Source of the DNA: Candidatus Krumholzibacteriales bacterium
Lineage (GTDB): Bacteria > Krumholzibacteriota > Krumholzibacteriia > Krumholzibacteriales > WJIX01
Assembly (NCBI GenBank): GCA_046483305.1
Contig: JAWODM010000021.1
Location: 691 to 64,690 of the forward strand
Reading direction: 5' to 3'
DNA length: 64,000 nucleotides
The notes beneath the pieces were generated by a model. It saw only the letters and a program-made list of their open reading frames with translations. It was not told the origin of the DNA and ran no database searches. This document shows positions 1 to 64,000 of this stretch, in pieces. Each line of letters begins with the position of its first letter. Position 1 is the stretch's first letter. The translations under genes and the position numbers were made by a program.

Positions 1-270
1 AAGCTGAGCTGAAGTCATCCCGGCCGCATAGAGCCCTCCCACTATCGAGCCCATGCTGGTACCAGCGATATAGTCGACCGGTATTCTGTACTCTTCCAGC
101 ACCTGGAGGACCCCTATATGGGCGGCTCCCCGCGCTCCGCCGCCGCTGAGGGCCAGCCCTATCCGCGGACGATTTGCATCTTCAGCTTTATCTGCCAATA
201 TCGGCTCCGGGAGAAAAACCAGCAGCTGTATCAGAATTAAAATGCATAATGAAAAGCTCTTATTAAACAT
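1..270 (-). CDS. Patatin-like phospholipase, N-terminal part (runs off window edge)
   Basis: Manual translation from ATG at 270: signal-like N-terminus then [51 protein letters not shown] (oxyanion GGGARG and GxSxG nucleophile elbow). Not in ORF track because it is truncated. Confidence 0.9.
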
Positions 271-283
271 CGCCCTTCTCTCC

Positions 284-946
284 TCAGAACCGATAGCCGG
301 CCAGTATGGCAAAGTTGGTGTTCTTGATATCATCCGCCTCTATGGTTCGCGGATCTCCGTTGATGTCGAAGTCGCCGCTCACTATGCAGTTGGTAAAACC
401 GCGCTGATAGCGGGCATCCAGGGTGAAAACGCGCTCTCCTATGCTGTAGCTGAACCCGCCGCCCAGTACAACAGCGAAGTCGTTGGTGTGCGAGACGCTG
501 GAAAAATCGACATCCGCTGAGAGTATTATGGTGGATACCTTGAGTTCGGATTCAAGGAGGTAGGCGATACAGGGGCCGCCGTAGATGAACGGCCTGAAAT
601 CTCCCTCCAGGGGAAAATGATAATTCAGGAGTACCGGAAGCTCTATGTAATCGAAGCTTACGGTGAGATCGAGATAATCCTCTACCAGAGTCGCCTCGGT
701 TCCCTTCATGGAGTACAGAAGTTCCGGCTGGATGCTGAGAGTTCTGTTGAAGGCGTAATTGAGAAACGCGCCCCCCGTGAAACCGAACTTGTATTCGGCG
801 TCGTCCTCCCATTCCTCGGGAGTCTCCGTTATGTTGGCGGCGGTGATCCCGGCCCTGGCCCCGAAGATGATCTCTGATGATTCAGCCCCAGAATAAAAGG
901 CCATAATTATCAAAAAAGAAAAAGCTGTCAGAAAGCGCCGCTTCAT
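284..946 (-). CDS. Outer-membrane beta-barrel protein (PorT/OMP_b-brl_2-like porin family)
   Basis: Signal peptide, [12 protein letters not shown] and YIELPVLL motifs, alternating beta strands, C-terminal aromatic GYRF. Confidence 0.8.
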
Positions 947-971
947 GATTCACCCCTTCTGTTAAATAACC

Positions 972-1691
972 CTACCAGAACCTGTAACCCGCGCCTGCCG
1001 TAAAAGTGATCATATTCATATGGCCCAGGCCGAAGAGGCCGTTGTCACAGATAAGTCCGCTGTATTCCGGCGGGAATATCGAGAATCCGATCTCTCCGAA
1101 GTCTGTATATTTAATAGTGCCTCCCAGGCTCCATGAATCCCCCAGGTAATAATCCAGCCCCAGGTTCAGCCCCAGAGCTATATCCTTGCTTATCTCTATC
1201 TGCTCATAGCTCCAGCCGGTTGCGATTACGCCGAGACCCACAAAACCGCCCGCATAAAGGTCTTTCTTTTTATCGTCAAGAAAATGATAGTTAGCCCCGA
1301 GCATGGGGAGTACGAAGTTGGGGCTTCCTGCGATCCTCAGTCCGGTAACCTCCGCTTCGAGGTCCACCACCTCTCTCATGTACACGAAACTGAGCTCGAT
1401 GCCGTACCTGCCCCTGATAACGTATTCGAAGGCGGCCGTTACCCCCGCTGAATTGTTGGTGCGTACTCCCGCATAGAAATCAAGCAGGGACCAGAATCCT
1501 CCGCATCTATTCCAGCCGGAGACTTCGTTGTCACCGAGGGGGAAGGCAAAGAGCGGCTGGACCCGCAGCTTGCCGTAACTTCTTCTTTCTTCCTTCTCAG
1601 GCTGATCTGCTTCTCCGCAAAGAGCAGTAACTGAAATCGAGAAAATGAACAGAAAGACCACAAACCCACAGAGCGAATTATTAAATCTCAT
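972..1691 (-). CDS. Outer-membrane beta-barrel protein (OmpW/OmpA-like barrel)
   Basis: Signal peptide, GANYHF, YAGGFVG and GLDYYL strands, C-terminal GAGYRFW. Confidence 0.75.
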   Translation of the reverse strand: MRFNNSLCGFVVFLFIFSISVTALCGEADQPEKEERRSYGKLRVQPLFAFPLGDNEVSGWNRCGGFWSLLDFYAGVRTNNSAGVTAAFEYVIRGRYGIELSFVYMREVVDLEAEVTGLRIAGSPNFVLPMLGANYHFLDDKKKDLYAGGFVGLGVIATGWSYEQIEISKDIALGLNLGLDYYLGDSWSLGGTIKYTDFGEIGFSIFPPEYSGLICDNGLFGLGHMNMITFTAGAGYRFW

Positions 1692-1805
1692 TCAACACTT
1701 CCGAAAGTTAAGTTTGATGAGCCTTTATCAGAATATTCCCTCTTTGAGCGATAAAGATATCAGAATATATCTTACGGCGTCAAACGATTTTACACTATCC
1801 GTTTT

Positions 1806-2453
1806 CTACACAATCAGTCCCCAGCTTATATCAACGTTGGCAGATTCCTTGATAGATTCAGGCTGGAAATCGGGCACTGCCATCTCATCCATACATGCCA
1901 TTTTAGAGATACCGAAATCTGGAGAAAACCTGCTCCTGAAACGGATCTCATTCCAGCTGTAGCTGATACTGCTTATTTTACCCAGTTTTACTCCTGCTGC
2001 ATCGGCTATTACCTCCGCCCTGCCGGTAGCGTTCTCTATCGCCTTTTTCAGCATTTCATTATGCAGCTCTTCCGGATTGGAGACGGTGAAGTAGATTGTA
2101 AATTCAAGATCTGTTACTCCGGTTGTCATCTTTTCAATCAGACTGTTGGATTTCTCCTTATCCATCGGTATCTCTATCTTCATTTCATGCTGTGCTAGGT
2201 ATCCGTTGAATACATTCTTTTCGGTCTGCTTCTCATATTCATGATCAACAGATACATCAAAGGATGTGGTTTTGAGTTCATCTCTGCTTATACCAGCAGC
2301 TTCAACCGCCTTCCTTATTTTTTCGACCTTTTTATTGAGCGCCTTTAATGCATCTGCGTACTCCCATTTATGCGCTTTTACCACCAGGGAGATTCCGAAG
2401 ATGTCCGGGGGTTGTTTTACGGTACCGGTTCCCTTTACGCTAATATAACTCAT
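1806..2453 (-). CDS. SIMPL (DUF541) domain protein
   Basis: ISVKGTGTVKQPPD start, AIENATGRAEVIADAAGVKLGKISSI motif; GGAGG RBS upstream. Confidence 0.85.
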   Translation of the reverse strand: MSYISVKGTGTVKQPPDIFGISLVVKAHKWEYADALKALNKKVEKIRKAVEAAGISRDELKTTSFDVSVDHEYEKQTEKNVFNGYLAQHEMKIEIPMDKEKSNSLIEKMTTGVTDLEFTIYFTVSNPEELHNEMLKKAIENATGRAEVIADAAGVKLGKISSISYSWNEIRFRSRFSPDFGISKMACMDEMAVPDFQPESIKESANVDISWGLIV

Positions 2454-2560
2454 AATTAACCTCCTATGGATTTGCCTGCTGGTTAATAATTAATTAAGGG
2501 ATAAAAACTTAGTGATTTTGACCTGATGCTCTTTCTTCGCCGCAAGTTCCCTTGATATTT

Positions 2561-2589
2561 AATATACCATTACTGATTATTTGAATCAA
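2561..2589 (-). promoter_or_regulatory. Putative sigma70 promoter of SIMPL gene
   Basis: Minus strand TTGATT-17 nt-TATATT with TG extended -10. Confidence 0.5.
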
Positions 2590-2781
2590 AGCAAAACCCG
2601 GCCGCCGGGATCACTATTAAAGGCCCCTTTGGATTAATTACACTTCATGAGCTAACACAGCTCTATTTACAATTGATCAGGGTTGACCCCCGCTCATCAA
2701 ACTGCGCATTATTGGTTGTCAGATATCCCCAATTCATTATATCCTAATTTGTCAGTCAGAGACTGTCGGGGAGGACAGAAT

Positions 2782-3648
2782 ATGAACTCATCCGAAAATA
2801 CCAGGGCGTTCTTCGTCTCAGACCTTCACGGGAAGGTTCCCAGATACGAAAAGCTTTTTCAGGCAATAGAAGATGAAAAGCCGGGGGCGGTCTTTATCGG
2901 CGGGGATATCCTTCCCCACCTGGACCCTCCAAGGTTTTCCGGAGAGAGGTTCATGAAGGGATATTTCATCGGGGAACTTGAAAAGCTGAAGGATAAACTG
3001 GGCAGTTCATACCCCCGCGTATTCGTTATTCTGGGAAACGACGACGGCAAACATGATGAGGCATTACTGATCGAGGCTGACCGGCAGGGGCTGGTCGAGT
3101 ACGTTCACGGCCGCAGGGTTGAGCTTTCACGCTGGCAGGTGTTCGGCTATGCGTATGTGCCCCCCACCCCCTTCAGGCTTAAGGACTGGGAAAAATACGA
3201 TGTCTCCAGATACGTTGATATCGGAGCTATCTCTCCTGAAGAAGGGGTTCATTCCGTATCAGCTGATAAGCATGAACTGAAATACGGCACCATAAGGAAA
3301 GACCTGGAGAAGCTTACCGAAGGATTTGATCTGGAAAACGGTATCTTCCTTTTTCACTCTCCTCCCTACCGGAGCAGACTCGACCGGGCGGGACTTGACG
3401 GCGTCAAGATAGACCACGCCCCGCTGGACGTTCATGTGGGAAGCATCGCTATCAGCAGGTTTATCAGGAAGAGGCAGCCCCTTGTTACCATGCACGGGCA
3501 TATTCACGAATCCGCCCGCCTGACAGGGTATTGGAAAGAACGGATCGGGCGAACCGTCGCTTTATCCGCGGCTCACGGCGGGCCGGAGCTGGCCCTGGTA
3601 AGGTTCGACCTTGCCGATCCGGGCAATGCGGAAAGGGAACTGCTCTGA
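2782..3648 (+). CDS. Calcineurin-like metallophosphoesterase (Icc-related)
   Basis: SDLHG, GGD, GNDD, FHSPP and HGHIHE motifs; ATG at 2782 follows GGGAGGA RBS, so the ORF-track start at 2683 is probably too early. Confidence 0.85.
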   Translation: MNSSENTRAFFVSDLHGKVPRYEKLFQAIEDEKPGAVFIGGDILPHLDPPRFSGERFMKGYFIGELEKLKDKLGSSYPRVFVILGNDDGKHDEALLIEADRQGLVEYVHGRRVELSRWQVFGYAYVPPTPFRLKDWEKYDVSRYVDIGAISPEEGVHSVSADKHELKYGTIRKDLEKLTEGFDLENGIFLFHSPPYRSRLDRAGLDGVKIDHAPLDVHVGSIAISRFIRKRQPLVTMHGHIHESARLTGYWKERIGRTVALSAAHGGPELALVRFDLADPGNAERELL

Positions 3649-3649
3649 T

Positions 3650-6600
3650 CTATTCACTATCTTTCCTGAGAGGTATTTTCTTGGCTGCATCAGTGACCGC
3701 CCCTATCTTGACCGCGTAACTTGTCTTGTTCTCTATATCATCATCGGTCACTATATGAACATCCAGCAGCCCGCCTACCCGGTAGCCGGTCCTGAGATAG
3801 TTTATCTCGTCCAGGCAGAGGCTCCAGCCATCCAGCCACAGCAACAGCTCCTCGCGCTGCCTGTCAGTTCCGCTGAAATGTATCAGAAGGTCGATATCGC
3901 TGCTCAGGCCCGCGGTGGCGTTCTTGGTGCTTCCGAAGACGTAGAATCCGACTACTCCGAAACGCTCCGGATCAAGCTTCGAAGCTATATGCTCAGCCAT
4001 ACGGAGCCTCCACAGCCAGTACCTGTCGGCGGGAAGATCGTGATCCTCAACCTGGAGCCCCTCTGTTCTGGTCTCTTTCTGCGGCTCCATGAATAATCCC
4101 ACCGCCTCATTCAGGTCGGCGTTCATTAGAATTCTGAGAATCAGCCCCCCGGTTACCTCCGGAACATCTATCAGTTTTATCACGTCGGCAAGGTGCGCGT
4201 ATTTGGGAATGATATCGGGAAGAATATTCGTGGAGCGGAATAGAAACTTATCGTTGAAAATATTGCCTTCATTATCCGGATAGAGCGGAAGATACCTTAT
4301 GCGGGCTTCCACCAGGTCCTGGAAGAAGTGAGTCCCGAATGAAAGATCGGGCATATAGTTGCCCTTTTTCCGGGCTATCTCCGTCAGTATGGCTGTATTG
4401 TTTATATCGGAGTAGGTTACGCTGACTCCCAGCTTGATATCCCCTCTGCTTCCCCACCTGCCGGGCCCCATCAGTATAAACCTCCGCTTGGGAAGCAGCT
4501 TGTTGAGCTCTCCTACCGCCCTTCCCACTTCCACCAGCTCATCCCTGCTGGCAAGCTGGGAATATTTGTCGGGATCGACATAGACTATGTGAGTCAGATC
4601 GGGTACCCGTCCGTTGGATATATACCGGTGGGCTGAAAAGAGAATCCTTTCCTCCGGGAGGTCCTTCGGTATCGCCGCCGGAGCGCTGTCCTCGGAGAAG
4701 GCCTGAGGCCTGCATTGAAGAAGGTACAGATCCTCTCCGTCGTGAGCGAACTCCACATCTACCGAATTATGGAGTTTCTCCGACAGGAGGCTGAGAATCC
4801 CGTCCATCTGTTCTATCAGTTTTGTTTTATTTATTATTCCGTCGAAGGTTACCACCAGGTCATCCTTCTGGTAGTCTATATTCATGGCCAGCGGTGTTTT
4901 GAGATGCCCATCCTGGTAACGGGATACGATCTTGCTGAAGAGGGGCAGCTCTGAGCCATGCTTTCTTATCAGTTCCCTGATATCCACTGTCTCGAAATTC
5001 CTGGTCCGGAGGTTTATCAGGTCTAACTTTCTGGGAGAGTAGTAGACCACCTCTTCGGGAGTGACGTTTACCTTGAGAGATGGCTGCCCCGGGGCTACCA
5101 GAACCGGGTAATCCTCACTGATCCTGTCCACCGCCCTGGTACCCAGGCCCGGGACAACCCGCATCAGCCCGTCCTCCCTCTTTATCCTGGAAGACCACCT
5201 GAAGTCGTTCCTGCTGAAGGCCACCCCGGCGAAAGCGGGCAGAAAATAATCACCTATCCGGTTGCCCACCACCTCCTGGATGATTATCCCCATCTCTTCG
5301 GCGAAATCGAGAAGGTTCCTCTCGGCCCGGTATTGAATCGGATCTGGGCCGAAGGTGGAGGAGTAGACCTCGGCGATCGCGTCCATCAGATCGTCCAGGC
5401 GCTGCCTCTTGCTTCCCTGATTGGGCAGGAAAAGACTCTTGTATTTGCCGGAAAAGGCCGCCCCCAGGCTGTCCTCCAGCAGACTTGAACTTCGCACTAT
5501 CAGGGGTTTCTCATCGAATTCATCCAGCAACATGGAGAGCATCTGCACTATCTCGGGCGGAAAGCTGCCGTTCTTGAAGGTCCTGACCACATAGGGATAC
5601 TCCATCCTGACCTGTTTGATATCCTTGTACTTCTGCTCTACGATCTCGTCCATATTGTTGTACTTCAGGAAGCTCAGGATGACATCCGATGTTATGTACC
5701 AGCTCCTGGGAGTCTTGATCTCCTTCAGCAGGTCGGAAGAATCCTCTGATTTTCTGATTATATTCTCGGCAAGAAACAGTCCGGCGCTCTTACCGCCCAG
5801 CCTGCCGCGGCTGTCCTTGGTAAAAATGATGTTGTCGATAATCTTGAAAAAATCTTCTATCGATACGTAATTCTTCGCGATCCTGATATAGTCGAGCTGG
5901 CTGGAGAAGAACTTCCTTATCAGAGATACTATCACTCCCTTTCTGGCAACGCTGGAAAGCTCGATTTTCTCCCCGGAGAGCCCCCGGTACCGCCTGATTG
6001 CGGAGATTACCTCGGCAAGGGTCAGGTTTCTGTTTGCCATATGCACCAGGAACTTCAGTTTATCGTCGGCTATCCACTTCTGCAGATAGTCCAGAATCTT
6101 CTGGTCGGTATAATGCCTGGCCGCTATCTCGAATATCCGTTCACAGACTTCGTCACCAAAATCAAACTGCTGCCTCTCATGCGGCTGGTTCACTTCCCCC
6201 ATCAGCTCATTGTCGATATCACACTTTTTCCCGAGCGCGCCGGATTCCAGATCTTCAACGTCAGTGATACCGCTCCAGTTCAGATGGTTAAGCATCTTTT
6301 CACTCAGGGTCACATAGAGGTTCCGGTCGGTGTGGCGCAGCAGATTAAGAATAACCTGCCAGTTTTCTGAATCATATTTCTGATCGATATCAGATTCGCC
6401 CTCTCCCGCCTCACTCACCTGCGAGTGGAGTATATGGCCTCCCAGCCGGTCGGCGATAGCTTCCAGCAACCTCTTTTCATGCTTCAGGAAAGGCCCCTGG
6501 TCTTCTTCAGGCATTTCCCTGGTGTAGTATACCGCTACTTCCCCGGCTTTCCTGTTCTGCACCACGATATCGGTCTCAAGCTTCCACGGCGTTTCCTCAA

Positions 6601-6826
6601 AACCGGCAACCTGATAAGTCTCGGTGCCGACAGTTACCCTGGCCCTGCAGTACTCGGGATACTGCCAGCCCCAGGGAATGGCCTCGATTATCCGGCTGTA
6701 TACCTGATCCTGATTCTGCCCCGGTTCCTTGAGTATTTCCTCTATTTTGTACAGGCATCTCAGTTCCTTTTCCCTCTCGCGAAAGGACTGTATCAGGTCG
6801 TCAGAAATATTATCTCTATCAGCCAT
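3650..6826 (-). CDS. PEP/pyruvate-binding (PPDK_N-like) domain protein with N-terminal GAF-like region and C-terminal nucleotidyltransferase domain
   Basis: REREKELRCLY N-terminus; LGGKSAGL, PLIVRSSSLLED, FSGKYKS, GLGTRAV and VDVEFA motifs; C-terminal FGSTKNATAGLSSDIDL (Pol-beta NTase GS..DxD); ATG at 6826 overlaps the upstream stop. Confidence 0.85.
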   Translation of the reverse strand: MADRDNISDDLIQSFREREKELRCLYKIEEILKEPGQNQDQVYSRIIEAIPWGWQYPEYCRARVTVGTETYQVAGFEETPWKLETDIVVQNRKAGEVAVYYTREMPEEDQGPFLKHEKRLLEAIADRLGGHILHSQVSEAGEGESDIDQKYDSENWQVILNLLRHTDRNLYVTLSEKMLNHLNWSGITDVEDLESGALGKKCDIDNELMGEVNQPHERQQFDFGDEVCERIFEIAARHYTDQKILDYLQKWIADDKLKFLVHMANRNLTLAEVISAIRRYRGLSGEKIELSSVARKGVIVSLIRKFFSSQLDYIRIAKNYVSIEDFFKIIDNIIFTKDSRGRLGGKSAGLFLAENIIRKSEDSSDLLKEIKTPRSWYITSDVILSFLKYNNMDEIVEQKYKDIKQVRMEYPYVVRTFKNGSFPPEIVQMLSMLLDEFDEKPLIVRSSSLLEDSLGAAFSGKYKSLFLPNQGSKRQRLDDLMDAIAEVYSSTFGPDPIQYRAERNLLDFAEEMGIIIQEVVGNRIGDYFLPAFAGVAFSRNDFRWSSRIKREDGLMRVVPGLGTRAVDRISEDYPVLVAPGQPSLKVNVTPEEVVYYSPRKLDLINLRTRNFETVDIRELIRKHGSELPLFSKIVSRYQDGHLKTPLAMNIDYQKDDLVVTFDGIINKTKLIEQMDGILSLLSEKLHNSVDVEFAHDGEDLYLLQCRPQAFSEDSAPAAIPKDLPEERILFSAHRYISNGRVPDLTHIVYVDPDKYSQLASRDELVEVGRAVGELNKLLPKRRFILMGPGRWGSRGDIKLGVSVTYSDINNTAILTEIARKKGNYMPDLSFGTHFFQDLVEARIRYLPLYPDNEGNIFNDKFLFRSTNILPDIIPKYAHLADVIKLIDVPEVTGGLILRILMNADLNEAVGLFMEPQKETRTEGLQVEDHDLPADRYWLWRLRMAEHIASKLDPERFGVVGFYVFGSTKNATAGLSSDIDLLIHFSGTDRQREELLLWLDGWSLCLDEINYLRTGYRVGGLLDVHIVTDDDIENKTSYAVKIGAVTDAAKKIPLRKDSE

Positions 6827-8576
6827 GAAAAATCGCTCCCCTGCTCTTTCGCCCGTCAACCTTTACGGTCAGCGGCGACGAAGCCTGCACGTGCTTCAGA
6901 TGTTCGGTCTCGTTGATTACATTATTAGCCCGCAGCCAGTTCCAGTCAATGCCGCATTCATCCCCTCCGCCGATGGAAAAGTAAAATATCCTGAAACTGG
7001 TGACGTTATGAAAGAAGTGAGAACCCTGGCTCAACGGGCATGTCAGCCCGGGAAGGGACGATTCGACTATCACCTTCGCCCCCGAGATCTGATCGAATCT
7101 TACCGGTATTCCCCCGGAAGGATCGGAGGTTCCCCATCTGCCGAACCCTATCAGGATGTACTCCCTTCCTTCCCCGGCCAGCGCTTCATTCATCGACTCT
7201 ACCTCTTTCGCTATCTCCCTGGTTTTCTTTACATCGAAACTCTCCGGATCCACAAAGACTATATCCGTTATGGAATCAAGAACTCCGTTTCCCAGCACTC
7301 TCTCCGATGAAAGTAGAACTTTATCCCCTGTAATCTCGTCATCATCCAGTTTTACTCTGGACTCGGATACAACCATCGGCCTTACCTGCAGAAATCCGAA
7401 TTCGCCGGAAGCCCCCCCTCTGGGATCCATCCTCACGGCAAACTCTATCTCCACCATTACTCCCAGACTGTCCTCGCAGACCTCAAGGAGTGTTTTGACA
7501 AGATCGTTGAGCGGAACAACCCCCGCTTTCAGGATCGGCGCGAAATCCAGCACCCGCGGCCCCTTTATTCCCGTGCCCATAACAATTCTGCCGTCCTGCG
7601 GGTCCAGTGTTGACGCTATGTGAGTGAGAGTGCCGTCGTATTCCGCGTCGGCCAGATCGTATCTGTCCATGTATTCCGTCTCGTTCAGCGGATCAAAGAC
7701 CGCTGGCCCCTTCATATCCACCGCCCAGAATCCGGTCTGAGTATTCTTCAGCATATCGTTTATGGAATTGAAAGGCGCTCCCGCTTTCGGAAAACGGGGG
7801 GAGTAGGACCAGGCCACTCCCTCGTCCACTATGGTCCTTCCCAGCCCCAGAGCCAGGTCAACCACCCCATCTTCGGGAGAAGCGTTACCGGTAGGATAGA
7901 AATTGTAGGAACGGACCACTCCCGATATATGGGGGTAAAAACGCTCCCCGAACCCGGCGCCCACCACCTCCTGAATAATCACCGCCATCTTCTCGTCCAG
8001 AGTTGAATGATGAGTGGCCTTCATGTAATTCCTGGCGCCCTTGAAGAAGGTCGAAGCGTAAACGTATTTTACCGCTTCCACCAGTTTTCTGAACCTGGAA
8101 TCAACACCCGGCTGGTTATTCGGTATCATCTTGGTGCTGTAAACACTGGCGAAAGGCTCGAACATGGCGTCTTCCAGCATGCTGGAGGAACGAACCGCCA
8201 GCGGAGTGTGAACCTCGCTGACCAGCGCTCGCAGGTCTCCCACCAGCCGGACCGGCAGATGAGCCCTCTGAAAGGCGTGAGCGATAAGTTCGTCCCTTTT
8301 TCCTGAAAGGGCAACCGGGTAAAGGTCGTTCTCTTTCATGAACAGGTCGAAATACTCGGTGGTTATGACAGTGAGGGTGGGAATGAAAATCTTTATTTCC
8401 GGGGCAAACTTTCCACTTATCTCGGACTCGATAATACCTTTCATCTCGGCAAGCCCGTGAGCTTTTCCGCCCAGCTCACCCCTGCCTATGTAGGTGAATT
8501 TATGTCTGCTGGAAAAGAAATTGCGATCGAACGGCACCAGCATACCACGATGCGGGCTGTAGTTTTTCATCCCCAT
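6819..8576 (-). CDS. PEP/pyruvate-binding (PPDK_N-like) domain protein
   Basis: LGGKAHGL, PLAVRSSSMLED, EKMAVIIQEVVG, LALGLGRTIV, VEIEFA and GSHFFHN motifs; no phospho-His swivel or C-terminal barrel. Confidence 0.85.
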   Translation of the reverse strand: MGMKNYSPHRGMLVPFDRNFFSSRHKFTYIGRGELGGKAHGLAEMKGIIESEISGKFAPEIKIFIPTLTVITTEYFDLFMKENDLYPVALSGKRDELIAHAFQRAHLPVRLVGDLRALVSEVHTPLAVRSSSMLEDAMFEPFASVYSTKMIPNNQPGVDSRFRKLVEAVKYVYASTFFKGARNYMKATHHSTLDEKMAVIIQEVVGAGFGERFYPHISGVVRSYNFYPTGNASPEDGVVDLALGLGRTIVDEGVAWSYSPRFPKAGAPFNSINDMLKNTQTGFWAVDMKGPAVFDPLNETEYMDRYDLADAEYDGTLTHIASTLDPQDGRIVMGTGIKGPRVLDFAPILKAGVVPLNDLVKTLLEVCEDSLGVMVEIEFAVRMDPRGGASGEFGFLQVRPMVVSESRVKLDDDEITGDKVLLSSERVLGNGVLDSITDIVFVDPESFDVKKTREIAKEVESMNEALAGEGREYILIGFGRWGTSDPSGGIPVRFDQISGAKVIVESSLPGLTCPLSQGSHFFHNVTSFRIFYFSIGGGDECGIDWNWLRANNVINETEHLKHVQASSPLTVKVDGRKSRGAIFHG

Positions 8577-8640
8577 GAGTGAGGACCTCTTGAGTTAAAA
8601 GAGAGGTTAATTTATCCCGGCCTCTTTCTGCGTCTGAGTT

Positions 8641-9927
8641 TCAGACCCAGCCGCGTTCCCTGCAGGCTTCCGCTACCCTTCCCACCGCTATCACATAAGC
8701 CGCATCGCGCGCGTAAAGGCCCTTGGATTTTCTCATCTCATTAACGGCTTCGAAGGCGTTTGTTATCTGGGTATCGAGTTTGCCGATAACCTCGTCCTTC
8801 TCCCAGAAATAATTCATGTTGCACTGAACCTGCTCGAAATAGCTGCAGGTAACCCCTCCGGCGTTGGCCAGAAGATCCGGAAGCACGAAAATATCCCGCT
8901 TCGCGATTTCCTTATCCGCTTCGGGCGTGGTAGGGCCGTTTGCTCCCTCGGCAATTATCTTTACCTTTTCGCTGATCTTGCCCACGTTATCAACGGTAAT
9001 CTGGTTTTCCAGAGCCGCCGGGACAAGAATATCAACATCCTGCTCTATCCAGGCATCCCCGGGGAGAACTTCGTAGCCGAGCCCATCAGCCTTTTCCTTA
9101 TCGATACCTCCGAAACGGTCGGTTATACCCTGGAGCTCCTCCAGATTGATGCCGTCGCTCTTCCTGAAACTGTATGAAGTCTGGTCCTGCTGATCCCAGC
9201 ATGATACGCATATGACCTTGCCCCATATCTGGGTGTAGAGTTCGATGGCGTACTGGGCCACATTGCCGAAACCCTGGAAACTGGCGGTGGTGTCGGCTGG
9301 AGGTATATCCAATTCCTTCAGAGCCTCCCGGACGTTGAATATAACTCCGTAACCGGTGGCCTCGGTCCTCCCCAGAGAACCACCCATACCTACCGGTTTG
9401 CCTGTGATGAATCCGGGCAGTTTCTCTCCCCTGACTGTCTCAAATTCATCCAGCATCCACAGCATGTGCTGGGGATTGGTCATAACATCGGGAGCGGGAA
9501 CATCGTTCAGTGGGCCGAGATTCTTTGACAGCTGCCTGACCCAGCCCCGGCATATCCCCTCCTGCTCTCTCTGGCTGAGATCGTGAGGATCGCAGATCAC
9601 GCCGCCCTTTGCGCCTCCGAGAGGAATATCCACAACCGCGCATTTCCAGGTCATCCACATGGCCAGAGCGCGGACAGTATCTATTGTTTCCATCGGATGA
9701 AAACGTATTCCGCCCTTTGCAGGCCCCCTGGCATCGTTATGCTGAACCCTGAACCCCCTGAATACCTGAACATTTCCGTCGTCCATGCGGACCGGAACGC
9801 TCACATGATATTCCCTCTGGTTGAATCGGAGCAGATCCCTGGTCCCCTGCTCCAGTTCCAGCATATCGGCGACACTGTCGAACTGAGCCTGGGCCATCTC
9901 GAATGGATTAAAAGACTTGTCAGCCAT
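8641..9927 (-). CDS. gdhA: Glu/Leu/Phe/Val dehydrogenase (glutamate dehydrogenase)
   Basis: RGPAKGGIRFHP, PLGGAKGG, VPAPDV, GGSLGRTEATGYG, GFGNVA, EGANGP and NAGGVTCSYFE motifs. Confidence 0.93.
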   Translation of the reverse strand: MADKSFNPFEMAQAQFDSVADMLELEQGTRDLLRFNQREYHVSVPVRMDDGNVQVFRGFRVQHNDARGPAKGGIRFHPMETIDTVRALAMWMTWKCAVVDIPLGGAKGGVICDPHDLSQREQEGICRGWVRQLSKNLGPLNDVPAPDVMTNPQHMLWMLDEFETVRGEKLPGFITGKPVGMGGSLGRTEATGYGVIFNVREALKELDIPPADTTASFQGFGNVAQYAIELYTQIWGKVICVSCWDQQDQTSYSFRKSDGINLEELQGITDRFGGIDKEKADGLGYEVLPGDAWIEQDVDILVPAALENQITVDNVGKISEKVKIIAEGANGPTTPEADKEIAKRDIFVLPDLLANAGGVTCSYFEQVQCNMNYFWEKDEVIGKLDTQITNAFEAVNEMRKSKGLYARDAAYVIAVGRVAEACRERGWV

Positions 9928-9969
9928 TTTCCCTACATCCTTTCCGGTTAAGATGCGTTATACTTTTGC

Positions 9970-9998
9970 AAAATAAGTATTGGATTCTGTAAAGTCAA
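9970..9998 (-). promoter_or_regulatory. Putative sigma70 promoter of the gdh operon
   Basis: Minus strand TTGACT-17 nt-TATTTT about 40 nt upstream of the gdh ATG. Confidence 0.45.
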
Positions 9999-10081
9999 GG
10001 AGGGTATAGAATAACCGATATCAAGCTATTATATAACGAGTTACCATCTGGTTTAACGAAGTTCAGCGGAAACGCCGGCCC

Positions 10082-10513
10082 CTACTCCGCCTCAACCTCC
10101 CCGGCATCACAGAGCGCTTTCAGCCTCTTCAGTAACAGCAGGATCACCCCGCTGCCGCACATTGCCGCGAAGTGCCCCTCGCAGAAACGCTCCTTCCTCA
10201 CATGAAGGGTCAGAAGCTTTCGAACGGTGAGCAGGTCGGCATGAGCAATCAAATCCGGATCATTGCATATCCGTTCGGCCTCTTCCTGCCACCCTCCCCA
10301 GTCAAACGGACGGATGAGCCCCGAAGTGCTGATGTATGAAAGCACCCTGCCGGTAATATCAGAGAATTTATAGGGTCCCAGGAACACGGTATTCCCATCA
10401 GATGTGATATCATGCTCTCCCCATGAGCCGCTGCGGCTTTCCATTTCCGGTATCAGAGAGATCAGCCTTTCCAGGCCCTCCCGGTTTATGGCAACCCGGT
10501 CATCATTCATCAA
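10082..10513 (-). CDS. DUF6508-like protein
   Basis: PFDWxxW..ADLLTVRKLLTLHVRKERFCEG..GVILLLLKRL pattern recalled as DUF6508; ATGA overlap with upstream gene. Confidence 0.7.
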   Translation of the reverse strand: MMNDDRVAINREGLERLISLIPEMESRSGSWGEHDITSDGNTVFLGPYKFSDITGRVLSYISTSGLIRPFDWGGWQEEAERICNDPDLIAHADLLTVRKLLTLHVRKERFCEGHFAAMCGSGVILLLLKRLKALCDAGEVEAE

Positions 10514-11178
10514 TGCCTCTCGAGGTTATCAGCCGGATCAGTCCGCCCCCGCTTAACCACTATCACATCGCCGCTTCCCAGATCGGGCATATCTTCTTCG
10601 AAGCGGAGATAACCTTCCGCATCAGAAAAATATCTTTTCCCCCTGATAATAACTTCCGAATTCTCCGCGAATTTCCGCTCCCCTATAAGCATCAGTGACC
10701 GCCTGCCGGTATCCTCGTCCCTTGTTTCCCTGATTATCAGATCACCGCCTGGCGTGGAAAACCTCATTGCCTTCTTCTCGGCTCCGGAGGTTGAGGCGGC
10801 CAGAGACAGCTCCGGTTCCCTCCGGGCCTCAGGTGAATCAAAACGCAGAATCCTTATATCCCGGCTCTTTCCCCACTCCACGTCCAGATGCTCTCTGACC
10901 CGGTCGCACTGATCCGTACGGCGAAGCTCCCTCTCATACTCTTGAAGGTATTCAACTTCTCTGATAATCCTATCCCGGCACTTTCTGCAGACTTTTATGT
11001 GTTCTATGGACTTATCCTTCCCCCTCACATAGAAAAGGCTCTCCGGAATTTCATCCATCGAGCCTTTATCACTATCCCCTCCGGTCCCCTCCCTGGTCAG
11101 TATTTGAACAGCGAGATCCCCGATTCCCCTGTTCGAAAGACAGGAAATGTTATTATTTCTGTTCTTCATAGAACTCAC
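10510..11178 (-). CDS. Soluble zinc-binding anti-sigma-like (ZAS/zf-HC2) protein with beta-rich C-terminal domain
   Basis: H60-IKV-C64-RK-C67 followed by a charged helix, upstream Cys13; no TM helix; true start may be ATG at 11169. Confidence 0.55.
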   Translation of the reverse strand: MSSMKNRNNNISCLSNRGIGDLAVQILTREGTGGDSDKGSMDEIPESLFYVRGKDKSIEHIKVCRKCRDRIIREVEYLQEYERELRRTDQCDRVREHLDVEWGKSRDIRILRFDSPEARREPELSLAASTSGAEKKAMRFSTPGGDLIIRETRDEDTGRRSLMLIGERKFAENSEVIIRGKRYFSDAEGYLRFEEDMPDLGSGDVIVVKRGRTDPADNLERH

Positions 11179-12235
11179 CTTTTATATGGTACAAAAGACC
11201 CGGAATGCATCTGACTTTTTCGATCCACAGCTTTTCCGCTCTTTTTATGAGGTTCTGAAGACACCCCTTGTATTTTTCTCTGTATTCACAGGCCCCGCAA
11301 CGAACATGCGGCTCAAGGTACCGCCGCGTCGATTGTGTATCTTTCAAACCGAGATCTAAGAGGTAATCTTCCACTGCGTTAAGTATAGCTTCTCTGGTAT
11401 CATCGTCGAAAGGGTTTCTCCAGCTGTAGCTTCTTCGCAACTCTTCCGCGACTTTCAGCGATATATCCGAGAGTTCCTTCTGCAGGAAAAGATCGAATGT
11501 GGACAGCCGTTTTTTCATCAGGCAATCTGAGCGGTCTGACTGCAGATCGATGATTGAAGCTACCAGGGCATCCCTTTTAACCCTGCTCTGAAACTCCACA
11601 CTCTCTGCCAGAACTTCAAATATGGCATCCACTATAACAGGAACGCTATCCCCCGGTGATACTGCCGGGCCGCACAGGGTTAGTATATCTTCCTTCTGCG
11701 GCGGGCGTGAATTATTCGAAGCGGCCTCGATATATGAATCGATGATAAAAGAGCCCTCTCTGACAAACCGTTCACTTCCTGATATATAGGCGCCAAGATT
11801 CCGGCCGGTCCTGATATACTCCGGATCGGCGAACCTCTTCTTCATGCGGATATGATTCGAATATCTGATTCTTACCGCCGCTCTGAGATAATAGTAAATG
11901 TCAAGAGGTTCCGGGTCGGCAGTTTTACTGAAGAATCTGTTTATCACATGAACCAGCTCAAAAGGCCCGTTGTTCCTTCTTCTTATAAAGAAGGGAGTTA
12001 TTATGTCAATCCCCGCCTGCCCTCTATCATAATCGGCCAGGATTTCACCTGATTTTCCCTGGATGAGAAGCCGCGCCATGGCGGACATGTGATTAATAAT
12101 TACGATAAAATCTCTCTCTCTTTCAGCCTCCGCGATTATCAATTCGCTCTCGGTGAACTCTCTGCCGGGGGGCGAGAATGCGTCCCTGACCCTTGAACAT
12201 GCCTCGAAAAGCTGCTGGATTGAAGTTTTGATCAT
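11153..12235 (-). CDS. Hypothetical helical protein, possible divergent ECF-type sigma factor
   Basis: 360-aa ORF in tight operon; QAGIDIITPFF and DIYYYLRAAVRIRYSNHIRMKKR resemble sigma regions 2.2 and 2.3-2.4; function is inference. Confidence 0.4.
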   Translation of the reverse strand: MIKTSIQQLFEACSRVRDAFSPPGREFTESELIIAEAERERDFIVIINHMSAMARLLIQGKSGEILADYDRGQAGIDIITPFFIRRRNNGPFELVHVINRFFSKTADPEPLDIYYYLRAAVRIRYSNHIRMKKRFADPEYIRTGRNLGAYISGSERFVREGSFIIDSYIEAASNNSRPPQKEDILTLCGPAVSPGDSVPVIVDAIFEVLAESVEFQSRVKRDALVASIIDLQSDRSDCLMKKRLSTFDLFLQKELSDISLKVAEELRRSYSWRNPFDDDTREAILNAVEDYLLDLGLKDTQSTRRYLEPHVRCGACEYREKYKGCLQNLIKRAEKLWIEKVRCIPGLLYHIKGEFYEEQK

Positions 12236-12241
12236 AGAAGC

Positions 12242-14554
12242 CTACTCCGCTATCTGTTCAGAACTCCGTTTATTCTCCAGTTCGGCAACCAGTTTCTCAT
12301 ACTTCGAATTAACTGCCGGCCTGTCGACCCAGCCGCTTCCATCGAAATACCTGAATCCCTTTTTCAGTCTTTCACCTTCGGCTGCGAGCTTATCCGGCAG
12401 ATCTTCCTCTCCGATATCAAAAACCCTGGCGTACATTACTTCATACGGATCGGTGAATACCGCTTCGCAGCATGACATTCTGCTGTCCATTTCATATATA
12501 ATGGCCGATTGTTTTTCAGCACCTGCATTTTCTCCAACTCCAACTATCATTCTACCGTCCGGGCCAACAGTTATATCATTAATCCTTGGTCTGTAGCAAT
12601 TATTAAGTTCTTTGCATAAGACAGAAACAGGTGTCTTTATATAGTATAATGCAACATTATCATAATCATCCATATCAATTTCTATAATACCTCCGGCATC
12701 ACGTTCTTCCATTACCAGGGGATCCAATGCGGCAATAACGGCATACTCAGTAATCGTTTTTTCGTTCCTGTCCCCCGCCAGTACGATCTCCGTCCTGCCA
12801 TCCTGGTTAAAATCGCCAGTTATAAACCTCTTCAGATGGCCTCTATGGAAGTAGTATCTCATTGTTTCATTACTGAAGTTAACCACGGCCGTCAAAGAGG
12901 GAGAATAGGCAATATCTGTTGCCGCGATAACCAGCTCGCCGGAGCCGTCGCCGTCAAAATCAGCCAGCTGATCGTAGCAGTAGGAAAAATCGGAATAGGA
13001 GCGAATATTCCCGCTATTATTTATTAAAAGACTGTCCCACAATACCAGATGGCTCAGAAGCTCTCCCGAATTTGAGAACAGATGAGTATGGATCCTGCCG
13101 ACCGGCTTGGTGGCATTCGGCTCAGATTCCACACTGACCAGCAGGAATTCCTTTTCTCCGTCTCCGTTGATATCGGCCAGGTACTCCCGGTGAGACTTTG
13201 AACTGGAATCAGTATAAACATTCTTCTTCTTGAAGATGTAATAACCGGGCGTATAGGAATCAAAACCGTAACCGTACCTGTTAAAGAATGTTACAGTTTC
13301 ACCATCGAATTTATAACTGTGGATACCGCGCTCGAAACGGGCGGGAATGAAAACCGCCACCATTACGGCAGCAATGCAGGCCGCCGCGGCGGCGAAGAGA
13401 TGTTTCCTCCATATCCTGGCTCTTCCCATTAATAATTTAACAGGGGGGATCGTTGATTTTTCCACTATATCAGGATTATCGTAAACCTCGCTGACATGAG
13501 AGGCGGGAATAAGTTCGAGCTTCCGGCCAGGGTACTTCCGAGATAGGGATGCGAGCTCCGCGGATGCGGCTTCCAGGTTTTCCTCAGGCAGCACAAACCG
13601 CCTGCATGGAGAATAAAAAGCAGCGCCTGTCTTGAATGGTATATCTTCATCCTCTACTCCCGTAATGCCGCCATCTCTATCCACTCCTCCGGTAAACACC
13701 GCGTCTTTTCTCACCCTGCGCCGGATGGAGGAAGATGCAAGATTATCAAGAGCGGCCCCAGCGAGCAATGTAAAGGCGAGCCCGGCAGAGCCGCCGGTAA
13801 ACTTATCCGCCCAGTCTTTCCCGCAGCCATTACCACTTATACCGAAACAGTACACTCTGGGTATCCGAACCGCCTCCCATCCGCTGTATCCCCCTTCAAT
13901 CGAGCGTTCGGCGTATCTGACAGAGTTCTCCAGCTGAATCATGAAAGGGTCCTGCTCTGCTCTGACTCTCTTTTCGAATGATATGAAAGGTTCCACGGGC
14001 CTGAACAGGCTGCCCTCTCCCGATATCTCAATCTTCAGCCCTCCCCTCAGGACCTTCCCTGTATTGAACATAATACCCTTTTCCGAAGATAACGCCGAAA
14101 CCAGAATAATATTCACAGAGTCACTACTGGACGAATCTCTGTACTGATGAATTTCCGATCTCTGATCCTCTTCCAGCTCGCTCTCATCCACTTCTCCCAG
14201 AATAGAGAGGTAGTAATTGAGCCTCTTTTTCAGTGAAGACTTGAGAGAGTCAAACTCTTCACCGGAAGCAGCCGGCTCGACGCGGGCAATATTATCCAGC
14301 AGTTCGGGCAATATCCGCACTGTCCTGAAGTTAAGGAATTTAACGGTTTCGCTGTTCAATGATTCCAGTAATGGATAAGCATTCAGTTTGAGGTAAGAGC
14401 GGCAGGATGAAGGCTCCAGGTGCAGGATGCAGTAATGAAGAACCAGGGCGGCCTGTTCGAGATAAAGCAGATTCCTGGTATCGCCTTTCACATTAGCCAG
14501 GAACTCTGCTAATATATCATCAATATCTCTTACAGTAAGCTTACAGTTTTTCAA
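12242..14554 (-). CDS. Single-pass membrane protein: cytoplasmic Lon-type (S16) protease domain plus extracytoplasmic FG-GAP/VCBS-repeat domain
   Basis: FTGGSAGLA (S256), DAVFTGGVDRDGGITGV, IPFKTGAAF (K308), FVLPEENL and ELIPASHVSEV follow Lon_C order; TM about 385-404 after RARIWRK; three D-x-(N/D)-x-DG repeats; TTG start. Confidence 0.75.
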   Translation of the reverse strand: MKNCKLTVRDIDDILAEFLANVKGDTRNLLYLEQAALVLHYCILHLEPSSCRSYLKLNAYPLLESLNSETVKFLNFRTVRILPELLDNIARVEPAASGEEFDSLKSSLKKRLNYYLSILGEVDESELEEDQRSEIHQYRDSSSSDSVNIILVSALSSEKGIMFNTGKVLRGGLKIEISGEGSLFRPVEPFISFEKRVRAEQDPFMIQLENSVRYAERSIEGGYSGWEAVRIPRVYCFGISGNGCGKDWADKFTGGSAGLAFTLLAGAALDNLASSSIRRRVRKDAVFTGGVDRDGGITGVEDEDIPFKTGAAFYSPCRRFVLPEENLEAASAELASLSRKYPGRKLELIPASHVSEVYDNPDIVEKSTIPPVKLLMGRARIWRKHLFAAAAACIAAVMVAVFIPARFERGIHSYKFDGETVTFFNRYGYGFDSYTPGYYIFKKKNVYTDSSSKSHREYLADINGDGEKEFLLVSVESEPNATKPVGRIHTHLFSNSGELLSHLVLWDSLLINNSGNIRSYSDFSYCYDQLADFDGDGSGELVIAATDIAYSPSLTAVVNFSNETMRYYFHRGHLKRFITGDFNQDGRTEIVLAGDRNEKTITEYAVIAALDPLVMEERDAGGIIEIDMDDYDNVALYYIKTPVSVLCKELNNCYRPRINDITVGPDGRMIVGVGENAGAEKQSAIIYEMDSRMSCCEAVFTDPYEVMYARVFDIGEEDLPDKLAAEGERLKKGFRYFDGSGWVDRPAVNSKYEKLVAELENKRSSEQIAE

Positions 14555-14604
14555 ATGCTTATTAAGTTGGATTTATGGTGTTAGTACTGCTTCAATGATT
14601 CTAA

Positions 14605-14633
14605 ATTATACTGTAAAATAAGCACTCTTTCAA
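14605..14633 (-). promoter_or_regulatory. Sigma70 promoter of the Lon-receptor operon
   Basis: Minus strand TTGAAA-17 nt-TATAAT, 50 nt upstream of the TTG start. Confidence 0.7.
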
Positions 14634-14869
14634 TTATTTTGTCGTTGCCTGATAAGATTGATATATTGCCGTGTGATAACTTCTTCCATTTCGACCCGCC
14701 TCTATGCTGACATCTTACCCCAAATGGCACAGCCATTTTTCCATTACCACCTTCTAAGATGGGGTTCTCTGTTTGAATTTTGCTCAAAGATTGATTTTGC
14801 CATTTATCGGTTTCCCATACCTGATCTATCACATGCTGGCATATTCAGAGCAGAATAAATCCCGGAGAA

Positions 14870-17218
14870 CTATCTCAGCAGCACGATTCTCCTGGTTCTG
14901 CTGAAATCGCCGGTTTCCATTCGAATGAAGTATACTCCCGAGACTACCTTCTCGCCCTCACCGCTATTCCCATTCCAGATCACCCGGTTGTTTCCCCCAT
15001 TGAATACCCGGTCTGCAAGTACCACAACCCGGGCTCCCCGCACATCGTATATGGAAAGCTTAACCGGCCTGCTCCTATCCAGGGTGAATTCTATCTCTGT
15101 TCTCGGATTGAACGGATTGGGATGAGGCGGATGCATCCGGACCGGAAGTAATGCCTGATCCTCCGCTGAGGTAATCCCCTGCTGATATGTCATTGAAACT
15201 TCTGTTAAAGTGGGTGAATTCCCGCTCGAACCAAGAGCAAAATTAACTCTGTACTGGAAGTATCTATCCGGAGCCGACTGAACCGGCCCGCCGTTTTCAG
15301 CGCTTTTCCACACCTCCCAGCTTATACCATCCGGGCTGACTCTGGTCTCTACAACCAGCGAATCATCCCTGGATGCCGGATCGGAGACAGCCATCCCTCC
15401 CTGGTAATTCAACCAGTCACCGCTGCCGCTGCTACCGGTATAGGGGCTGTACCATTTTTCATTGTGGTAATGTATTGCGCCCCTGACCAGTTTATCGTCG
15501 TCCCAGGAGCCGGAAGGCCCCCGTTCGATTTCAGGCCGGTCGGGACGGTGCCAGGGACCGTAGGGATCGGTAGCCCAGGCACACCCCAGCTCCCAGTGTT
15601 CGTTTGCGTAGCTTCCGGTATATCGCATATAGTAAATATCATCCACCTTGATAATACTCGGATCCGCTGTGAGCCCGCTGTCCCATCCTTCGGGGTCGGG
15701 GTCATGCGGGAGTACCAGCCCGTGCTTGGTCCACAGACCGCCGGCTTCGGGGCCCAGCGGAAAAAGCTCACCGGTGGTGGTAGCCAGTCCGATCTGCTCC
15801 GCGCATCCGAGACAGCCGTGATCCCCCATATAGTACATGAAGTAGGTATCGCCTTCCCTGAAAACGAAAGGCTCGGTTACTCTGAGGTCATCCCACTGCC
15901 CGGATGAACCCAGTTCCAGTATGATCGATCCCCTGGTCCATGGCCCGGTAGGGGCGGGAGCGGTCGCATAGGCAACCCGCTGTTTGTGATCGCTGGACAG
16001 CCTGACGTCATACACCATGTAATAGGTGCCATCATCAAGAAATAGATTCGGCGAAAAGACGTAATCCTCACCGGCAATGGGAGAGATCACCGGATTCGAT
16101 TCATAGTCGTTCCAGATCAGAAGCTCAGGATCGGTTGAATAAGCCAGCCGGATTGTCTGAATCGAACCGCTGGAGTAGCATAACCAGTATTTACCATCGT
16201 ACTGTATCGGCTGCTGAAGGGGATCATCAATATTAACCAGTATATTTTCGGGTAATGACCCTGGGCCCGTAATCGGGTTCCCCTCATATTTTACCCAGCC
16301 CTGCCAGGGATAAGGGGTCGGTGGAACTTCCGTCCATCTGATGGTATCAAGCTCTACGGCCTGAAGATCGATTACTTCAGAGGTATAGGTGCCGGTACTG
16401 TAACTGGCGCTGTCAAGAGAAGCAAGCCGAATATGGTCAACGTGAAACTCTGCCAGCCCGCTCTCGCTTACCCGCGAGAATGCCAGGGGCCTGATCTTCC
16501 TTTCCGATACAGCATTCCTTATATCACCATTGAGTTCACCGATCCATACATCGTCACGGTAGATCTGGACAGGCAGGCTCGAATCCGTAAAATCACATTC
16601 CAGGCGAATGGTATACCACTGGCCTGTTTCAGTCGATATATCGAAGTAATTGATGATCGGATAGTTATTGCCAGTGGTCCCTTCACGGTAAAAGGAGACC
16701 ATTCTGTCTCTGAATATGTCCATTCTGAAACCCAGATCTGTTCTAAGTATATCCAGCCTGCAGGAAGCCCCGGTGGGCTGTTCCACCATGGGATCAGCCA
16801 CTCCACTCGAATCTATGGCATCGAAGTAAATCATAAATTCGATACTGCAACTGTCAGGGATGGCTATATCTGATCTTGCCGCATAGGACCAGGAGCCGCT
16901 CTCGGAACCCACGAACTGGGCTGCCAGATGAATCTGTCCATCGGGGTCTTCTTCCGCGATATTTCCTGCTTCATTTGTATCGTATGTCCACCCGGAGATA
17001 TTATAATCTTCGAATGTCCAATTGAGGAAGTGGTAGGTCCCGATACTGATTTCGGGGTTATCCTCGGTTCCCTGAAGAACCGTATTGAAAAAACTGCCCG
17101 TTTCGAAATCGGTACGGGTGGTATGGGTCAGGGTGTCCGAAAGGACAGGGTTAAAAGAGATAATTGTAAGGATTACGAAAAGAAAGAGCCGTTTGCTAAA
17201 GCAGTACCTGGTGCTCAT
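14870..17218 (-). CDS. Secreted glycoside-hydrolase-like five-bladed beta-propeller protein (GH43/32/130-like) with C-terminal FlgD-Ig/T9SS-type sorting domain
   Basis: Signal peptide; KYEGNPI, repeated WDD..EP/ADPS..YYMYY blades; C-terminal PNPFNPRTEIEF..SIYDVRG..SGVYFIRM. Confidence 0.75.
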   Translation of the reverse strand: MSTRYCFSKRLFLFVILTIISFNPVLSDTLTHTTRTDFETGSFFNTVLQGTEDNPEISIGTYHFLNWTFEDYNISGWTYDTNEAGNIAEEDPDGQIHLAAQFVGSESGSWSYAARSDIAIPDSCSIEFMIYFDAIDSSGVADPMVEQPTGASCRLDILRTDLGFRMDIFRDRMVSFYREGTTGNNYPIINYFDISTETGQWYTIRLECDFTDSSLPVQIYRDDVWIGELNGDIRNAVSERKIRPLAFSRVSESGLAEFHVDHIRLASLDSASYSTGTYTSEVIDLQAVELDTIRWTEVPPTPYPWQGWVKYEGNPITGPGSLPENILVNIDDPLQQPIQYDGKYWLCYSSGSIQTIRLAYSTDPELLIWNDYESNPVISPIAGEDYVFSPNLFLDDGTYYMVYDVRLSSDHKQRVAYATAPAPTGPWTRGSIILELGSSGQWDDLRVTEPFVFREGDTYFMYYMGDHGCLGCAEQIGLATTTGELFPLGPEAGGLWTKHGLVLPHDPDPEGWDSGLTADPSIIKVDDIYYMRYTGSYANEHWELGCAWATDPYGPWHRPDRPEIERGPSGSWDDDKLVRGAIHYHNEKWYSPYTGSSGSGDWLNYQGGMAVSDPASRDDSLVVETRVSPDGISWEVWKSAENGGPVQSAPDRYFQYRVNFALGSSGNSPTLTEVSMTYQQGITSAEDQALLPVRMHPPHPNPFNPRTEIEFTLDRSRPVKLSIYDVRGARVVVLADRVFNGGNNRVIWNGNSGEGEKVVSGVYFIRMETGDFSRTRRIVLLR

Positions 17219-17480
17219 CCAAATTCCCCTCTGTTAAGTGCTGCAAATAAAACTTCAACAATATTTTATAATTACATAAATTACCTAAAGTAAATTGTAA
17301 CATAAATCAGGAATAATTTCTACTATAGCTTTTAATTTCCCGGGAACCGGCTGGCTGGACCATCACTCGGCTATTCAATGATCTGACACACTGAATCAGT
17401 CAATTTTTAATGAACACTGCTTTTTTTTAGATTAAAGACCGGGTAACGGCTGAATGTATCAGATCAGTCAGGCACCTGTA

Positions 17481-18338
17481 CTAATCATTACGAAACCTCA
17501 TCAGATCAGTTCTTTTGAAGTCCCACTCAGGAGTTTTGAGAACCTCTCCGAAATCTACACTGTACCAGGGGCTGAGCTCCAGGTTTTCAATATTCCGAAG
17601 TATATGGATATCCTGCGCCGGCATATAGCTCTGGGCCAGAAGAAATATCTTCTCCCCGGTTGCTCTGTTCCAGGCCATATCAACCACAATAACCGCATGG
17701 CCGGGAAACCCTCCCTGAATGAAGACATCCCCGATCTTCATATCAGAAGGATGGTCCACCGGGACCAGCTCCCGGTGCAGAGAGTAGCTACCCGCATAAT
17801 TAAATACCGCCTCAAGATACTCTCTGAACCCCGCATAGGAAGAATCCGGCCCTGCTGATTTACGCCAGCTTACCCTGCCTCCGCTGACTTCAGGCCGTAA
17901 ACCATCTCTCCAGTCTGTATAGAAGGCCGTGTCGCCGCTAGTGAAGTTAAAATGGATATCGTCAAATCTTTCCCGGGAGAAAAGATATTCGGCCCTCAGC
18001 CGGATAACCGCGTCTGCGCACTGCTGAAGGTCCCTGCTTCCGGCATCTATATCCAGTACCGCGGCATGAAGATTTTGCCTTTCCCTGGGCCGGCCGTTAT
18101 ATAAATAAACCCGGGGCCTTCCCGGCTTAACCGGCAGGCGCCTGAGCCAGGATGCGAATGAATTTGAATTGGCAGGTTCTCGGAGGTAATCCTCAGGTAC
18201 GGCGAACCTCTTCATAATTGACCCTGCCGGGTCATAATCATCCAGCCAGGAGTATAGATTTTCTGCTATTGGGGCTGAATAAGCTGATGGGATAATTATA
18301 GCCATCAGGATTAAGACAATTTTTGAATATGCAATCAA
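17481..18338 (-). CDS. DUF4846 domain protein
   Basis: DLQQCADAVIRLRAEYL, GDVFIQGGFPGHAVIVVD and LAQSYMPAQDIHIL motifs. Confidence 0.85.
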   Translation of the reverse strand: MIAYSKIVLILMAIIIPSAYSAPIAENLYSWLDDYDPAGSIMKRFAVPEDYLREPANSNSFASWLRRLPVKPGRPRVYLYNGRPRERQNLHAAVLDIDAGSRDLQQCADAVIRLRAEYLFSRERFDDIHFNFTSGDTAFYTDWRDGLRPEVSGGRVSWRKSAGPDSSYAGFREYLEAVFNYAGSYSLHRELVPVDHPSDMKIGDVFIQGGFPGHAVIVVDMAWNRATGEKIFLLAQSYMPAQDIHILRNIENLELSPWYSVDFGEVLKTPEWDFKRTDLMRFRND

Positions 18339-18388
18339 TATTCACCCATGTATTTTATAAGTTTTTTAAATAGAGCAATCCAAACAGC

Positions 18389-19282
18389 TTATTCATCCCC
18401 TGCTATCTGCTTCGCATTCAGATTCTGATCTATTCGTTCTACAAATTCCTTTATATAAAACCAATTTCTATTGGGAGGATTTTCAGCTGAACTGGTCTCG
18501 TAGACCTGTTCTCTCCAAGTTCCGGAGGAAATATCTTCCGAAAGCAGGTTCCCATAAAAACCATAATTTCTTCCCATAACGATTTTATCAAGAGTTCCTC
18601 TCTTGTAATTCTGGTAGATATACTCACCTTTCAATTGCTCCTCACAGTTCATTCCGTATTGAGCACTCCTGGAGACAAGTTCTTCATAAGAGCTTATAGC
18701 TATACGCAGGATTTCGAGAAAGTAATCATCACCGAATAGTTTTCTGTATATGTCATAGATATCCTCCCAAAGTATAACAGGATAATTGAATCCGGCTTCT
18801 CTTATTTTATCAAATAGAGCCCCGGGCAAGAGAGCGTAATGGTGTATCTCTGAAATTTCCAGGTTTTCCCTCAAATACTCCAATATATTATCCCTCTGGT
18901 TATCCATCTGTGTTTTAAGTTTATGGACTGTCGGGTTGTTATACATCTTGGCTTCGATCGCAATCAAGACTCTACCCCTATCTGAAGTTTTTATTAAAGT
19001 AATAATGTCTGGAGTATCCTTGGTTACCGGAGGATCTGGAAACCTCAATTCGGATTCTCCAATTATCGATTCCACCAGACTGTATTCGGTGAAGAACTGA
19101 ATATTGGAATTTTCAGGGGCTGCGTTTATCTCAACATTCGATAGATCATCAAGTAGGCTTATAAAGTGATTGAAGTACTTAAATTGTTCCCTGCAAACAA
19201 TCATTGGGAAGATTGTTCCTGTGAAGAACCTCTCCTTCCTGTTCATAGGAAGTTCGTTCTCCATAAGTCCTTCCAAAGACAT
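18389..19282 (-). CDS. Hypothetical protein with PD-(D/E)XK nuclease-like motif
   Basis: RKERFFT..FFTEY..TPDII..IAIEAKM; DNA visibly more AT-rich than the flanks. Confidence 0.55.
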   Translation of the reverse strand: MSLEGLMENELPMNRKERFFTGTIFPMIVCREQFKYFNHFISLLDDLSNVEINAAPENSNIQFFTEYSLVESIIGESELRFPDPPVTKDTPDIITLIKTSDRGRVLIAIEAKMYNNPTVHKLKTQMDNQRDNILEYLRENLEISEIHHYALLPGALFDKIREAGFNYPVILWEDIYDIYRKLFGDDYFLEILRIAISSYEELVSRSAQYGMNCEEQLKGEYIYQNYKRGTLDKIVMGRNYGFYGNLLSEDISSGTWREQVYETSSAENPPNRNWFYIKEFVERIDQNLNAKQIAGDE

Positions 19283-19298
19283 ATAATGTCTCTCCTTT

Positions 19299-20882
19299 CT
19301 ACCTCTCCACCGGAAATGTCATCCTGCCCTTCCACTGCAGGGCCGGCTGCTCCCTGTTGATATAATCAATAAGGTCCAGCGTAACCTCTACTGTCTGAAT
19401 GGCGCTTTCCAGCTCCCACTCCGGATTAAATTCATCGTCGACGGTGTGGTAGTCTCCCAGGAAGAATTCACGGAGACGGTTAACCCCGCTGAGATAATCC
19501 TCTCCCGCGGAAAGCCACACCGCGGGTATACCCCTCCTCGCGAAGCTGAACTGGTCGCTCCTGTAAAAGAACCCCTGGTTGGACATCGAGAAATATGAAT
19601 ACTCCAGGCCCTTCTCTCTGACAATCTCTCTGATTATATCCTCCAGACTGGAATACTTCGCCCCCACCGCGATGAAGTCGCGGGCCCGCTCCCATACCGG
19701 AGTGGACTCGAAGTTAATGTTGGCCACTATCCCGGAAGGGTCAACACTCCCTGCGAAATAGCGCGACCCCAGAAGCCCCGCTTCTTCGGCGTTGCAGGCA
19801 AGGACTATAACGGAATAGTTTAGCTTTCCCTGCTGCTCCTTCAGCCTCTTGGCTGCCGCCATCATGGAGGCCACCGCCGACCCGTTATCTATTGCTCCGT
19901 TAAATATACTGTCCCCTGCCAGAGACCGGTCCATACCAAGATGGTCAATATGGGCGCTCAGGATAATGGACTTTTTGTTCAGCTCGCTGTCGCTGCCCTG
20001 TATATAACCCACCACATTCCTGCTCAGGAACTCTCTGTGCCGGGAATCCCCTTCTATCCGGGCGGTAATCCCCAGGCTGACCGGCCGGAAATCCCTGCTC
20101 TCCGATTTACCGTAAAGCTTCCGTAGCGATATTCCTTTTTCCGCAAGGGCCTCTTCCAGCTTCTGTTCCCTTATCCAGCCCCTGAACATCAGATCGTTAT
20201 CCAGCATGGAAGGCAGGTACAGCTCCTCTCCGCCCCAGGAGTTTCTAACCACCTGCCAGCCGTATCCTGCCGAATCAGTAGTATGAATAAGAAGTATCCC
20301 CCTGGCTCCCCGCCTGGCGGCCTCTTCGATCTTATAGGTCCATCTTCCGAAGTAGGTCAGGGCCGGGCCCTCGAACAGCTCCGGGTCATCCCTGCCCGGC
20401 TCGTTGACCCTCACCAGCAGAATCTTGCCCTCCAGGTCTGACTCCCCGTAGTCATCCCAGGACCAGGGCTGTGAAATGATGCCGAAACCGGCGAAAACAA
20501 GCTCCCCTTCCAGAGAAAACACAGTGTCACTGCCCACATAGCTTCCCATGACATCCCTCTGATACAGGGCCTGCTCCCCTCCCAGCGAGATTGAAAGCCG
20601 GCTCAGGGTATGGCCGCTGAGTGTAAATTCCTGGAAGTAACTCCCGCCATGGGGAGCTATATCCAGAATCTCCAGAACGCCTCTGATATAGTTTTCGGCA
20701 AGCCGCCCGCCCCTGGTACCGGGGGCCCTGCCCTCCAGAAGGTCATCGCCCAGAAACCTGATGGTGCTTCTTATTTCCCTCCTGGAGATATCCGCGCTGG
20801 AGATCCCGGAACTGTTATCGCAGGAGAAGAATAAAGATAGGGTCAGCGTTATGCAGACTGTTAATATCCTACTTGAATGCAA
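19299..20882 (-). CDS. M28 family metallopeptidase with PA domain (lipoprotein)
   Basis: LFFSC lipobox, LEGRAPGTRG, SAHIDHLG, NGAIDNGS, AEEAGLLGS, RSDQFSF and YHTVDDE motifs. Confidence 0.9.
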   Translation of the reverse strand: MHSSRILTVCITLTLSLFFSCDNSSGISSADISRREIRSTIRFLGDDLLEGRAPGTRGGRLAENYIRGVLEILDIAPHGGSYFQEFTLSGHTLSRLSISLGGEQALYQRDVMGSYVGSDTVFSLEGELVFAGFGIISQPWSWDDYGESDLEGKILLVRVNEPGRDDPELFEGPALTYFGRWTYKIEEAARRGARGILLIHTTDSAGYGWQVVRNSWGGEELYLPSMLDNDLMFRGWIREQKLEEALAEKGISLRKLYGKSESRDFRPVSLGITARIEGDSRHREFLSRNVVGYIQGSDSELNKKSIILSAHIDHLGMDRSLAGDSIFNGAIDNGSAVASMMAAAKRLKEQQGKLNYSVIVLACNAEEAGLLGSRYFAGSVDPSGIVANINFESTPVWERARDFIAVGAKYSSLEDIIREIVREKGLEYSYFSMSNQGFFYRSDQFSFARRGIPAVWLSAGEDYLSGVNRLREFFLGDYHTVDDEFNPEWELESAIQTVEVTLDLIDYINREQPALQWKGRMTFPVER

Positions 20883-21032
20883 TACTGCAACCTCCCGATT
20901 TTATTTAACTAAGGGGTTGTGTTATTTCGCTTCATTGGCATCAGATCCGGGCCGGCAATGCCCTTCATCCGGCATGCTTGACGAATTTTACTGCCCGTAT
21001 TCGAATCCTTAATCTAACAGCGCAGTCGCTGA

Positions 21033-21377
21033 TCAGTCACCCACAAAAACAGTCTTTTTGGAGGGCCGCGGCGCTTTGACCACCATGAACCTCAGTTTTT
21101 CACCGGTTTCATTGTACCAGCAGTGAACAATATCCTTCGGGCTCTCGACCAGGGTTCCTTCTGAGACTTCTTTCTTCTCTTCACCTATCTCCACCACTCC
21201 GGTCCCTTCCAGAACGTAAAAAGCGACATCCACCGGGGTGATATGGCGCTTCAGAGACTGGCCCGGCTTCAGAGTGATAACCGTAATCATGGCGTCTTCG
21301 GTATTGTAAAGGTTTCTGGCGTCCACGTTATGGGCATTCTCCATAACAGACGCATCGGAGAGTTTTCTTGTGATCAC
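21033..21377 (-). CDS. Cupin domain protein
   Basis: LKPGQSLKRHITP..FYVLEGTG..ESPKDIVHCWYN; GTG start at 21377 after AAGGAA. Confidence 0.85.
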   Translation of the reverse strand: MITRKLSDASVMENAHNVDARNLYNTEDAMITVITLKPGQSLKRHITPVDVAFYVLEGTGVVEIGEEKKEVSEGTLVESPKDIVHCWYNETGEKLRFMVVKAPRPSKKTVFVGD

Positions 21378-21490
21378 AGTGGAATTCCTTTCTTTGAAAT
21401 ACCTTAACAGCACATCTCCATTATGAAACATTATTTCCCGGCCAATTTCAATGCCGATATCATGAAAAAACCTTATGATCAGTTATCGAA

Positions 21491-22000
21491 TCAATCAGAG
21501 AAATTATCATCCTCTTCTTCATAATCCTCAAGCAGCCGCAGAAACCGCTGCTGTCTGATCCACCGCACCGCCGCCATCCATCCGGCCGGCTGCCCGCTCT
21601 TCCACCATATTTTCCCGGGAATAATCATACCGGTCCAGGGGCCGTACTGATGCAGCTCTACCGCGGAACTTCTGAACGACCTGTCATACCAGGCATCGAT
21701 GAGAGGGCCGAACTCGTAATACTGAACATTTATATCCATTTCCAGTCTCTTCCGCAGCCACTCTCTGTCTTCATCGGTCGCTGATCCCCTGGCAGGGCAT
21801 ATGAACAGTTCAAAATAGCTCTCTCCCCAGAACACTCCCACCGGAGGCGCATCAAGAATTTTCTCGAAATCCTCCAGAAGCGAATCCTTGAACTTCCGGG
21901 ATATCGATTCATCGATCTCTTCGCGAAGATAGAGATACAGGTAGAATCCCATCTGCCTGAACTCACCCAGGTGCTTCTTCTTTCTCAGACGCCGCTTCAA
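21491..22000 (-). CDS. YggL-like (DUF469, 50S-binding) protein with C-terminal extension
   Basis: RRLRKKKHLGEFRQMGF N-terminus, RGSATDEDREW and GPLIDAWY motifs. Confidence 0.7.
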   Translation of the reverse strand: MKRRLRKKKHLGEFRQMGFYLYLYLREEIDESISRKFKDSLLEDFEKILDAPPVGVFWGESYFELFICPARGSATDEDREWLRKRLEMDINVQYYEFGPLIDAWYDRSFRSSAVELHQYGPWTGMIIPGKIWWKSGQPAGWMAAVRWIRQQRFLRLLEDYEEEDDNFSD

Positions 22001-22079
22001 GTTATGCCATCCACTCCCGTCAGGCAGCTTATCAATTCTTACTGATTTATCCCGAAAACCGCATTAATATAATACTACT

Positions 22080-22520
22080 CTAAGCTCCTGAAAACTTAAT
22101 CTTCAGATTTTCGAGTGATTTTTCGATGATACCGGCCCACTTCTTCTTCATGAACAGAGAATCCAGCACAGGACCCAGAAGCGGAACTGGGATTCGGTAC
22201 TCCAGCGCATAGGTGAACCTGGTAGAATCTCCCTCCGTCTCGAACATCCATTCGGTCCGGTGGGGCATCCCTCCGGCAGCCACCCCCTTCCAGCCTGAAT
22301 TCTTCACGTAGTCATGGATTTCAGTTTCGACTGTCACGGGGATCCCGAACAACCACACTCTGTATCTGTACCGGGCTCCATTGCCCCGCTCAATTTCCGA
22401 AGTAACCCTGAAACCGGAGGTTCCCTCAAACCAGTCGGACCAGTACCGGTAATCGGACACATACGCAAAAAGATCCACGATATCAGCGTTAATCATGACA
22501 GACCGTTCTATTCTTGTCAT
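22080..22520 (-). CDS. SRPBCC (polyketide cyclase-like) family protein
   Basis: MTRIERSVMINADIVDLFAYVSD..W..W; C-terminal helix SLENLK; ATG at 22520 after GGAG. Confidence 0.8.
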   Translation of the reverse strand: MTRIERSVMINADIVDLFAYVSDYRYWSDWFEGTSGFRVTSEIERGNGARYRYRVWLFGIPVTVETEIHDYVKNSGWKGVAAGGMPHRTEWMFETEGDSTRFTYALEYRIPVPLLGPVLDSLFMKKKWAGIIEKSLENLKIKFSGA

Positions 22521-22650
22521 CCCCTGTCTCCTATTATGCGTATATATCAAGGGCTTCGTGAGTATAGCCCTCATATACTCATTTTGCACCCCTTGAGCCG
22601 ATCTGTAAAGAAATTTGTGATCAGCGGGGCGAATTCAAACGGAATAAATC

Positions 22651-22682
22651 AACGCCCCGCACCCTTTCAGGAGCGGGGCGTT
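22651..22682 (-). terminator. Hairpin/intrinsic terminator downstream of TPR gene
   Basis: AACGCCCCGC...GCGGGGCGTT 10-bp inverted repeat, followed on the minus strand by GATTTATT. Confidence 0.6.
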
Positions 22683-22719
22683 TCCGGGGGCCGCCTTCCG
22701 GGGAAGTCAGCAACGGATA

Positions 22720-23814
22720 CTACTTCGTTCCGGTCGTATCAGCACCGGCAACCTTGATAAAATCTTCCGCGGTACCGGCGATGCTGCTGTCCGCCTGAAC
22801 CGGATCAGGCGCCTCGGAGAACTGCTCATCCTCTTCAGTCCGGCTGTTTATATCCTGTATGAAAGCTTCGGATATTTCAGAGAGGTCTATCTGCGTCACC
22901 CCCTCTTCCTGCTCCAGGAGCTCCACCCTGCAGAGGCTGTTGTAAGCCCGGTCGTAGCTCTTATCCAGGGTTACAGCCGCGGCATAAGCGTTCTCCGCAT
23001 CACGGTAGCGCCCGGTATTCTCAAGAGCCATCCCCAGGTTGTTCTGAAAAACAGCTATATCATCTCTGAGAACGGCAGCGCGGGCAAGAGGGGCCAGCGC
23101 CTTCTCGAACTCCCCTTCCCTGATAAATATCAGGCCCAGATTGTTCATCGCCCATACATGGCCGTTATCGATCTGTATTGCCCGGCGGTAGTGCTCCACC
23201 GCTTTCTCTGTCTCGCCGAGCTGGCGGTAGCCCCTCCCGGCCAGGTGATAGGCGTCGGCGTATTCAGGTTCTTCTTCCAGAACCTTTTCCAGAAGGTCTA
23301 TGGCCTCCCGGGCTCTTCCGGTATCGAGATAAACCCTGCACAGGTTGATGCGGCTCTTCAGGTGCCCCGGGTTCAGCTCAAGGGCTCTGGTGAAACTTTC
23401 CTCCGCCAGCTGGTAATCCTTCATCTTCCAGGCAGAAAGCGCCAGCATGTAATATCCCCACGGGTTGCCGCTCTTCTGTTCGGTGTAGGCGGTGAACAGC
23501 TTTACCGCCTCCCGGTAATCTCTCCCGAAGTATGCGTCCTCGGCCTCGCCGTAGGAGACCTCTCGTTCGATCTTTTCCTCAGCCGGTTCCGCTTCCGCAA
23601 CCTCAGGGGTGGCGATTGAATCACTCCCAGGGCCAGTTGCCGTTCTGACCTCCTTTTGCTCTGTTCTGTTTTCCTTTAACTTCAGAGTGACATTATCCTC
23701 TGAAACCTCCTCCCTGTCACTCCCGCAACCCGTCCAGATTAATGTGAACGCCAGCGTCATGACGCAGGCGGCAACCAGATGTGACTTCCGCATGGATCTC
23801 TTCTTGATCAACAT
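22720..23814 (-). CDS. Tetratricopeptide-repeat lipoprotein
   Basis: IWTGC lipobox; multiple TPRs (AMNNLGLIFI, FQNNLGMALE). Confidence 0.88.
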   Translation of the reverse strand: MLIKKRSMRKSHLVAACVMTLAFTLIWTGCGSDREEVSEDNVTLKLKENRTEQKEVRTATGPGSDSIATPEVAEAEPAEEKIEREVSYGEAEDAYFGRDYREAVKLFTAYTEQKSGNPWGYYMLALSAWKMKDYQLAEESFTRALELNPGHLKSRINLCRVYLDTGRAREAIDLLEKVLEEEPEYADAYHLAGRGYRQLGETEKAVEHYRRAIQIDNGHVWAMNNLGLIFIREGEFEKALAPLARAAVLRDDIAVFQNNLGMALENTGRYRDAENAYAAAVTLDKSYDRAYNSLCRVELLEQEEGVTQIDLSEISEAFIQDINSRTEEDEQFSEAPDPVQADSSIAGTAEDFIKVAGADTTGTK

Positions 23815-23885
23815 GGCGGACCTCCTTTTCTTACTGCGCCCTCCCGGGCTGTTCTCGAAACAAACGATTTACGCCCATATACAGG

Positions 23886-23902
23886 CGCAAGAGGAGGTCC
23901 AA
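23886..23902 (-). promoter_or_regulatory. Sigma54 -24/-12 promoter of TPR gene
   Basis: Minus strand TTGGACCTCCTCTTGCG = GG-N10-GC with TTGC. Confidence 0.6.
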
Positions 23903-23928
23903 TCCCTGCCGCATGAGGAAATAGCTTA

Positions 23929-23941
23929 TAACTCGCTGTTA
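23929..23941 (-). promoter_or_regulatory. IHF-like site
   Basis: TAACAG-CGAG-TTA, one mismatch to WATCAR-N4-TTR, in an AT-rich tract between the enhancer boxes and the sigma54 promoter. Confidence 0.35.
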
Positions 23942-23996
23942 TATAGTCATATAGATATATACGGAAATTCCGCCTGATCAGATATATCTGGAAGTT

Positions 23997-24046
23997 GTGT
24001 CCATATGGACACGAATCTGGGGAGGCTTTTGTGTACCACCTTACAC
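23997..24046. promoter_or_regulatory. Tandem enhancer-like boxes (GTGT-N8-ACAC x2)
   Basis: Perfect 16-bp palindrome GTGTCCATATGGACAC (23997-24012) and GTGTACCACCTTACAC (24031-24046), 34 bp apart. Confidence 0.6.
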
Positions 24047-24052
24047 ACTGAA

Positions 24053-25411
24053 TTATTTCTTTTTGATATTCAGCCGCCTCATGACCTTGATAAGACTGGA
24101 ATGGTCGGCCAGCCCCAGCTGCTGAGCTGTATTGGTGATGTGCCAGCCGTTTTCCTCCAGCGCCTGCAGTATTATCCGGCGCTCCGCTTCCGCTTTCATC
24201 TCCCTGAGAGTTCCCGCCCCCGGCCCCTTTCCGGAAGAAACTGAGCCGGTTATCCCGTCCGGAACATCCTCCGGGCCTATCGATTCATCGTCGCCGGAGG
24301 TAATCACCATCCTCTCCATGATGTTCCTCAGCTCCCTTACGTTGTTTCTCTTCCAGTCATAGTTCATCAGCATCTCCAGGGCCTCCGGGTCGAGCTTCTT
24401 CCCGGAAATACCGAACCTGCCGCATATCGCCGAAAGGAAATGCTCCGCCAGCTCCGGTATATCAGAAAGCCGCTCTCTAAGGGGAGGTACGTTTATGATA
24501 TGGACATTCAGCCGGAAGTAGAGATCCCTGCGGAAACTGCCGCTATCGATACCGGCCTCCAGGTCGCGGTTGGTTGCCGCAACCACCCTGGCGTCGACAT
24601 CGATGGTTCTTTCTCCTCCCACTCTGGTAACCTGCCTCTGCTCCAGCACCCGGAGCAGTTTCGCCTGAGCCGGCGGGGGCAGCTCCCCTATTTCGTCCAG
24701 AAAGATAATCCCCCCTTCGGCCCTCTCGAAGGCCCCCCTGCGAAGCCGGCTGGCGCCGGTGAAAGCTCCCCGCTCGTGACCGAACAGCTCGCTCTCGATC
24801 AGGCTCTCCGGAAGTGCGGCGCTGTTAACCGCAACAAACGGGGCATCCTCGCCCGGGCCCAGGCGGTGGATTTCCCTGGCCACCAGCTCCTTGCCGGTTC
24901 CGCTCTCTCCGGTGATAAGGACCGGGCTGGGAATACCGGCGACCAGCGATATCTTCTCTCGCAGCTGCTTCATCACCGGGCTGGAGCCGATGATGCCGCT
25001 TTCGGCCCCCAGCGAGCGCCTGAGGTTATCCACCTCCGACCGGAGGCGTTTCCGCTCCAGGGTGTTCTCCACCTCCCTGGCCACTCTTTCCATCGATTCA
25101 TCCTTGTCTATAAAGCTGTAAGCTCCCAGCTTGACAGCTTTCACACACCGGTCATAGCTGCCGGTTCCGGTGTATACGATTACGGGGATATCTACCTGTT
25201 TCTCCACCAGGGCCCTCAGCACGTCGAACCCGTCCATCCCGGGCATTTCCAGGTCCAGGATCATGCAGTCAACCGGCTCCCGCGCTACAATCTCCAGCGC
25301 GTCCCCTCCCCCGGTGGCCATAATAGTCCTGTATCCGCCTATCCTCTTGAGATCGTACGCGTACTGCTCCGCCAGCGCCGGAACGTCATCTACTATCAGT
25401 ATCAGAGCCAT
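24053..25411 (-). CDS. Sigma54-dependent response regulator (NtrC family: REC-AAA+-HTH)
   Basis: IVDD..LDLEMPGMDG receiver; GESGTGKE, ESELFGHERGAFTGA and FLDEIGE; C-terminal Fis-type HTH. Confidence 0.95.
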   Translation of the reverse strand: MALILIVDDVPALAEQYAYDLKRIGGYRTIMATGGGDALEIVAREPVDCMILDLEMPGMDGFDVLRALVEKQVDIPVIVYTGTGSYDRCVKAVKLGAYSFIDKDESMERVAREVENTLERKRLRSEVDNLRRSLGAESGIIGSSPVMKQLREKISLVAGIPSPVLITGESGTGKELVAREIHRLGPGEDAPFVAVNSAALPESLIESELFGHERGAFTGASRLRRGAFERAEGGIIFLDEIGELPPPAQAKLLRVLEQRQVTRVGGERTIDVDARVVAATNRDLEAGIDSGSFRRDLYFRLNVHIINVPPLRERLSDIPELAEHFLSAICGRFGISGKKLDPEALEMLMNYDWKRNNVRELRNIMERMVITSGDDESIGPEDVPDGITGSVSSGKGPGAGTLREMKAEAERRIILQALEENGWHITNTAQQLGLADHSSLIKVMRRLNIKKK

Positions 25412-25490
25412 TTCATCCTCCGGGGATAAATTAGCATATACCGAAACATATATCCACTAACAATAAATGGCACCGGCCCGGTCCGCCGGT

Positions 25491-26483
25491 TCAGCGGATC
25501 ACTATGATGTTTTCAAAGTCCGCTCTCTCCCCGGAATTCCGGTCGTTGACGGTGGTTACAATCCGGTAGGTGCCGGCCGGGAGGCCGCCGGGTGTATATG
25601 TGAGGTCCAGGGAAAAATCGAACTTGGGAAAAGGAGATATATTGTCGAACCGGAAGGCGTTTCCCCGTTCGGCCAGCATCTCGCCCTCCAGCGTGAGTAC
25701 CATGAAATCGGTGGTAATATTTATATGGTAGCTGTCTCCCTTTCTCTTCAGGGAGTGCCCGTAGATCTGCGAGGTAATGTAGATCGGCTCATCCTGGCCG
25801 AAGAAATTATCTTTTTTCAGAGTGTAGTCTTCAGGGTCCGCTATCAGCCTGACATTCCTTACTTCCAGGGGAACTTCGTCCCATATGGAGAAAATCGCAT
25901 CTCTGAGAGCTCTGACCGCTTCCACCTTTCTTCCGGCGCTGTTGTGCTCCACCGCCTCGGCGGCGAATGAGGCGAAATCTTCTCCGTTCATATCTCCACT
26001 TCCGCCTCTTTCTGAACTGCCGGATTTATCGGCCCTTTTCTCCTGAATTATATTCAGCCGGTACCATCCCTTCCAGCTTCCGGCCACCAGATGTGTCCAG
26101 TACTTTTCACCCCCGGAGGAAACTACAAAAAGAAGATTGCGGTTATCCTCACCCAGAACTTCAGCCCCCCGCTCAATAGCCGCCCTCTTGAATTTTTCGA
26201 TGATAACCGGCCCGGTTTCCGATTCATCCCTTTTTCCATCAGCTCCCAGGAACTCATACTCGAGCATCCAGTACTTTCCGCTCACCTTCTTCTCTATCAA
26301 TTCTCCATCCGTTATATACCTGAACGTATAGGCAACATGATCGCTGTATTCGTATTCGTCAGGGTCGAGGGTGGATCCGGGGAGCGGTTTTATTACCGGG
26401 TGGTCCGTTACTTCCAACCCGGAAAGGAAGGAAGGTGAAATCAGAATGAGGAAAATCATCGAAAGATATATGGTCCTTTTCAT
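25491..26483 (-). CDS. Exported two-domain hypothetical protein
   Basis: Signal peptide from ATG 26483; DHPVIKPLPGS N-domain recalls the N-terminus of OmpA/DUF4892-type proteins; Gly/Ser linker; beta-rich C-domain. Confidence 0.6.
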   Translation of the reverse strand: MKRTIYLSMIFLILISPSFLSGLEVTDHPVIKPLPGSTLDPDEYEYSDHVAYTFRYITDGELIEKKVSGKYWMLEYEFLGADGKRDESETGPVIIEKFKRAAIERGAEVLGEDNRNLLFVVSSGGEKYWTHLVAGSWKGWYRLNIIQEKRADKSGSSERGGSGDMNGEDFASFAAEAVEHNSAGRKVEAVRALRDAIFSIWDEVPLEVRNVRLIADPEDYTLKKDNFFGQDEPIYITSQIYGHSLKRKGDSYHINITTDFMVLTLEGEMLAERGNAFRFDNISPFPKFDFSLDLTYTPGGLPAGTYRIVTTVNDRNSGERADFENIIVIR

Positions 26484-26744
26484 GGCCTCAGCCTCCCGCT
26501 CTAAGATTAATATTTCTGCCTGTTCTTCATCGGCGCGCATATTATTTATCGGATGCGAGTAAAGATAGTAGCCCTAAATACCGGTATATTTCAGTACAGG
26601 CCGGACTGTCAAGCCATCTTTCTCCCCTGCCGAAGGTTCGGAAGCGTTCTTTTCCCCTGTTTTAAATCTGCGGGCAAACGGTTACTCCTGTTATTTATGG
26701 GAAATATAATTATGAGTTAAATATCAAACTGTTATGGAAACCGG

Positions 26745-28442
26745 TTACCGCTCTGAGGCTAAAGGCAGAATCACCGTGAAGGTAGTCCCCTTGCCTTCTT
26801 CGCTCTCCACGCTCAACGAACCTCCCAGGTCCGTTACCAGCCGCTTTGCGATGGACAATCCCAGGCCGGTTCCGTCTTTGCGGGTGCTGTAGAAGTGGTC
26901 GAATATCCTCGTTTTCTCCTTTTCACTGATCCCTTCACCTGTATCTGAGACCGAAATACTGACTGCCGGGCGGTTATCATCTCCATGAGTCCCGGAGGAG
27001 GCAACGGTTATCTTCCCCGGCTTCGATACCAGGGCGTCCCGGGCGTTCTTAAGCAGATTTTCCATAACCCTCTGCAGGGCGATCGGATCTCCCTCAATTT
27101 CCGCTATCTCCCCCAGGTCCACGGAAAGCTCCACGGAATCGATACCTTCAAGGATACCGGTTGACTTCCTGATCACCCCGTTGACATCGAAACGCTCATT
27201 CCGGGTTCCGGCAGTCAGCCCGGCGTACCTGGTAGCCAGCTCTTCCAGGTAGGAGATGCTGCTCTCCAGAGAGTTCTTCCTCTCCATGAAGGTGCGCCCC
27301 AGCTCCCCGGAGTCCGTTCCGGCCAGCTGCGACAGATGCCGGAAGATATTCCTTATGGGAGCCAGCCCGTTCTTTATATCATGATTCACCTGCCTTGCCA
27401 GTTCTCCCAGAGTAGCCCGCCGTTCGGCATCCTTTATCTCTGCGGCGCTTTTTCTGAGCCGGGCGGTCATGGAATTGAGCACCCCGGAGAGTTTTCCTAT
27501 TTCATCTTCCCTGTCGGTACTGAAATCGATATCCAGGTTATCCAGGTCCAGCCGGGAGGTCTTGCCGGCCAGCTCCTCCAGTGGCCGGCTTACCCTGGCG
27601 GCCAGCCATCTCACCAGTATCACCGCCAGCGCCGTCGCCGCCACCACCACTATCAGAAACCATCTGTCGATACTTCCGAGCAACTGATCGAGCGATGCCA
27701 GGTCGTGTGATACAACAAAAGATGCTCCGGACAGCTGTTCAGCGCCCGTATCGGCAAACTCTATGGCCAGGTATCGGATTAATCTGTTATCCCCTGCTGT
27801 TTCTTCGGAAACACCTTCTTCCGGAACAGCTCCGCCCGGATATCGTAGCGAAACCGTCATTCCCCCGCTTCGGGCCATACGCCGGAGGAAAGATTCTCCA
27901 ATCCGGAATCCGCCGGTTACGGTAAAGCGCTCTCCGGACATGGTCAGCGAGTCAACCCGGGCCATGGCAACGAACGAGGAACCGGGAGAACGGGCCCTGA
28001 CCAATGCCGGGGAGGCGCCCGCCCTCGAGAGCAACCCGGGCAGCTGCGGCTCCATCCGGTCGTATTCGTTCCTGAAGTGGCCGGAGCTTATTATTTTCCC
28101 GCCCCTGTCCTGTATCTGAAGCATATCCAGCCCGGCAAGATTCATAACATCCCCGGCGTAATCCAGAAGATACCTCCTATGCGCGGGGTCCCGGTCCACT
28201 GCCGCTCTCCGGAATCTGTTGTCTTCCGATATATCCAGGCATATCTGATTCAGAGTTACCCTCAGCGATTGATCTTTTTGCTCAAGGTCCTCTTCAATCA
28301 CTGAAACCAGGGATTCAACCCGCTCCCTGTACTGGCCGGTAAGCCTTCCGGTCATCTCGCCCCGGATCAGAATTGAAAGAACGGCCACCGGCAGCAGGAC
28401 CGCCAGCAGGAAAAAGAGAGTCAAACGGGTTCTGAAAGTCAT
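26745..28442 (-). CDS. HAMP-domain sensor histidine kinase (NtrY-like)
   Basis: Two TM helices, HAMP (EDEIGKLSGVLNSMT), H-box NHDIKNGL, N-box ENLLKNA, DTGEG and GTGLGL. Confidence 0.93.
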   Translation of the reverse strand: MTFRTRLTLFFLLAVLLPVAVLSILIRGEMTGRLTGQYRERVESLVSVIEEDLEQKDQSLRVTLNQICLDISEDNRFRRAAVDRDPAHRRYLLDYAGDVMNLAGLDMLQIQDRGGKIISSGHFRNEYDRMEPQLPGLLSRAGASPALVRARSPGSSFVAMARVDSLTMSGERFTVTGGFRIGESFLRRMARSGGMTVSLRYPGGAVPEEGVSEETAGDNRLIRYLAIEFADTGAEQLSGASFVVSHDLASLDQLLGSIDRWFLIVVVAATALAVILVRWLAARVSRPLEELAGKTSRLDLDNLDIDFSTDREDEIGKLSGVLNSMTARLRKSAAEIKDAERRATLGELARQVNHDIKNGLAPIRNIFRHLSQLAGTDSGELGRTFMERKNSLESSISYLEELATRYAGLTAGTRNERFDVNGVIRKSTGILEGIDSVELSVDLGEIAEIEGDPIALQRVMENLLKNARDALVSKPGKITVASSGTHGDDNRPAVSISVSDTGEGISEKEKTRIFDHFYSTRKDGTGLGLSIAKRLVTDLGGSLSVESEEGKGTTFTVILPLASER

Positions 28443-28448
28443 CGGGGC

Positions 28449-29942
28449 CTACCTTCCGTTCGCGGGTCTGGTCACAAAGAATATACCGCCTGCCCGGTCC
28501 AGAGACAGTGCGGGGAGCTTTCTTCCGGCTATCAGGTAATATCTGATATCCACCAGAGGCATTACCGTTTCTTCGAGCCCCACTCCGGAACCGGCCAGCC
28601 ATCTCGCTTTCCCGATCAAGGCAAGCGCTTCCACGCAGCGGTCCGCCGGCTGAGAGGAAACCGGAATTATATAGGCGAAATCTCTTCCCGCCGCCAGGCT
28701 TGAATATAGCTCATCTGAACTTACTCCATAGGCCATTATCCCGGCTTTACCTATACCGGGAACAGCCCCTGCCAGCGAAGAAGCCCGGCCGTCCCCCCCA
28801 CCCGACGAAAGTGCGACCATCCTGCCCGCCAGCTCACCGGCTGTCCGGTCACTCTTATGATAGAGCACCCGCCACCCTGAATACTCAGAATTAAATCCGG
28901 GGATAAACCGGTGCTGATATCTTGTGATCCCGGCGAGCCTGGAGCAGCCCCCCAGGTTCCTGCACCAGGAGCCCGGGGTTGAACCCCGCGCTTCAGCCCT
29001 GACCGCGTTATTCGCCAGGTCTTCTCTTATTTCATCGGCCAGGCAAGTGACTTTCTCCCCGTTCCTGAGAGCGTTGACCCTGGTGGATGAAATCAGCAGA
29101 TAAGTTCTGCTCCAGGGAAGGGGCATGGAAAAAAGATTATCAACTTCGCGTGCATAGCTGACAACCGAAGGATCGGAAGTAATACTGACATCCACTCTCT
29201 CTCCCAGCCTGTCCAGAACTTCATCTCCGGGCATATAAACAAATCTGATCACCGGCCCCTGGTGGTCCCCCGAAGGTTTAATTACCATCTCCTCCCCGGA
29301 TAAGCCCTCTCCAGCTTCCACCGGTCGGTAAGGCCCCGTTCCAACGGGATATTCCGAAATGCGGAAAGACTTTGCCACATGGAAATCAGGGGCGGCGAGG
29401 ATCCGGGGAACCCTGCCGCAGGAATGATCCAGGTACAGGTTGATTACATAATCCCCCTCCGATCTGACCGAGTCTATACCTGCCCTCGCCCTGATCTCCC
29501 CGCTCAGGTTCCGGTTCCAGCTTCCGATAATATCTGAGGCCGAAAGCTCCGATCCATCCCAGAACCTGATCCCTCTTCTTATTCTGAAACTCCACATCCG
29601 CCCGCCCCGGCTGCGGCTCCATCCCGCGGCGATAAGCGGCTGCGCCTTTCCCAGGCAATCGATTGCAAACAGGGGCTGATAGAGATGGGCGAAAATCACT
29701 CTTTCGCTGTAATTAATTGCAACCGGCGCGTTTTCGCCGTCTACGGGGAAGGGCAGAGAAACAGTGACCGTATCAGGCGCCTGAACGGAGCCTTCCATCA
29801 GAATACACTCCGGGGGGAAATCCCGGACCGGCCCCGGCCGGTTGAAACTTCCGCATGAGAAGAAAATTACCCCCCCAAGCACCAGAATGCCCGTTACCAG
29901 GAGACTTCGCGGCGATATTTTATTCAAGTAAACGCTATTCAT
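28449..29942 (-). CDS. Family-5 solute-binding-protein-like lipoprotein
   Basis: FFSC lipobox; LYQPLF..PLIAAGW..WSFRIRRGIRFWDGSELSASDI; GTGPYR. Confidence 0.75.
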   Translation of the reverse strand: MNSVYLNKISPRSLLVTGILVLGGVIFFSCGSFNRPGPVRDFPPECILMEGSVQAPDTVTVSLPFPVDGENAPVAINYSERVIFAHLYQPLFAIDCLGKAQPLIAAGWSRSRGGRMWSFRIRRGIRFWDGSELSASDIIGSWNRNLSGEIRARAGIDSVRSEGDYVINLYLDHSCGRVPRILAAPDFHVAKSFRISEYPVGTGPYRPVEAGEGLSGEEMVIKPSGDHQGPVIRFVYMPGDEVLDRLGERVDVSITSDPSVVSYAREVDNLFSMPLPWSRTYLLISSTRVNALRNGEKVTCLADEIREDLANNAVRAEARGSTPGSWCRNLGGCSRLAGITRYQHRFIPGFNSEYSGWRVLYHKSDRTAGELAGRMVALSSGGGDGRASSLAGAVPGIGKAGIMAYGVSSDELYSSLAAGRDFAYIIPVSSQPADRCVEALALIGKARWLAGSGVGLEETVMPLVDIRYYLIAGRKLPALSLDRAGGIFFVTRPANGR

Positions 29943-30246
29943 TATTGGGTCACGGGGTTAAAATAAAAGATTACCTGCCCGCTTCTAAATGAAATCCGGC
30001 TTCACTATAAATTTAAGCAGGGCCGGTGTCAAAGGCAAAAGGTCCTGTTAAACTTTCATTCCAGTACCAGAGCGGGGGCTGTCAACTTAAAAGAGGGATG
30101 AAGGGGCGGCCCGGAAATCATATACAGATCCGGGTACGCGGAATCTTTTTTATCGTCATGCTCGGGAAAGATGCGGCTTCCATCCGCTCAGAAGGGCTTC
30201 GTAATAATTTCCAGAATAATCTCCGCCCTCAGTAAGTCCGGCCTCT

Positions 30247-31356
30247 CTAAAAAGCAGCGGTTTTCTCATCGAAATCCGCGCCGATCTTCAAATTGTTATC
30301 TATCCGCAAAAAGGGGGCTGAGTATCCGGTTAATTCCGCGGTCCTGTCATATCTTATGGAAAATTGCTCCTCCCCGTTCTCTTCCGCTCCGGAATGGACC
30401 GGCAGTTCACCGCTGAAATCTATCTCCCCGGAAGTTCCAAATTCTCCTGAAGGGCGCTGCCGGGCAAGCACATTGGGAACTATCATGTAGAAGGCATTCT
30501 TATACTTATCCTTTCCGGTAATCTCTGCCAGCAGGCCGGCTGCCCAGGCCGATTTTCCGTTTGCCAGTATGCCCTCCCTGAACTCCGGTATCAGGGTAAT
30601 AAAGTTGAAATAGGACTCAGCCGCAGACAGGTAATTTCTCCTGCGGAATACCTTGTACATTTCGCTCATCACCGCTGAACAGAAGGCGGGAAGCCAGGCC
30701 TTTTCTCCCTTCCGGTCAAATATATAACGGTAATAAGCTCTTTCGGAGATGTCGTCCTGACGCAGGCAGCGCCAGTTCCTGTCGAAACTCAAATCCAGGC
30801 CGGTCAGAAGGTCTGACTGTCTTTCCAGAGCCTCGCACATGAATTCAGCTGCCTTCAGCGAAGCCCCCCTGTTTCCGGTAAGCAGAAACGCCCTTCCGCA
30901 GCTGGCTGCTGTCGCCAGGTCATACCTCTCCCTGACCGAATAAACTGCCGGGCCGGTCTTGACCCCCCCGGTGAGTGAATTCTGCTGCTTGGCCAGATTC
31001 CTGCATATCATTTCCGAGAAACGGTAATCCCCCAGCATCCAGGAACCGATTGCTATCCAGCCGTCCATACAGTTAGCCAGGTTGCGCTGCATCCGGGCCA
31101 GCTCTGTCTTACGGCCGCCACGGCATAGCTGGTTCTTTTCATTGACCAGGTTTTCCCTGATAAAGTTCAAACACCTGGCGCCCTGATCCCACAGCCCCGC
31201 AACGGCAAACAGCGCAAGCGACTTGTAATAACTGGCAAGGTCAAATGAGGAGTGTTCAAAACCGCCGTCATCCCTGAGAGCCGCGGACATCCACGCGGCG
31301 CCTCTTTCGATTGAATCTGTCAGTTTCTTCTTTAGATTGCGGGTTTGTTTATTCAT
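30247..31356 (-). CDS. Hypothetical protein (possible alpha/alpha-barrel, prenyltransferase/glycosidase-like)
   Basis: 369-aa ORF with RBS; helical repeats ending in DDGGF, QRPSGEF and LAEITGKDKY. Confidence 0.55.
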   Translation of the reverse strand: MNKQTRNLKKKLTDSIERGAAWMSAALRDDGGFEHSSFDLASYYKSLALFAVAGLWDQGARCLNFIRENLVNEKNQLCRGGRKTELARMQRNLANCMDGWIAIGSWMLGDYRFSEMICRNLAKQQNSLTGGVKTGPAVYSVRERYDLATAASCGRAFLLTGNRGASLKAAEFMCEALERQSDLLTGLDLSFDRNWRCLRQDDISERAYYRYIFDRKGEKAWLPAFCSAVMSEMYKVFRRRNYLSAAESYFNFITLIPEFREGILANGKSAWAAGLLAEITGKDKYKNAFYMIVPNVLARQRPSGEFGTSGEIDFSGELPVHSGAEENGEEQFSIRYDRTAELTGYSAPFLRIDNNLKIGADFDEKTAAF

Positions 31357-31648
31357 ACCAACGACATCCCTTCCTCTCCAGGGAGACGGTTCTCATGATC
31401 AGCCATTGGTCATATCTTCACACAGCCGATATCCCTGCCTATCAGGAATACTCCACACCGGGAACTTCCAATGTCCATGCAGTATTAACCTAAACAACTA
31501 TTCTAATATTACTTATCTCTTCCCCTTATCAAAACTCACTGACCGCGAGCGGATAACCGGTACCGGCCCGGCGCCTGAAGCAACTGTTAATTTAACCGCC
31601 ACCCCTGCCGAAACAATTAACTTTGCTTTAATCCCCCATCTTTATCAG

Positions 31649-31678
31649 ATTATTACCGGAAAGGGTCAGGCCCGTCAA
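31649..31678 (-). promoter_or_regulatory. Possible sigma70 promoter about 300 nt upstream of the 31356 gene
   Basis: TTGACG-17/18 nt-TAATAA/AATAAT preceded by a T-rich tract. Confidence 0.35.
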
Positions 31679-31827
31679 TAAAAAAACAGATTGTCCTATC
31701 CCATGGGTTTTTCCATAATCTTAAACAGGAATGGCGCAGGCCCAGGCGGGCGAATAATGATCAATACCGGCGATACCACCCGCATCGGGGTTGACTCGGC
31801 GGTTCAAATCAACTGTATTTGCAGCTG

Positions 31828-32235
31828 TTACGACCTGCTTTTCTGCTCTTTCGCCAGGTCTTCCAGGGTCATCTCCCCAAGGGTTTCCTCTATCGATTCC
31901 ATAATCCTCTTCCAGAGTTGGAAGGTAGAGCATTGTGCAGTCCTGCTGCAGGCGCCCGGGTTGTCGACACACGGAACAGGGGCAAGCGAGCCCTCGGCCT
32001 TCCGGACTATCTCAAGGCTGGAGATCTTATCCGGAGATCGTGAAAGGGTATACCCCCCCTTTACTCTTGTTATGGTTCCCTCAACCCTGAATGGGCCGAT
32101 GATATGGTCCAGATATTTTAGAGAGATGCCCTGTCTGTCCGCGATATCTTTCAGCAGTACCGGGCCTTCTCCGTAATTGATCGCCAGATCAACCATCGCT
32201 CTCAGAGCGTACCTGCCTTTTGTCGACATTTTCAT
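31828..32235 (-). CDS. Rrf2 family transcriptional regulator (IscR/CymR-like, three Cys)
   Basis: STKGRYALRAMVDLA, IADRQGISLKYLDHI, GGYTLSRSP and PVPCVDNPGACSRTAQC; ATG at 32235 after GGAGG. Confidence 0.92.
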   Translation of the reverse strand: MKMSTKGRYALRAMVDLAINYGEGPVLLKDIADRQGISLKYLDHIIGPFRVEGTITRVKGGYTLSRSPDKISSLEIVRKAEGSLAPVPCVDNPGACSRTAQCSTFQLWKRIMESIEETLGEMTLEDLAKEQKSRS

Positions 32236-32383
32236 GGAAAACCCTCCGGTCAACATTCACATACCAGAATAGCCGCGTGAACTGAATGCGGATGTTCAAA
32301 TTATTCAGCTGCCGGATCAGGATTCAGGTTGCCGCCTCATGGTGAACGTCAGGACTGATGCGGCGGCAATTTTCTGTTCATAT

Positions 32384-32911
32384 TTATCCAGCAAATCCAC
32401 TATCGCTGCCCTTGACGCAGCACTCATCCGAACCCTCGAATTTACCGCATTCGGAACAGATCCTGGCGTCCCTGCCGGGCCGGGGCATGTTGCAACAGCC
32501 TGGCGAACCTTTTATCAAGCCGCAATCAGAGCATCTCGCGGCATCCTCCGCGCAGCATCTCTCACTATCTTTTTCCTCTCCGCATTCTCCGCATATTATT
32601 ACCGGAGCGTACCCGGCGGTCTCTCCGTTAGCCCTGATTCTGGCCATATATTTATCCGGGTCCTTTCTTATCTCTTCCAGGCAACCTTCACAGCAGGCAT
32701 ATACCCTCCTGCCCTTGACATCCACATAATGCTGCCTGTCTATTTTGCCTCCCATCACCGGGCAGACAGACTGCGGTTTCACCTTTACTTCCTTCTCAGC
32801 AGCCGGGCACCCCCTGTGGGGATTTTCCCTGCCGCACTGAGCGGAAAGTTCCTGGTTCATGATCATCAATACAGCGACGGCCGTTATAATTGAGAAAAGA
32901 ATCTTCTTCAT
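32384..32911 (-). CDS. Exported YHS-domain protein with Cys-rich repeat tail
   Basis: Signal peptide; QSVCPVMGGKID..GRRVYACCEGC..DPDKY (YHS); three CxxCG-x7-CC repeats; ATG at 32911 after AGGAG. Confidence 0.8.
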   Translation of the reverse strand: MKKILFSIITAVAVLMIMNQELSAQCGRENPHRGCPAAEKEVKVKPQSVCPVMGGKIDRQHYVDVKGRRVYACCEGCLEEIRKDPDKYMARIRANGETAGYAPVIICGECGEEKDSERCCAEDAARCSDCGLIKGSPGCCNMPRPGRDARICSECGKFEGSDECCVKGSDSGFAG

Positions 32912-33013
32912 CGGTTTCTCCTTTTTCTTCATTCTGGAAGCATCAGTGCGCATAGCTCTAACCAACCAGCGCTTTTCCCTAATACATCCTGAAAACCGGA
33001 ATACCGGAGCGGG

Positions 33014-33104
33014 AAAAAAGGGAATAGGCTACAGGCTCCGGAGGGGATATCCATACCTGCATCTGCCAACCGGATCTCGCAAGTCCGAAAGCAAGCCTAT
33101 TCCC
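33014..33104 (-). ncRNA. Candidate structured RNA (three-way junction) in the leader of the YHS gene
   Basis: 11-bp closing stem GGGAAUAGGCU/AGCCUAUUCCC enclosing two hairpins, followed by U6; G-U pairs favour the minus strand. Confidence 0.4.
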
Positions 33105-33409
33105 AGTGATATAATTCATCCTCAAGCCATTAACGGATCCCTGTTTAATGTTCTACGCTCTCAGATGCATTATACCGATCCTTACTGCCAGCATTCCGCT
33201 TTACTTCAGGATATTCTACCATTCCAGTAGAATTATAGAACTAATGAAATATAGAAGTGCCAGCGCGTGGTGTCAACAATTAAGTTGATTAATAATAGTT
33301 CTAAAAAGTGGTTGTCCCATACTTCTCCGTTAATATGTTTACAGAACCTTCTGCCGTGTGTTATATAGATTTATAGTCTATTTGAGTATTGGATAATAAG
33401 GGAGTCGCG

Positions 33410-34153
33410 TTGAGCTGGTATGGAAAACTGACATTCGGGTCTCTGGGGCTTTTTATGGGAGGCCCTCTGGGAGCTATAATTGGAGCCGCCATCGGCCACC
33501 ATGTGGTCGACAGAAAAGCTGATATGGCTGGCGGGGGCGGATTTAATCAGGCGGAGAAGTCCAGAGCGGCCTTTTTTGTCAGTATTTTCTCCATACTGGG
33601 ACGGATAGCGGAAGCCGACGGCGCCACCACCGAAGATGAGGTGGCGGTTGTGAATAATTTCATAGCCGGTCTTAATATCTCCGCGGATGAAAGGAATTTT
33701 GCCAGAAAGGTGTTCAGTGAAGCGAGGAACTCGCATTATTCCATCGAGGACTTTGCGTTGCAGTTCTACAGCATCAACAGGAATAACCGCAGTGTCATAA
33801 ACTCTTTCATGGACGTTCTGTTCCAGGTAGCGGCGGCAGACGGCAGGCTGCACCCCGCAGAGGAACGGGCACTGCAAAGCGTTAAAGCGGTATTTAATAT
33901 CAGCGATAGTGAATTCGAAAGCCTGAAGGCAAGGTATTTCGACGAAGCGGACAAATACTACAGGGTACTCGGATGCGCACCGGACAGTTCCGATGCCGAG
34001 ATCAGGAAAAGTTACCGGAAGCTGGTTAAGGATTTCCATCCCGACACCATCGTTTCCAAGGGCCTGCCCGAGGAATTCACCGAGTTCGCCAGCAGGCGTT
34101 TCAAGGAAATACAGGAAGCTTACGAACAGATCCGGAAGCAGAGAGGTTTTTGA
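33410..34153 (+). CDS. djlA: DjlA-like co-chaperone (TM-TerB-like-J domain)
   Basis: GGPLGAIIGAAIGH, IAEADG, VAAADG and J-domain YRKLVKDFHPD; TTG start after AGGGAG. Confidence 0.85.
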   Translation: MSWYGKLTFGSLGLFMGGPLGAIIGAAIGHHVVDRKADMAGGGGFNQAEKSRAAFFVSIFSILGRIAEADGATTEDEVAVVNNFIAGLNISADERNFARKVFSEARNSHYSIEDFALQFYSINRNNRSVINSFMDVLFQVAAADGRLHPAEERALQSVKAVFNISDSEFESLKARYFDEADKYYRVLGCAPDSSDAEIRKSYRKLVKDFHPDTIVSKGLPEEFTEFASRRFKEIQEAYEQIRKQRGF

Positions 34154-34372
34154 AAAGCTTCCCCCCTGCCGCACCCGGACTTCACAGCTAATATTTATCG
34201 AAGGATTCAGGGAAATGGAACTTTTCATACCGGCACAGGCCGGCCTGACCGGAGCAGCGATAAACAATATCCCCGGTTATTGCCCTTGAACCCCGATCCC
34301 CATGTTTTGAAAGCTGATATTCTATTTCAGGGAACTGGCGCAGGAGCATTCGGAAACGTAACGGGACAGCGT

Positions 34373-35251
34373 CTATCCCCTCCTCAATATTACATCTCCC
34401 AGGGAGGTTCCCGCGTGCCGGGCTATCACCGGGCACTTTACCAGAAACAGAAAATAGACCGGAGCGGAAGTGCCTGAGAGCGCCTCAAAGTTTCCCTGCC
34501 CCTTGCTTATTATTATATCCGCATCCCTGAAAATCTCCATGAATTCTTCAGAGCAGAAAGAGAGCACCGTCCCGGGAACATCCGAACCGGAGGAGATCAC
34601 CCGGGCAACCTTATCCAGGCCGCAGAAGAGCGCATCCTCGAGAACCGCGTCATTTATTACAGGCCGGCCCTTGACTGCGTATACAACATCCTTCCGCCTG
34701 CCGGTATCATTTATCCGCTCGATGAGGATCCGGTCGAAAGCGGTCTCTCCAGCGTTATCTGCAAGGTAAAGAACCTTCTCGGCCCTGCCCAGGTCCTTCC
34801 TGAACCGCTCAAAATCAAAATCCCCGCTGATTTCCCTCTGTATGGACTTTTCCTCGCGGTGGATGATTTCAGAGAGCTTCCCCTCCAGATCGATGGAGTC
34901 CCTGGAAACGTAATCTATCACGTTGCCGGCTATCGCCAGCTCCACCGCAGCAAGAAGGGGGTCCTCCGATTGGGCCGCTCTGGCCCTCAGTTCAGGGAAA
35001 ACTTTCATGGCCATACGGTTGCTTATGAGCTTTTCATCCCGGTATGGGTCCTCCACGCCAGTTCTTTCCCTTATCATGCCGTAGATATTCCTGGCCATTT
35101 CAACAGGAGGCCTGGAGAGCGGAAAAGCCGGTATAATCCTGGCGGTTTCATCCATTATTTCCTTCTGCTGAATCTCATCCGCGCCGCTCTTTCTCGCCGC
35201 GACCAGGGCCTGCTTGTAAAAACATGGGATACAATCCAGATATGTCTTCAT
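34373..35251 (-). CDS. Damage-control phosphatase, ARMT1/DUF89 family
   Basis: DCIPC, DPY, AIAGNVID, YLADNAGE, PVINDA, SKGQGNFEAL and VKCPV motifs. Confidence 0.92.
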   Translation of the reverse strand: MKTYLDCIPCFYKQALVAARKSGADEIQQKEIMDETARIIPAFPLSRPPVEMARNIYGMIRERTGVEDPYRDEKLISNRMAMKVFPELRARAAQSEDPLLAAVELAIAGNVIDYVSRDSIDLEGKLSEIIHREEKSIQREISGDFDFERFRKDLGRAEKVLYLADNAGETAFDRILIERINDTGRRKDVVYAVKGRPVINDAVLEDALFCGLDKVARVISSGSDVPGTVLSFCSEEFMEIFRDADIIISKGQGNFEALSGTSAPVYFLFLVKCPVIARHAGTSLGDVILRRG

Positions 35252-35416
35252 CAGTGCTCTCCATTATTACAGATCGCCTGTTATACAGCTTCTGAAAGAT
35301 AGAAGTTAAGTAAAAGAGCTCCCGAATACAAACGTTCTCTGAATAGACTTGACCGCAACCTTTCATAAACGATAAAATGCCGGTAATAAGCCGAAAGATT
35401 ATAAGGGAGGTAGATA

Positions 35417-35719
35417 ATGCCTGATTTCGGACACTCATTTTCAGGACTGGCAAACGGCAGGAAGCTTACCGACGAAGAGCTTATCCGCGCTATCCGTTTC
35501 ATGATCGCGGCCGAATACGAAGCGATACAGCTCTATATGCAGCTCGCCGAATCGACTGACAATAAGCTGGCCATCGAGGTATTGAAGGATATCGCTGATG
35601 AGGAGAGAGTCCATGCCGGCGAATTCCTCAGGCTGCTGAGAGAACTGGCGCCCGACGAGGAGGGTTTCTACTCTGAGGGAGCCGAAGAGGTAGAAGAAGA
35701 GATAGAAAAACTGAGCTGA
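35417..35719 (+). CDS. Short ferritin-like/rubrerythrin-family protein
   Basis: AEYEAIQLY and DIADEERVHAGEF di-iron motifs; GGAGG RBS. Confidence 0.88.
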   Translation: MPDFGHSFSGLANGRKLTDEELIRAIRFMIAAEYEAIQLYMQLAESTDNKLAIEVLKDIADEERVHAGEFLRLLRELAPDEEGFYSEGAEEVEEEIEKLS

Positions 35720-35751
35720 TATAAGGATATTTTTCCGCCGGAGATGCCGGA

Positions 35752-36078
35752 ATGAAAAGGCTGCTTAAAATTCTTGCAACAGCGGCTGTTCACCTGATTG
35801 TAACTATATGGTCTGTAATGAAAACCTTTCAGATGAGCGGATTCTTTTTCGGCGTATATCCCAGGCCATATGAAGGTCCGTTCCGTTCCTTTATAACCAA
35901 CCTTTCCAGAGTGCTGCTCTTTCCGCTGGGCAATCTGGCGATGAGGCTCCCCGCCGATGCCGAATTTGCCGGTTGGACGCTGGTTATCATCAACAGCCTG
36001 TTATGGGCGCTGATACTCTATTATGCCGTCCACGGCATCCTGGCAGTGGCCGCAAAGAGCCATCAGAGCGGTAACTGA
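35752..36078 (+). CDS. Small membrane protein
   Basis: 108-aa ORF with GGAG RBS and two hydrophobic segments. Confidence 0.6.
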   Translation: MKRLLKILATAAVHLIVTIWSVMKTFQMSGFFFGVYPRPYEGPFRSFITNLSRVLLFPLGNLAMRLPADAEFAGWTLVIINSLLWALILYYAVHGILAVAAKSHQSGN

Positions 36079-36122
36079 TTTATCTACAATTGTTCCCCTC
36101 GGGTTGTGCGCAAAATATTTCC

Positions 36123-36139
36123 TTGACAGATTAGGTCAA
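36123..36139. promoter_or_regulatory. Inverted repeat TTGAC-N7-GTCAA overlapping a -35 box
   Basis: TTGACAGATTAGGTCAA upstream of the P460 gene; left arm is TTGACA. Confidence 0.45.
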
Positions 36140-36214
36140 TAAGCCGAAAATCGGTTTTAGGATCTCAAACCCCGCGGGATAACAACAGTCACTTGAAAGA
36201 GAAAGGAATATGGC

Positions 36215-36718
36215 ATGAAGAAAATGCTTATTGTATTCAGTGCCGTGCTGCTGGTCCTGTCGGCAGCGCTGCTGGCCGGCGGTGAAGAGAAGAAAATGAT
36301 GATGAAGAGCAACTTCCCGCCTCCTGAAGGGAAAGCCTTCCTCAATTACATCACGGAAGTCAGTCCTTACCAGGGCTGGGGAGTATGGCCCGGGCATGAA
36401 GGGCTGGAAGAGGGAAAGAGCCCTCACGGGAAATTCATCAAACTCCTGGCTAACCCCGTAGCCCTCAAAGCGGCGCGCGAAGGGAAGGAATTGCCGCATG
36501 GCGCCATCATAATGAAGGAGAACTTCAACGAGAATAAGGAGCTGGTGGCACTAACCCCGATGTACCGGGTTAAGGGCTATAACCCTGAAGGCGGAGACTG
36601 GTACTGGGCTAAAATGGGGCCCGATGGAAAAATAATGGCGGAAGGCAAAATAAAGGGCTGTATAGATTGCCACGCCAAAGTAAAGAAGAAGGACTGGATA
36701 TTCCACTCTCCCAAATAG
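36215..36718 (+). CDS. Cytochrome P460 family protein
   Basis: Signal peptide; HGAIIMKENF (cross-link Lys position), GYNPEGGDWYW and C-terminal CIDCH heme site. Confidence 0.85.
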   Translation: MKKMLIVFSAVLLVLSAALLAGGEEKKMMMKSNFPPPEGKAFLNYITEVSPYQGWGVWPGHEGLEEGKSPHGKFIKLLANPVALKAAREGKELPHGAIIMKENFNENKELVALTPMYRVKGYNPEGGDWYWAKMGPDGKIMAEGKIKGCIDCHAKVKKKDWIFHSPK

Positions 36719-36796
36719 ATCGTCGAGTTGAATAAAAACCGAAGCTGAATATTTAATTCCGGGACATGCGATCTGGAAAGGAAGGTTTTTTTCAGT

Positions 36797-38116
36797 ATGG
36801 CATCAGCTGCTGTCAGAATACTTATATACCTGCTCATTGCGTTACTGCCCCTGGCGGTTCTTTCCTTTACCAATACAACCTATTACGGTCTTCTCGCAGA
36901 ACTGGGAAGGAGTTCGGCTTTAGTCGGATTCATGATACTGGCAATGCAGTCACTTCTGGCAGGGAGATTCAAATGGATCACCCGGCCCTTCGGATTCGAT
37001 ATCGTAATCAGGTTCCACCGTAATATGGCCATTCTGGCCGTTTGCCTTATAATCCTTCATCCCGTTCTGTTAGCAGCGGGAAGCTCCGGTTTCAACCTGC
37101 TCTATTCACTGTCCGTTCCATGGTATATCTCGGTGGGAAGGGTAGCGCTCCTGCTGCTCGTTCTCATAGCGTTGTTCAGTATGGCGGGAAACCCGGACCG
37201 CCTGGGATTCGAACGATGGCGGTTGATTCACGATATTACCACTCCCCTGCTGCTTATACTTGTTATCATACACGCATGGATGGCCGGGACGGATTTTGCC
37301 ACAGGATGGGTTAAATGGGGAGCAGTAATCATAAGCGGGATTTCTCTGGCGGCATATATTTACCACCGCTTCATCAGGCCCGCCATGCTCTCCGGAAGGC
37401 CTTACCTGGTTTCCGGAGTGGATGAGATTGCCGCCGGGGTATGGGATATCGCTCTGAAACCGCCGGATGGGGATGAAGTTTTCAGTTACCTTCCCGGCCA
37501 GTTTCAATTTATAACCTTCCACCGGGCAGAAGGCCTGCCGGAGGAAGAACACCACTGGACCATATCATCCAGCCCGGCAGAAACCGGGCTGGTAAGATCC
37601 ACCATAAAGAACCTCGGTGATTTTACTTCCACCATGGGAGAAACCCGGACCGGCGATACCGCCACGGTTCACGCCCCCTTCGGCAGATTCAGCTATGTTC
37701 TCCGTCCCAACGAGAATGATTTTGTGTTTATTGCCGGCGGAATAGGTATCACGCCGATGATGAGCATGATCCGGCACATGCGGGATACCGGCCGGTCCTT
37801 CCCGGTACTTCTGGTATATGCTAACAGGAATCTGGAATCGGCGGCGTTCCGGGAAGAACTTGCCCGGATAGAAGAGGGGAAAGCGCCCAGTCTCCGGGTT
37901 ATCGATATTCTCAGCGACCCGGCCCCGGACTGGGATGGTGAGACCGGATATCTCGACGCCGATAAACTGGAAAGGTATTGCCATGGCAGATTCGAGGATA
38001 GAGCCTTCTATGTAAGCGGGCCGCCTCCCATGGTATCAGCCGCCCAGAAAGCGATCGAAGAAAAAGGAGTTCCGGACAGAATGGTTCACACGGAGGTATT
38101 TTCCTTTCTTGATTAA
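36797..38116 (+). CDS. Ferric-reductase-like transmembrane protein with FAD/NAD(P)-binding domain
   Basis: About six TM helices with heme His (RFHR, LHP, LIHD, IHA); PGQF, HHWTISSSP, IAGGIGITPMMS and EVFSF. Confidence 0.9.
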   Translation: MASAAVRILIYLLIALLPLAVLSFTNTTYYGLLAELGRSSALVGFMILAMQSLLAGRFKWITRPFGFDIVIRFHRNMAILAVCLIILHPVLLAAGSSGFNLLYSLSVPWYISVGRVALLLLVLIALFSMAGNPDRLGFERWRLIHDITTPLLLILVIIHAWMAGTDFATGWVKWGAVIISGISLAAYIYHRFIRPAMLSGRPYLVSGVDEIAAGVWDIALKPPDGDEVFSYLPGQFQFITFHRAEGLPEEEHHWTISSSPAETGLVRSTIKNLGDFTSTMGETRTGDTATVHAPFGRFSYVLRPNENDFVFIAGGIGITPMMSMIRHMRDTGRSFPVLLVYANRNLESAAFREELARIEEGKAPSLRVIDILSDPAPDWDGETGYLDADKLERYCHGRFEDRAFYVSGPPPMVSAAQKAIEEKGVPDRMVHTEVFSFLD

Positions 38117-38160
38117 ACGGAAAGGGAATATCAGAGAGAAAATATAAGGAAGATGCTAGA

Positions 38161-38262
38161 ATGAGAAAGAAAATGCTGTCGAGAATAAGCTGGCTGATAG
38201 CGATAACTCTGGCCGTTCTAACGGCCCTTCTTACCATGTACAGGGTATATATTCTGGGCTGA
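38161..38262 (+). CDS. Small single-TM protein (33 aa), not in ORF track
   Basis: MRKKMLSRISWLIAITLAVLTALLTMYRVYILG*; AAGGAAG upstream. Confidence 0.5.
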   Translation: MRKKMLSRISWLIAITLAVLTALLTMYRVYILG

Positions 38263-38321
38263 CCCGGCATAGAGTATACTTTAATCAATGATAAAGAACT
38301 TTCATTTGAAGGATTATAAAT

Positions 38322-39041
38322 ATGGGAATACTGCAGGTTGAGAATCTAACGCTCGAGCTGGACGGAAAGAAGATACTTGACGGTCTCTCCATGGATTTCT
38401 GGGAGGGTCATGTTCACGCCGTAGTCGGCCCGAACGGAGCCGGGAAGACCACACTGGCGAATACAATTATGGGACTGAGCGGTTATCGTGATTTCAGTGG
38501 TGATATAATATTCGAAGGAGAATCGATAGCAAAACTGGATATCGACGAGCGGGCCCGCCTGGGGATAACTCTCGGCTGGCAGGAACCAGCGAGATTCGAA
38601 GGCCTTTCTCTGCGGGACTACATATCCGCGTCAGCGAAAAATTCCGGCGGAATCGAAGATGTGCTTGAACGGGTGGGGCTTACACCTTCAACCTATATGA
38701 ATAGAGCGGTGGACAGCACGCTCAGCGGAGGCGAACGGAAGAAGATCGAACTGGCCTCAATACTGGCCATGAAGCCGAAGATAGCTATACTGGACGAACC
38801 GGATTCAGGTATAGACGTGGAATCTCTGGAGAAGATATTCGATGCCGTCGGAATGCTCGGGGAAGAGGGCACCACGGTGCTTCTGATCACTCACAGCCAG
38901 GCGGTTCTCAGACAGGCGGAACACGCCTTCCTGATCTGCTGCGGCCGCCTTCAGGAAAAGGGTGTTGCCAGCGAGATAGAAGATTATTTCGGGGAAAAAT
39001 GCATACCCTGTGACCACAAGAATCAACCGGATTTAAAATGA
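38322..39041 (+). CDS. sufC: Fe-S assembly ABC ATPase SufC/SmsC
   Basis: GPNGAGKT, LSGGERKKIELA, LDEPDSGID and C-terminal CIPC. Confidence 0.88.
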   Translation: MGILQVENLTLELDGKKILDGLSMDFWEGHVHAVVGPNGAGKTTLANTIMGLSGYRDFSGDIIFEGESIAKLDIDERARLGITLGWQEPARFEGLSLRDYISASAKNSGGIEDVLERVGLTPSTYMNRAVDSTLSGGERKKIELASILAMKPKIAILDEPDSGIDVESLEKIFDAVGMLGEEGTTVLLITHSQAVLRQAEHAFLICCGRLQEKGVASEIEDYFGEKCIPCDHKNQPDLK

Positions 39042-39050
39042 GGAAAGAAT

Positions 39051-39989
39051 ATGAATGATAATTCAGCAGATGCCAGGCAGGTTCTGGCCGGGGCGGGACT
39101 GGAAGAAAATATTCTCAAGGATCCCGGCACCGCGCATATAGTGCTGGACCGCAACAGGATACTGGGGATGAATACCGTCCCCGGCCTGGAGATAGAGGCC
39201 AATGAACTGGATGATGGGATGGAAGCGTCCATAACGGTAAAAGAGAACACGGTGATAGATAAAACCGTTCATCTCTGCTTCGGAGTTATCCCCGAGCGGG
39301 GAATTCAGAGAATCATCATGGATCTGGATGTAGAGCCGAACGCATCGCTGTCTGTCCTGTCGCATTGCGTTTTTCCCAATGCGGTGGATGTCCGCCACAT
39401 CATGAAAGGGAATATAGATATCGCGGAGGGAGGAAATTACCGCTACCTTGAAAAACATGTGCACTCCGGCAGGGGGGGCGTCAAAGTATACCCCCAGGCG
39501 GAAATATCAGTGGGGAAGAATGCGAAATTCTCTTCGGTGTTTGAACTCCTCAAAGGAAGAGTCGGGTTGATTGACATCGATTACCATGCTATCTGCGAGG
39601 ACGGAGCGGTGATGGAAATGACCGCCAGGATAAGCGGAAGAGGCGACGACGTTATAAAGATCAATGAACGGGGCCACCTCCGGGGCAGGAAATCCAGGGG
39701 CGTGCTGAAATCGAAGATAGCTGTCCGCGAACAGGCCAGCGCCGACATCGAGAACACCATGATAGCGGACGCCCCCTATGCCAGGGGCCACGTGGACTGC
39801 AAGGAAATAGTCCGGGATGAGGCCACGGCAAGAGCGGTGCCGATCGTGGAAGTACTGCACCCCAGGGCCCATATCACCCACGAAGCGGCTATAGGGAGCG
39901 TGGATTCCAAACAGCTGGAGACTCTTCTGGCGCGCGGCCTCCGCGAAGACGACGCGGTAGAAATGATTATCCAGGGTATGCTGAGTTAG
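39051..39989 (+). CDS. sufB: Fe-S assembly scaffold SufB/SufD family (SmsB)
   Basis: VHLCFG, ARGHVDCKEI and HITHEAAIGSVDSKQLETLLARGL motifs. Confidence 0.88.
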   Translation: MNDNSADARQVLAGAGLEENILKDPGTAHIVLDRNRILGMNTVPGLEIEANELDDGMEASITVKENTVIDKTVHLCFGVIPERGIQRIIMDLDVEPNASLSVLSHCVFPNAVDVRHIMKGNIDIAEGGNYRYLEKHVHSGRGGVKVYPQAEISVGKNAKFSSVFELLKGRVGLIDIDYHAICEDGAVMEMTARISGRGDDVIKINERGHLRGRKSRGVLKSKIAVREQASADIENTMIADAPYARGHVDCKEIVRDEATARAVPIVEVLHPRAHITHEAAIGSVDSKQLETLLARGLREDDAVEMIIQGMLS

Positions 39990-40017
39990 ATGGAGGCTGA
40001 TCCGGAAAAGGCGTCTT

Positions 40018-40653
40018 ATGAATAATGACGGCAGAATGAATGATATATACAGGCGCCTTCCTCCGCGGGATATACCGTGGAATACCGAAGAACCGGCCGG
40101 CCCCCTGATCGAGCTTATTGACAGAGAACTTATCAAGCCATGCAGGGCAATAGACCTGGGGTGCGGCACCGGTACCAACACCTGCTATCTGGCATCCAGG
40201 GGGTTCGATGCCACGGGAGTGGATATCTCACCCGAGGCAGTCAGGCTGGCAGCCGAGAAAGCCGCAAACAGAGGCCTTAAGTGTAACTTCATCACCGCGG
40301 ACCTTCTCGGAGAATTGCCTGAAATAGACGGAAAATTTGACTTGGCCGTCGACTGGGAAGTTCTTCATCATATATTTCCCTCCGACAGGGAAAAATATTT
40401 AAATAATGTTAGCAGAATTCTGAACAGCGGGGCTCTTTACCTCTCCCTCTGTTTCAGCGAAGAGGACCCGGTGTTCGGAGGAAGCGGAAAGTTCAGGAAA
40501 ACATCGCTGGGCACAGTGCTGTATCTATCTTCCGAAAAAGAGCTTCGTGAACTTTTCGAAAACCGCTTCCTGGTACTCGAATTGAAGACCATCACGGTAC
40601 CCGGGAAGATTTCGCCCCACCGGGCTGTATGCGGCCTGATGAAGAAAGAATAG
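40018..40653 (+). CDS. Class I SAM-dependent methyltransferase (TPMT/TehB-like)
   Basis: IPWN, IDLGCGTG, GVDISP and FDLAVDWEVLHH motifs. Confidence 0.9.
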   Translation: MNNDGRMNDIYRRLPPRDIPWNTEEPAGPLIELIDRELIKPCRAIDLGCGTGTNTCYLASRGFDATGVDISPEAVRLAAEKAANRGLKCNFITADLLGELPEIDGKFDLAVDWEVLHHIFPSDREKYLNNVSRILNSGALYLSLCFSEEDPVFGGSGKFRKTSLGTVLYLSSEKELRELFENRFLVLELKTITVPGKISPHRAVCGLMKKE

Positions 40654-40804
40654 GCCGGCAGAGTTTTCGTATCCGCCTGAACCTGAGAAGCGCCGGGAGT
40701 GCCGGCTATATTTAGATTGTAATCTGAACTTATTCCTGATAAATATAATTGAAAATTCAGAATATACCGTCCGATAGCTCAAATAAACTCATTTCGGTAT
40801 AATT

Positions 40805-41971
40805 ATGAACATTGAAAGCCTTATATTCGAGCTCAGCGTTATAATTTTCGGGGCGGCGCTTCTTGGAACCCTTTTCCTCTATGCCAGACAGCCGATCATC
40901 ATTGCCTACATCGCCATCGGAATCCTGGCAGGCCCTAACGGACTGGGAATCATCGATCAGACACACCATATAGAGCAGATGTCCCATTTCGGGGTTATAC
41001 TTCTTCTTTTTATAATAGGAATTAATCTTCAGCCATCCAGGCTGATCAAACTCTTCAGAAAAACCGCGCTGATAACCTTCAGCACTTCCATATTCTTCGG
41101 CCTGCTGGCTCTTATCCTAGCCCTGCTTCTGCGATTCGATATCCATACCTCTCTGATATTCGGAGCCGCCATGATGTTCTCAAGCACAGTGGTGGGACTT
41201 AAGCTGATACCGACCACTACCCTGCATCACCGCCGGACCGGCGAATTCATGACCAGCGTGCTTCTTCTCCAGGATATTCTGGCGATACTTGTTATACTGC
41301 TCGTTACCGGCGAAAAGAGCGGTAACGTGCCGCTCACCTTCGCTCTGCTGGCCGGCAAGTTCGCCCTGCTCTGCCTGCTCTCTTTCGGGGGAGTAAAATA
41401 TATAATGATACCGCTTTTCAGGAGGTTCGATGTGGTCCAGGAGTATACCTTCCTTGCCGCTCTGGGGTGGTGCCTGCTCTGGGCCGAGGCGGCCAACCTC
41501 GCCGGGCTTTCATACGAAATGGGAGCCTTTATTGCCGGTTTATCGATAGCCTCCTGTACGATCGCGTATCTCATCGCGGAACACCTCAAGCCGCTGCGGG
41601 AGTTCTTTCTGATCCTGTTTTTCTTCGCGGTGGGCGCGGAACTGGATTTCAGCCTGCAGCCGCTGCTTCTGATATCAGCGGTGATTTTCGGGATAGCTCT
41701 TGTGCCGATCAAATACGGTGTGTTCCGGCTTGCTTTCAGCCGGACGGGGGAATCACACGAACTCAAGAAGCAGCTCTCTGTCCGCCTCGCCCAGTCCAGC
41801 GAGTTCTCGCTCCTGGTATCCTTTTCAGCCCTGGCGGCGGGCGTAATGTCCATGGAAGCGGTCATGGTAATTCAGATTGCCACCATAGTCACTTTCATAC
41901 TATCCACATACTGGGTGGTACTGAAATACCCCACCCCCATTTCGGGAAATTCCAGACTGAGAAAGGACTGA
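40805..41971 (+). CDS. Cation:proton antiporter (CPA2, KefB-like membrane domain, no RCK)
   Basis: About 12 TM helices; GVILLLFIIG, FSSTVVGLK, LLQD, GAFIAG and LAQSSEFS. Confidence 0.88.
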   Translation: MNIESLIFELSVIIFGAALLGTLFLYARQPIIIAYIAIGILAGPNGLGIIDQTHHIEQMSHFGVILLLFIIGINLQPSRLIKLFRKTALITFSTSIFFGLLALILALLLRFDIHTSLIFGAAMMFSSTVVGLKLIPTTTLHHRRTGEFMTSVLLLQDILAILVILLVTGEKSGNVPLTFALLAGKFALLCLLSFGGVKYIMIPLFRRFDVVQEYTFLAALGWCLLWAEAANLAGLSYEMGAFIAGLSIASCTIAYLIAEHLKPLREFFLILFFFAVGAELDFSLQPLLLISAVIFGIALVPIKYGVFRLAFSRTGESHELKKQLSVRLAQSSEFSLLVSFSALAAGVMSMEAVMVIQIATIVTFILSTYWVVLKYPTPISGNSRLRKD

Positions 41972-42191
41972 ATCGGCGAGGAATACGACCACCGGCGGAA
42001 AACCTCAATACCTTGAGCGCGCTGACGGCTGCATGGCGCATGAGGGCCGTAGGCCTTCTTCCTGATCTGGTTGTTCTATCGCTGGCGGCGCGCGGCGCGG
42101 CGCTGAGCTTATGCCGGATGAAACATATCGATGAAATCAGAACATTCAGAAACAGCCCGCGGCGCTTTCTCTCTCCACAGGTTTTAATCTG

Positions 42192-42407
42192 ATGCTTCCT
42201 GTTTCACTGGCCACTCCGCTGCTGGCGAAGGAATTTCCGGAACCGGGCCTGGTGGTTTTTTCAACCCTGGTGCTGCTGACGGCGGGGAGAGTGATATCCG
42301 TTTCAGAAGCCTTCGCCGGATTCTCCAATCACGGCATGCTGACCGTGGCCTTTCTTTTCGCAGTGGCCTCCGCGCTTCAGCGCACCGATATTCTCAATTT
42401 TATCTAA
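42192..42407 (+). pseudogene. N-terminal fragment of an SLC13/TrkA-C permease
   Basis: VISVSEAFAGFSNHGMLTVAFLFAVASALQRT matches the SLC13 N-terminus, but the ORF stops after 71 aa against a convergent gene. Confidence 0.6.
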
Positions 42408-42444
42408 TCTACTTTCAGGATAGGGCCGGGAGCGGATACCTTCA

Positions 42445-44265
42445 TCAGATCATTTCCTCAGACTCGAAGTCTGAAATGGAACTTGACCCGGTAGTTTCTT
42501 TCTCTATCAGAGAGGTAATGGTAAAGAGGTGATCAAACCCCATCTTTTCCATGCTGCCGAGGTTTTCTCTGAGCCTGTCCACATCCATGTAACCGGAGAG
42601 GGCCGGCCCGGAGAGCTGGCGCTCGAGGCATTTGCGGACAGGAGATTCGGGAGTGTAGGCTCCCCTTATCCTGCTCCAGCGGAGCCGGTATTCAACAATC
42701 TTTCTGAGAGGTTTGGGAAGCGCGAAATATACCCTTCTGGCAATTCCGTAAAAGGGAAGCTTCCAGGAGGTTATCGGAAACTGCCACTCAGAGTTATTTA
42801 TGGCGGCCACTTCCGGAGACAGCCTGACCAGTATCTCCCTGTATAATTTGTAATTCTTCTTCAAATCATCCGGGAGGTTCATTGAATACCGGAATACTTC
42901 CGACCCGTAAAAGGGAGTCATGGTCCGGGTATAGAACCTGCTCCGCTCCTCGCCCTGGAAATGCCAGCCGGGGCAGCGTTCGGAGAATATGAACTGGAGA
43001 TACTTCATCTTGTAGTCCCGCTCCTGATAACGGCCGAGCATATCCTTCAGCCGGCTTCGAATCTCAGGTCCGGGAGTTCCGGTGATATCAGAAACTGTTT
43101 CGACAGAAAGCATGGTGTTGAAGTTGAGAATATAGTCTACCAGGCCGTCCAGGGACCTGACATTGCCTACCGGCCTGGTATCCCGGATAACCCGGTCTCC
43201 CCCATCTCCGGTAAACAGGGTGAACTCCTCTCCGTAGGTATCGCCGATCCTTTCCAGCAGCTCCAGAATATGCCCCACCCCGAGATAGTTCAGGCCGCTT
43301 ACCCTGCTGAGAAGATCCAGGAGGACCCGGCCCTTCGCCCTGTGCAACCTGAACATATTCCACTCAATACCCAGAGTCCGCGCAATCTTCTCCGCATACT
43401 CAATATCCGGCCCCACTATGCCGTAAGCATCCAGAAAGGTAGCCGTGGAGAAGGGAACCCCCTTATTATCCAGGCAGATCGAAACCGATCTTGAATCCAG
43501 CCCCCCGCTCAATGAAACAACATTTATTCCTGCCGGCGAACTCCTCCTCCGGCAGGCGGCTTCCAGCAGATCAGCCATATTCCCCGCATGCTCATGAAGG
43601 GATCCTCCGGAATGATCTTTCTGCTCGTAGTTGAACGAATGAATACTCTCAATTTCAACCGACCCTTCCCCGGTACTGATCTTCAGCAGGGAGCCGCCCC
43701 GCAGGCGGTTAATGCCCTTGAATACCGTTCTTCCCTCCAGAGGATACCCGAACAGCAGATATTCGAATATGGATTGCCGGTCGAAAACGGCGCCTCCCCT
43801 CATGGAATTGATGAATTTCGGTTCTCTGCTGAGCATTAATCCATTCTCATCCATAAAGTAATAGAACGAAATCCTGGAGAGCGGGTCATTGAAAATAACG
43901 GTGTCTCCGGTCTCCCTGTCGCTGATAAATACTCCGTACTCACCGTCGGTATCCGCAATCCATCCGGCAGCCTCCTCAGAGCAGTCAGGCATGCGCCGGG
44001 CCACCGACAGAAGCGACCTCTCCAGATCGCCCCTGCTCCTGTTATAAATAAATCCGTCCACGCAGATGTGGTATCTCTGATCCTCTATCTCGGCAACGGA
44101 ATATTTATTATGGCTGGTATAGCCCAGGAACAGATGGCCGCCTACCATGGAGGAGCTGCTTGAATATCCGCCGTCGTGAACGAGTTCGTCCAGGGCTGAT
44201 CTTATCCTACCGCTTATATTTTTTATTTCTCCATCTCTGCTGAATACGAATGATATTCCGGGCAT
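42445..44265 (-). CDS. Asparagine synthase-related protein (Ntn-like + ATP pyrophosphatase)
   Basis: DGFIYN, NDPLSRISFYY, SLSGGLDSR and TGDGGD; begins MPG rather than MCG. Confidence 0.85.
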   Translation of the reverse strand: MPGISFVFSRDGEIKNISGRIRSALDELVHDGGYSSSSSMVGGHLFLGYTSHNKYSVAEIEDQRYHICVDGFIYNRSRGDLERSLLSVARRMPDCSEEAAGWIADTDGEYGVFISDRETGDTVIFNDPLSRISFYYFMDENGLMLSREPKFINSMRGGAVFDRQSIFEYLLFGYPLEGRTVFKGINRLRGGSLLKISTGEGSVEIESIHSFNYEQKDHSGGSLHEHAGNMADLLEAACRRRSSPAGINVVSLSGGLDSRSVSICLDNKGVPFSTATFLDAYGIVGPDIEYAEKIARTLGIEWNMFRLHRAKGRVLLDLLSRVSGLNYLGVGHILELLERIGDTYGEEFTLFTGDGGDRVIRDTRPVGNVRSLDGLVDYILNFNTMLSVETVSDITGTPGPEIRSRLKDMLGRYQERDYKMKYLQFIFSERCPGWHFQGEERSRFYTRTMTPFYGSEVFRYSMNLPDDLKKNYKLYREILVRLSPEVAAINNSEWQFPITSWKLPFYGIARRVYFALPKPLRKIVEYRLRWSRIRGAYTPESPVRKCLERQLSGPALSGYMDVDRLRENLGSMEKMGFDHLFTITSLIEKETTGSSSISDFESEEMI

Positions 44266-44307
44266 GATTCTCCTTCGATTAGGAAACCTGATCGGTATAC
44301 CCGGGGG

Positions 44308-47300
44308 TTATTCCGCCGGGACCGTGATTACAAACTCAGTCCATTCCCCCTCCCTGGATTTTACATTTATCGTCCCTCCATAACTTTCGGTAATGATAAA
44401 ATATGCGATGGAGAGCCCCAGCCCCATCCCCTCTTCCCTTTTGGTGGTATAAAAAGGTTCGAACACATGTTGAATGGTATCATCATCTATTCCGTGGCCG
44501 TTATCCCTTACTCTGACACAAACCCTTCCGTCCAGCATGGAGGTTCCTATATAAAGCCTGCTTTCGCGGCTTTTCTCTATCTTCATGGCTTCAGCCGCAT
44601 TTTTTATTACATTAAGAAGCGCCTGGACCATTTTGTTCTTCTCGCATAATATTTTCGGCAATCCGGATTGATAATCTGTTTCCAGTCTGATACTGTTGAA
44701 ATCAAGAGACATATCCCTGCCTGCCAGCTTCAGCGCATCGCCGATCATATCATTTATATCCACGGCCGTCCTTTCGGTCTCGCCCTTGCGCGAGAAGCTG
44801 AGCATGCTCCTTACCACCCCGGCCGCCCTCTTGCCGAAATCTATGATTGTCTCTGTCATCTCAGGAATCTCTCTCCGGTTCATATACTCACGCAGGGCGG
44901 AGAAGTCTATTCCCAGCTGGCGGGCTGTCTCCCGGTTAGCCGGCATATCCGCTGTCAGCCGGTTGGATATCACCGAGGCGTTCTGAATTATGACAGCCAG
45001 GGGGTTGTTAATCTCATGAGCCATCCCGGCGGCGAACCCGCCCAGGGAAAGCATCTTTTCGGACTGAACAATCATCTCCTCGAAGAGAACCTTGTCCGTA
45101 ACATCGTCCTCCCTGATTATCGCTTCCAGCGTGCCCCGGTGGCTTACCGGAAAGACCATTACATCCTTGTAACGAGTCTCCCCGTTTATATGCCTGGCCA
45201 CCTTCATATCTTTCCTGGGAGTTCCAGAAGATATAGCTTCTTTTACCAGGCCGAGTTTCTCTGAAAGCGCCGGATATAACTTCACCAGGTTCCTGCCCGT
45301 CGCTTCCTCCGCTTTGAATCCGGTAACCCTCTCGGCCTCTTCGTTCCATTGAGTTACCTCCCCGTTCTCTCGTATGCCGATCAGGACCGATGGCATGGAA
45401 TTAAAAATATCACGGAGATAATCCTTCAGACCCTCCAGCTCTTTCTCCGCTTCCTTATTCTTGGAGATATCTCTAATGGTAGCCTGGAGGTATTCCTGTC
45501 CTCCGATCTCTATCCTTACCAGAAAAACCGTACAGTATAATTCTCTGCCGTTCCTGCTCTGATGGACCCATTCAAAGAAATGAGAACCTTCCCTGCTCGC
45601 AATGTCGACCATCTCCCTGGCCATATCCGCCGAACCGGATCCGCCCGGCTGAACTTCCGGAGAGATGTCAGCCGGTGTGAGTGAACAGAATTCCTCCCTG
45701 CGGTCTATTTCGAAAAGCTCCAGGGCGGCCGGATTGACCTCCACAAACTTAAGGTCGCCGGGCCTCATTATCATAATGGCGTCTTTGGAAGACTCAAAAA
45801 GGGTCCTGTATTTCTTTTCCGCTCTCTGCCTTTCGGTTATATCCAGAATCAGGGCCATTGAGAGTTCTCTGCCGTCCATTTCGATCAGAGAGGCGCTTAT
45901 TTCCACTCTCCTGGCCTCTCCGGAGCTGTTGACGATATTGAATTCGTATCTCCTGGGCACCTCCTCCCCGAGCCTTCTTCTCCTGTACCTGTCAGTTACT
46001 ATTCCAACACTCTCATCGTCCAGAAATTCTCTGAAATCATGGCCCAGGATTTGGTTACGCTCATACCCCAGAAGCTCAATTACCCGGCTGTTAACGAATA
46101 TCAGTTTGAAATTATCGTCTATGATCATTATCGCTTCGTGCGAGTTTTCTACGATATTCCTGTATCTCTGCTCGCTCCTGCGCAGCTCCTCCTCCACCCT
46201 CTTCCTTTCGGTGATATCCCGTACCACCGCCAGTATTCTATCTTCGCCGAGCAGCTTTACTGCCTTGATGTGCACCTCCACCCAGAAAAGAGATCCGTCT
46301 TTTCTTCTGGCATGCCACTGCAGAGAGGTTGGAAGGACGCTGTCAAACTGCCCCAGCTTGTTTTCTATGAACTCACTGCAGTAAGGGTATTGGCCGGAGG
46401 AGAATTGATCCAGGGTCTTGCCAATAACTTCATCCTTGCTTGAGTAACCGTACATTTCGATCATCTTGTCGTTGACATCGATAACCCTTCCGGTGGAGAT
46501 CTCATGTATAAATATTGCGTCTCCCACCGAGTCAAAAATGGTGCGGTAATTCTCCTCGCTTTCATGAAGCGCCTTGGTCAGTTTGACATGCTCAGTAATA
46601 TCCCGCCCCTCGCAGATAATCAGTTCCACTTCCCCCGAATCATTCACCACCGGCCTCAGGGTTAAATCAACATAGTGAACCTCTCCCCTGTCATTCTGTA
46701 TCTCCGACTCGAAGCGGACAGATTCACCTTCCGCCGCTTTCTCCATAGCTTCGCGAATTCTGGACGGCAGACCCTCGGTTAATTTCCATACGATGCTTTC
46801 GGAGATACGGTTACCCACAACTTCTTCGACATCCCTGTCGACAAAATCCCTGGTGGCCCTGTTTATCTCAATAACCCTTCCGTCCGGCGCGATCAAAGCG
46901 GTGAACTGGAAAATATTATCAAATACCGCCCTGTACTTTCTTTCGCTCCGGAGCAGATTCCACCTGTTCCAGATTCTCTCCATGGTCCGGTCGATACCGG
47001 AGCGTATGCCCTCATAGTTACTCTTGAACCGATCGCTGATCTCATCCTCGCTATGCGAAGCAATATTGATACAGGCAATTATCTCTCCCCCCGCCCTGAC
47101 CGGAAGCGCTGCAAGCGACCTCAGCCCTTCTTCCTGCTGGATTTCCGATAGAGCTCTGTCTATCTCTCTGGAATTAAAAAACAAGGGGGCGCCCCGCATG
47201 ATCTTATCCACCCTCCTGGATCCCGCGCCGTAATAACCGGTATCCTCTATGAATGTGTCTGAAAGCCCCGAATAGCAGATCAGTGTCATATCACCGGAGT

Positions 47301-47496
47301 ATCTGTCAAAGAAATAGATACCGCCGGAGTCCATTCCCATCAATCTTATGAGAGCTGAAAGGTATTCGCCGGCGAGGGTGCCGATATCCTTCCTGGTTCC
47401 CTCCAGGCTCTTCTCGATAGAATGCTGTACCTGTTTAAAATCGTTCTTTGAGAACGATCCCCTCTCTTTTCCGCCTGCCCTGTTTTTTCCGGACAT
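44308..47496 (-). CDS. Cytoplasmic sensor histidine kinase (GAF + five PAS + HisKA + HATPase)
   Basis: GAF (EGLRSLAALPV); five PAS starts; AGMAHEINNPL, NVIKNA, DNGHG and GMGLGL. Confidence 0.93.
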   Translation of the reverse strand: MSGKNRAGGKERGSFSKNDFKQVQHSIEKSLEGTRKDIGTLAGEYLSALIRLMGMDSGGIYFFDRYSGDMTLICYSGLSDTFIEDTGYYGAGSRRVDKIMRGAPLFFNSREIDRALSEIQQEEGLRSLAALPVRAGGEIIACINIASHSEDEISDRFKSNYEGIRSGIDRTMERIWNRWNLLRSERKYRAVFDNIFQFTALIAPDGRVIEINRATRDFVDRDVEEVVGNRISESIVWKLTEGLPSRIREAMEKAAEGESVRFESEIQNDRGEVHYVDLTLRPVVNDSGEVELIICEGRDITEHVKLTKALHESEENYRTIFDSVGDAIFIHEISTGRVIDVNDKMIEMYGYSSKDEVIGKTLDQFSSGQYPYCSEFIENKLGQFDSVLPTSLQWHARRKDGSLFWVEVHIKAVKLLGEDRILAVVRDITERKRVEEELRRSEQRYRNIVENSHEAIMIIDDNFKLIFVNSRVIELLGYERNQILGHDFREFLDDESVGIVTDRYRRRRLGEEVPRRYEFNIVNSSGEARRVEISASLIEMDGRELSMALILDITERQRAEKKYRTLFESSKDAIMIMRPGDLKFVEVNPAALELFEIDRREEFCSLTPADISPEVQPGGSGSADMAREMVDIASREGSHFFEWVHQSRNGRELYCTVFLVRIEIGGQEYLQATIRDISKNKEAEKELEGLKDYLRDIFNSMPSVLIGIRENGEVTQWNEEAERVTGFKAEEATGRNLVKLYPALSEKLGLVKEAISSGTPRKDMKVARHINGETRYKDVMVFPVSHRGTLEAIIREDDVTDKVLFEEMIVQSEKMLSLGGFAAGMAHEINNPLAVIIQNASVISNRLTADMPANRETARQLGIDFSALREYMNRREIPEMTETIIDFGKRAAGVVRSMLSFSRKGETERTAVDINDMIGDALKLAGRDMSLDFNSIRLETDYQSGLPKILCEKNKMVQALLNVIKNAAEAMKIEKSRESRLYIGTSMLDGRVCVRVRDNGHGIDDDTIQHVFEPFYTTKREEGMGLGLSIAYFIITESYGGTINVKSREGEWTEFVITVPAE

Positions 47497-47527
47497 ACAG
47501 CAACACCACCCGCTCTGAAGAAATCTT

Positions 47528-48643
47528 TCAGCCGGAACTTCCCGATTTCAGCCTATTTCCGTATTCTCTGCTCCAGATATCTATCATGGAAAGGAAGAAT
47601 GCCGCTATCACAGGTCCCGCTATGAATCCCGCTACCCCGAAGACTGAGATACCTCCCAGTGTTGAAAAGAATATTATAAGGTCGTGCATTCTTGATTCCC
47701 GGCCGACCAATCTCGGCCTGAGGATATTGTCAACCATCGATATCAGAAGAACCGAAATAAGAATTATAACCACCCCCTGCCAGATATCTCCGGCAATCAG
47801 CTTTATTAATCCGGCAGGCAGCATAACCACCCAGGCGCCCACGAAAGGGATTATTGACAGCACCGTCATGATCACTCCGAACAGAAGCCAGGATTTGAAT
47901 CCAAACAGCATCAGAACCACCGCCCCGCTGAAGCCCTGAATCAGTCCTATCCCCGCGGTACCCCTGACCGTTGCCCTTGATATCTCTACGAAGCGTTCAT
48001 AGATCATTTTCTCGTATTCATCCTTCAGAGGAGAAAGGTGCCTGATCTTATGGAGGAATTCTTTTCCGTCCCGGAATAGATAGAACATTGTAAACAGTAC
48101 TACGAACAGGCTGGTAACCAGGTCAAAAAGGGATCTGGAAGTGGTATTTACCACCGAGGCAACCACCGAGCCGGTTTTTCCGGCCACATCCCTGGCAACC
48201 TTCTGCCAGTTGACGCTGCCCAGGTCCAGCCACTGGTAGATTCTCAGGTTCTGTATTTTCCCGATCAGTCCGGTATCCCCCTTTTCTAAAAGATCGGAAA
48301 GCCAGGGGGCAGCGTTCTGATACAGATCCACCGCCTGCCTGGCAACTTCGGCTACTACAAGGGATAAGGGGAGAAAGACACAGAGCATCAGAAGCAGACA
48401 GGTCAATATTGAAGCGGCACCTCTTCTGCCCCGCATGGCACGGACAATCCGTCCGTAAAGCGGATAGAACAGGGTTACAAAAGTGGCAGCTATGACAATA
48501 GATACCAGGAATGTCCTTATAATACTGATGAACAGGGCCAATGAGAGCAGAAGCAGCAATATAAGAGCGTATCTGCTGGCTTTCCGTATCTCCTGGTTCG
48601 TTATTTTCGAACTGTTATCTTCTTCAGCGCTGATCCGGCTCAC
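47528..48643 (-). CDS. AI-2E family transporter
   Basis: FTMFYLFRDG, SIIPFVGA, DNILRPRLVG and GFIAGP motifs. Confidence 0.9.
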   Translation of the reverse strand: MSRISAEEDNSSKITNQEIRKASRYALILLLLLSLALFISIIRTFLVSIVIAATFVTLFYPLYGRIVRAMRGRRGAASILTCLLLMLCVFLPLSLVVAEVARQAVDLYQNAAPWLSDLLEKGDTGLIGKIQNLRIYQWLDLGSVNWQKVARDVAGKTGSVVASVVNTTSRSLFDLVTSLFVVLFTMFYLFRDGKEFLHKIRHLSPLKDEYEKMIYERFVEISRATVRGTAGIGLIQGFSGAVVLMLFGFKSWLLFGVIMTVLSIIPFVGAWVVMLPAGLIKLIAGDIWQGVVIILISVLLISMVDNILRPRLVGRESRMHDLIIFFSTLGGISVFGVAGFIAGPVIAAFFLSMIDIWSREYGNRLKSGSSG

Positions 48644-48669
48644 CCCCTCTTCCGCGAATTGCCATGCCC

Positions 48670-50805
48670 CTATCTGAAGGTAAAAGGAGCATAGTTGGCC
48701 AGAAATTTCTTGCTTCCATGTTCATGGAAAGCGACCACCACCTTCATGTTTTTCCCGCTGCCCTCTACCATCCTTATAACTCCGTCACCGTATGCGGGAT
48801 GGCTGACCGCCGCACCTTTTCTGAATTTACGGTCGCTTCTTTGGATTACCGGTTCCGAAAAAGTTTCTCCGGCCGCCGGAGTTTCCCTCTGTGCCCCCAC
48901 CCGATTCAGGCAGGAATCCGGAATTTCACTGAGAAACCGGGAAGGGATATTACTCTGCCAGATTCCGAATCTCATCCTGTTTGCCGCCGAGAAGAGAAAC
49001 AGCAGCTCCTTCGCCCTGGTCATCCCCACGTACAGGAGTCTTCTTTCCTCCTCAAGCTCGGGGTCGCTCTCGAAACTGGAGTAATGAGGCAGCAACCCCT
49101 CCTCCAGGCCGGTTATCATGACCGCCCGGTATTCCAGTCCCTTGGAATTATGAAGAGTCATCAGGGCCACGCTCTCGTCTTCGCTCAGGCGGTCCACATC
49201 GCTGATCAGAGCGATTTCCTCAAGGAACGCTGAAAGGGATCCGTCTTCGGAACCCGATACGAATCTGCTGGTTTCGTTCATCAGCTCTTCCACATTCTCC
49301 AGCCGGTCCTGGGCAGTCTTTTCATCCTTGAGAAGATACTCCTGGTAACCGGTTCTGTCCACCACTTCTGTTAAGACCCTGTAGGCGTCATTAATTCCGG
49401 CGCTCAGCTCCAGCTTCGCCATCATCTCCGAGAACTGTTCCAGCCTCTTCCTCTGGGAAGAATTGAAATGAGCGAGAATCTCCCTATCCCTGATAGCATG
49501 CAGGGGGGAACCGTCGCCGGCAAGCTCCATCAGCTTATCCACAGTTACTTTGCCGATTCCCCTGCGGGGCACGCTGATTACGCGTTGAAAATTCACCCTG
49601 TCCCTGGGATTATTGATCAGTTTGAGGTAACCGAGAAGATCCTTGATCTCTCTGCGCTCGTAGAATCTTACCCCGCCGATTATCTGATATGGCAACCCTC
49701 CCCGGTTGAAAGCCTTCTCCAGAGCTCTGGACTGGGCGTGGGTGCGGTAGAGGACCGCTATTTCGCTTCTGTTGTATCCGTTACGAAGCATAGAAATAAT
49801 GCTTTCTCTTACCGCGGCAGCTTCCTCTCCGTCATCGCCGGCGTAGTAAACCTGAACCGGCTTGCCCTTTCCTTTCCTGGACCAGAGGGTCTTGCCCTTC
49901 CTGGAACGATTGTTGGCGATAAGCCGGTTAGCGGCCTCCAGGATCAGATTGGTGGACCTGTAATTCTCTTCCAGCCTGATTACTCTCGTGTCGGAATAGA
50001 CTTCGTCAAACTGAAGAATATTCTCCACTGTGGCTCCCCTCCATGCGTAGATCGCCTGGTCGTCGTCCCCCACCACGAACAGGTTTCCAGATTCGGAAGC
50101 GAGCTGATCAATCATTACCATCTGTATGGTATTGGTGTCCTGAAATTCGTCCACCAGGACATGCTCAAACTGCCTGGAGTACCTTTCTCTGATTTTTGGC
50201 CTGGCGGTAAACAATTCTACCGTCCTGGTAATCAGATCGTCAAAGTCGAAGGCGTTGCACTTTTTAAGCCTGGAAGTATAGATCCGGTATATCTCCGCAA
50301 TCTGTTCCTCCATGAAATTGTAAGCGTTCTCCAGAGCTTCTGCCGGCGTAACCAGCTTGTTCTTCCATCTGCTGATCCTGTTTCTTATCGAATAGGCCGG
50401 ATATTCGTTCAGATTCCAATTCCTGCTCTTGATAATCTCCTTAATCAGCCTCATGGAATCATCCTCGTCATATATGGCGAAGTTATTGTTGAAGCCTATG
50501 TGCCGGGCTTCACGCCTCAGGATCCTCAACCCGGTAGCGTGGAATGTACCTATCCAGAGGTGCAGGCCGGGAGCGTTGAGCGCGGCCTGTACCCTCTCCT
50601 TCATCTCTCCGGCAGCCTTGTTTGTAAACGTAAAGGCCAGGATTCTCTGCGGAGATATCTTTTTCTCCCTGATAAGGTACACTATCCGCTCAGTGAGAAC
50701 CCTGGTTTTGCCGCTTCCGGCTCCGGCGAGAATGAGAATATGGCCCTCACCTTCCAGAACCGCTCTCTTCTGCTGTTCATTAAGTTGCTTCAAATGAACC
50801 ACCAT
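48670..50805 (-). CDS. pcrA: ATP-dependent DNA helicase PcrA/UvrD
   Basis: AGAGSGKT, FTNKAA, VDEFQDTN, GDDDQAIY, YRST, MTLHNSKGLEY, EEERRLLYVGMTRA and C-terminal Tudor. Confidence 0.95.
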   Translation of the reverse strand: MVVHLKQLNEQQKRAVLEGEGHILILAGAGSGKTRVLTERIVYLIREKKISPQRILAFTFTNKAAGEMKERVQAALNAPGLHLWIGTFHATGLRILRREARHIGFNNNFAIYDEDDSMRLIKEIIKSRNWNLNEYPAYSIRNRISRWKNKLVTPAEALENAYNFMEEQIAEIYRIYTSRLKKCNAFDFDDLITRTVELFTARPKIRERYSRQFEHVLVDEFQDTNTIQMVMIDQLASESGNLFVVGDDDQAIYAWRGATVENILQFDEVYSDTRVIRLEENYRSTNLILEAANRLIANNRSRKGKTLWSRKGKGKPVQVYYAGDDGEEAAAVRESIISMLRNGYNRSEIAVLYRTHAQSRALEKAFNRGGLPYQIIGGVRFYERREIKDLLGYLKLINNPRDRVNFQRVISVPRRGIGKVTVDKLMELAGDGSPLHAIRDREILAHFNSSQRKRLEQFSEMMAKLELSAGINDAYRVLTEVVDRTGYQEYLLKDEKTAQDRLENVEELMNETSRFVSGSEDGSLSAFLEEIALISDVDRLSEDESVALMTLHNSKGLEYRAVMITGLEEGLLPHYSSFESDPELEEERRLLYVGMTRAKELLFLFSAANRMRFGIWQSNIPSRFLSEIPDSCLNRVGAQRETPAAGETFSEPVIQRSDRKFRKGAAVSHPAYGDGVIRMVEGSGKNMKVVVAFHEHGSKKFLANYAPFTFR

Positions 50806-50826
50806 TTCTTTTACGAGGTACAGTTT

Positions 50827-53800
50827 TCAGAATTGCGGGCCGAGATAGAAATGAAACTCCGGCTTCGCGGTATCTTCAAAATCTGTCGGCCAGGCCAGCT
50901 GAAAATTAAAGATGAGGAAACCCATCCTCATATAGAACCCCACTCCAAAATCGCTGTAGAATTTCAGGTCGTTTATCTCCACGGGGTCTATTGATGCGGG
51001 AAGCCTCTCCACGTATATTTCGTCTCCCCAGACCGAACCGGTATCAAAAAAGAGGGTGCCCCCGATGTTGTAAATACCCCATCGCCCCGGCCACCCGAAA
51101 ATCAGGGCATCCAGCAGAGGATACCTGTATTCCAGGTTGAAAAGCATCATCCTGGTACCCTGAAACTGCAGGTAATCGTAACCCCTCATGGTAACCGGCC
51201 CTCCCAGGAAGAAGTATCTGGAATCCTCTCCCGTACTGACACTCCCTACCGCCCTGAAAGCGAGATAATTCCGGTAGAAGACCGGTATGTACCTGCGGTA
51301 GTCGTAGAACGCTATAGCGCGGCTGATGTCGTCAGAGGAAAGGCTTATCGACCTGGAGAAACTCAACATCCACCTGGAACCTATCACCGGGCCGAAATTG
51401 CCGTAATAGGCGGAGTCGTGGACCAGTGATATGGTAGGCTGTATCAGCCTCCTGGTGACCTTTTCGCCGGTTGGCGCATACCAGTAACTTCCCACAGTAT
51501 CAAAAAATTCACGTTCCAGTACGTATCCCTGGGTCTCCAGCTCCACCCTGGTAAAAGTAGAGAACGGATAACTTATCTTGGAGAATATCCCGTAGTTTCT
51601 CTCGGTGAACAGCCTGTAATCGAGAAAGGACTCTCCCAGCGAGGTGACCCTGGAATTGATATAATTCTTGAGATGAAATATTCCGAACGAATAATCTATT
51701 CTTCTCTTTAGGTAGTAATAAGAGAGAAGTATATCACTGTCTTCAATGGACCTGTGGATATTGAACGAGAGGTGCATACGATGGTCTCCGAGAAGGTCGC
51801 TGAAAGCGATCGAATTCATGAAACCGAAGCCGTAACCGGTTGAATAGAACACCCCCATCCCGTTGCTGACATAATCCGGAGAAAATTTGGTCTTATAGTC
51901 TTCGACGGTTCCAATCTTTTCCTTCATCCTTTCCCGCCGGGCTGTTACCGTATCCGGATCAACGTTCTCCTGGGAATCCTCATCTATGACCACTTCCGGG
52001 AATTTTTCCTCTCCGCCAGACTGCGCCAGTTTATCCCGTTTGCCGGCTGAAGCGTAATCCTGTGATAACGGATCCGCCCCGGCAAGAGAATCCGGCTCTG
52101 AACCGGCCGGTATTTTCTCATCTGCCTCTATCAGCTTGTCCCGGTCATTCGGAGCAGGTGGAGCCTGGTCATCAGTACCGGAGGCAAACTTGCCGGAGGG
52201 ATAAGAAACATCCGAATCCTCAGAGAATTTATCCATGATGAATATATCGTATCCGGCTGAATTGAAGGCGGTAAAGAGCAGTCTGTCCTTTTCGGGGCTG
52301 TAGGCGGGCGAAAAAAGACCTCCTATAACATCGGTGAACCGGTAATAACTTCCGAATTCAACACTCCCCCGATAGAGATTGAAAATTCCACTTTCGTTGG
52401 AGCAGAATATTATTTCCCTGCCTCCCATAATTATCAGAGGGGAGAGGTCATCGCCATCTGTCGATATTATCAGCTCCTTCTCTCCTGATGCTATGTCCAC
52501 CGACCAGATATCGCCGAAGGAACCATCCTTGCCGATATCTCTGGAGAAGTACTCCGAATCGATCCTGCCCCCCTCGCCGGTTTCCGGATTATTTACTATT
52601 CTGGACGACCTGGAGTAAACAAGTTTCTTGCCGGAGGGGAACCATGAGACATCCTTCTCATCCTCCACGTCGTCGGTTACCTGCACCATATCCCTGGAAT
52701 CGATTTTCAGTATATAGATATCGGTCTGCCCATTCCTTACACCGGAAAAAGCGATACTCCCGCCGTCCGGCGAATAAGAAGGGCTGAAAAAGAAATCCAG
52801 GGGAAAGTCTATCTCCTCAATGATTTCACCGCGCGGGATATCTACTATGAACATCTTATTAACACCGCTGGATTTGGCCACGAAGGCCAGCCGGTCCCCG
52901 GCCGGATTTACCGCCAGATTCGATTTCATGCTCCGCAGTATTTCAAACTTGTCCGATATATTGCCCTCTATCAGCTGCTTTTCCACCTCGCCGTTAACAA
53001 CGTTCATCAGGTAGATGCCGTCAAGGCCTCCCCTTCTGGAATAAAAAACCATACTCTCGCCGCCGAAGGCGAATTCAGGCTTGGAATTACTGTAATGGTG
53101 CTCCTCCATATGGTCGGTGAGCCTTCTTCCCACTTTTTCGGGAGCATCCTTGTCGGCATACATTGGCCAGTACCTTCTTCGCAGGTATTTACTCCATTCT
53201 TCGGTAAGCTCGGAGGTTGAAAATCCTATGGTTTCCCTCAAAGCCGTGTCAATGGAACGGGTTTCTTTCAGTCTCCTCATGATGTCGACTACTTTCCGCT
53301 GACCGTAGGTTTTAACTATATAATCGATCACAGACTGCCCGGCCTTGTAAACCATATAACCGCCGGCATAATCCAGGTTGCCCGGGATATAATTGAAGAT
53401 TGTGGCATCACGCATGAACATATCCGCTTCATCGTCGAACCCCTTGGAGTAATATTCCGAGCAGCCTTCCGCCAGCCACAGAGGTATCCTGAAGAGAAGA
53501 CTCCTGGAAAAGACCGACCGAAGCAGATTTCCGTAGATAATATCGAACTCGAAGATGTGTATCAGCTCATGCACGGCGGTGTTTCTGTAATCGGTGTTGT
53601 CGCCGCTGAAATGCAGGACGACCCTCCGCCTGTTCGGTTCGGCGAATGCCTGAACACCTTCCGGAATGAAACTCCAGGTAGTGTTGGTCTGTTGAAAGGC
53701 TGAATGGCTTCCGTACACTATTACAGGTATCCGCCATCTGATATTGTGCATGAAACTGGATGAAACATCCCTGTATCCGTCTTCAAGTATTACTCCCGTG

Positions 53801-54003
53801 CGCGCGGCAAGGTCTCTGTACCCGTCGCTGAAATGTATATCGAAATGCGGGGTGTGGAGAATATTCCATTCAAACTGGTCATACTGGACCTTGTTCTTGC
53901 CGAATATCCAGGCCTGCGATCTGACAGGCGCCGTCCAAACCGGCAGAAGAAGGATTACCAGGATAAAAACTGCTGATACCGCTTTCCGCTTCATTTGATC
54001 CAA
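50827..54003 (-). CDS. Peptidase-MA + PD40/TolB-like propeller + Omp85 barrel outer-membrane protein
   Basis: FGKNKVQY, HELIH..WLAEG, PSYSPDG repeats, MRGY motif and C-terminal F; start may be ATG 53994. Confidence 0.85.
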   Translation of the reverse strand: MDQMKRKAVSAVFILVILLLPVWTAPVRSQAWIFGKNKVQYDQFEWNILHTPHFDIHFSDGYRDLAARTGVILEDGYRDVSSSFMHNIRWRIPVIVYGSHSAFQQTNTTWSFIPEGVQAFAEPNRRRVVLHFSGDNTDYRNTAVHELIHIFEFDIIYGNLLRSVFSRSLLFRIPLWLAEGCSEYYSKGFDDEADMFMRDATIFNYIPGNLDYAGGYMVYKAGQSVIDYIVKTYGQRKVVDIMRRLKETRSIDTALRETIGFSTSELTEEWSKYLRRRYWPMYADKDAPEKVGRRLTDHMEEHHYSNSKPEFAFGGESMVFYSRRGGLDGIYLMNVVNGEVEKQLIEGNISDKFEILRSMKSNLAVNPAGDRLAFVAKSSGVNKMFIVDIPRGEIIEEIDFPLDFFFSPSYSPDGGSIAFSGVRNGQTDIYILKIDSRDMVQVTDDVEDEKDVSWFPSGKKLVYSRSSRIVNNPETGEGGRIDSEYFSRDIGKDGSFGDIWSVDIASGEKELIISTDGDDLSPLIIMGGREIIFCSNESGIFNLYRGSVEFGSYYRFTDVIGGLFSPAYSPEKDRLLFTAFNSAGYDIFIMDKFSEDSDVSYPSGKFASGTDDQAPPAPNDRDKLIEADEKIPAGSEPDSLAGADPLSQDYASAGKRDKLAQSGGEEKFPEVVIDEDSQENVDPDTVTARRERMKEKIGTVEDYKTKFSPDYVSNGMGVFYSTGYGFGFMNSIAFSDLLGDHRMHLSFNIHRSIEDSDILLSYYYLKRRIDYSFGIFHLKNYINSRVTSLGESFLDYRLFTERNYGIFSKISYPFSTFTRVELETQGYVLEREFFDTVGSYWYAPTGEKVTRRLIQPTISLVHDSAYYGNFGPVIGSRWMLSFSRSISLSSDDISRAIAFYDYRRYIPVFYRNYLAFRAVGSVSTGEDSRYFFLGGPVTMRGYDYLQFQGTRMMLFNLEYRYPLLDALIFGWPGRWGIYNIGGTLFFDTGSVWGDEIYVERLPASIDPVEINDLKFYSDFGVGFYMRMGFLIFNFQLAWPTDFEDTAKPEFHFYLGPQF

Positions 54004-54045
54004 TCCTTTACTTAGTATCTACAATAGAATATTAATAATAATTTA

Positions 54046-57000
54046 TCAGAATTCCCACCTGATTTTGACATCCACGTTAATTTCGTCCCCGCTGCGCATA
54101 CTTTCTCCGGGTAGCAGTTCCTGCGAATATTTAATCAGTTCGGTCCTGATGAGGAACAGGTCGCTTATTCTGTATTCCACCTCTACCTCTGCCTCAGTGG
54201 CAACAGACAGCCCCTGTTTCCACTGAACGTAAAGGCCCTCCGAAAGGTATTTCCCGATGGCGAGCATGGTGGCCTTTTCCCCGCCGAATGCTCCGGACTG
54301 CCTGGCGTTGCCGTGCTCCAGTGAAACGGTGAATCCTTCCATCTGAGAATTAAGAACCCTTTCCAGGTAGTTAGCGGCGAGATTCTGAGCGGTTCCCATT
54401 GCATCCCACTCGCTTTCACTTCCATTCGGTGATCTGACGATTCCACCCCCCAGCATTTTCCAGATATCGGTCTCGCTGTATCCGCTCTCTTCGTGACGAA
54501 GGCTGAGCCTGGGCTGCGGATCGCTCTCGTCCCATACCAGGGTCAGGTATATTCTCTTTCCTTCCTGGTCGTAGGTCACCGCTTCTATATCGATAAGAGG
54601 CCTTTTGCCCCCCGCATGGGAGAAAATCAGACTCCCCGACTGTATATGAAACTTATTATTATATAAATTATACCAGCCTCTGTAGAGCAGCAGTTCTCCC
54701 CTGAGGTAGGTGCCCATCTCATTATGATGCAGGGTCACCTCCCCGGTAAACTCTATATTCGCGTCAGGTGTCTTGATCCTGGTATTTCCCTTCATATCCA
54801 GATCCAGTTCCGCCATCCAGCCAGGTTTGATCACTCCTTCACCGCCACCCCCGCTTTCCATATCTCCAGGGTTAAAATATATTTCGGCCTCATTAACTTC
54901 GAAGCTCCCACTCAGGAACGGCACGGCCCGTCCCTCTACGGTATCCGTCCCTATATCCAGCTTTCCGGTTACAATTGCCGCTACATCTCTGATACTGGTT
55001 ACCATAACTTTTTCCGTATCCACTGTAAGGTCGTAAACGACCGGTCTCCATCCTCTAAGGGATACCGTACCGGAACCTGAAAACCTGCCCTCCTTACCCT
55101 CCTCCCCGTTCAAATAACGCACCCTTATAAGGGTATCCTCGAAACTGACCCTGGCGTTTACCTTTCTGAATCTTTCCTCCATACCGGCAAGGCGGAAACC
55201 CGCGCCGGTCAGCCGCAGGTCGCCCGAAAGATCCGGAGCAGCCACAGTTCCCCGGACTGTAAACTTAAGGGAGCCTTCACCCTCCGCTCTGGCTACCAGG
55301 TCGCTTATATCGGCAACCCTGCTGAGATCTATCTCGGTTATTTCCAGGTCAAAGTTCATCTCTCTTTCCCGGTCAAGAGAATAGAGCCAGCGGTTCTCCT
55401 TCAGCGGCAGGTTGCCGCTGAAATTGCCCTGCTTTCTTCTGCCTTCAACGTACATCTCACCTTCGAGGGTTATACCGCTGCGGGTAAGATCGGCATGCAG
55501 GTCAACCCGGGGGACTGTCACATGCTGAAACACTATATCGCCGGCCGTTCCATCCAGCCTGATGCGGGGGTGAAGCAGCCCCCCCCCTACCAGTGCTTTT
55601 CCGGTAAAAGTTCCTTCCGCAAAAGGGATCCCGGGGAAATATTCAATAAATGGCTCTACCGACAGGTTCGCGCAGTAGATCTCAAGTGAGGAAGAGGTCT
55701 CTACCAGAGACTCCGTTCCCCAGTGATACAACTCATCCAGAGAGATGTTTTCAATATCTCCGCTGGCAAAGGCGAATCCCGCCGGCGATGAAAGACTGAG
55801 TGTATCCAGCCTGCAGTGATTGCTGGAATAAGCCGCTTTCAGGCCGAACCTTTCCACCGGAATATTATCAATGGACCCGTTCAGAAGGTTTAAGGAGACA
55901 GTCAGATCGGGATCGCTGAGAGAGCCGGAGCTCCTGATAACGCCAGCCGCGCTGCCTTCCACGGGTATGAGAAGAAACTGGTTATGGTTCAGAGCCGACA
56001 TATCGATCCTCTGGAATCTAAGTGATCCGTCGAAATTATTCCGGAACCTATTAAGCTCTCCCTCGAAATACACCGCCCCGATTCTGGAATGCAGCTGCAG
56101 GTCGTTAAATATAACAGCAGAGTCCGTGATGGCGATGGTGAATCCTCCACCGCTCAGCCAGTCTTCATCCAGCATTCTCATGGAAGCTCTATCCAGAACC
56201 AGCTCGCTCTCTTCTTCACCCACCCTGTACTTTCCCCGCATCTCGGCTTCCACATCGGACTTGGCCAGGTTCAGCTTCTTAATATTAACTTCACCTTCGG
56301 CATATTCCAGCGACAGATCTATATCTTTGAACCTGTGTCTGTCTATGAAAGCGGTATCGGCCCGGATATCGACAAAGACACTGTAATCTTCTCTTTTTAC
56401 AACCGCGAACTGCACAGAGCCCTCCGGGATGAAAGCCCTGTTATAATTAAAATTACGGCACTCTCCGCTCAGCCGGAGGTCCCATTCATCCATGGTGCCT
56501 TCCCATAAGCCCTGAACATCAAGATCAGCCCGGTAATCTTCGATATCGAAATAGGCAAACAGGGTATCAGAAGCATCGCACTCTATTTCCAATAGAAGCC
56601 TGAGGGTATCCTGATTTACTATGGAACCGTTAATAGAGACTTCGTGAGTGCTGGATCTTGCCAGCATCTCTTTGATCATCAGGCTGTCGTTCCTGTAATC
56701 GGCGGATATTACCGCATTCCGGAAAGGAATCTCCATGAAATGCCCTGGACCAAGATAGAAATCCAGGTACAGCTCGCTGCTGCCGAAGAGATACCTTACC
56801 TCCGTCCTGCCGTTAAAATCTGTTTCAGGAAGGTCCGCCCCCGGATAAAACTGATTGGAGAGGTCCATCCCCCTGTTCTGGAATGAAAGTTTCAGGGTCT
56901 GCCTGCCCGTAACATAAACACCCTCTCCGTCAACCGACGCGCCGTTCAGTTTTCCCCTGAAAGCCTTTATATCCACATTCCGGGCTATCAGAAGATCTGC

Positions 57001-57933
57001 CTCAAAGTCTCTGAAGGTATAATCCTTCAGCTTGCCGTCGAAGCTGGCTGAGACTGAGAGGTTTCCCGGCCTTCCTTCAATCTGGAAAGTGCCGTTAACT
57101 CTTCCCATCTCACCGGTCTCAATATCCAGAGCGGTCCCAATCTCATCAATGTTGACAGGAGAGGCTTTGACCTTCAGATTCATCCTGAGAGAATCTACCG
57201 AAAGATCGCCCGAAAGGACCACCCTCGAACTCTCCGTTCCAAGCCGGAAACTGTCAAATATCAGTGAATTCTCACCGGTTGTGGAGCCGCCGTACGCGAT
57301 GCCGCCGCTCATACTGCCGACCTCGATATCCCGGGTAATGAAAGTGCAGGAGCCGGAGGTAATATCCGCTTCGATCCTTTCCCCGCCGGTTCGAAGCATC
57401 CCTTCAAGATCTATCGACTTTACCGCTTCGGCCTTATCGGCACCCTGATAAATTATCTGGCCCCCGGAGATCGAAAAGCTTTCAACCTTTATCTCAAACA
57501 GGCCTCTCAGCGCCCCGCCGCCACCAGGCGCTCTCCCTGCCCCCGCAGAATCAGCTTTTATCCATACATGGGGATTCCTGAATTCCGCGCTGTTGATTGT
57601 AAAAGCGCCCCTTATCAGGCTCAACAGGCTGTACTCTATTCGTATTTCATCAACTCTGACCATATCGTACGATTCAGCGCTGCCCTCATATCTCACCGAC
57701 AGATCCGAAACGTGAAGGTTATTCAGGGGGTTTCCGCTCACTTCCCCCAACACCAGCCGGCAGCAGTTATCATGGAACATGTACTCCGAAATCAGATTCG
57801 CCGCCTGATTCTTGAACAGAGCCGAGTGCATGAACAGGGTTACCGAAATTATCAGGAGCGCGATGAATCCGATCGGGATCGATATCCAGATAAACGCCTT
57901 ATGCCGCAATATCCTCTTAACCAAAAACACCAC
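54046..57933 (-). CDS. tamB: Translocation/assembly module TamB (AsmA-like, DUF490)
   Basis: N-terminal TM anchor, long beta-taco repeats, C-terminal IGKYLSEGLYV..VEVEYRI..WEF. Confidence 0.82.
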   Translation of the reverse strand: MVFLVKRILRHKAFIWISIPIGFIALLIISVTLFMHSALFKNQAANLISEYMFHDNCCRLVLGEVSGNPLNNLHVSDLSVRYEGSAESYDMVRVDEIRIEYSLLSLIRGAFTINSAEFRNPHVWIKADSAGAGRAPGGGGALRGLFEIKVESFSISGGQIIYQGADKAEAVKSIDLEGMLRTGGERIEADITSGSCTFITRDIEVGSMSGGIAYGGSTTGENSLIFDSFRLGTESSRVVLSGDLSVDSLRMNLKVKASPVNIDEIGTALDIETGEMGRVNGTFQIEGRPGNLSVSASFDGKLKDYTFRDFEADLLIARNVDIKAFRGKLNGASVDGEGVYVTGRQTLKLSFQNRGMDLSNQFYPGADLPETDFNGRTEVRYLFGSSELYLDFYLGPGHFMEIPFRNAVISADYRNDSLMIKEMLARSSTHEVSINGSIVNQDTLRLLLEIECDASDTLFAYFDIEDYRADLDVQGLWEGTMDEWDLRLSGECRNFNYNRAFIPEGSVQFAVVKREDYSVFVDIRADTAFIDRHRFKDIDLSLEYAEGEVNIKKLNLAKSDVEAEMRGKYRVGEEESELVLDRASMRMLDEDWLSGGGFTIAITDSAVIFNDLQLHSRIGAVYFEGELNRFRNNFDGSLRFQRIDMSALNHNQFLLIPVEGSAAGVIRSSGSLSDPDLTVSLNLLNGSIDNIPVERFGLKAAYSSNHCRLDTLSLSSPAGFAFASGDIENISLDELYHWGTESLVETSSSLEIYCANLSVEPFIEYFPGIPFAEGTFTGKALVGGGLLHPRIRLDGTAGDIVFQHVTVPRVDLHADLTRSGITLEGEMYVEGRRKQGNFSGNLPLKENRWLYSLDREREMNFDLEITEIDLSRVADISDLVARAEGEGSLKFTVRGTVAAPDLSGDLRLTGAGFRLAGMEERFRKVNARVSFEDTLIRVRYLNGEEGKEGRFSGSGTVSLRGWRPVVYDLTVDTEKVMVTSIRDVAAIVTGKLDIGTDTVEGRAVPFLSGSFEVNEAEIYFNPGDMESGGGGEGVIKPGWMAELDLDMKGNTRIKTPDANIEFTGEVTLHHNEMGTYLRGELLLYRGWYNLYNNKFHIQSGSLIFSHAGGKRPLIDIEAVTYDQEGKRIYLTLVWDESDPQPRLSLRHEESGYSETDIWKMLGGGIVRSPNGSESEWDAMGTAQNLAANYLERVLNSQMEGFTVSLEHGNARQSGAFGGEKATMLAIGKYLSEGLYVQWKQGLSVATEAEVEVEYRISDLFLIRTELIKYSQELLPGESMRSGDEINVDVKIRWEF

Positions 57934-57941
57934 TCCTGATA

Positions 57942-59870
57942 TTAAAAAATCTGGCCCAGACTGATATGTATCCAGTAATCCTCATCCCGGTCAGCTCTCT
58001 TGTTTATCGGAAATCCGGCATCGACCCTTACAGGCCCCACCGGCGTGTAATACCTCAGGCCAAAACCGGTACTGTACTTATAATCCAGCACCGAGACGTC
58101 GCTTTCGTCCGTGAACATGGAATATCTGCCGTCGAATATATCATCTGTATCCCTCCATACATTTCCGCCGTCGAGGAATACTACCCCCCCGATGTTGAAC
58201 CTTGAAAGAAGGGGTATGGGATATCTCAGCTCCAGATTTGTCAGCAGAACTATTTTGCCTCCCAGCGGATCCCCGTCCGAGTTCAGAGGCCCCAGAGAGT
58301 TCTGTCCGAAGCCCCTTACGGAGTTTCCTCCCCCCAGGAAGAATCTTCTCTCTACCGGCAGCTGCCGGCTGTCCGAGAACGGTTCGGCGTAACCAGCCCT
58401 TACCCGGTAAGCAAAGATCAGATCGGGATGAATGCTGCTGTAGCTCCGGTACGAGGATACCAGCAAATAATAGTTGTCATCTCCGCCCAGAAGACCTCCT
58501 GAATAATCCGTCTCCATCCTGATATAGTTACCCCTGCGGGGATTAAAATAATTATTCCTGGTATCCCTCCTGAAAATCACCTTTACTGAACGCCTTCTCG
58601 ATCTGGGAGGAGCATCCTCCACATTTACCCTGTCTATACTCTCAAGCAGATAATTAAGGAATAGTGAAGTATTTCTGCCAAAGTTCCTCGAAAGCGAAGT
58701 GAAATAACTTACCGCTTCTACTTCCGCCGGTTCGATGGTGGCGTTGTATTCATAATATGACCCTACAGCAAGAGTATTCCAGGTAGAGAGTATATGCGGG
58801 AAGCGTATTTCACCCTCATGCCTCAGATATTTACTCTCAAAAACCAGTTTGTTGAAGTCATACTCATTATCGGAAAATATTGAGAATGAATATGACGACC
58901 TCACGTTCAGCTTGTAGCCTCTTTCCAGCAGATTGCGCTGGCCCAATTCGGCAAAAACATGGCTGGCATGTACGTTACCCACGCCCATTCCTGTTTCCAC
59001 ATAGCCGGTCCTTCTCTCTCTGACCCTTATCTGAAGGTCAACCGTCCCCTCTTCCAGATTCAGGTTTTTCGGTTCTATATCCACCGAAGAGAATAAGCCG
59101 GTATCATAGAGATTCTGCTTGCTCTGCCTGATCTTCCTGAGATCGAAATACTCACCCCTATCTGTCTTGAGTTCTCTGAAGACCAGATCTGACCTGGTTT
59201 CCTTATTGCCGGTCAGTTCGATATCCACAACCCTGGCCTTCTTGCCCCGCCTGATATTCCATGTAATACCAACCTTGAGGGAGTCTATCTTCACGTCATA
59301 GGAGACTCTGGTTCCCAGATAACCCTCCTCGAAATAGAGGTTGAATATGGCATACTGGTCGTTTTCGATCAGATTGGGATTGTAAGGTTCTCCCTCAGTC
59401 AGTTTAAGCTCTTTCCGCACCTTCGCCTCAGTGAAAAGCCGGTTCCCCTTTATCGCCAGGGTGTCCACTCTGCTTCTTCCGCCTTCCTTTATCACGATCT
59501 TGATCGATACCTTGTGGTTATCTTCGTCCCTCCGGACCGAAGAATCAACTATCTCTGTATTAAAGAATCCGTTTTTCCTGTAAAATGATTTGATCGTTTC
59601 AAGGTCCCGCCTGAGAAAATCTCTTCGAAACCTGGGTTTATTGAAAATGGAATAGAACCGCGCCTCCCTGGTCCTCATCTTGTCCTTAAGGACCCCGTCA
59701 TTGAAGGTGCGGTTACCCAGGATAATTATCTCATCCACTACCGGAAGTTCGTCCTCAAAATCTGCGGAGTGGCAGGGAAAAGAAATCATTAACGCCGCAA
59801 GAGCCAAACCGGCAATCAATGTTGCCGGCGTGCGTTTTTTCCCCGGGCAGCTGTTTATTGAATTTGACAT
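57942..59870 (-). CDS. Omp85 family protein (TamA/BamA-like, POTRA + barrel)
   Basis: About three POTRA repeats; FFLGGGNSVRGF, GFGLRYYTPVGPVRVD and HISLGQIF. Confidence 0.9.
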   Translation of the reverse strand: MSNSINSCPGKKRTPATLIAGLALAALMISFPCHSADFEDELPVVDEIIILGNRTFNDGVLKDKMRTREARFYSIFNKPRFRRDFLRRDLETIKSFYRKNGFFNTEIVDSSVRRDEDNHKVSIKIVIKEGGRSRVDTLAIKGNRLFTEAKVRKELKLTEGEPYNPNLIENDQYAIFNLYFEEGYLGTRVSYDVKIDSLKVGITWNIRRGKKARVVDIELTGNKETRSDLVFRELKTDRGEYFDLRKIRQSKQNLYDTGLFSSVDIEPKNLNLEEGTVDLQIRVRERRTGYVETGMGVGNVHASHVFAELGQRNLLERGYKLNVRSSYSFSIFSDNEYDFNKLVFESKYLRHEGEIRFPHILSTWNTLAVGSYYEYNATIEPAEVEAVSYFTSLSRNFGRNTSLFLNYLLESIDRVNVEDAPPRSRRRSVKVIFRRDTRNNYFNPRRGNYIRMETDYSGGLLGGDDNYYLLVSSYRSYSSIHPDLIFAYRVRAGYAEPFSDSRQLPVERRFFLGGGNSVRGFGQNSLGPLNSDGDPLGGKIVLLTNLELRYPIPLLSRFNIGGVVFLDGGNVWRDTDDIFDGRYSMFTDESDVSVLDYKYSTGFGLRYYTPVGPVRVDAGFPINKRADRDEDYWIHISLGQIF

Positions 59871-59897
59871 TTGCCTTCCCTGTATGTAATCTCCTGA

Positions 59898-60308
59898 ATG
59901 ATGAGGATTAACGAAATAACTAATTTAAAGACAGGCAATTCATTGAGAATTAAATACACCGGCAAACCCGGAGTCCGTAATTTTATCGGAACAGGCTTCC
60001 TGGTCTTCTTTATCCTTGCCTCTCTGGCATTCTTCGCCGGCTGTTCCGAGAATGATACTGACAGGGCCAGAGACCGCACCCTGACAGCGGACGAACGTTA
60101 CCTTGTCCAATTATATGTAAAAATACATAAATTAGAAACAAATCTCCAAAATAATCCCGAAGAACTGTCAAAAAAACTGGCTGAGCTGAGGGGCAGGGCC
60201 GATTCGACCAGGATCAACAGAACGTTGAGAGATCTGGAAAAAGAACCTGTGAAATGGATCGCGGTCTACAACCGCATTAACACTCTTCTGGAAAGATCCC
60301 CGGACTAG
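59898..60308 (+). CDS. Hypothetical lipoprotein
   Basis: Hydrophobic stretch ending FFAGC; helical C-terminus; fills the rseP-Omp85 gap on the opposite strand; start uncertain. Confidence 0.55.
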   Translation: MMRINEITNLKTGNSLRIKYTGKPGVRNFIGTGFLVFFILASLAFFAGCSENDTDRARDRTLTADERYLVQLYVKIHKLETNLQNNPEELSKKLAELRGRADSTRINRTLRDLEKEPVKWIAVYNRINTLLERSPD

Positions 60309-60309
60309 A

Positions 60310-61668
60310 TTAACCGAAGACATTAAATATATCCAGAGCCATTACCAGAACCATTAGAATAATCAGCAGGATGAATCCTGCCTGCATCATGGCATTCTTA
60401 ATCCTGGCATTAACCTGCCTGCCGCTGATCCCCTCAGCCAGGTAAAGCACAAAGTGCCCCCCGTCGAATGGAAGAAGGGGAAACAGATTAATAATGCCCA
60501 GGTTAATAGAGAAAAAGGCGATGAAGCTTATCAGGTAGTTAAAGCCCCACCTGACCATATCTCCGGCCATTTTACCTATCCGCAGGGGGCCTCCCACCGC
60601 CTTTACACTGGCCTTTCCGGTGACAAGTTTCTTCAGGAAATCGAGTATCCTGACCGTCATTCTCCAGAACGCCGTGGAACCGTAACTTGCCGCCTGTATA
60701 AATGATACATCTTCCTTGAGATAATATTCCTTTATCCCGATGCTTCCGGCCTCCACCACGTCAAGCTTCTCACCGCCGGATGGCAGATCGATCGATTCGG
60801 TTTCGAGTTCCGCGGTATGCCTGACACCATCCTGTTCCCAGGTAATACTGATTGTCTCATCCAGGCTTTTATGAATCCTTTCGGCTACTTCGTTGAAGGT
60901 ATAAACTGCGGTATCATTTATGGAAACTATGTAAGCCCCGTTCCTTATCCCAGCTTCCCAGGCCGGCGATTCCTGCTTGACATCGCCTACCCTTGGCGGG
61001 ACCCCCAGCGCCAGGCCCACCGTATGTCTCCCCAGCTCCTCATTATAAGTCGGAGCTGCCGATAAAGTGATTATTTCCGATCCCCTCTTGACCCTGAAGT
61101 TCATTTTCTGATCTTCATCCCCGGAAACAAAGGAACTCAGACCCCGTTCAAAGGTCAGGGGCTCACCGTTTACCCCCAGTATTCTGTCTCCCCGCTGAAA
61201 TCCCGCTTCCATGGCCGGTGAATTCTCCACTACCTGATCGACAACCCCGTACGGTTCGGTCTTGTATACCCCCTGAAACCAGATGCTGCCGATGTAAAGT
61301 ACCAGGGCAAGCAGCAGATTCATTGCCGGCCCGGCCAGTATAATGCTTATCTTGCGCCAGGGCGATTTGGCCCTGAAGGTCCGGTGCTCGGGTATATCTT
61401 CTTCCCTGTTATCACCGCCGGAATCTTCTTCATCCTCCTCTTCCTCCTCTTCAGTCTCCCCTGCAAACTTGTTATAGCCTCCGAACGGGATTATGGAGAT
61501 TGCGTATTCGGTTTCGCCATATCTGAGTTTCAGTATCTTTGGCCCGAAACCTATGGAGAAAGTCAGGACATAAACGCCGTTAAGCTTTGCCAGAATGAAA
61601 TGCCCGAACTCGTGGACAAACACCACCACACTCAGTACAAAAACAAAAGAGATTATGGTTAAAAACAT
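60310..61668 (-). CDS. rseP: RIP metalloprotease RseP
   Basis: HEFGH, AGPAMN, two PDZ domains and NLFPLLPFDGGH. Confidence 0.95.
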   Translation of the reverse strand: MFLTIISFVFVLSVVVFVHEFGHFILAKLNGVYVLTFSIGFGPKILKLRYGETEYAISIIPFGGYNKFAGETEEEEEEDEEDSGGDNREEDIPEHRTFRAKSPWRKISIILAGPAMNLLLALVLYIGSIWFQGVYKTEPYGVVDQVVENSPAMEAGFQRGDRILGVNGEPLTFERGLSSFVSGDEDQKMNFRVKRGSEIITLSAAPTYNEELGRHTVGLALGVPPRVGDVKQESPAWEAGIRNGAYIVSINDTAVYTFNEVAERIHKSLDETISITWEQDGVRHTAELETESIDLPSGGEKLDVVEAGSIGIKEYYLKEDVSFIQAASYGSTAFWRMTVRILDFLKKLVTGKASVKAVGGPLRIGKMAGDMVRWGFNYLISFIAFFSINLGIINLFPLLPFDGGHFVLYLAEGISGRQVNARIKNAMMQAGFILLIILMVLVMALDIFNVFG

Positions 61669-61678
61669 GAATCCTCCG

Positions 61679-62857
61679 TCATATCTTTACAGCTTCGTCA
61701 TGGCGGCTCGCCAGGAAATCCCTGGTCCACCGGTCGGCTCCGATAATATCTGAAATGCCGCTGACTTCCGCCGTGCTATGATTGGAAAGAGCCTCCTCGA
61801 TCCAGTCTATAATGGTAAGAAATCCTATTTTGCCCGCCAGGAATGTTTTGACAGCCACTTCATCGGCAGCGTTGAGTACCGCCAGCGACGTGCCCCCCCT
61901 CCGGGCGGCATCCATGGCCAGCTCGAAAGCGGGGAAATTGCCGCTGTCGAACCTGACGAACTCCAGAGCCCCGATCTCCTCCAGCTGCAGCGCCCCCCAG
62001 GGAAAATCCACTTTCTCCGGGTAATAAAGAGCGTTGATGATAGGCAGTTTCATATCGGCGGGGCCGATGTGCGCAAGCAGCGAACTGTCCCTTAATCTCA
62101 CCAGGGAATGAACCAGGGACTGGGGATGTATTATTACACTGATGTTCCGGTAAGGAAAACCGAACAGGAAATGCGCCTCGACAACCTCGAAACCCTTGTT
62201 CAGCATCATCGCCGAATCGACAGTAACTCTTTCACCCATATCCCAGGTAGGGTGATCCAGCACCTGCTCAATGGTTACGTCCTTCAGCCCGGAGAAATCC
62301 CTGTTGTAGAAAGGGCCTCCCGAGGCGGATAATATTATTTCAGAAATGTCCTCTCTGCCCCCTTCCAGGCACATGGAAAGGGAAAAATGCTCGCTGTCAA
62401 CCGGTATTATTCTCTCCAGGCTGTCTCGGTCCCGGACGAGCAGCTCGCCCCCGGTTACCAGCGATTCCTTATTTGCCAGAGCCACCATGCAACCCAGCCT
62501 GAGAGCTTCCATGGTGGGGCTCAGGCCGGCAATACCTACCAGCCCGTTTACCACCAGATCCGGGGAAGTCTCACGCAGAAGATTAATTATCCCTTCTTCC
62601 CCCGTTCCCGCAGAGCGCCCGCTGAATACGCTCCTTCTGGCCTTGAGAAGGCTGAAGGAATCATCGCTGCCCAGTGCGAACATCGCCTCAGGGAATAAAT
62701 CCAGCTGCTTCTCCAGTTCTTCAATACTGGTATCCGCTACCAGGCCCACCACTTTCAGAGAGCTGTCCTTCTGCAATTTGATTATATCCACGGTCGATCT
62801 TCCGATCGATCCGGTCGAGCCCAGAATAACTATCCTCTTCAATTCAGGTCCTCTCAT
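61679..62857 (-). CDS. dxr: 1-deoxy-D-xylulose-5-phosphate reductoisomerase
   Basis: LGSTGSIG, ALANKESLV, PVDSEH, ASGGPF, HPTWDMG and HPQSLVHS motifs. Confidence 0.95.
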   Translation of the reverse strand: MRGPELKRIVILGSTGSIGRSTVDIIKLQKDSSLKVVGLVADTSIEELEKQLDLFPEAMFALGSDDSFSLLKARRSVFSGRSAGTGEEGIINLLRETSPDLVVNGLVGIAGLSPTMEALRLGCMVALANKESLVTGGELLVRDRDSLERIIPVDSEHFSLSMCLEGGREDISEIILSASGGPFYNRDFSGLKDVTIEQVLDHPTWDMGERVTVDSAMMLNKGFEVVEAHFLFGFPYRNISVIIHPQSLVHSLVRLRDSSLLAHIGPADMKLPIINALYYPEKVDFPWGALQLEEIGALEFVRFDSGNFPAFELAMDAARRGGTSLAVLNAADEVAVKTFLAGKIGFLTIIDWIEEALSNHSTAEVSGISDIIGADRWTRDFLASRHDEAVKI

Positions 62858-63684
62858 CCCGGCAGAATAAAGAAAATAAGTATATAATATACTGCCGGGG
62901 CGTTGAAAAGCATCGAATCAAACCGATCCAGAATACCACCGTGGCCAGGAATGGTATTGGATGAATCCTTTTTCCTCATATCTCTCTTGATCATCGATTC
63001 CACCAGGTCCCCGGTCTGTCCGGTTACCGATATCAGAAGAGCCAGCGCTATTGATTCCGGTATACCCAGGAATGAAAATATATAAATCCTGGCTATCATC
63101 ACTCCCGCAATTGCGAAGGCTATTCCGCCTATTATACCTTCCAGTGTCTTTCCCGGAGAAATCAGCGGAAACATCTTGTGCCTTCCCGCGATACTGCCTA
63201 CCGTATATGCTCCGGTATCATAACACCAGGTCAGCAGCAGCAGCAGCATTACAAAATCAAACCCCGCAGAGTATTCCAGGTTCCCTGTTCGCAGGGGTAT
63301 CTCCCTGATCAGCAGCATATGGCTGCCCAGCCAGCCGACATAGAAAACCCCGAACATGGTAACGGAAATATTATAAACAAAGAAATTCCTGCCCCTTCGG
63401 CAGAGCTCAGTGACCATGATGCCGATCAGTATCATGGTAATCAGAAGATATATATAATCGTGCAGATGATAGTAGAAGAAAACAGGCAGCAGAATCGCGC
63501 CTGCCGTTCCGATAATTTTATATGGATTGGTAATACTGACCTCGGTCATCCGGTAGAATTCCCAGATCCCCCCCACAATAACAGCGTCAACCAGGATCAG
63601 GTAATATACTCCCCCTTTTCTCGCGATAAGAACGATACAGGGAATAAAAATAACGGCAACTATTATTCTCTTAAGAGCCTTCAA
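62854..63684 (-). CDS. cdsA: Phosphatidate cytidylyltransferase
   Basis: DTGAY, ISPGKTLEG and GDLVESMIKR..KDS..PGHGGILDRFDS. Confidence 0.95.
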   Translation of the reverse strand: MKALKRIIVAVIFIPCIVLIARKGGVYYLILVDAVIVGGIWEFYRMTEVSITNPYKIIGTAGAILLPVFFYYHLHDYIYLLITMILIGIMVTELCRRGRNFFVYNISVTMFGVFYVGWLGSHMLLIREIPLRTGNLEYSAGFDFVMLLLLLTWCYDTGAYTVGSIAGRHKMFPLISPGKTLEGIIGGIAFAIAGVMIARIYIFSFLGIPESIALALLISVTGQTGDLVESMIKRDMRKKDSSNTIPGHGGILDRFDSMLFNAPAVYYILIFFILPG

Positions 63685-63742
63685 TGGCCTCCCGTTCTCC
63701 TTCTTATTTTAATCGGGGCGCTTCGCGCCGGGAAAATCTCAC

Positions 63743-64000
63743 TCATTTCGATTCAACGCGGCCGAACCTTCTCTCACGTCCAAGATAAGTATAAATAGAT
63801 TCAATAAGATCTTTTTCTCTGAAATCCGGCCAGTAGAGCTCACTGATTACTATTTCAGTATATGCAAGCTGCCACAGCATGAAATTGCTGATCCGGAACT
63901 CCCCGCTGGTTCTTATCAGAAGGTCGGGATCGCCCAGCCGTGGATTGTACAGATAATCCGAAAAAAGCTCCTCATTCACATTATCCGGCTCGACTCTGCC
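63743..64000 (-). CDS. uppS: Undecaprenyl diphosphate synthase, C-terminal part (runs off window edge)
   Basis: DPDLLIRTSGEFRISNFMLWQLAYTE..WPDF..RERRFG. Confidence 0.93.
   Translation of the reverse strand, partial: GRVEPDNVNEELFSDYLYNPRLGDPDLLIRTSGEFRISNFMLWQLAYTEIVISELYWPDFREKDLIESIYTYLGRERRFGRVESK

Follow-up and report, generated by a model that had tools for sequence, protein, structure and literature searches.

Introduction

What might a bacterial membrane protein be doing that carries a Lon-type proteolytic domain on one side of a single transmembrane helix and an FG-GAP repeat ectodomain on the other, and which protein would it cut? Known bacterial transmembrane signalling proceeds through phosphorylation, through second messengers, or through the stepwise cutting of membrane-spanning anti-sigma factors. 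In this work we analyse a gene of the former architecture in a 64,000-nucleotide stretch of DNA (the window) from a Candidatus Krumholzibacteriales bacterium, together with its neighbours and its relatives in other genomes. The protease heads a conserved three-gene cassette, which it shares with two predicted cytoplasmic partners, a 360-aa protein (d1) and a 222-aa protein (d2), and its probable role is to relay signals from outside into the cell by cleaving one of them. Our main reading, to which we assign roughly even odds (about 0.5), is that the cassette represents a transmembrane version of the CalpL/CalpT/CalpS relay, in which d2 would be cut and d1 freed.

Domain organisation of the protease

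Read from a TTG start, the protease gene has an open frame of 770 codons. Its stored database copy is 749 aa long and starts 21 residues downstream; the longer TTG start is nevertheless plausible, because the N-termini of relatives align from about residue 5. Approximately 50 bp upstream of the TTG lies a promoter-like site (11 of 12 matches to consensus), which is the best of 14 found in 9800-15000 and represents a consensus match only. The features of the gene are as follows, with motif positions given in residues of the protease:

14605..14633, minus strand: promoter-like site, TTGAAA-17-TATAAT
12242..14554, minus strand: protease gene, encoding a 770-aa membrane protein with a Lon-type protease domain and an FG-GAP ectodomain
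14150..14554, minus strand: helical N-terminal domain, predicted cytoplasmic, residues 1-135
13424..14149, minus strand: Lon (S16-type) proteolytic domain, residues 136-377
Residues 254-260: GGSAGLA, containing S256 (codon 13787-13789, minus strand)
Residues 285-300: AVFTGGVDRDGGITGV
Residues 307-313: FKTGAAF, containing K308 (codon 13631-13633, minus strand)
Residues 320-326: FVLPEEN
Residues 378-384: RARIWRK
13343..13399, minus strand: single transmembrane helix, residues 386-404
12245..13333, minus strand: FG-GAP/VCBS-type beta-propeller-like domain, predicted extracytoplasmic, residues 408-770, with a C-terminal helical tail
Residues 461-469, 532-540 and 581-589: DINGDGEKE, DFDGDGSGE and DFNQDGRTE, calcium-type loops of the form D-x-[DN]-x-D-G

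An earlier note on this DNA had quoted these protease motifs, and all were found at the positions it gave; the three calcium-binding-type loops that it had described are likewise present, starting at residues 461, 532 and 581.

Assignment of the central domain to the Lon family required more than direct domain searches. The 770-aa protein has no match to Pfam Lon_C (PF05362) even at E<=1, a single-sequence phmmer search against the PDB returned only chance Atg8 matches (E 0.27-0.77), and neither the protease nor d1, d2 or the product of an adjacent DUF6508 gene has an NCBIfam match. Among 63 relatives, five match Lon_C at E<=0.01 and two reach its 21.1-bit cut-off. A profile built from the family, on the other hand, has 33 matches in the PDB at E<=0.01, comprising 28 Lon or Lon-like proteins and 5 FG-GAP propeller proteins. 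Fold matches identify the Lon proteolytic-domain fold in the protease, bearing out the claim of a true Lon domain as opposed to a merely generic S5-like one. Since there is no direct Pfam Lon_C match, the assignment rests on the family profile and the fold, and at the level of sequence homology to Lon is established only where the family profile is compared with Lon proteins of solved structure.

The proposed Ser-Lys dyad stands in both order and position. Among diverse aligned relatives, 145 of 146 conserve S256 and 148 of 150 conserve K308, and the G-x-S-x-G and K-x-x-x-x-F-x-S contexts around them are also conserved. In the family-profile alignment to LonC the two residues fall, residue by residue, on its Ser motif (GdSiGLA aligned with GDSAGLA) and on its Lys motif, and K308 aligns in addition with the Lys motif of LonB. 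The spacing of 52 residues between the two that the earlier note had given, and had set against about 43 in E. coli Lon, was confirmed and proves to be a family trait: of the 144 aligned relatives in which both residues are present, 136 have it. Between the Ser helix and the TG strand, the alignment leaves LonC with a gap of 7 residues. Conservation of this kind is hard to explain without catalysis, and we therefore regard the domain as a presumptive active protease. That it would be ATPase-less also holds, in that regular expressions for Walker A and hhhhD[DE] found neither in the protease, and neither Pfam nor NCBIfam detected an AAA family.

Our AlphaFold2 model was computed from an alignment of 100 sequences (residues 140-277 of an earlier 6-sequence model had pLDDT <50) and shows helices over residues 8-140 with pLDDT 85-98, residues 1-135 forming a helical bundle. 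A helix at 383-407 covers the transmembrane segment, which is the sole Kyte-Doolittle peak at or above 1.4 in the protein (2.54). The single transmembrane helix and its positive-inside flank RARIWRK, both put forward previously, are supported by a count of five Lys/Arg in the 15 residues before the helix and three after it, a bias seen in 7 of the 7 sequences scored. The N-terminus contains no hydrophobic segment able to serve as a signal peptide. These features point to a single-pass inner-membrane protein in N-in topology, with approximately its first 385 residues predicted to be cytoplasmic.

Beyond the membrane the model is beta-rich over residues 413-700 and helical over 702-769. Of the two families that a domain scan had been expected to return, Lon_C, as noted above, is missing, while FG-GAP is present (PF01839, at 29.7 bits, exceeds its cut-off of 22.1); PF13517, at 24.0 bits, stays under its cut-off of 26.9. 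The family profile also matches FG-GAP propeller structures, including 6mlt (E 2.1e-10) and 9etn (CRTAC1; E 1.3e-8), and further propellers (4cag, 2z8r and 2zuy), PL11 lyases among them, so that the FG-GAP ectodomain is borne out by both a family match above cut-off and the propeller structures found by profile.

Size and distribution of the protease family

Searches with phmmer recovered 553 cluster representatives at E<=0.001, of which 106 at E<=1e-10, and 110 of 150 aligned relatives are 650-850 aa long. Among the phmmer matches listed, the N-terminal part is matched only by closer relatives; distant ones match approximately residues 190-370 or 250-370 only. Public records title family members only 'hypothetical protein' or 'VCBS repeat-containing protein', and a cluster look-up of 10 diverse members returned almost no names. 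Our literature search found no paper on an architecture combining a Lon-type protease with FG-GAP repeats; supplementary files, which lay outside the search, might list such proteins. One survey that mentions both terms ties FG-GAP, in the part of its text accessible to us, to trypsin-family proteases and not to Lon (PMC2605481).

Across 201 sampled genomes of the phylum, a full-length protease gene was identified in 16 and d1 in 15. The genomes with protease and d1 coincide, the sixteenth being one in which the protease gene is cut by the contig end. A related-locus search with narrow alignments recovered two genome loci and two metagenome loci. Elsewhere in the genome to which the window belongs, an open frame of 780 aa gives a weak match and may be the canonical Lon.

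A conserved cassette with two partner genes

Downstream of the protease, on the same strand, the window contains the following:

11153..12235, minus strand: d1 gene, 360 aa, without known family, beginning 6 bp past the protease stop
10510..11178, minus strand: d2 gene, 222 aa, ZAS-type anti-sigma-like, with a 26-bp overlap at the end of d1
10978-11001, minus strand: H-x3-C-x2-C motif of d2
10792-10803, minus strand: L-A-A-S patch of d2
10082..10513, minus strand: DUF6508 gene (PF20118, E 2e-30), overlapping the d2 stop by 4 bp

A d1 gene adjoins the protease gene in all 13 of the relatives' loci that were fetched. Among these 13, one stops at the contig edge, and each of the 12 that extend beyond d1 contains a d2-like open reading frame (10 found by tblastn and 2 by reading of open reading frames). 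The DUF6508 gene was considered as a further member and set aside, with no tblastn match in the 13 relatives' loci, and appears to be an add-on in this genome. The earlier note did not mention the cassette or its two partners.

The nature of d1 is the less readily assigned. None of 12 members examined has a Pfam match, and there is neither a PDB match nor a named relative. As a candidate ECF sigma factor, d1 obtained hhalign probabilities of only 0.24% (against 4 sequences) and 0.36% (against 12), drawn from its own and related genomes. Searched in the Atlas, residues 1-175 found two clusters at 0.88, below the reliability line, with Sigma70_r2 present in 19% and 27% of their members; the whole of d1 found unnamed clusters only. 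Because Pfam and PDB matches are lacking, the hhalign probabilities are low and the Atlas lead is sub-threshold, we do not call d1 a sigma factor. Near one distant member of the protease family, two genes upstream, lies a d1-like gene of 336 aa (hhalign 89%, E 2e-6, 100 columns), and another distant locus (L036) has no d1-like gene alongside.

A canonical ECF sigma gene was also rejected as a conserved neighbour, with an ECF-like open reading frame in only 4 of 16 loci. In the fetched flanks these frames lie 0.8-7.3 kb away, and all four loci are from one genus. The window's first 30 kb contain no ECF-like frame, and no recognisable sigma factor adjoins d2.

Several features of d2 are anti-sigma-like. 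H60, C64, C67, A127 and A128 are invariant in 10 aligned sequences, and the H-x3-C-x2-C, which we take to be the 'ZAS' motif, sits in an N-terminal anti-sigma-type domain. At this segment the d2 profile matches RsiW (5wuq_C, E 1.8e-4); zf-HC2 (PF13490) is matched by 1 of 10 d2 members (E 3.2e-4), the window's own d2 being without a match. By prediction d2 is soluble, with no transmembrane segment and a maximum Kyte-Doolittle value of 0.62. The x-A-A patch was found in all 14 d2-like proteins, in 12 by pattern and in 2 by alignment, and its distance to the C-terminus is a constant 86-94 residues in the 10 pattern-matched near-clade members. Past the patch, d2 ends in a C-terminal domain of about 87-94 residues. 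The zinc motif is absent from 4 of the 14, namely two truncated or degenerate near-clade proteins and both of those from the distant subfamily. A 229-aa protein from the distant subfamily was not accepted as a d2 homologue, at an hhalign probability of only 1.1%; by eye it has only an A/S-L-A-A-S patch in common with d2.

Proposed mechanism and alternative explanations

With two partners, one of them anti-sigma-like, the cassette offers a candidate substrate and output for the protease. Docking of protease residues 1-385 with d2 scored 0.42, compared with 0.00 for the best of three controls, in runs that share at least 68% of contacts and have a partner pLDDT of at least 59; the prediction reported no interface. 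In calibration 58 of 80 solved complexes passed, as did 2 of 110 mismatched pairs. Passing scores at or below 0.60 came from 7 of the 80 solved complexes and from both passing mismatches, so that a pass in the band of 0.42 misleads in the majority of cases, except where the pairing was already probable. The docking prediction thus lends weak backing to a putative complex of protease and d2.

We propose that a ligand or envelope cue on the propeller would alter the oligomeric state of the receptor, and that the Lon domains gathered in this way would cut d2 at or near its L-A-A patch. The N-terminal fragment of d2 would then carry a new C-terminus ending in ...AA, by which housekeeping proteases would recognise it, and the cargo bound by d2, most likely d1, would be set free as the output. 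We infer each of these elements, namely d2 as substrate, the site of cutting, the creation of a degron, the role of d1 as output and clustering as the activating event. A broader form of the proposal, which we advance tentatively, as possible and short of an even chance, would recognise a one-component 'receptor protease' signalling class in uncultured FCB-group bacteria, hundreds of clusters in size, in which the propeller controls the oligomery of the Lon domain, the Ala-Ala cut makes a degron, and the freed d1 is either a transcription factor of a new kind or a sigma factor that has diverged very far.

Three other explanations were weighed against the relay. In one, the Lon domain would cut d1, converting a latent effector into an active one, while d2 would act as adaptor or inhibitor, and the result would be envelope-triggered defence or stress killing as opposed to transcription. 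Such a role fits a d1 that has no recognisable DNA-binding or sigma features, and that is the most strictly co-distributed partner, present also in the distant subfamily. We nevertheless consider it unlikely, given that it is d2 that bears both the zinc motif of anti-sigma type and the invariant pair of alanines. The surroundings also speak against it, the 39 other large open reading frames scanned in the window being of ordinary housekeeping or signalling type, with neither CRISPR genes nor a defence island among them, and PADLOC returning a single weak match on the protease (CARF_LON, E 0.069) and none on d1 or d2.

Alternatively, the protein could be a membrane-anchored housekeeping or quality-control protease, comparable to a motor-less version of the membrane-bound archaeal LonB, that would trim proteins which are unfolded or close to the membrane, with the propeller as an anchor or envelope-binding module and d1 and d2 as accessories. 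Its closest relatives in sequence and structure are indeed the bulk-degradation proteases LonA, LonB and LonC, and LonC is described in PDB entry titles as an ATP-independent Lon-like protease. This explanation seems quite unlikely for a gene that is patchy in its phylum (16 of 201 genomes) and whose own genome may already encode a canonical Lon in the weakly matching 780-aa frame; the protease is moreover strictly linked to two specific partners, one of them anti-sigma-type, and this linkage suggests a dedicated substrate. We regard as very improbable a catalytically silent scaffold, in which the Lon fold would serve as a binding or oligomerisation module of an adhesin or of a receptor that sequesters its partners, as Lon-like domains do in proteins that are not proteases. 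The missing Pfam Lon_C match and a Ser-Lys spacing 9 residues above that of canonical Lon would agree with such a silent domain, but the near-invariance of both dyad residues among relatives, with their flanking motifs kept, argues against it. Our preferred reading thus remains the relay in which d2 is cut and d1 is freed.

If correct, this reading would describe a self-contained outside-in route, in which a receptor carries its own ATP-independent cytoplasmic Lon-type protease and a soluble partner is cut. It would also extend the CalpL principle from CRISPR immunity to the sensing of the outside world. As a compact three-gene module with a predicted cut site, the cassette could serve as a programmable outside-in protease switch.

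Relationship to known proteolytic systems

[quoted passage not shown] According to the part of the preprint available to us, CalpL is activated through filament formation and cleaves CalpT, leaving an N-terminal fragment that ends in ...LQLAA, a C-degron (bioRxiv 10.1101/2024.05.08.593097). A receptor protease activated by clustering would be consistent with this precedent. To the extent that CalpL is described there, it has in common with our protease an ATPase-less Ser-Lys Lon-type domain, a helical N-domain and a fused sensor, and both systems encode alongside the protease a soluble anti-sigma-type partner and a third protein. An L-A-A site occurs in both CalpT and d2, the stretch of d2 past its Ala-Ala patch being approximately 94 residues. 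The two differ in their sensors, which in CalpL is a cytoplasmic cA4-binding SAVED domain and in our protease an extracytoplasmic FG-GAP propeller behind a transmembrane helix; Pfam detects no SAVED domain in the protease, and scanning of the 39 other open reading frames of the window found no cas or CRISPR genes. They differ also in the third protein, since CalpS is described as an ECF-like sigma factor and d1, at 360 aa, is not sigma-like by sequence. CalpL structures are absent from the listed profile matches (E<=0.01) and from the listed fold matches, and there is therefore no evidence of near kinship to CalpL beyond the Lon fold.

Compared with LonC-type proteases (MtaLonC / TTC1975 peptidase) and with LonB and LonA (MEROPS S16), the protease described here has neither an AAA+ nor a degenerate AAA-like ring module, and relative to its Ser-Lys segment the aligned segment of LonC is 7 residues shorter. 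Unlike these enzymes, its Lon domain is joined via a transmembrane helix to an outside propeller and is accompanied by two dedicated partner genes.

A likeness may also be drawn to the site-1/site-2 cascades that act on RsiW (PrsW, RasP) and RseA (DegS, RseP), in that we propose here too that an outside signal would lead to destruction of a zinc-type anti-sigma protein and that an Ala-Ala C-terminus would be passed to cytoplasmic proteases. RsiW and RseA are themselves membrane-spanning anti-sigma factors, cleaved by distinct proteases in the periplasm and within the membrane. In contrast, d2 is predicted to be soluble, and it is the receptor that bears its own cytoplasmic protease domain.

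Protease gene and Lon identity of its cytoplasmic domain

The 770-aa protein examined here had been described in an earlier note as an ATPase-less Lon protease domain joined through one TM to an FG-GAP repeat ectodomain, and as a whole that observation stands: the open frame, the quoted motifs (all at the positions assigned to them), their spacing, and the lack of Walker motifs were all recovered.

Features of the protease gene and its product
12242..14554, minus strand: protease gene, a single open frame of 770 codons with a TTG start
14633..14605, minus strand: strong promoter-like site, TTGAAA-17-TATAAT (sequence pattern)
residues 254-260: GGSAGLA, containing S256
residues 285-300: AVFTGGVDRDGGITGV, protease motif
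residues 307-313: FKTGAAF, containing K308
residues 320-326: FVLPEEN, protease motif
residues 378-384: RARIWRK, basic motif ahead of the TM segment
residues 461, 532 and 581: three D-x-[DN]-x-D-G loops

The database version of the protein has 749 aa, its start being placed 21 residues later; since alignment with the N-termini of relatives begins at about residue 5 and a promoter-like site lies upstream (14633..14605), the long form appears plausible. No Walker A or B pattern and no AAA family match (Pfam, NCBIfam) was detected in the protein, which rules out an AAA+ Lon, and the Ser-Lys spacing of 52 residues proved to be a family trait, found in 136 of the 144 aligned relatives bearing both residues.

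In Pfam, FG-GAP is the one family to pass (29.7 bits, cut-off 22.1), and the protein has no Lon_C match even at E<=1. Using residues 1-393 as query, phmmer returned 553 cluster representatives at E<=0.001 (106 at E<=1e-10); 110 of 150 aligned relatives measure 650-850 aa (median 757), most with a common layout. Among 63 relatives, Pfam reported Lon_C weakly in five, two of them at or above the cut-off, and FG-GAP-type families in 24. The 33 PDB matches of a 150-member profile at E<=0.01 comprised 28 Lon or Lon-like proteases, including LonC-type 4fwd (E 2.3e-8), A. fulgidus LonB (1.1e-7), and E. coli, human and Thermus Lon, together with five FG-GAP propeller proteins. In the profile alignment with LonC, the family's G-d-S-i-G-L-A lies over G-D-S-A-G-L-A and the family lysine over the Lys motif, the Ser-to-Lys segment of LonC being shorter by 7 residues; a six-sequence profile likewise aligned the K308 segment to LonB. 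S256 is kept in 145/146 relatives and K308 in 148/150. The profile matches, the aligned dyad and its retention uphold the claim of a Lon domain, and the cytoplasmic domain is of the Lon (S16-type) fold with its dyad kept, yet under the Pfam Lon_C threshold. Elsewhere in the same genome, the Lon region of the profile has one further match, a weak one (G000:C5:31191-31532, locus L002, E 5.3e-8), within a 780-aa open frame that is probably the canonical Lon protease.

Topology and outer domain

The single TM with a positive-inside flank was also borne out. The sole strongly hydrophobic segment spans residues 386-404 (AF2 helix 383-407), with five K/R in the 15 residues before it and three in the 15 after, a bias repeated in 7/7 scored sequences, and the N-terminus holds no hydrophobic segment able to export the first 385 residues; together these features point to a likely N-in/C-out topology. 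Residues 408-770 are modeled by AF2 as beta-rich with a helical tail, and in profile comparison with the PDB they resemble FG-GAP propellers, namely the hemolysin-related 6mlt (E 2.1e-10), CRTAC1 and PL11 rhamnogalacturonan lyases.

Tandem duplication of the protease gene occurs in some relatives, genome G021 having two full-length copies back to back, and in others the protein is lengthened to ~1085-1105 aa with a second ectodomain copy fused or adjacent at the C-terminus (duplicated or extended loci: L016 8450-13019; L022 9252-12506; L024 8312-11575; L027 8268-11588; L023 8081-11372), an arrangement suggesting that the sensor part has expanded by modules. A search of the phylum's genomes also showed that other families have numerous 430-500 aa proteins, along with some of 680-760 aa, whose similarity to the profile is confined to its TM-proximal and propeller region, from positions ~380-530 onward (e.g. 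G124:C246:4263-5237; G131:C2:114436-115101; G109:C1:140085-141098). This ectodomain type thus exists without the Lon domain too, and such proteins possibly carry other cytoplasmic modules.

In public records, family members go by 'VCBS repeat-containing protein' or simply 'hypothetical protein'; those with a taxonomic label come from metagenome-assembled genomes of Latescibacteria/Latescibacterota, Krumholzibacteria and Marinimicrobia. Searches of the literature, at the level of article texts, brought up no account of an FG-GAP ectodomain joined to a Lon-type protease; in the accessible sections of a 2008 protease survey, FG-GAP is tied to trypsin-family proteases only (PMC2605481).

A conserved cassette

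Downstream of the protease gene, three more genes follow on the same strand.

Genes downstream of the protease gene
11153..12235, minus strand: d1 gene, 360 aa, beginning 6 bp past the protease stop
10510..11178, minus strand: d2 gene, 222 aa, overlapping the end of d1
10082..10513, minus strand: DUF6508 gene (Pfam E 2e-30), overlapping the d2 stop by 4 bp

We compared 13 loci around protease relatives from 12 genomes that belong to the same taxonomic order. The d1 gene adjoins the protease gene in all 13, one copy being in pieces and one cut by a contig end, while tblastn placed d2 in ten, open-frame reading added a d2-like gene in two, and the last locus ends directly after d1. The DUF6508 gene had no match in any of these 13 loci and is an add-on in its own genome only. 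At one locus of genome G134 (L018, the same as L004; 10925-11736), d1 is split by frame breaks; the second cassette of that genome (L023) has an intact d1. Of the 201 genomes sampled from the phylum, 16 hold a full-length protease gene and 15 hold d1, and the two sets coincide, the odd one having its protease gene truncated by the end of a contig; as these genomes are kin, the co-occurrence is to be read as a pattern and not as a statistic. In a distant subfamily from metagenome contigs, the protease gene of one locus is preceded by a 336-aa gene and then a 229-aa gene, and the 336-aa protein matches d1 over the C-terminal 100 columns (hhalign probability 89%, E 2e-6); at a second locus the small gene alone adjoins the protease.

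Genes flanking the cassette are frequently those of secreted enzymes whose C-terminal sorting domain is of the type IX secretion kind, as with a GH43-like protein in the window (14870-17218, minus strand; Por_Secre_tail E 1e-4) and large proteins ending in a similar sorting tail in two relatives (L016 14937-16964; L021 4614-6650). A functional link between these enzymes and what the propeller senses is possible.

The partner proteins

The d2 protein is soluble (maximum hydropathy 0.62) and carries two elements that are invariant in the ten aligned sequences, H-x3-C-x2-C (H60, C64, C67) and A127-A128, the latter within an L-A-A-(A/S) patch. Against the PDB, its profile matched the anti-sigma-W factor RsiW exactly at the zinc-motif segment (E 1.8e-4) and M. 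tuberculosis RslA very weakly (E 0.48); Pfam zf-HC2 was reported in one of ten members (E 3.2e-4). The x-A-A patch is present in 14/14 d2-like proteins and, in the ten pattern-matched near-clade members, keeps a constant distance to the C-terminus, 86-94 residues; the zinc motif is present in just 10/14. In the distant subfamily, both small proteins retain an (A/S)-L-A-A-S patch but have no significant overall similarity to d2 (hhalign probability 1.1%).

Searches for relatives of d1 gave none in Pfam, none in the PDB and none with a name. No similarity was seen between d1 and the ECF sigma factors encoded by its own genome and by related ones (hhalign probability 0.24% in one comparison, 0.36% in another). 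The ESM Atlas provided a lead that falls below threshold: two clusters, both at 0.88, with Sigma70_r2 in 19% and 27% of their members. A canonical ECF sigma open frame occurs in the fetched flanks of only 4/16 loci, all in one genus, 0.8-7.3 kb away.

Proposed mechanism and comparison with known systems

The earlier note had proposed that clustering of the ectodomain by a ligand switches on cytoplasmic proteolysis; this is supported in part, and is extended by the conserved partner genes, which it had missed. Anatomy and conservation are what was observed; from them, and by analogy with a known system, we infer each step of a relay, to which we assign a probability of about 0.5. The propeller would sense something outside, changing the receptor's oligomeric state, whereupon the Lon domains would cleave d2 at its Ala-Ala patch; the exposed ...AA end would lead to destruction of the d2 N-fragment, and d1 would be set free as the output. 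Complex prediction for residues 1-385 with d2 scored 0.42 with no interface reported, the best of three controls reaching 0.00, and so lends weak support; the runs showed at least 68% contact agreement and a partner pLDDT of at least 59. The mark used is reached by 58/80 solved complexes and 2/110 mismatched pairs, and at scores <=0.60 it is reached by just 7 of the 80 solved complexes plus both passing mismatches.

Three other readings of the cassette were weighed. The protease might activate d1 as a latent effector, as protease-effector modules are reported to do; it might be a motor-less membrane quality-control enzyme; or its Lon fold might serve as a silent scaffold. Each is less likely than the d2-cleaving relay, given the ordinary chromosomal context of the cassette, its patchy distribution in the phylum (16 of 201 genomes), its dedicated partners d1 and d2, and the near-invariance of both dyad residues.

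In classical regulated proteolysis, separate proteases cut an anti-sigma factor that is itself membrane-spanning, unlike the soluble d2. The window also encodes a canonical RseP-type site-2 protease with Peptidase_M50 and PDZ domains (60310-61668, minus strand; E 1.7e-68), beside dxr and cdsA, so the organism has the classical intramembrane route as well.

The nearest known system, judged by analogy, is CalpL/CalpT/CalpS, which has the same logic with another sensor. In the accessible text of its report, the cA4-bound SAVED-Lon protease CalpL forms filaments and cleaves the anti-sigma factor CalpT, a cut proposed to occur in trans between neighboring subunits; the resulting N-fragment end, ...PEDTLQLAA, serves cellular proteases as a C-degron, and CalpS, an ECF-like sigma factor, is released (10.1101/2024.05.08.593097). 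The proposed relay is drawn from this match in logic. Like CalpL, the protease has a helical N-domain joined to a Lon domain that lacks an ATPase; like CalpT, d2 is a soluble partner of anti-sigma type, in which a fragment of ~94 residues follows the L-A-A site; and d1 is a third conserved protein. Membership of the CalpL family was rejected: the protein lacks a SAVED domain, the 39 other window ORFs scanned include no CRISPR genes, and no kinship closer than the Lon fold was detected. The resemblance to CalpL would thus lie in the way the protease works. Signaling by a Lon-type protease through an anti-sigma-like substrate is thus already known, and it is the form proposed here, acting across the membrane, that would be new.
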